A program made the position numbers and the translations under genes. From Prochlorococcus marinus str. MIT 9211 (lineage in GTDB: Bacteria; Cyanobacteriota; Cyanobacteriia; PCC-6307; Cyanobiaceae), in the NCBI RefSeq assembly GCF_000018585.1, contig NC_009976.1, positions 343,982 through 367,981 of the forward strand: a stretch of DNA of 24,000 nucleotides. The letters run 5' to 3'. Of the stretch, positions 1 through 24,000 are shown in pieces; positions within the stretch are counted from its first letter, which is position 1, and each line of letters starts with the position of its first letter. Below the pieces are notes generated by a model. The model did no database searches, had not been told where the DNA came from, and saw nothing but the letters and a program-made list of their open reading frames with translations.

Positions 1-18
1 CAAGTCCAGGATGGCCCA
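1..18 (+). tRNA. tRNA-Ile 3' end (cut by window edge)
   Basis: caagtccaggatggccca matches my recollection of the T-arm/acceptor 3' half of cyanobacterial tRNA-Ile(GAT). That tRNA normally precedes tRNA-Ala in the 16S-23S spacer. Confidence 0.6.
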
Positions 19-27
19 TTCGTTGTT

Positions 28-100
28 GGGGGTATAGCTCAGTTGGTAGAGCGCCTGCTTTGCAAGCAGGATGTCAGCGGTTCGAGTCCGCTTACCTCCA
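28..100 (+). tRNA. tRNA-Ala (anticodon TGC)
   Basis: 73 nt, GGGGTAT...ACCTCCA acceptor pairing. Anticodon arm is CCTGC-TTTGCAA-GCAGG and the T-arm is GCGGTTCGAGTCCGC. CCA is not encoded. Confidence 0.95.
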
Positions 101-459
101 CTGATCCACTGCCTGATAACTCAATTTATGGAGATTGATATTTGTTAAATGTGATTTAGACGTTGTTCAACTGATTGAACCTAGCTTCCTATTACCCTTT
201 TTTATAAAGGCTGGTAAGACGCTGGGCTCACTGTCCTTCTAAAGGACAGTTAAGTTCAGTAGAACCTTGACAACTGCATATGTGAGTCTGGAAAGAATTA
301 AAGCATCTAAATAGATCCATAAATTCTATTGATTCTATTAATTGAATTTATGTTCAATTCTAATAATTAAGAGCCGAGAAATTTATTTGTTTATTACTTC
401 TATAGATGGAAAATATTCATTTATAAAAGTCTAATAACCATCAAATAAATTAACTAAAT

Positions 460-3335
<2,876 letters not shown>

Positions 3336-3414
3336 ACTTCAGCTCTTAATTTATTAAAAGCTTTACTTATTCCAGACAATATGCAGTTCTCAAGGTTCAA
3401 CCTTGAAAATGTTT

Positions 3415-3531
3415 TCCTGGTGTTCATGGCGATGTGGAACCACTCCGATCCATCTCGAACTCGGTTGTGAAACGCATCAGCGGCGACGATATTTGGGGGG
3501 TAGCCCCCTGAGAAAATAGCTCAATGCCAGG
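3415..3531 (+). rRNA. rrf: 5S ribosomal RNA
   Basis: tcctggtgttcatggcg...ccgaactcggttgtgaaacg...gccaggt has terminal helix complementarity (cctggt/gccagg) and the length and sequence typical of cyanobacterial 5S. Confidence 0.9.
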
Positions 3532-3605
3532 TAAAACATTTTTCCAAATATTTTTGAAAAAGTTAAATAAGATTTTCCTCCTAAATTCATTATTTGAATA
3601 ACTAG

Positions 3606-4466
3606 CTAGTTTTGACAGTTCGGACACCAATGAGTGCTTCTGCCAGCTACCTTAGTTTTTTCGATTAATGTTCCACATTTTCTGCAAGGCTTTTGATTAC
3701 GTCGATAGACCCAGGCATAACCACCATAAGTACCATTAAGCCCTTCTAGGTCTCTAAAGTCTGAGAAAGTTGTTCCACCTTTCCCAATGCTAGCTTTTAG
3801 AATTCTAGTAAGGCTTTTGCAAAGCTTTTTCAGCTCACAACCATTGAGGTCACCAGATGCTTTTATAGGGGTTATTCCTGCTTCGAAAAGGCTTTCATCT
3901 GCATATATGTTTCCTACTCCTGCAAGTATAGATTGATCTAATAGGGATGATTTAATAGACCTCTTCCTTCCTTTTAAGCAATATTTTAGATACTCGGGGT
4001 TGAAATCTTTGCTGAATGGCTCTGGTCCTAAATTTTTTAATCCGTTGATAACTTCGCTTGGAAGCTTGTTAGGAGGTATCCACCACATTTGCCCAAAATT
4101 TCGAATATCTATAAAGCGGATTTCGGAACCTTTTTTATTCCAAAAACGAACTCTTGTATGAGTGCAAGGAGCCTTGGTATTTTGATGCCATTCGAAATAT
4201 CCTGTCATTCTTAAATGGACTACTAGTGTGCCTGAAGGGATCTCTTCAATGAGATCACTTTCTTTGCATAGAGAAGCTATTAAGTACTTTCCTCTTCTGC
4301 TCCATCTGCCAAAAACTAGATCTTTTAAATTAAATATAAACACATTGCTACCACCATTACTGGCAATAGATCTCTCTGATAAAACTTCAACATTATCTAT
4401 ATAAAAATTCTTCAGCCGCTTCTCTAAGCCTTTGCGGACTGTCTCTACTTCAGGGAGCTCAGGCAA
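3606..4466 (-). CDS. mutM: formamidopyrimidine-DNA glycosylase (Fpg/MutM)
   Basis: 286-aa ORF with N-terminal MPELPEVE catalytic motif and C-terminal CxxC-x16-CxxC zinc finger (CRKCG...HWCPNC). Confidence 0.9.
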   Translation of the reverse strand: MPELPEVETVRKGLEKRLKNFYIDNVEVLSERSIASNGGSNVFIFNLKDLVFGRWSRRGKYLIASLCKESDLIEEIPSGTLVVHLRMTGYFEWHQNTKAPCTHTRVRFWNKKGSEIRFIDIRNFGQMWWIPPNKLPSEVINGLKNLGPEPFSKDFNPEYLKYCLKGRKRSIKSSLLDQSILAGVGNIYADESLFEAGITPIKASGDLNGCELKKLCKSLTRILKASIGKGGTTFSDFRDLEGLNGTYGGYAWVYRRNQKPCRKCGTLIEKTKVAGRSTHWCPNCQN

Positions 4467-4471
4467 TAACT

Positions 4472-4681
4472 TTAAACAGCCTCAAGCTCATTTTCGGCGA
4501 AGTTATTAGTGTTGTTACCACCATCTACTCCGCTATAGGCTGCGTAATTAACTTTTTCAAAACGAACTACAACAGGATATTTGATCCCTGAAGTGTCTAC
4601 TGAAGCCACTTTGCCGACTTCGTTATACCAATAGGATTCAGGGCGTTTAACCCTTACTTTGTCACCTCTGGAAATAGCCAT
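4472..4681 (-). CDS. psaE: photosystem I reaction centre subunit IV (PsaE)
   Basis: 69-aa [28 protein letters not shown]...[12 protein letters not shown], which is the characteristic PsaE sequence. Lies 5 nt upstream of mutM on the same strand. Confidence 0.92.
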
Positions 4682-4766
4682 CTCTACTTGTAAATCACTT
4701 CATTAATACATTATCAAGCCGGAAGTAAAATTTTGCTGGAGCGTCACAGAATGTCGCCCCAGGAGC

Positions 4767-5834
4767 TTGAGAGTGTGTCAGCATTATTTTGAATTCTATT
4801 TTTTAGTGAAACTAGATACTTCAATTCTTCAATTGGATTTGCCGGATCCTGAAAGCGACGATCTTAGTAGTATTGAGTTTCTCGATCGTTTAGAAAAAGC
4901 ATGGTCTATATGTGAACGTTTTGATTTGCAAACAGAGATATGGAGAGGAAGAATTTTAAGAGTTGTTAGAGACAGGGAAAAAAAAGGAGGTGAAGGGAGA
5001 GGTGCAGGCTTTTTGCAATGGTTGCGAGAGATGGAGATAAGCAAAACAAGGGCATACGCACTTATTCAACTTGCAGAATCTGCAGATGATCTTGTAGGAG
5101 CAGGAATGCTTGAAGATGAAAGTGTTAATAATTTTTCTAGAAGAGCTTTTATTGAAACTGCTCAGTCAGCTCCAGAAGTAAAGCAAATGATTGCTGAATC
5201 TGCCAATGAAGGTAATGCTATTACGCGAAGGCAGGTTAGAAGACTTTCGGATGAGTTCACATCAGCTACAAGCCCGCTTCTTCCTGACGTTATACGAGAA
5301 AAGACGCAGGCAAATTTACTGCCCCCTAGAGTTGTTGCCCCATTGGTAAAGGAACTTTCTCAATTGCCTGAAATACAACAGGAAGATCTTCGCAAGGTTT
5401 TACAGGAAGACTCTGATTTGGAATCTATTAAGGGTGTTACTACTGTTGCGAGGTATATGAGAAAGGCTATTGATGCATCTTTTGCCTTAAGAGCTTTTCA
5501 ACGGGAAGACCTAGATCTTGAAAAAGCTACTCAGGAAGCTCAAAGACTCCAGTTGTTAGGCACATTAACTGATGCTTTTGTGCAGGCTAAAACTATTGAG
5601 GCATCTGTACTAAGGATGCATACAGCGTGGAGAAAGCTGGGAGAATTGTATGAAAAATTGTGGATAGATAGTGGCAGCAGTACACCTCATCTGAGGGCAG
5701 CTTTAGATACTTTACAAACACTTAGTGGAGCTCGAATAAAGGTTTCTTTAGGTGAGTTGTCGGGAGGTAAAAAAGTTAGATTGCAAATAGTCGAAGAATC
5801 TCCAGATCATATAGAACCTCCAATAATTAGCTAG
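4767..5834 (+). CDS. conserved hypothetical protein (helical, possible HTH-like N-terminal segment)
   Basis: Long uninterrupted ORF of 355 aa with host-like composition. The start is uncertain: TTG at 4767, GTG near 4806, and the first in-frame ATG near 5029. No motif I can name. Confidence 0.55.
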   Translation: MRVCQHYFEFYFLVKLDTSILQLDLPDPESDDLSSIEFLDRLEKAWSICERFDLQTEIWRGRILRVVRDREKKGGEGRGAGFLQWLREMEISKTRAYALIQLAESADDLVGAGMLEDESVNNFSRRAFIETAQSAPEVKQMIAESANEGNAITRRQVRRLSDEFTSATSPLLPDVIREKTQANLLPPRVVAPLVKELSQLPEIQQEDLRKVLQEDSDLESIKGVTTVARYMRKAIDASFALRAFQREDLDLEKATQEAQRLQLLGTLTDAFVQAKTIEASVLRMHTAWRKLGELYEKLWIDSGSSTPHLRAALDTLQTLSGARIKVSLGELSGGKKVRLQIVEESPDHIEPPIIS

Positions 5835-5873
5835 ACTAAATAGTGTTTCTTTAAATCCTTAATTTCAGTTTGG

Positions 5874-6737
5874 CTACCTACAAAGATCATCTAATAAGTT
5901 AAATTCAAACCCTTTACTAGGAGCTATCCAATCTTTCCACTTATTGCCTTTCCCAGTAGAGTTTAGCTTATGTGATGGACAATTAACGGCAATAAATAAA
6001 GGATTACCTTGCATGTTTAATGCAGGGGCAACATAGCTTCCATCCATTTGTTTCCAACTAGACCATTTTACTTTGAGATGGCCATAATCACGCCACTTAA
6101 CCTCATTAAAACTCTTTGCTTCTGTAGAGTTTTTTCTGAAGAATGAATTACTAGAACTAGCACGGTCTTTTTTGCTAACGAGATAAAGCTTAGAACCAGG
6201 TTGAATAACATTTGGGTTGTAGATATTATTATTGCTAATCAAGTCTTTAATCGGAATATTGTAAGCCTTGGATATCATCCCCAAGCTTTCTCCCTTTGAA
6301 ATAACATGGTAAGCCTTATAACTTTTCTTCTTATTGGAATTAGAGGTTCTTTGGCCCAATGCGCCCTGAGGCATTATCAGCTTTTGTCCTATATATAGGT
6401 AATTAGGATTATTAATGCGATTTAATCTTATAATATCTTCTCCTTTCACGTTGTAGTTTGATGCTATCTCTTCAATACTTTCTCCACTTTTAACAATATG
6501 AGAAATATCACTTGCAATTAGAGAACTTTTTGCATTCTCTGGGAGTTTTATTCTTTGACCAACTTGTAAAGCATCTGCATCATAAATTTGATTGAGATCC
6601 ATTATTGATCTAATTGAGACTTCATATAGGCTTGCAATCTTTGATAAAGTGTCTCCTGGATTGACGGTAACTGATTGTGCAAAGGAAGGTATCGGTGTTA
6701 AATAGAAAAGTGTTAACAGAGCAATTAATTTTTGCAT
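5874..6737 (-). CDS. secreted LysM-repeat protein
   Basis: N-terminal signal peptide (MQKLIALLTLFYLTPIPSFAQS). Three LysM-type repeats (GDTLSKIASLY...GQRIKLP; GESIEEIASNY...GQKLIMP; GESLGMISKAY...GSKLYL). The C-terminal ~90 aa have no catalytic motif I recognise. Confidence 0.8.
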   Translation of the reverse strand: MQKLIALLTLFYLTPIPSFAQSVTVNPGDTLSKIASLYEVSIRSIMDLNQIYDADALQVGQRIKLPENAKSSLIASDISHIVKSGESIEEIASNYNVKGEDIIRLNRINNPNYLYIGQKLIMPQGALGQRTSNSNKKKSYKAYHVISKGESLGMISKAYNIPIKDLISNNNIYNPNVIQPGSKLYLVSKKDRASSSNSFFRKNSTEAKSFNEVKWRDYGHLKVKWSSWKQMDGSYVAPALNMQGNPLFIAVNCPSHKLNSTGKGNKWKDWIAPSKGFEFNLLDDLCR

Positions 6738-6826
6738 ACTCTTAGGGTATTTATATGAAAGATAATGCTCTTTTGAAGATTGGCAAACGTAGTATATGCA
6801 TCTTTAAAATCTATCCATTAACTTAG

Positions 6827-8206
6827 TCACCTGAAGAGCTTTTTAAACAAGGAAATATCAATCTTGTATGGAGGGTATCGGAATTGAATGTCTAGCCAAA
6901 ATGGTCGTTCAAGGATTGATTTTTGATGAGAAAAATTATCGAATCCTGCTTTTCCATGATATCTACCCATTCCGCTATTCCCTACGCCACCAAATGGGAG
7001 TTCAGGGATCGCAGCCTGCATCACTACATCGTTAAAACAAACTCCTCCAGAGCTAGATTTATCCAATAGTGTTTTTTGCTGTTCACCTGAACCGCCAAAC
7101 ATATAAATAGCAAGCGGCTTGGGTTGCTTCCTTATTTCAGAAATTGCAAAATCTAGATTTGGAATACTTAAAATAGGTAGTATTGGTCCAAATAATTCCT
7201 CTTCGATTAAAGGATCATTAATTGAATCTAGCTCAATTAATGTTGGGCTAATTCTCTTGTTCTTATTGTCAACATCTCCACCAAACAGTATTTGGTTCTT
7301 AGTTTTTATTTGATTTAATAGATCAATTAGTCTATTGAATTGATTGCTATTTATTATTTTACCTAAATCAGGAGAGTCCAATGGATTTTCCCCGTAAAAT
7401 TCAATAATAGATTTGCACATACATTCAACTAAATCATCTTTTATACCCTCTTCGACCAGAAGATGATTAGGAGCCAGGCAAGTTTGACCAGAATTAATGG
7501 ATTTTCCCCATACAAGTCTTTTCGCTGTTGTCTTCAGATCTGAGCCTTTGAGAACTATTGCAGGATTCTTCCCGCCAAGTTCAAGTGTTACTGGTGTCAA
7601 ATGTTTTGCCGCAGCTTCCATAATCTTTGCGCCAGTTTTGCTTCCCCCTGTAAAAAAAATATGATCAAATTTATTATTCATCAATTGTTTGGAAAATTCT
7701 GAATCTCCTTCTAATACTCTCACTATATCTTTTGGAAAATGCTTGCTAATCAGTCTTGCTATTAAATTAGAAGTCGAGGGAGCAAACTCTGAAGGCTTAA
7801 GAACAGCTGTGTTGCCTGCAGCCAATGCTGATATTAATGGTTGAAGAGTAAGCATAAAAGGATAGTTCCATGCACCAATAATCAATACGCAACCCAGTGG
7901 CTCATTTTGAAGTTTTGCTTTCCCGGGCTTCAGAAATAGCGGCACATTTACTAATTTTGGACGCATCCAGTCAGTTAGGTTTTTCTGGGCAACTTTTAAT
8001 TCTTGCTTTAACGATATAATTTCAAAGAGACCTTCCGTAGGTGGCTTGCCAAGGTCAGTAGCTAATGATGAGAGGATTTCACTTTCATGCTCTTCAGTAA
8101 TTGCTGTTAATCTTTTGAGCTGAATTCTTCGCCAGTTCTCTGATCTTGTCAGGCCAGAGATAACTGGCTCAAGCATTTCATTGACATCGAGGCTTTTATT
8201 AGACAA
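6827..8206 (-). CDS. NAD(P)-dependent aldehyde dehydrogenase (class-3-like)
   Basis: 459 aa with ALDH glutamate site LELGGKNP, catalytic Cys motif GQTCLAPNH and FTGGSKTG nucleotide-binding segment. Confidence 0.88.
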   Translation of the reverse strand: MSNKSLDVNEMLEPVISGLTRSENWRRIQLKRLTAITEEHESEILSSLATDLGKPPTEGLFEIISLKQELKVAQKNLTDWMRPKLVNVPLFLKPGKAKLQNEPLGCVLIIGAWNYPFMLTLQPLISALAAGNTAVLKPSEFAPSTSNLIARLISKHFPKDIVRVLEGDSEFSKQLMNNKFDHIFFTGGSKTGAKIMEAAAKHLTPVTLELGGKNPAIVLKGSDLKTTAKRLVWGKSINSGQTCLAPNHLLVEEGIKDDLVECMCKSIIEFYGENPLDSPDLGKIINSNQFNRLIDLLNQIKTKNQILFGGDVDNKNKRISPTLIELDSINDPLIEEELFGPILPILSIPNLDFAISEIRKQPKPLAIYMFGGSGEQQKTLLDKSSSGGVCFNDVVMQAAIPELPFGGVGNSGMGRYHGKAGFDNFSHQKSILERPFWLDIQFRYPPYKIDISLFKKLFR

Positions 8207-8313
8207 TGGTTTTCCGATTTGTTTTAAAGAGTCTAGTAAAAGCTATTCGATTCATTGCATTATTTAAATCCTTTAACAAAAATGATCAAGATTAATCTCG
8301 TTATTAAGTTCTA

Positions 8314-9054
8314 ATGAAAGAGATGCTTAGGAATAAATCTATTTATCAATACCTATTGCTAATATCTGTAGTATTATTATTGATTTATAGCCATTATCTT
8401 TTTGATGAAGGGTTCATTAATAATTTTATTCAAGACAGTCACGTCAAGTTTGCTAATGCTGGAATTCTTACTGCATTATTAATATTCTTTTTGAGGTTTA
8501 TCAGTATTGTAATTCCAATATTGCCTGGGACATACTGTTCTATTCTGGCAGGGTATTTTTATGGAATTGAGACAGGCTTATCGCTTATATTTGCAGCTGA
8601 TTTTATTTCATGTGCGACTTCTTTCTTGATCTCGAGAAAGCTAGGCAGGGGTGTCGTAAGAACAATTTTGGGATCGAATCAAATGAAAAGAGTGGAGTCA
8701 ATAAGTCAGAAATATTTAGAGAAGAACTTCTTTTTAATGACTGGTTTATTGATGACGCAATTCTTTGACTTTGTTTGTTATGCGATAGGTCTAACAAAGG
8801 TAAAATGGAGTAAATTCTTCCCAGCCCTAATTATAAGTATAATTATATCAGATGCTCCTTTTGTTTCAGGTGGGTCTGCGCTTAAGAATATAGGGATTGT
8901 AAGTCTAAGTGAATTATTAAATGGTGATGTTCAGGTACTTAAAGGGCCGGAATTGACAATCTTTATAGGTTCCGTTGCCGCTATATTTTCTCTTGGTGTT
9001 TTGAGTAATTTTCTCAATAAAGATGCTAATTTCCATCAAAAGGATGAACCTTAA
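8314..9054 (+). CDS. TVP38/TMEM64 (DedA-related) family membrane protein
   Basis: 246 aa with multiple TM helices. The segment VIPILPGTYCSILAGYFYG resembles the conserved re-entrant loop of the SNARE-associated/DedA superfamily. Confidence 0.6.
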   Translation: MKEMLRNKSIYQYLLLISVVLLLIYSHYLFDEGFINNFIQDSHVKFANAGILTALLIFFLRFISIVIPILPGTYCSILAGYFYGIETGLSLIFAADFISCATSFLISRKLGRGVVRTILGSNQMKRVESISQKYLEKNFFLMTGLLMTQFFDFVCYAIGLTKVKWSKFFPALIISIIISDAPFVSGGSALKNIGIVSLSELLNGDVQVLKGPELTIFIGSVAAIFSLGVLSNFLNKDANFHQKDEP

Positions 9055-9149
9055 AAGGTTGGCAAATGGTTTTGCATACTTTTTTACAGAATAACCTTTT
9101 ATTTAATTATAAGTTTAAATTTCAGAGTCCATAAGATTTTCTGTCTTAC

Positions 9150-9551
9150 TTAATCAAAGCCTGTAAATAACTCTTTATGAACGGCAAGATAATCATATAG
9201 AGCTGTCCTCGATTCTGGTGATAATGGCGTACCATCAATATTCCTGGTTGCACTACATATAAGGTCCCCATCCCATTTTACATTGTGTTCACTAATGGAT
9301 TGCGACCATTGCCGAACTGCTTTAAAATGGTCTGGCATGTACTCTCCAATCTTTCTGCATACCTCACAAATAATTGATAATGCAGGTGGTTTTGAGCTCA
9401 TTCTGAGATCTTTTACAATCATTGGTTGTGAGAAAACACCTGTATATCTTATGTAATCAATTAATTCGTACTCTTTATCTGATAGACCTGCCAGTTCCAT
9501 TGCCTTAATAAACTCTTTTAAAGGAGTGATAGGCCTAAGAATAGTTTTCAA
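9150..9551 (-). CDS. hypothetical protein
   Basis: 133-aa ORF, clean and non-overlapping. No recognisable motif. Confidence 0.45.
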   Translation of the reverse strand: MKTILRPITPLKEFIKAMELAGLSDKEYELIDYIRYTGVFSQPMIVKDLRMSSKPPALSIICEVCRKIGEYMPDHFKAVRQWSQSISEHNVKWDGDLICSATRNIDGTPLSPESRTALYDYLAVHKELFTGFD

Positions 9552-9661
9552 TGTAAGAGATTAATTTTTAATGAATTACTTTGATATTATCAGGGACTGC
9601 AGTTATATACTTAGAAAACTATTTTAAATAGCTGACAAGCAAGATTGATTAGTTATTGTGA

Positions 9662-9937
9662 ATGAGACGATCTTTTACTTTGCATAAGCTCAATCTGCTT
9701 TTGACAATGATTCTTGTTCCAGCTTCATCGGTGTTATTTAGCTGTGCAAGAGAACCACATAAAGGTGCTACGCCTGCTCTCTTTAATACTAAAGCCGAAG
9801 CTGAAAAAGCTGCTAAGGCTTTCAATTGCAGTGGAGCCCATAAAATGGGTGAGAAGTGGATGCCTTGCAAGAGTCATAAAACCCATCAAGGGGATACGAA
9901 GCATAGTGGTAATGGGATTAATCATCACAACCATTAG
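9662..9937 (+). CDS. putative lipoprotein with C-x-G-x-H-K-M-G-x2-W-M-P-C motif and His-rich tail
   Basis: 91 aa with ATG start. Signal peptide ends in a lipobox-like VLFSC. The motif is FNTKAEAEKAAKAFNCSGAHKMGEKWMPCKSH, which I recall as the Pfam DUF3721 'WMP' type. The tail is HKTHQGDTKHSGNGINHHNH. Confidence 0.65.
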   Translation: MRRSFTLHKLNLLLTMILVPASSVLFSCAREPHKGATPALFNTKAEAEKAAKAFNCSGAHKMGEKWMPCKSHKTHQGDTKHSGNGINHHNH

Positions 9938-9955
9938 ACCATTGGTACATTATTC

Positions 9956-10387
9956 ATGACTAATCCAATCCAGCCTGAATTAGATAGTCCTACCCATTGC
10001 GGCAGCAAACCCAAAAAAATTGCAATTGGTATAGCTCCATTAGGTTTTGTTTCCATTGGGATTGTGCCGATGGGAATTGTAACTATAGGAATAGTTCCAA
10101 TGGGGGTTGTATCTCTTGGAGTAGTAGCGATGGGAGTCATTAACGCTTCAATAGTAGGAATGGGAGTTCTCTCTGCTGGTATAACAACTATGGGCCTCAA
10201 GGTATGGAGCCCAGAAGGACAATTTGTTCGTCAAAATCTTGAGAGTTCAGAGTCTGCTTTAAACAATATTTATGCCTACCCAACAAAATCAAAGGCTGAA
10301 GAAGAGGCTAAAAAAATGGGTTGTTTAGGCGTTCACAAGATGGGTAGTCTATGGATGCCATGCTCAACTCATGGAAATATTAAATGA
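9956..10387 (+). CDS. membrane protein with hydrophobic pentapeptide repeats and a C-terminal WMPC motif domain
   Basis: 143 aa. It has eleven 5-residue units (IVPMG-like) preceded by a 4-residue partial unit, followed by YPTKSKAEEEAKKMGCLGVHKMGSLWMPCSTH. That motif is paralogous to the one in the upstream ORF. Confidence 0.6.
   Translation: MTNPIQPELDSPTHCGSKPKKIAIGIAPLGFVSIGIVPMGIVTIGIVPMGVVSLGVVAMGVINASIVGMGVLSAGITTMGLKVWSPEGQFVRQNLESSESALNNIYAYPTKSKAEEEAKKMGCLGVHKMGSLWMPCSTHGNIK
10019..10195 (+). repeat. 15-nt-periodic intragenic tandem repeat (encodes [IV]-[VT]-x-[MIL]-G units)
   Basis: IAIG IAPLG FVSIG IVPMG IVTIG IVPMG VVSLG VVAMG VINAS IVGMG VLSAG ITTMG. The periodicity also creates a mirror ORF on the opposite strand (9934..10200). 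Confidence 0.8.
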
Positions 10388-10580
10388 CTTTTTATGATGG
10401 ATATTTTGATGAATAGCTTTCAATTCTTTATCTAAATATTGTCAAAGCTTTTAAACGCTGATCGAAGTGAAGGTATTTACTATCTAGTTGCTTTTGCTCC
10501 CCTCTAATTAGGACTTTCTTTACTTTTTATTCGCTAAAATATTTATTTAGATTGATAAATGATGTTACTTTGAAAACTCT

Positions 10581-11210
10581 TTAATATACTAGAGCTACGC
10601 AAGAGAAAGCAACTCCTATCCCAATTAATATTCCAGCATTTAATATTTTCCCATTTTCTCCGATCAAACTAATGACTCTTTGAGATACTCCTGTAACTAT
10701 TAGCAGTAGAGCGCCTTGGGCGATAAGCAGTCCTAAAAAATAGCTGATTAAAGGCGTAGGTTCGGCTCCAATGATTGTGCTCCCAAGTAAGTAGCCGTGC
10801 AAGGAGAACATAGGCAGGAGCCATTGTGAACTGAGATATTTGAGAATAATTAAGCCTTCTATAGCTAAGGATAATGAGACAAGTGCTTCAGCCCAAGGTT
10901 CTAGTAAATCAGGTAAAGGGAGCACTTGTGAGAATGCGCTTCCACCTAGACCAACAGCAATTAGGTTTAAACACCATTTCTTAGGTTTTCGTAAGCCAAC
11001 AAAGGCAATTGCCAACATAAAAATTAAGTGATCAGGTCCAAGTAATGGATGTCCAATTCCACTTAACAATCCTTGCAATGTTGATAATTGAGAGGTGCCT
11101 CCCATTTCAAAAGGGTGATGAGCAAAAGCTGATTTGTTGTGACCAAGCAAGAGTAATAAAAGGAATATTCCTGATGATGCCAAAGTTTTTCGTATCAGGT
11201 GTAGCCGCAT
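10581..11210 (-). CDS. hupE: HupE/UreJ family Ni/Co transporter
   Basis: 209 aa. Signal peptide is followed by AHHPFEMGG, then the GHPLLGPDHLIFMLA signature and about 6 TM helices. Confidence 0.8.
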   Translation of the reverse strand: MRLHLIRKTLASSGIFLLLLLLGHNKSAFAHHPFEMGGTSQLSTLQGLLSGIGHPLLGPDHLIFMLAIAFVGLRKPKKWCLNLIAVGLGGSAFSQVLPLPDLLEPWAEALVSLSLAIEGLIILKYLSSQWLLPMFSLHGYLLGSTIIGAEPTPLISYFLGLLIAQGALLLIVTGVSQRVISLIGENGKILNAGILIGIGVAFSCVALVY

Positions 11211-11475
11211 GAATTGATCCTCTTTGTATTGTAATTAGGCCGATTGCAGACCAAGATTGATAATCTCGATACTTCTCAGTTTACTGATAGCAGCAGATTC
11301 TATCCGGACTTCCTTTTGCATTAATGCATGATCTGCATTGGGGCCTCATTTCTTTTTCAATATAATTACTTTTGGCCGAATAAAACAAGAATGTTTTATA
11401 GCGGACTTTTTTTTACCTTTCTTATTCCAAACCGGCTGGTGAATATCTTAATCTCAGGGAACAACATACTGATGA

Positions 11476-11850
11476 ATGCGTAGCGGCAGCATGAAGGACG
11501 AAGCAATCTCTTTTAAGGATCTAAGCAAAGCGCAATTGGATGCTCTTAAGGATCTCTATATTGATAGTCGTGTGGACTCAATGCCTGAGATTGAGCTCAG
11601 AAAGTTTGTAAAAGAAGTGCTTGATCTTCAAGTGAGAGGTACTGTTGGGAATGAGGAAGAAAGAGAAGTTTGGAAAGAAATGAAAGATCACTTTGAGGAA
11701 AACTTTGAGGAAAAAATCAAAGCAGTCATCAAAGATAAGGGATCAGAAGAAGTAGTCCTGCCTCCGGAGGAAGAAGAATTCAAAAAGAGACTTGAAGTAT
11801 TGGAGCAACGAAAGAAAGAAGACAGTGAGAAGAATGTTGATATGTGGTAA
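11476..11850 (+). CDS. highly acidic hypothetical protein (island-associated family, copy 1)
   Basis: 124 aa with ATG start. The C-terminal 71 aa (RGTVGNEEEREVWKEMKDHFEENFEEK...NVDMW) are 62/71 identical, by my count, to the ORF at 15063..15293. Confidence 0.65.
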   Translation: MRSGSMKDEAISFKDLSKAQLDALKDLYIDSRVDSMPEIELRKFVKEVLDLQVRGTVGNEEEREVWKEMKDHFEENFEEKIKAVIKDKGSEEVVLPPEEEEFKKRLEVLEQRKKEDSEKNVDMW

Positions 11851-11886
11851 GACCTTCCTACTGTGTGAATACATTTGAAAAATTAA

Positions 11887-12135
11887 TCACCCTCTATACC
11901 CCAGTGGGAATCAGTAGTAGAGCGTTATAGAACTGATTATTTTTATGAGAGTTATGAGTATGAGTATTCGAAAGGGAATAAAAGTTATGAGTGGAGCGAT
12001 CAATGTTTTCATAATCAGGAAGAATTATTAGAGTTCTTGGGATATGAAATGATAGAAGATTTAAATGCTGATGCTGTCTATGCCAGAAGAATAAAGAGCT
12101 TTACTGATGAGGATAAAAAAAGTTTATTGACTTAA
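11887..12135 (+). pseudogene. 83-codon open frame without a usable start codon (possible gene remnant)
   Basis: The frame is open from the TAA at 11884 to the TAA at 12133 (SPSIPQWESVVERYRTDYFYESYEYEYSKGNKSYEWSDQCFHNQEELLEFLGYEMIEDLNADAVYARRIKSFTDEDKKSLLT). There is no ATG/GTG/TTG in the first 52 codons. Confidence 0.3.
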
Positions 12136-12289
12136 GTAAGAATGGATATCAAATCAAAGTGATTGGGATTTGATTTTGTATAAAGCCAATGTTCACTTTT
12201 CATTAGCCAGTTGAAAGCCCTATGAAAATAGTCTCAATAAAAGATTTTTAAAAATATATTGAATTATAGTTTAAGAATAACCTTTACTT

Positions 12290-12391
12290 TTATAGATATA
12301 TCTTTAATAAATATCCAGTTGTTGAAAAGGATAGCCATGTAAAGGCGGTGATTGATAGTACAAAGAATACTATTTGATCTATAGCTTGCAT
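12290..12391 (-). CDS. 33-aa single-TM peptide downstream of the psbF-like gene
   Basis: ATG at 12391, sequence MQAIDQIVFFVLSITAFTWLSFSTTGYLLKIYL, stop at 12290. Starts 17 nt after the stop of the upstream ORF on the same strand. Too short for the ORF track. Confidence 0.4.
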   Translation of the reverse strand: MQAIDQIVFFVLSITAFTWLSFSTTGYLLKIYL

Positions 12392-12408
12392 CTTATTCAT
12401 AACTCTAT

Positions 12409-12711
12409 TTACCCTACAAAGAGTCCCCTTCTAATGAATTGCATTGCAAATATTGCTCCTAAAAAGAAAACAGTAGGAATCCCTAATGCATTTACAGCAA
12501 GAGTTCTTACAGTGAAGACTGGATACCCTCCACTAGGTCGATTGTTAGGGATGACACCGCTATCCTCCCAGTCTTGAATATTCTCAACATTTGGGAACCC
12601 AGGGAGAGTTTTGTTATCCCATTTCAATACTCCCCAAACAGAAAGCCATATTATGGTTGAAATTATTGAGATTAATATTGGCGAGATTACTAATAGAATT
12701 TTAAAAAGCAT
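12409..12711 (-). CDS. cytochrome b559 beta subunit (PsbF)-like protein with N-terminal TM extension, heme-ligand His replaced by Asn
   Basis: Residues 63-95, [33 protein letters not shown], align with my recollection of canonical cyanobacterial Psb[34 protein letters not shown]. The codon at 12490..12492 is AAT (Asn74) where PsbF has the axial His. An extra ~60 aa lie N-terminal, including a TM helix. Confidence 0.8.
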
Positions 12712-12824
12712 CTGTAATTAATTAACTCATATTCAATATCTAGCATCAAGCCTTAATGCCTAATGCAAAGAAGTTATCAATTTAATGTTCTATTTCCTAC
12801 CAATAATTGTGTCCATGATTATTT

Positions 12825-13424
12825 TCATCCAAAGGGGCTTGTACCTTTCAAAGGTCCAACAAAGAGTATTTCCATGACAACACCAGTTATTGCAAAAGGT
12901 AAGACCCATATAGACAAGAAAAGTGGTCCAAAGAATCTTATGGGACTAGACCCTTTGAAGACTTTCTGACTAGCTGTAAAGATTGTCTCAGCTTTAGTAA
13001 TTGTATATTCTGTTTCTTGATAGGGCCTTACAGGGTTTGTAGAATTTACTATTTCTCTAAGTTTATTAATAGCAATAATAGGGAATGACCAAATTGCCAT
13101 AAAGCGAGGCCCTAGCCAATTTCTAGGATGAGGGAATGCAGCACTTTCTAAAGGCCTCTCGCTAGGGAATGCTGATTCTATGGATTTAACAACATCTTCA
13201 AAGTGAATAGAGCTTTGAGCTTCAATCTTTCCTTTGGCCAACATCTTATCTGATTGAACTGACACCTCTTCTTGTAAGTGAAGCACTTCATTATCTATAG
13301 AAGTCTCTTCAGAAGCCAAAGATATCGAGCTAAATGCGGCTTCTACAGATGACGGATCTTCCATTTCAGGTTGAATATTTTGAACAATATCTTTCCTCAG
13401 ATTTGATTCTTCCTTGCTGTCCAT
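12825..13424 (-). CDS. hypothetical membrane-associated protein (acidic N-terminus, hydrophobic C-terminal half); weak PsbE-like strings
   Basis: 199-aa ORF directly upstream of the psbF-like gene. The C-terminal TM is IRFFGPLFLSIWVLPFAITGVVMEILFV. By-eye resemblance only: RFMAIWSFPIIAI / FTASQKV versus PsbE RYWVIHSITIPALFIAG / FEAKQQV. Confidence 0.6.
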   Translation of the reverse strand: MDSKEESNLRKDIVQNIQPEMEDPSSVEAAFSSISLASEETSIDNEVLHLQEEVSVQSDKMLAKGKIEAQSSIHFEDVVKSIESAFPSERPLESAAFPHPRNWLGPRFMAIWSFPIIAINKLREIVNSTNPVRPYQETEYTITKAETIFTASQKVFKGSSPIRFFGPLFLSIWVLPFAITGVVMEILFVGPLKGTSPFG

Positions 13425-13583
13425 TTTTTTTGACCGGCATATTTTTCTAATCTATACCCTTTACTCATTACTAAGATATAAATAATTCTTTTCAGCGTAT
13501 CAATCTGACCATATACAGGTAACGTTTTGCCAGCCTATACGTAAACCTTCTTTTATATTGAATCCAAATCTAAGGTGAATTCA

Positions 13584-13739
13584 ATGCTAGTAAGTATTCT
13601 TGGGCTTATGCCATCTGAACTTGGTGTAAGTGGCTCAACTATTGACATAGTACTGACCTTTGCAACTGGCACTGTCATAGTATTGCCTCTGCTATTTGTT
13701 GTTCGTTCTAAAAAAGATTTTAGAAAGATAACTCTTTAA
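13584..13739 (+). CDS. 51-aa small membrane protein (hypothetical)
   Basis: ATG preceded by aaggtg 6 nt upstream. Sequence is MLVSILGLMPSELGVSGSTIDIVLTFATGTVIVLPLLFVVRSKKDFRKITL. Followed by a 6-bp hairpin, tgagct-N9-agctca, at 13743..13763. Confidence 0.35.
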   Translation: MLVSILGLMPSELGVSGSTIDIVLTFATGTVIVLPLLFVVRSKKDFRKITL

Positions 13740-13972
13740 TACTGAGCTTCTAAAAGGAGCTCAATATTGATAGCAAATATATTACTTGAGAATTTTATTA
13801 ATTCTTTCCTCTAGACTTGGCTAAAGATTTTTTGTGTATTCTGCTCTAAGAAATCAATCTGATTAGCGGACAATATATTCTGCTTTTCAAGAAGAATCCT
13901 TCTATGATTATTTATCTTCTCTTTAGAAGGGAGAGGAATACTGTTAAAGGCAATCTTTATTTCTCAAGGGAT

Positions 13973-14107
13973 CTATTTGTCTGTGCCTAGATATTGACTG
14001 GCTGATGAAACTGGCTGAACACAAAACTCACATTTAGTTATTAATGATGATTTGCTCCATTGAACAGGCGCTCCGCATCTTTGACAATTCTGAGGAAGAT
14101 TCTTCAC
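13973..14107 (-). CDS. 44-aa CxxC-x14-CxxC zinc-ribbon-like ORF (GTG start), in frame with the integrase stump
   Basis: VKNLPQNCQRCGAPVQWSKSSLITKCEFCVQPVSSASQYLGTDK. Separated from the int stump only by one in-frame TAA (14108..14110). Very short and speculative. Confidence 0.2.
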   Translation of the reverse strand: MKNLPQNCQRCGAPVQWSKSSLITKCEFCVQPVSSASQYLGTDK

Positions 14108-14233
14108 TTAGGTTCTCTCACTCCATTCACATTGATTTGCATATCTTTCATGATTTACCCCATTGGGACTTAGATATTGCTTCTTTCTAATGAGTGCTTG
14201 CCAGCCTTTGCCGCTTCTTCGAATGGTTGCCAT
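14108..14233 (-). pseudogene. truncated tyrosine-integrase gene (41 codons)
   Basis: The first 61 nt (14173..14233) are identical to the 5' end of the intact int at 17541..17601 (MATIRRSGKGWQALIRKKQY). It then diverges (LSPNGVNHERYANQCEWSERT*) and stops. Confidence 0.75.
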
Positions 14234-14284
14234 TTCTTGAATTGCATCAGGTCAGATGCATCAAGCAAGAATGATCAACAGAGC

Positions 14285-14316
14285 AAAAGTGGACTAAAAA
14301 GTGGACGTCCACTTTC
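14285..14316. promoter_or_regulatory. candidate recombinase/regulator binding cluster: AAAAGTGGAC x2 direct + inverted copy forming palindrome AAGTGGAC|GTCCACTT
   Basis: Copies at 14285..14294 and 14297..14306 (direct) and 14307..14316 (inverted). The perfect 16-bp palindrome is at 14299..14314. It lies between tRNA-Thr and the int start. Confidence 0.5.
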
Positions 14317-14373
14317 TGTCTTTAAGAACCTCTGGTGCCTGAGAGGCTTTCTTTTAGAAGAGATCAGGGCTCA

Positions 14374-14445
<72 letters not shown>

Positions 14446-14910
14446 TTGTGGAGAGGTGGGCCGGGTTTAGACCGCCTCTATAGCCTTGTCAGACAGCTCT
14501 GTGCTTGATACTGAGCCAACTTAGATCAAATCTTGAGTAAGACCAAATCTTTTTTAGGGAGTGCTGGGATCTGTCTTAAGTCCACTTTTATGTGGTTTTA
14601 GGCCACTGGATTGAGTGTGGGTTTTGTTGCTGAGATCGCTTTGATTGCAGTGCTTCTCGCTAACCCCACTATTATACAGGGGAAGAGAAGAGAGCGAGGT
14701 TGCACGTATATAGGAGGAGAGGAGATAAAAACTTAAGACAACAATTTCCTTTACTGATGTTCCGGTGAGCGAAGCGAACGAACATCACGAAAGCACTGTC
14801 TGTATCTCCCAAACACACAAACCCCAACACTCAATATCTAAAAGTTCAACCCTGATGATCTGAATGTCCCCTCATTGGACATTCCGTATCATCCCTGTTG
14901 AGACTGTATG

Positions 14911-14950
14911 GATAGATAGATAGATAGATAGTTAGATAGTTAGTTAATTA
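14911..14950. repeat. tetranucleotide microsatellite (GATA)5 degenerating into GTTA/GATA/GTTA/GTTA/ATTA
   Basis: gatagatagatagatagatagttagatagttagttaatta, ending 12 nt upstream of the ATG at 14963. Confidence 0.9.
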
Positions 14951-14962
14951 ATTCATAGTCAA

Positions 14963-15293
14963 ATGAGAACTCCAAAGCATCTACCAAAAATCAATACACA
15001 GACAGCTCCAATACCAGACTCAGCTAAACCCTTAACTCCCGAAAGAGCTAAGGAAATTATTGATGAGGTTTGGAGTAAGAGGAACTGTTGGGAATGAGGA
15101 AGAGAGAGAAGTTTGGAAAGAAATGAAAGGGCACTTTGAGGAAAACTTTGAGGAAAAAATCAAAGCAGTCATCAAAGCGAAGGGATCAGAAGAAGTAGTC
15201 ATCCCTCCGGAGGAAGAAGAGTTCAAAAAGGCACTTGAAGTATTGGAGCAAGGAAAGAAAGAAGAAAGTGAGACGAATATTGATATCTGGTAA
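14963..15293 (+). pseudogene. acidic island-associated protein, copy 2, split by a frameshift
   Basis: Frame 1 (14963..15097) encodes MRTPKHLPKINTQTAPIPDSAKPLTPERAKEIIDEVWSKRNCWE*. The second frame (ATG 15063..15293) encodes the conserved C-terminus RGTVGNEEEREVWKEMKGHFEENFEEK...NIDIW. Copy 1 reads through the equivalent point in one frame (KFVKEVLDLQVRGTVGNEEE). Confidence 0.6.
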
Positions 15294-15396
15294 GACTTTC
15301 TGAAATGAGATTACCTATAACCTAAAACTATTAGTCGTAACTATTTAAAGAACTAATTATGAGTGATAAGATAAAGCCAACAACAATAAAAAACCT

Positions 15397-16521
15397 TTGG
15401 AAATTCATTTTCCATCAGCTGATCAAATATATAAAGAAACATATACGAAATTAAAAGAAATAGAAGGATGGAAAGAATTCAATAATAAATGGGATTATGC
15501 CATTACAGAATATATCTCTGAGAATGGTCTACAAGGTTGGAGCCGTGAAACTTTAATAGTGCTTTGGTTTGATTACCAAATAAATAATCTCACTGAACTA
15601 TTTAAGGATGTGCATCCAAAGGAACCTGAGTATAATGATAATGAGGAGATTACAGTTCTTAATGTTCAACAAGTCAAAGAGGAAAGAGATAAGTATATTG
15701 AGAAGCTTAAAGACTGGAGTAAAAAATTAATAGAGATAGCTCCAATAGCTCTAGAAGAATTGCCAAAATGCGAAATATATGAAATTAGTATAATAGGCAT
15801 TCCAAGAATTGAATATTCTGGGGAGGATCCAGCGAAATTCATGAATATTGCTTATTCATATAAAGACGAAAAAAAGTGGGATTTAGCTATCGAATATTTA
15901 AACAAATCATATGATGCTTTCTTTAACTCTCCTCTTAAATATCCACTGAATTACTCTATATATGATTTTGTAAGATTACCTTTATATATGCATCATGCTG
16001 GTTACTTAGAGGAGTCTTGGGAGACATTTCAAAGATTTTTAGATGGTGATTTTCCAATTAGAATCCCAAAGAAAAATGGCCTTGAAAATGACATCATCAA
16101 ATCATGGGAGCGTAGGGTTATTTTTTCTAAGATGAAAAGTTGTTATATAAAAGAAAAGAAATATCGAGAAGCTCTTGTTTGTAGATGTCTTGACCTTTAC
16201 TTTGATATTGCGGGCTTATTTCTACTGGTAAGATTAGAGAAAGAAATTGGTAAAAGTGCGTATGATTATGAAGACTTTTCATTTCCTCTTCATTATATAA
16301 ATACACATAATTTTTACCCAGATCCAATAATATATGGTTTTAAAGAATGCTCTAAGAAATCAACGCTGGTGAAAAATCTTAAAACAAGAGCTCGAATGGC
16401 AAAGCTTAATGATGAAGTTGAGGTAATTGCTGAATTGATATCCGATGCAATTAAAATTTTGCCAGACTATAAATTAGGTGAGGAAATTATCATTAATAAC
16501 CTAAAAAAATTTCCTAAATAA
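15397..16521 (+). CDS. hypothetical protein (374 aa, very AT-rich cargo gene)
   Basis: Long clean ORF whose track start is TTG at 15397. An ATG at 15359 would join this frame if the A6 run at 15389..15394 were A7. No catalytic motif recognised. Helical-repeat-like segments are present (KKWDLAIEYLNKSYDAF; KKYREALVCRCLDLYFD). Confidence 0.6.
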   Translation: MEIHFPSADQIYKETYTKLKEIEGWKEFNNKWDYAITEYISENGLQGWSRETLIVLWFDYQINNLTELFKDVHPKEPEYNDNEEITVLNVQQVKEERDKYIEKLKDWSKKLIEIAPIALEELPKCEIYEISIIGIPRIEYSGEDPAKFMNIAYSYKDEKKWDLAIEYLNKSYDAFFNSPLKYPLNYSIYDFVRLPLYMHHAGYLEESWETFQRFLDGDFPIRIPKKNGLENDIIKSWERRVIFSKMKSCYIKEKKYREALVCRCLDLYFDIAGLFLLVRLEKEIGKSAYDYEDFSFPLHYINTHNFYPDPIIYGFKECSKKSTLVKNLKTRARMAKLNDEVEVIAELISDAIKILPDYKLGEEIIINNLKKFPK

Positions 16522-16617
16522 GTTCCATCACGTCTACAAAAAAAATAATTTCAAGGAAGGGATTTCAAATCTCCAGGGCCTATTTTTGAGCTTCTAGAAA
16601 TGAAAAATAAGAACACC

Positions 16618-17601
16618 TCATTTGCCCCCATACCCCAGTTGATAATGGCTATAGCGCATCAACATTCGTAGATCTTTATGCCCACTAATTGCTGATATTT
16701 GGAGGGCATTCATACCTTCAGCCCACATCTTGCTGATGGCGATATGGCGCAGGTCATGAAATCGGAGTTGATTCAATCCAGCAGCTTTTCTCGCTCGATC
16801 AAATCCGTGACGTGCAGAACCAGAGCTCAGTCCAATGATGTGTTGTTGCTCTTTTGGATATTGAGCGAGGAGCTCAACGGCTTGTGGAGATAGTGGTACT
16901 AAGCGTTCACTCCTTTGCATTCCCTGGGCGGCGCAATCTTTTCTTGTTAGGCAAACAAGTCTTAGATCGAGGTCTAAATCATCCCATTTCATTGAAAGTA
17001 GTTCAGAGCGTCGCATTCCAGTTGCTAGTGCCAGCTGCGTTAAGCGCAGATGATTGGGATTTTTGGCTTGAGCTAATTGCTGGAGTAAATCTTGCTCTTG
17101 TTGTTTGGTGAGATGAGGAATTCTGGCGTCATGGGTCCCTCTGACTTTGAGTTCCCGTGCAGGGTTGCTCTTGAGCAGGCATCCTTGTTCATCTTTGGCC
17201 CAATCGAGCAGAACCCGCAAGATCCTGAGTTCTCTCATCACTGTGTTGGGTTTGACTTTGAGCAGTCGTTCGTCTCTCCAAAGAGCAAAATGCCGGATTG
17301 ACATTTCACTAAGCAGAACACCTCCCATCCAGCTATTAGCCATTGCTCTTAAGGGATATTGTTCGTTATGACCACTGCGGTGTTTTTGCAGTGGCCCATC
17401 GATATACAGGTCAATAGCCTCTTTGAGAATTTGCGGTGGCGGCTGGTCTAATTGGGTTGGCCTTTTGAGAGACCCTTCAACAGCATTCGCCCACAACTGC
17501 GCTTGGCTTTTTGAGCTAAATGTTTTGGCTTTTGGTCCTTGATATTGCTTCTTTCTAATGAGTGCTTGCCAGCCTTTGCCGCTTCTTCGAATGGTTGCCA
17601 T
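16618..17601 (-). CDS. int: tyrosine recombinase / phage-type integrase
   Basis: 327 aa. Catalytic signature is readable: ATGMRRSELLSMKWDDL (Arg), RFHDLRH (His-x-x-Arg), ISGH, and MRYSHY (Tyr nucleophile). Lies immediately downstream of tRNA-Thr on the same strand. Confidence 0.9.
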   Translation of the reverse strand: MATIRRSGKGWQALIRKKQYQGPKAKTFSSKSQAQLWANAVEGSLKRPTQLDQPPPQILKEAIDLYIDGPLQKHRSGHNEQYPLRAMANSWMGGVLLSEMSIRHFALWRDERLLKVKPNTVMRELRILRVLLDWAKDEQGCLLKSNPARELKVRGTHDARIPHLTKQQEQDLLQQLAQAKNPNHLRLTQLALATGMRRSELLSMKWDDLDLDLRLVCLTRKDCAAQGMQRSERLVPLSPQAVELLAQYPKEQQHIIGLSSGSARHGFDRARKAAGLNQLRFHDLRHIAISKMWAEGMNALQISAISGHKDLRMLMRYSHYQLGYGGK

Positions 17602-17652
17602 TTCTTGAATTGCATCAGGTCAGATGCATCAAGCAAGAATGATCAACAGAGC

Positions 17653-17684
17653 AAAAGTGGACTAAAAAGTGGACGTCCACTTTC
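17653..17684. promoter_or_regulatory. AAAAGTGGAC repeat/palindrome cluster in the int leader (copy B)
   Basis: Same sequence as 14285..14316. There is also a TGCATCA-N7-TGCATCA direct repeat at 17611..17631, just upstream of the int start codon. Confidence 0.5.
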
Positions 17685-17741
17685 TGTCTTTAAGAACCTC
17701 TGGTGCCTGAGAGGCTTTCTTTTAGAAGAGATCAGGGCTCA

Positions 17742-17813
<72 letters not shown>

Positions 17814-17822
17814 TTGTGGAGG

Positions 17823-17904
17823 TGGGCCGGGTTGGATTTGAACCAACGTAGGCAGAGCCAGCGGATTTACAGTCCGCCCCCATTAACCACTCGGGCACCG
17901 ACCC
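17823..17904 (-). tRNA. tRNA-Tyr (anticodon GTA)
   Basis: 82 nt. Acceptor GGGTCGG/CCGGCCC, anticodon arm GCGGA-CTGTAAA-TCCGC, long variable arm, T-arm GTTGG-TTCAAAT-CCAAC. Confidence 0.92.
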
Positions 17905-18011
17905 GCACCACTCAAGGAGAATATCAGCTTAAGCGTCGAAATTTCTCTAATCTATAGTGCATTTTCCTGATAAATAGATACGATTTTCAAAGGAATCTTC
18001 GGTTTAGGGCT

Positions 18012-18458
18012 ATGAATCTATTGCTTTTAAACGGCCCAAACCTCAATCTTTTAGGTAAGCGTGAGCCCTCTATTTATGGCTCTCAAAGCCTTGAATCTAT
18101 TGAAATTAGTCTTTCGCAGAGAGCAAAGGAAGAAGGAGTTGGCCTTGAATGCTTTCAAAGCAATTCCGAAGGAACTCTTGTTGATTATATTCATCAGAGT
18201 ATTGGGAAAGTCGATGCGATTTTGATTAATGCAGGAGCCTATACCCATACTTCAATAGCCTTGAGAGACGCTTTGCTTAGTGCGGAGATTCCTTATGTCG
18301 AGCTTCACCTTAGTAATACTTATGCTAGAGAGACTTTTCGACAAAAATCTTTGTTGGCTGATAGAGCCATTGGAGTAGTCAGTGGGTTTGGAGTTATGAG
18401 CTATCAACTTGCCTTTCAAGGTATTTTGGATTACCTGAGGAATAGGTCAAAAGAATAA
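18012..18458 (+). CDS. aroQ: 3-dehydroquinate dehydratase, type II
   Basis: 148 aa. [20 protein letters not shown] and [16 protein letters not shown] motifs, with the HLSN segment. Confidence 0.9.
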
Positions 18459-19072
18459 TGCGACTTTTGAGTGAAGTTGAGCGTAAGCCAGTCAAAATCA
18501 AGTGGCTTCTTAGAAAAACAAGTGATAAATGGTTGGAACTAGCATTAGCCAATCCAATTGAAATTCTTATAGATCACGCCCATTGTGAAAGGAAGGCTGC
18601 TGGAGCTGCACTTCAGCTGATGTTTCGTTACTTATGTGAGCCTGGATTGGCTGAGGTCTTAAGCCCTTTGGCTAGAGAAGAATTAGAGCATTTTGAGAAA
18701 GTCCTTGACATTATTGTTTCTAGAGGAAGGTATCTGGAACCTTTGGCAGCTCCACCTTATGGATCATTACTAATTAAGCAAGTTAGAAAGCAAGAGCCTA
18801 AAAGAATGCTAGACACTTTTCTTGTTTCAGGATTGATTGAGGCTAGAAGCCATGAAAGAATGTCTTTGCTTGCCTTGCATAGTACTGATACTGAATTAAG
18901 GGATATGTATGGGGAGTTGCTTGCTAGTGAGGCTAGGCATTTTAATCTATATTGGTCATTGTCAATTGAAAGGTTTAATAAAGCTATTGTCGTCTCACGT
19001 TTAACTGAATTAGCCGAAATAGAATCAAATATTCTTTCTAATTTACATCCTGAACCTAGAATGCATAGTTAA
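18458..19072 (+). CDS. miaE: tRNA-(ms2io6A)-hydroxylase-like diiron protein (MiaE family)
   Basis: 204 aa. Ferritin-like ligand strings DHAHCERKAA, EELEHF, EARSHE and EARHF. The start overlaps the aroQ stop (TAATG). Confidence 0.75.
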   Translation: MRLLSEVERKPVKIKWLLRKTSDKWLELALANPIEILIDHAHCERKAAGAALQLMFRYLCEPGLAEVLSPLAREELEHFEKVLDIIVSRGRYLEPLAAPPYGSLLIKQVRKQEPKRMLDTFLVSGLIEARSHERMSLLALHSTDTELRDMYGELLASEARHFNLYWSLSIERFNKAIVVSRLTELAEIESNILSNLHPEPRMHS

Positions 19073-19116
19073 CGATGCCTAATCTTATTAAGTCTATTAA
19101 GAGTTACTAATTACCC

Positions 19117-19938
19117 GTGAATTATAATCAAAAACTCTTTTCTCTTGCAAATTTAATAAACAATCTAAGAAACTATTTTTTCCTTAAACTTCGCTTCAAG
19201 AGCTTTGGAGATATTAAGCCATCATTAACTCTTGTTGGAGTGGGACCTGGCGACCCATCACTTATAACTATTGCTGCTATCAAAGCAATTAGAAAAGCAA
19301 CTGTGATTGCCTACCCAGTGTCACAATTAGGGGGTAAAAGTATGGCTGCTGAAATAGCTGGTGACTGGATAAAAGGGAAAAGAACTATGCCATTAGTCTT
19401 CCCAATGACTTTAGATGGTGACTCACTGGATCAACATTGGAAGATAGCCTCTGAAAAGTTAAGCAATGCTATACAAACTGGAGAAAATGTTGTTTTCATA
19501 AGTCAGGGAGACCCTTCTTTATATTCCACATGTTGTTATGTCTTAATTTATTTAAAGTCACATTACCCTGAATGTACTTTAAAGATTATCCCGGGAGTTA
19601 ACTCATTCTCAGCAGCCGCTGCCGCAGGTCAATGGCCATTGTCTTTGCAAAAAGAAGCACTTTTTGTTTCGCCTGTTCCCGAAGAGCCGAAAGATTTTGA
19701 AAATTTACTCGATGAGTCTCTAAGAAAAGGATTAGTTTTGGTGTTGTTAAAATTAGGTTTTCGGTGGGAATGGGTTAGACCAATTTTAGAGAAAAAAGGG
19801 TTGTTAGATAAGACTCTATTCGTTAAGAAAGTAGGCTTTTTTGACCAAGAAATTTCCAAGGCAGAAAATGTATCTAAAGACTCTAAGCCTTACTTTTCTC
19901 TCTTAATTGTCAGACCTCATTGGCCGTCCATAAAATAG
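19117..19938 (+). CDS. cobI: precorrin-2 C20-methyltransferase (CobI/CbiL-type tetrapyrrole methylase)
   Basis: 273 aa. LVGVGPGDPSLITIAAIKAI is the N-terminal motif of the corrin/porphyrin methylase family. The GTG start at 19117 may over-extend the N-terminus by about 35 aa. Confidence 0.7.
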   Translation: MNYNQKLFSLANLINNLRNYFFLKLRFKSFGDIKPSLTLVGVGPGDPSLITIAAIKAIRKATVIAYPVSQLGGKSMAAEIAGDWIKGKRTMPLVFPMTLDGDSLDQHWKIASEKLSNAIQTGENVVFISQGDPSLYSTCCYVLIYLKSHYPECTLKIIPGVNSFSAAAAAGQWPLSLQKEALFVSPVPEEPKDFENLLDESLRKGLVLVLLKLGFRWEWVRPILEKKGLLDKTLFVKKVGFFDQEISKAENVSKDSKPYFSLLIVRPHWPSIK

Positions 19939-19947
19939 AAAGCACTT

Positions 19948-20157
19948 TTATTTTTTGCATAAATCTTGGCCCGTTTCAGGATATGGGTAAAGATTGCTTA
20001 TTGATAGAATTTCTAGAGAGGCTTTTAGAGCAATAGGTAATTGAGCAATAGCAATTATTACTATTGCTATACCTGTCCATGACCCATTATCTCTGAGGGG
20101 TCTCTTATCGTTATGAAGTTTCTTTTTAAAAGGGCCATTTCTATTGTCGTTCATCAT
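19948..20157 (-). CDS. small single-TM hypothetical protein
   Basis: 69-aa ORF that fills the cobI-downstream gap without overlap. One hydrophobic helix (WTGIAIVIIAIAQLPIAL). No other support. Confidence 0.35.
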   Translation of the reverse strand: MMNDNRNGPFKKKLHNDKRPLRDNGSWTGIAIVIIAIAQLPIALKASLEILSISNLYPYPETGQDLCKK

Positions 20158-20211
20158 TGAAGCTACCGTTAATGTTTAGAAGATACTTAATTTGATGATT
20201 TTATACATCTC

Positions 20212-20673
20212 ATGAACACGGTTTGGCCTTTAAGTAGGAGTTTGTTAATGGAAATTCTAGTTGATCATATTAGCGATAGGTTTGTATGCATTCTAGTTTG
20301 GGAAAGACTGGGATATCAGGAAAAAAAAGATGTTCCAAATTTGTGGGTAGCTGGTTCAGACACTAGTATCTATTGGAGTGAGAAGTTTCCAGAAGCTCCA
20401 GAAGTCATTGCTCAGAGAGTTGGATCTGTTTATTTAACTCGTTCTATCCCAAAGGAGCACAAGCAGTCATTGAAAAAGATATTGGGCTTTGAAGGCTATC
20501 GTATTGATGAATTGTATCCAAGAAGGACAAGGAGAGCTACAGCGGTTAATTGGTTATTGTCATGGATCCTTTTACAAGGAATAGACCTTCCTGAACAAGG
20601 TCCATTGCCTGCTTTGCTATTGACTCCTGACAACCCTGCGAATGGCCATCCAGGTGATTTACCAATTACTTAA
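20212..20673 (+). CDS. conserved hypothetical protein
   Basis: 153-aa clean ORF with ATG start and host-like composition. No motif I can name with confidence. Confidence 0.55.
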   Translation: MNTVWPLSRSLLMEILVDHISDRFVCILVWERLGYQEKKDVPNLWVAGSDTSIYWSEKFPEAPEVIAQRVGSVYLTRSIPKEHKQSLKKILGFEGYRIDELYPRRTRRATAVNWLLSWILLQGIDLPEQGPLPALLLTPDNPANGHPGDLPIT

Positions 20674-20813
20674 ATACACCTATGTATTTTTTCTAATCAA
20701 TTAATTATTGGCAAAGAGAGAAAATTCCATTTCTTTATCTGCGCTCATGAATTAAAGATGGTGAATTCATCTATTTTTAGTAATGTCAAGAACAATAGCT
20801 ATCAGATACAAGG

Positions 20814-22184
20814 ATGGGACGTCCAATTGTTGCCATAATTGGACGTCCAAATGTTGGTAAGTCTACTCTTGTCAATCGACTCTGTGGCAGTCGAGAGGCG
20901 ATAGTCGATGATCAGCCTGGAGTGACTCGAGACAGAACATATCAAGATGCTTTTTGGGCAGATAGAGAATTTAAAGTAGTAGATACTGGGGGACTTGTAT
21001 TTGACGATGAAAGTGAATTTTTACCAGAAATACGCCAACAAGCAAAGCTTGCTCTTTCAGAGGCTTCAGTAGCTCTGATTGTTGTTGACGGTCAAGAAGG
21101 AGTTACCACTGCAGATAAAGAGATAGCTTCATGGCTGAGACATTGTGAATGTCCGACTTTAGTAGCAGTAAACAAGTGTGAATCCCCTGAGCAGGGCCTT
21201 GCTATGGCAGCAGACTTTTGGAGCCTTGGACTTGGAGAGCCTTATCCAGTTTCTGCAATACATGGTTCAGGTACTGGAGAGCTGCTTGACCAAGTGATAT
21301 TGCTATTGCCATCTAAGGAGTCCAGCGAGGAAGAGGATGAACCTATTCAATTGGCAATTATTGGCAGGCCAAATGTAGGCAAATCAAGTCTATTGAATTC
21401 AATATGTGGCGAGACCAGGGCAATTGTTAGCTCTATTAGAGGTACTACGAGGGATACAATCGATACTCTTTTAAAAAGAGAACAGCAAGCTTGGAAGTTA
21501 ATTGATACAGCTGGTATTCGTAGACGACGCAGTGTGAGTTATGGTCCAGAGTATTTTGGAATTAATAGAAGTTTGAAAGCAATTGAAAGAAGTGATGTTT
21601 GCTTATTAGTTATAGATGCTTTAGATGGGGTGACAGAGCAGGATCAGAGACTCGCTGGCAGAATAGAACAAGAGGGAAAAGCCTGTTTAGTTGTAGTTAA
21701 TAAATGGGATGCAGTTGAGAAAGATACTTACACAATGCCACTTATGGAAAAGGAGTTACGTTCAAAGCTTTATTTTCTTGATTGGGCTGACATGTTGTTT
21801 ACTTCCGCCCTAACTGGTCAAAGGGTTCAATTGATTTTCAACTTGGCATCTTTAGCTGTAGAACAACATCGCAGAAGAGTTAGTACATCTGTCGTTAATG
21901 AAGTCCTCTCAGAGGCTTTAACTTGGAGGAGCCCACCAACAACTCGTGGTGGCAGGCAAGGTCGCCTTTATTACGGGACACAAGTCTCAACTCAGCCTCC
22001 AAGCTTTAGCCTTTTTGTTAACGAACCTAAGCTTTTTGGTGATTCATATAGAAGATACATCGAAAGACAACTGAGAGAAGGCCTTGGCTTTGAAGGCACT
22101 CCATTGAAGTTGTTTTGGAGAGGGAAGCAACAGCGTGCTGCACAAAAAGATTTAGCTCGCCAAAAAGAAAATTTATCTAAATAG
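20814..22184 (+). CDS. der: ribosome-associated GTPase Der/EngA
   Basis: 456 aa with two tandem GTPase domains. Each has a GRPNVGKS P-loop, DTGG/DTAG and NKCE/NKWD motifs. Basic KH-like C-terminus. Confidence 0.93.
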
Positions 22185-22187
22185 CCA

Positions 22188-23105
22188 ATGGATTTTTTGA
22201 AAAAATTACCTATTGGACAGTTTGTAGTTGGAGAAGCTGGTTGGGTGCGAAAAATTGATCCCAGGCTCAAATTTGCATGGGTCATGATGTTTTTAGTGAC
22301 ACCAGTTCTTGCTGGACCTCTATGGAGAATATATTTAGTTCTTATGTTGTTGGGGATTACTGTTTTTAGTTCGATCCCTGCACGAATTTGGTGGCGATCT
22401 CTGCTTTTTTTATTTATCTTCTCAATTACATTCGGACTGTTCGCGACCTTCCTACCAACAAGTGAACCAGCGATATCATTACCAGTTAGACCTCATGAAG
22501 AGCTCCCAGGCGCAGTCGTTTCTCTCCCTTCTTGGCATCTGTTCAGTGTTGGACCAATTTATTTGGGCAAGTTGAAACTTGGTCCACTGTTAGTTGATAG
22601 ACGCTCGCTTGATTTAGGTATAAAAACTTCCACCTTGATTTTCACTGTTATTCATAGTGTCAATCTCATGCTTTTAACTACTGCTCCAGAAGATTTGATG
22701 TGGTCCTTAAGTTGGTTCTTGAAACCCTTCCAAATATTTGGGCTGCCAATTAATCGATTGAGCTTTCAGCTTCTTTTAGCACTTAGATTTTTACCTTTAG
22801 TTCAAGAAGAGTTGCAAAACCTTTTAAGAGCTTTAGCTACACGAGCAATTAATTTTAGGCATCTTGGGTTTAAAGCTTCTTTAGGCGTCTTTTTATCTTT
22901 AGGCGAGCGCTTTTTAGCAAATATATTGTTAAGGGCAGAACAAGGGGCTGATGCGCTTTTAGTGCGGACAGGCGGCTTGATCGTGATGCCTCGTCAATTC
23001 AGGCCAGAAAGGATTCTCAAAACACAATCTGTTCTCATTAACAGTAGTTCTGCATTATGTTTGATTTGTGCCTTACTCCTGAGATTTAGATACGGTGAGT
23101 TCTAG
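22188..23105 (+). CDS. cbiQ: CbiQ/EcfT-family energy-coupling-factor transporter transmembrane component
   Basis: 305 aa, polytopic. The amphipathic coupling-helix-like region is LRFLPLVQEELQNLLRALATRAINF. Starts 3 nt after the der stop. The family call rests on overall architecture. Confidence 0.55.
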   Translation: MDFLKKLPIGQFVVGEAGWVRKIDPRLKFAWVMMFLVTPVLAGPLWRIYLVLMLLGITVFSSIPARIWWRSLLFLFIFSITFGLFATFLPTSEPAISLPVRPHEELPGAVVSLPSWHLFSVGPIYLGKLKLGPLLVDRRSLDLGIKTSTLIFTVIHSVNLMLLTTAPEDLMWSLSWFLKPFQIFGLPINRLSFQLLLALRFLPLVQEELQNLLRALATRAINFRHLGFKASLGVFLSLGERFLANILLRAEQGADALLVRTGGLIVMPRQFRPERILKTQSVLINSSSALCLICALLLRFRYGEF

Positions 23106-23197
23106 TTAATGCAATTGTTTTTCTTATTCTATTATTAGGGTTCTGTATAAGTTAAGCTGCGAAGCACTATTCTAATTACCTATATACATTTCAGTAA

Positions 23198-23470
23198 TTG
23201 GGATCTAACGCAGAGAGATATCTAAATCATCCTACTTTTGGGATGCTTTATCTTGTTTCACCAGGACGCGAGGGTAGGGATGTATATGCAACTCTTTATG
23301 CTCAAAAAATGTTTTTCTTGGTCACTCTCCAAACCAGAGGTGCTCAATTTGAGGTAATTCCTTACATGGATGCTCGCCACCATGCCGAAATGCATTTAAA
23401 ACGATGTCAAAGAGATGGGTCTATAGAGTTAGAGAGATGGCAAGAACTATTTAAACAAACTTTTATTTAA
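23198..23470 (+). CDS. pipX: PII-interacting protein PipX
   Basis: 90 aa with a TTG start. YLNHPTFGMLYLV...ATLYAQKMFFLV...FKQTFI matches PipX closely (YLNHPTFGLLY...TLYAQRLFFLV...FKQTF). Confidence 0.88.
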   Translation: MGSNAERYLNHPTFGMLYLVSPGREGRDVYATLYAQKMFFLVTLQTRGAQFEVIPYMDARHHAEMHLKRCQRDGSIELERWQELFKQTFI

Positions 23471-23477
23471 ATTTTGC

Positions 23478-24000
23478 GTGTCTTCTCCTAGTCGCTTGAG
23501 TCAATTTGCAGGTTTAAGCCAACTAGGTATTCATTTGCTGGCAGTTAGCAAAGGACAGCCAGCCAGTGAAATCCGATCACTTTTCATCGAGGGGCAAATT
23601 GACTTTGGTGAAAGTAGATTGCAAGAAGCTTTGACAAAGTTCGATGTACTTAATGACTTACAAGAAATTCGTTGGCATTTTATTGGCCGTCTTCAAGCAA
23701 ATAAAGTAAGGGGCGTAGTTAAGTCATTTGATGTTATACATTCTGTTGATTCAATAAAGTTGGCGAAAAGAATTTCAAGAATTGCTGGTGAGGAAAATAA
23801 AATGCCTCTAATTATGTTTCAGGTTAAGTTTAGAAAAGATGATAAAAAAACAGGTTTCGAGGTTGACGAGTTGTTAGAAGCATGGACCAAATTAATAACT
23901 TTGCCTAATGTCAGAATTTGCGGATTAATGACAATTCCACCTGCTGGTCTTGATCGTCATGGAACAAAGAATCTGTTTAAAGAGTGTAGAAATCTCGCCG
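23478..24000 (+). CDS. pipY: YggS/PLPBP-family pyridoxal-phosphate homeostasis protein (PipY), 3' end outside the window
   Basis: Open frame from the GTG at 23478. HLLAVSKGQP contains the PLP-lysine motif, followed by WHFIGRLQANKV and HSVDS. This is the position directly after pipX seen in other cyanobacteria. Confidence 0.8.
   Translation, partial: MSSPSRLSQFAGLSQLGIHLLAVSKGQPASEIRSLFIEGQIDFGESRLQEALTKFDVLNDLQEIRWHFIGRLQANKVRGVVKSFDVIHSVDSIKLAKRISRIAGEENKMPLIMFQVKFRKDDKKTGFEVDELLEAWTKLITLPNVRICGLMTIPPAGLDRHGTKNLFKECRNLA

Follow-up and report, generated by a model that had tools for sequence, protein, structure and literature searches.

In picocyanobacteria, two small proteins that share the domain DUF3721 are encoded by a conserved and often overlapping gene pair, T1–T2, which probably serves trace-metal importers as a metal-capture accessory not described before. 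A role in metal handling is well supported because the pair recurs beside metal-import genes in several unrelated arrangements; the identity of the domain, its conservation, the pairing of T1 with T2 and their association, in genomes and in operons, with Zur and metal importers are established here, and from them we infer the function. Free zinc, cobalt and copper are at picomolar levels in the habitat of Prochlorococcus and marine Synechococcus. No mechanism is known by which zinc crosses the cyanobacterial outer envelope (PMC3323870). The analysis identifies a conserved set of partners, comprising a His/Met-rich porin, T1, T2, HupE or ArsP_1/TIGR03943, Zur and COG0523, and gives a concrete, cheaply testable hypothesis to the uncharacterised and very abundant DUF3721 family (1366 database proteins at E ≤ 1e-3, forming 384 clusters at 50% identity).

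The starting point was a window of 24,000 nucleotides, the whole stretch of DNA analysed, from Prochlorococcus marinus MIT 9211, in which the pair and its neighbour have the following features.

9662..9937, + strand: ORF1 (T1), 91 aa, a lipoprotein-like DUF3721 protein comprising, in order, a signal peptide with lipobox Cys28, a short linker, DUF3721 and a His-rich tail
9782..9880, + strand: DUF3721 of T1, residues 41–73, FNTKAEAEKAAKAFNCSGAHKMGEKWMPCKSH (Pfam)
9875..9934, + strand: C-terminal His-rich tail of T1, HKTHQGDTKHSGNGINHHNH (from the sequence)
9956..10387, + strand: ORF2 (T2), 143 aa, a putatively membrane-anchored DUF3721 paralogue of T1 (Pfam PF12518 and PF01744)
9995..10003, + strand: N-terminal His-Cys-Gly motif of T2, after which KPKK follows
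10019..10198, + strand: hydrophobic repeat region of T2, residues 22–81 (GLTT match, invariant columns)
10277..10372, + strand: DUF3721 of T2, residues 108–139, YPTKSKAEEEAKKMGCLGVHKMGSLWMPCSTH (Pfam)
10581..11210, − strand: HupE/UreJ-family secondary metal permease, 209 aa, convergent with T2 (Pfam PF04955)

T1 and T2 are separated by 18 bp and are probably co-transcribed. The ORF translations placed every feature of the initial annotation where it had been reported, and a direct reading of them showed that both proteins fit the motif it had quoted, [FY]xTKxxAExxAKxxxCxGxHKMGxxWMPCx[ST]H, with WMPC present in each. The family number it gave, DUF3721, is right, because both ORFs match PF12518 (cut-off 27 bits), T1 over residues 41–73 (E 2.5e-17, 62.7 bits) and T2 over residues 108–139 (E 1e-18, 67.2 bits). 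Alignments of 24 to 71 sequences show no variation at C, G, H, W, M, P or C and almost none at M, G and the final H; this final His is kept in 97% of 280 short DUF3721 members and is often missing from phage versions of the domain. Judged from sequence, the candidate ligands in T1 are C56, H60, M62, W66, M67, C69 and H72.

The initial annotation had proposed a survey of gene neighbourhoods, setting DUF3721 genes against hupE and other metal transporters. We carried it out on 169 related loci (54 high-GC and 115 low-GC), scoring metal-import genes within 5 kb, and found the association: DUF3721 genes adjoin metal-import genes far above chance. Such a gene lies within 5 kb at 32 of 54 high-GC loci, or 8 of the 11 flanked on each side by 3 kb or more of sequence, and at 40/115 low-GC loci, counts that overstate independence because synteny is near-identical across many Prochlorococcus loci. 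Of 80 genome loci, about 55 have T1 and T2 side by side; in high-GC relatives their genes overlap. The order porin, T1 T2, fam1, znuB, zur, znuC, znuA, COG0523 is found in about 28 Prochlorococcus loci, fam1 encoding a 205-aa protein of ribbon-helix-helix/Cys-rich type. High-GC relatives carry an operon of T1, T2, an ArsP_1 permease, TIGR03943, an unknown gene and a Fur-family (Zur) gene, with ZnuA divergent; the Fur-family member, seen in three loci (L088, L096 and L136), matches the SynZur crystal structure 7NE9 with an E-value of 2e-47, and in L096 the operon is followed by COG0523, HupE and an OprB porin. The ZnuA-like binding proteins nearby are ambiguous between Mn and Zn (NCBIfam). Many Prochlorococcus copies, those in island-like loci among them, stand in contexts without a metal gene, and T2 alone lies between hisS and an exonuclease gene in 22 loci.

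HupE/UreJ had been named as the convergent neighbour of the pair in the window, and the third ORF bears this out, matching PF04955 on the minus strand with an E-value of 2.3e-17 and 63.5 bits (cut-off 23) over 171 of 179 profile positions. Like described HupE/UreJ Ni/Co permeases it has the N-terminal pattern HHP...GHPxxGxDH, here a signal peptide followed by HHPFEMGG...GHPLLGPDH; unlike them it has no link to urease or hydrogenase, for which no Pfam match was found among the window ORFs at 8314–13424, or to a B12 riboswitch, for which Rfam gave no cobalamin hit upstream of hupE either at the gathering threshold or at E ≤ 5. Other Rfam elements near hupE or T1 were likewise not found. The initial annotation had gone further and proposed a Ni/Co capture pair dedicated to this permease, a reading we regard as unlikely. 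HupE does adjoin the pair in at least four arrangements from distant lineages, being convergent in the window, divergent in L020 and co-directional in L084/L085, L109/L110 and the znuB-T1-hupE cluster of L161 (whose HupE is 61% identical to that of the window), and COG0523/CobW-like GTPases occur in the same clusters. Members of the HupE family are assigned nickel or cobalt transport, and marine cyanobacterial hupE is a predicted cobalt importer (PMC4284471). Yet the loci with hupE within 5 kb number just 9 in the low-GC and 13 in the high-GC set, fewer than those with znuABC/zur or ArsP_1; the pair more often sits beside znuB-zur-znuC-znuA-COG0523 and also belongs to the ArsP_1/TIGR03943 operon with its SynZur homologue, T1–T2 occurs in genomic islands without hupE, and T2 occurs alone. 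The part of the proposal that is supported is its link to metal transport; HupE as the specific partner and nickel or cobalt as the metal are not supported, and with gene context favouring zinc, perhaps cobalt, the wording 'Ni/Co feeding HupE' is too restrictive. The substrate of the window HupE may itself differ from Ni/Co, because the hupE of relatives sits in Zur/ZnuABC/COG0523 clusters, and the picocyanobacterial HupE clade may be part of a Zur-linked uptake network and not of the supply of nickel enzymes.

We tentatively propose, as a plausible reading, that T1 and T2 are a co-expressed envelope pair whose metal-binding mini-domain lies in the periplasm and serves importers, the metal being Zn(II) and possibly also Co(II), which gene context supports best. 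Both proteins would present the same 33-residue mini-domain to the periplasm, folded as a single helix against a β-hairpin, with Cys-x3-His ... Trp-Met-Pro-Cys-x2-His as the putative metal site, T1 held by its lipid anchor and T2 by its highly conserved hydrophobic repeat in the inner membrane. A scarce divalent metal would enter through a dedicated porin and be collected by the His-rich segments, and the Cys/His site would hold it before passing it to an inner-membrane importer, which would be the neighbouring HupE in the window and an ArsP_1/TIGR03943 permease or ZnuABC in other picocyanobacteria. Topology, metal binding, the identity of the metal and its transfer to the importer are the inferred parts of this model. 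ZinT (YodA) and the His-rich loop of ZnuA, which are thought to gather zinc for the importer ZnuABC, resemble T1 in being small extracytoplasmic His-rich elements encoded with znuABC/zur. They differ from the pair in that DUF3721 adds Cys to His and T1 is putatively lipid-anchored with a membrane-embedded paralogue, and Pfam, NCBIfam and PDB comparisons gave no sequence or fold relationship between them and T1–T2.

Two independent fold predictions of the domain agree, with pLDDT values of 80–89. AlphaFold models T1 as a helix (residues 44–53) and a hairpin (59–62/65–68) with a pLDDT of about 80–86, and T2 as the same helix-plus-hairpin fold at 86–89. The C-x3-H...C-x2-H pattern flanks the predicted hairpin and was compared with structural zinc knuckles and ribbons, in which two short motifs supply four Cys/His ligands to one metal. 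Two Foldseek searches of the PDB returned nothing significant (best E-values 2.5 and 6.9), a profile search of PDB sequences gave no match at E ≤ 1, no solved structure or characterised homologue of DUF3721 was found, and a literature search found no paper naming DUF3721 or TIGR03943. The sole structural neighbours, non-significant, are cysteine-stabilised α/β peptides, and both Cys might be tied up in a structural disulfide in the periplasm instead of binding metal. They would fit an improbable alternative in which DUF3721 is a small disulfide-stabilised α/β structural or interaction module with another envelope role and metal genes are near it through inherited synteny. That the module is widespread within phage XkdF-type protease proteins, which have no metal role, that it is fused to a thioredoxin-like domain in one Prochlorococcus protein and that metal genes are absent from many loci agree with such a module, which would nevertheless hardly explain the invariant His and near-invariant second His, the His-rich flanks of T1 and T2 or the Ctr and oxidase fusions described below; nor does inherited synteny sit well with an association that spans at least four unrelated gene orders in lineages of about 30% to 69% G+C and extends to operons showing translational overlap. 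We also discarded a defensin- or toxin-like interpretation, since the structural matches lack significance, there are no more than two Cys and the surrounding genes do not suit it.

T1 is a predicted lipoprotein, as had been suggested, because the window protein has VLFS-C28 and nearly all homologues have a lipobox of the form L-[IM]-G-C in the family alignment. It was counted under a pattern in which the signal peptide ends [LVI][ASTVI][GAS]-C, the Phe at −2 being unusual. The public database entry for ORF1 is shorter, with 76 aa and a start at M16; judged by sequence the 91-aa start is better, in that the signal peptide gains a positive n-region, MRRSFTLHK. The His-rich tail that had been noted does end T1, and it is a family trait: at least three His follow the domain in 223 of the 280 short DUF3721 members (80%), the final residue is His in 212, and T1 tails of the HHHxH type recur across the family alignment.

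Plastocyanin and cytochrome oxidase depend on copper, which is also a strong poison for Prochlorococcus. The ligand set of Cys, His, Met and Trp, a Ctr fusion and a multicopper-oxidase fusion point to this metal, and it is possible, if rather doubtful, that the system is copper-specific, with DUF3721 a Cu(I) site of Cys/His/Met with Trp nearby, as in CusF, and with T1, T2 and the His/Met-rich porin taking up or buffering periplasmic copper. At least 90% of members keep M62 and M67, and picocyanobacterial alignments show no exception at W66, but Met and Trp are also retained in cytoplasmic phage versions and may for that reason be mere core residues. A marine eukaryotic transcript (P0214/L218) encodes a Ctr copper transporter whose extracellular N-terminus carries DUF3721 as an ectodomain; this fusion is on a single contig, and its recurrence is unproven because a homology search with it returned itself as the sole match. 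Multicopper-oxidase domains are joined to DUF3721 in an 1851-aa Cyanobium protein whose cluster has 17 members spread over many contigs. Poly-His tails are commoner in Ni/Zn/Co proteins, the identified neighbours of T1–T2 are all Zn/Mn/Co/Ni-type importers together with Zur, and no gene for a P-type ATPase, CopZ/Atx1, CusF or CopC/D was found beside the pair. The copper chaperones CusF, CopC/PcoC and PCuAC are, as proposed for T1–T2, periplasmic proteins that use Met/His ligands (and Trp in CusF) and hand metal over to a transporter, but their folds are β-barrel or cupredoxin-like and span about 90–120 residues, whereas DUF3721 is predicted to be a 33-residue helix and hairpin with two Cys, lacks homology to them and has no copper genes nearby; Pfam and NCBIfam gave no match of T1 or T2 to the CusF, CopC, PCuAC or ZinT families.

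The His/Met-rich porins recur among T1–T2 neighbours in related loci and are absent from the window. In Prochlorococcus their N-terminus reads HHDHHxxHMNMGD followed by (MGG)n, a His/Met-rich segment whose resemblance to the N-termini of CopB/PcoB would suit copper. An outer-membrane barrel behind a disordered His/Met-rich segment is common to both, but the barrel here belongs to the cyanobacterial Som ('iron uptake porin') type (NF033921, 96 bits), and homology to CopB/PcoB was ruled out by sequence.

T2 joins the motif to a long hydrophobic repeat region, as the initial annotation had noted, with the repeat at residues 22–81 and DUF3721 C-terminal to it. The repeat matches PF01744 GLTT repeats (E 1.3e-17, 63.4 bits, cut-off 21), probably through its Gly/hydrophobic pentapeptide composition and not by common descent, because that family was defined on uncharacterised nematode proteins. 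It consists of twelve pentapeptides (x-x-x-G-x), equivalent to six decapeptides, with x-Met-Gly invariant at residues 39, 49, 59, 69 and 79; the exact 10-residue spacing of Met-Gly is found in 39/40 T2 proteins, and these five invariant Met-Gly would likewise fit copper. AlphaFold gives the region no confident structure (pLDDT below 50). Of 40 T2-type proteins, 36 have the His-Cys-Gly motif, H14, C15, G16, P19 and K20 are invariant among 35 T2 sequences, and the positive-inside rule predicts this end to be cytoplasmic. The window T2 is 53% identical to a T2 on a picocyanobacterial contig of 67% G+C. A His-rich linker (HNHH) precedes the domain in most T2 homologues; the window T2 is without it.

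With its predicted topology, T2 can be compared to Ctr1, in which a Met/His ectodomain is combined with a Met-lined pore and a cytosolic HCH: T2 would have a His-rich linker and domain outside, regularly spaced Met in the membrane and HCG inside. It differs from Ctr1 in matching no Ctr family and in having a Gly repeat of pentapeptides and decapeptides instead of three helices with MxxxM. We consider it very unlikely that T2 is more than an anchor, namely a new kind of minimal metal-conducting membrane protein of Ctr1-like layout, with T1 as donor and the His/Met-rich porin as entry, in which metal would pass from the periplasmic linker and DUF3721 as receiver along the ladder of five Met-Gly to a cytoplasmic His-Cys-Gly exit. 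If true, this would be a complete and previously undescribed soft-metal route (Cu, or Zn/Co) across the picocyanobacterial envelope.

Co-location of T1–T2 with zur/znuABC holds for relatives and not for the window itself, in which there are no znu or zur genes. We searched 162 upstream regions for Zur boxes, both with a matrix derived from 25 Prochlorococcus znuC-znuA boxes and with a 13-mer consensus. Neither the window nor most loci have a AAAAYGATWATCRTTTT-like palindrome ahead of T1, and boxes with at most two mismatches are not enriched, occurring in 6.8% of upstream regions versus 6.9% of random windows. At 70 bp ahead of T1 lies a 5-1-5 palindrome, TGATATTATCA, which was set aside because related loci do not keep it. 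The Zur-regulon paper on WH8102 describes three uncharacterised Zur-repressed neighbours of znuABC. Among the relatives, L008 has a Zur box with one mismatch, and the spacer shared by znuA and T1 in L088/L089 contains one clear Zur box, that of L088 being identical to the Prochlorococcus znuC-znuA box at 15 of 18 bases.

Two adjacent genes, T1 (encoding a lipoprotein-like protein with a His-rich tail) and T2 (encoding a paralogue with a hydrophobic repeat region), and a convergent permease gene lie exactly where the initial annotation placed them, and Pfam confirmed that both WMPC-motif proteins contain DUF3721 and that their neighbour belongs to the HupE/UreJ family:

9662–9937, + strand: T1, 91 aa; Pfam match to PF12518 (DUF3721)
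9956–10387, + strand: T2, 143 aa; Pfam matches to PF12518 (DUF3721) and GLTT-type repeats
10581–11210, − strand: permease, 209 aa, convergent; Pfam match to HupE_UreJ

None of the three has an NCBIfam match, and our literature search found no paper mentioning DUF3721, a family named in Pfam and uncharacterised. The database entry for T1 begins at Met16 (window position 9707 rather than 9662; 76 aa), but the 91-aa reading from the upstream ATG yields a proper positively charged signal-peptide n-region and probably has the true start. G+C content is low across the window (approximately 0.33–0.40, the rRNA region excepted), which contains a 23S–5S rRNA operon and typical picocyanobacterial genes. 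Nearby, a 133-aa ORF of unassigned function (9150–9551, − strand), for which Pfam gave no family above threshold, shares 66% identity with an ORF directly adjoining hupE in another locus, L020. There hupE lies on the opposite side of T1–T2, implying local rearrangement between related strains.

Alignment of the T1 family revealed four parts: a lipobox signal peptide (L-[IM]-G-C across the family, VLFS-C in the window copy), a short linker, the 33-residue domain and a His-rich tail. Among 280 short single-domain DUF3721 relatives, at least three His residues follow the domain in 80%, His is the last residue in 76%, and a His lies three residues past the second Cys in 97%. Aligned T2 proteins share an invariant N-terminal H-C-G-x-K-P-K-K, roughly sixty hydrophobic residues made of pentapeptides, a linker (His-rich in most homologues but not in the window copy) and a C-terminal DUF3721. 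Within the repeats, x-Met-Gly is invariant, with an exact ten-residue period in 39 of 40 sequences. The window T2 is 53% identical to that of a contig of 67% G+C, with the repeat region nearly unchanged, a degree of conservation beyond the needs of a passive anchor. Between T2 and hupE, some loci (L056:10664–10885; also L055, L058, L059, L029 and L039) have an additional small ORF that repeats the hydrophobic Gly pentapeptide region of T2 but has no DUF3721 domain.

In the AlphaFold models of both proteins, DUF3721 adopts the same small fold, in which a bridge residue is followed by a single helix and a β-hairpin (domain pLDDT 80–89); the repeat region has no confident structure. From the strand register, C56, H60, M62, M67 and C69 would lie on the same side of the hairpin and H72 near them. 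Searches of the PDB by fold and by sequence returned no significant likeness to DUF3721, and the family differs from all characterised periplasmic metallochaperones in its fold and two-protein organisation.

A DUF3721 profile matched 384 clusters (50% identity; E ≤ 1e-3) among 1.84 billion representatives and 1,366 proteins in a 5.8-billion-protein set. Small secreted proteins or lipoproteins from picocyanobacteria, both marine and freshwater, make up most of them (Prochlorococcus and Cyanobium names). The module also occurs, with its Met and Trp kept, in phage proteins on 48 viral contigs (L170–L217; for example, L172:3392–4615), inserted in proteins of 340–446 aa with an XkdF-type serine protease domain (Peptidase_S78_2). 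Further phage-like proteins have two copies, and one (P0183) combines DUF3721 with a 2′-5′ RNA ligase/Acb1-like domain. Three tandem DUF3721 domains occur in a 159-aa secreted protein (L066:9911–10390) on a contig labelled Asaia bogorensis MAG, a doubtful bin assignment because the protein's neighbours (gatB, coaE and argJ) and its sequence look picocyanobacterial.

The initial annotation had proposed comparing the neighbourhoods of WMPC-motif genes with hupE and other metal transporters. We surveyed 80 genome loci (79 from Prochlorococcus) and 80 from metagenomes, the latter biased to high G+C, together with several contigs whose genes had Pfam annotation, counting hupE, znuA/B/C, zur, ArsP_1, TIGR03943 or COG0523 within 5 kb as a metal gene. 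One was present at 32 of 54 high-GC and 40 of 115 low-GC loci, and at 8 of 11 and 31 of 69, respectively, of those flanked by 3 kb or more on each side; by our own estimate, not a computed value, only two or three such clusters are expected per 2-Mb genome. Because many Prochlorococcus loci share ancestry, it is the number of different arrangements that carries weight.

T2 directly follows T1 as a rule (approximately 55 of 80 genome loci), and the two genes overlap in high-GC relatives. At about 28 Prochlorococcus loci, a divergent porin gene precedes T1–T2, followed by a gene for a 205-aa unknown protein, znuB, zur, znuC and znuA, then COG0523 and a β-propeller protein; Barnett et al. (PMC3323870) have described this zinc cluster. 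Elsewhere hupE is convergent with T1–T2, as in the window (L011, L033, L055, L056 and L058), divergent (L020) or co-directional, as T1-T2-hupE (L084/L085), znuB-T1-hupE-hupE2 (L161, whose HupE is 61% identical to that of the window) or znuC-znuB-T1-hupE (L109/L110). A third context (L088, L096, L136 and L107) is an operon of T1, T2, an ArsP_1 permease, a TIGR03943 subunit, an unknown protein (441 aa) and a Fur-family protein, with successive genes overlapping at start/stop codons and ZnuA divergent. The Fur-family protein resembles Zur, the zinc sensor of Synechococcus WH8102, matching its crystal structure (7NE9) with an E value of 2e-47. In L096 the operon is followed on its own strand by genes for a COG0523 GTPase, a HupE and an OprB-type porin; two more ZnuA-type systems lie upstream. 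In many high-GC contigs a Som-type porin is convergent with T1–T2. Contexts free of any metal gene comprise island-like regions of Prochlorococcus and 22 loci with T2 alone between hisS and an exonuclease gene; approximately 310 bp upstream of this T2-only gene, within the coding region of the divergent hisS, in its 3′ part, lies a perfect 16-bp palindrome, GAAATGTATACATTTC (L049:9370–9391 and about 20 sibling loci).

A conserved palindrome, AAAATGATTATCGTTTT, occupies the Prochlorococcus znuC–znuA spacer. Between znuA and T1, L088/L089 carry a nearly identical box (15 of 18 bases), and L008 has one with a single mismatch upstream of T1. Upstream of T1 at other loci such boxes are no commoner than in random windows, and neither a Zur-type box nor a riboswitch was found in the window. 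Direct Zur control is thus shown nowhere, and is plausible in some lineages only. The 205-aa protein is conserved at 40 low-GC loci, in every case between T2 and znuB (for example, L019:10756–11373, − strand). Its N terminus is reminiscent of a ribbon-helix-helix DNA-binding fold, with weak matches to DUF6364 and YlcI/YnfO, and its C-terminal half is Cys-rich (C..C, CPQP, G-x-CCCS). Since this layout resembles NikR, it could be a metal-responsive regulator of T1–T2 and the porin, both of which are without Zur boxes.

Zinc, or zinc and cobalt, is favoured by operon membership with Zur, adjoining ZnuABC and COG0523, the poly-His tails, a Cys2His2-type ligand pattern, and the cobalt role predicted for marine cyanobacterial HupE (PMC4284471). 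Copper is favoured by the conserved Met and Trp of DUF3721, the Met-Gly ladder of T2, the N terminus of the adjoining Prochlorococcus porin (HHDHHxxHMNMGD, then (MGG)n), a Ctr copper transporter encoded by a marine eukaryotic transcript, with DUF3721 as its extracellular N terminus and a His/Met motif after it, and an 1,851-aa Cyanobium protein, seen on many contigs, that combines multicopper-oxidase domains with DUF3721. The Ctr fusion, however, was seen on one contig only, and phage modules keep Met and Trp, which suggests that these residues may be structural and the ancestral site Cys/His, as for zinc. We therefore place zinc (or cobalt) first, copper second and nickel/cobalt for HupE third.

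The fusion (L218:39–1229; Tara metatranscriptome run ERR1719198) is eukaryote-like and has MxxxM and GxxxG motifs. The giant secreted protein (P0243; Cyanobium sp. NAT70 and 16 cluster members) has two multicopper-oxidase domains, FG-GAP repeats, one DUF3721 and RTX calcium-binding repeats. The porin, divergent from T1 (L004:8512–9711, − strand, and 23 other Prochlorococcus loci; absent from the window), is a truncated Som-type protein (NF033921, 96 bits) whose usual N-terminal region is swapped for a His-rich stretch and Met-Gly-Gly repeats (GGGDHKGHHDHHDSHMKMGD...MGGMGGMGG), making it a candidate metal-selective outer-membrane entry.

All our functional statements are inferred from sequence, predicted structure and gene context. 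The pair very probably serves trace-metal importers as an extracytoplasmic accessory that handles metal. The initial proposal, a nickel/cobalt-capture pair feeding HupE, is partly supported: its link to metal handling agrees with the survey, but T1–T2 are not specific to HupE, also accompanying ZnuABC/zur and ArsP_1, and nickel/cobalt is not the best-supported metal. There is a small chance that T2 represents a new type of metal conduit.

Some high-GC T1-like proteins (L161:1690–2001) start with HHVPGD after the signal peptide, resembling the HHPF(E/G)MG start of mature HupE (window 11118–11132), and may share an N-terminal metal motif with it. The window also encodes a 100-aa 'long form' cytochrome b559 β-subunit (12409–12711, − strand; NF002717, 182.8 bits), approximately twice the normal PsbF length and standing alone, apart from psbE/L/J.
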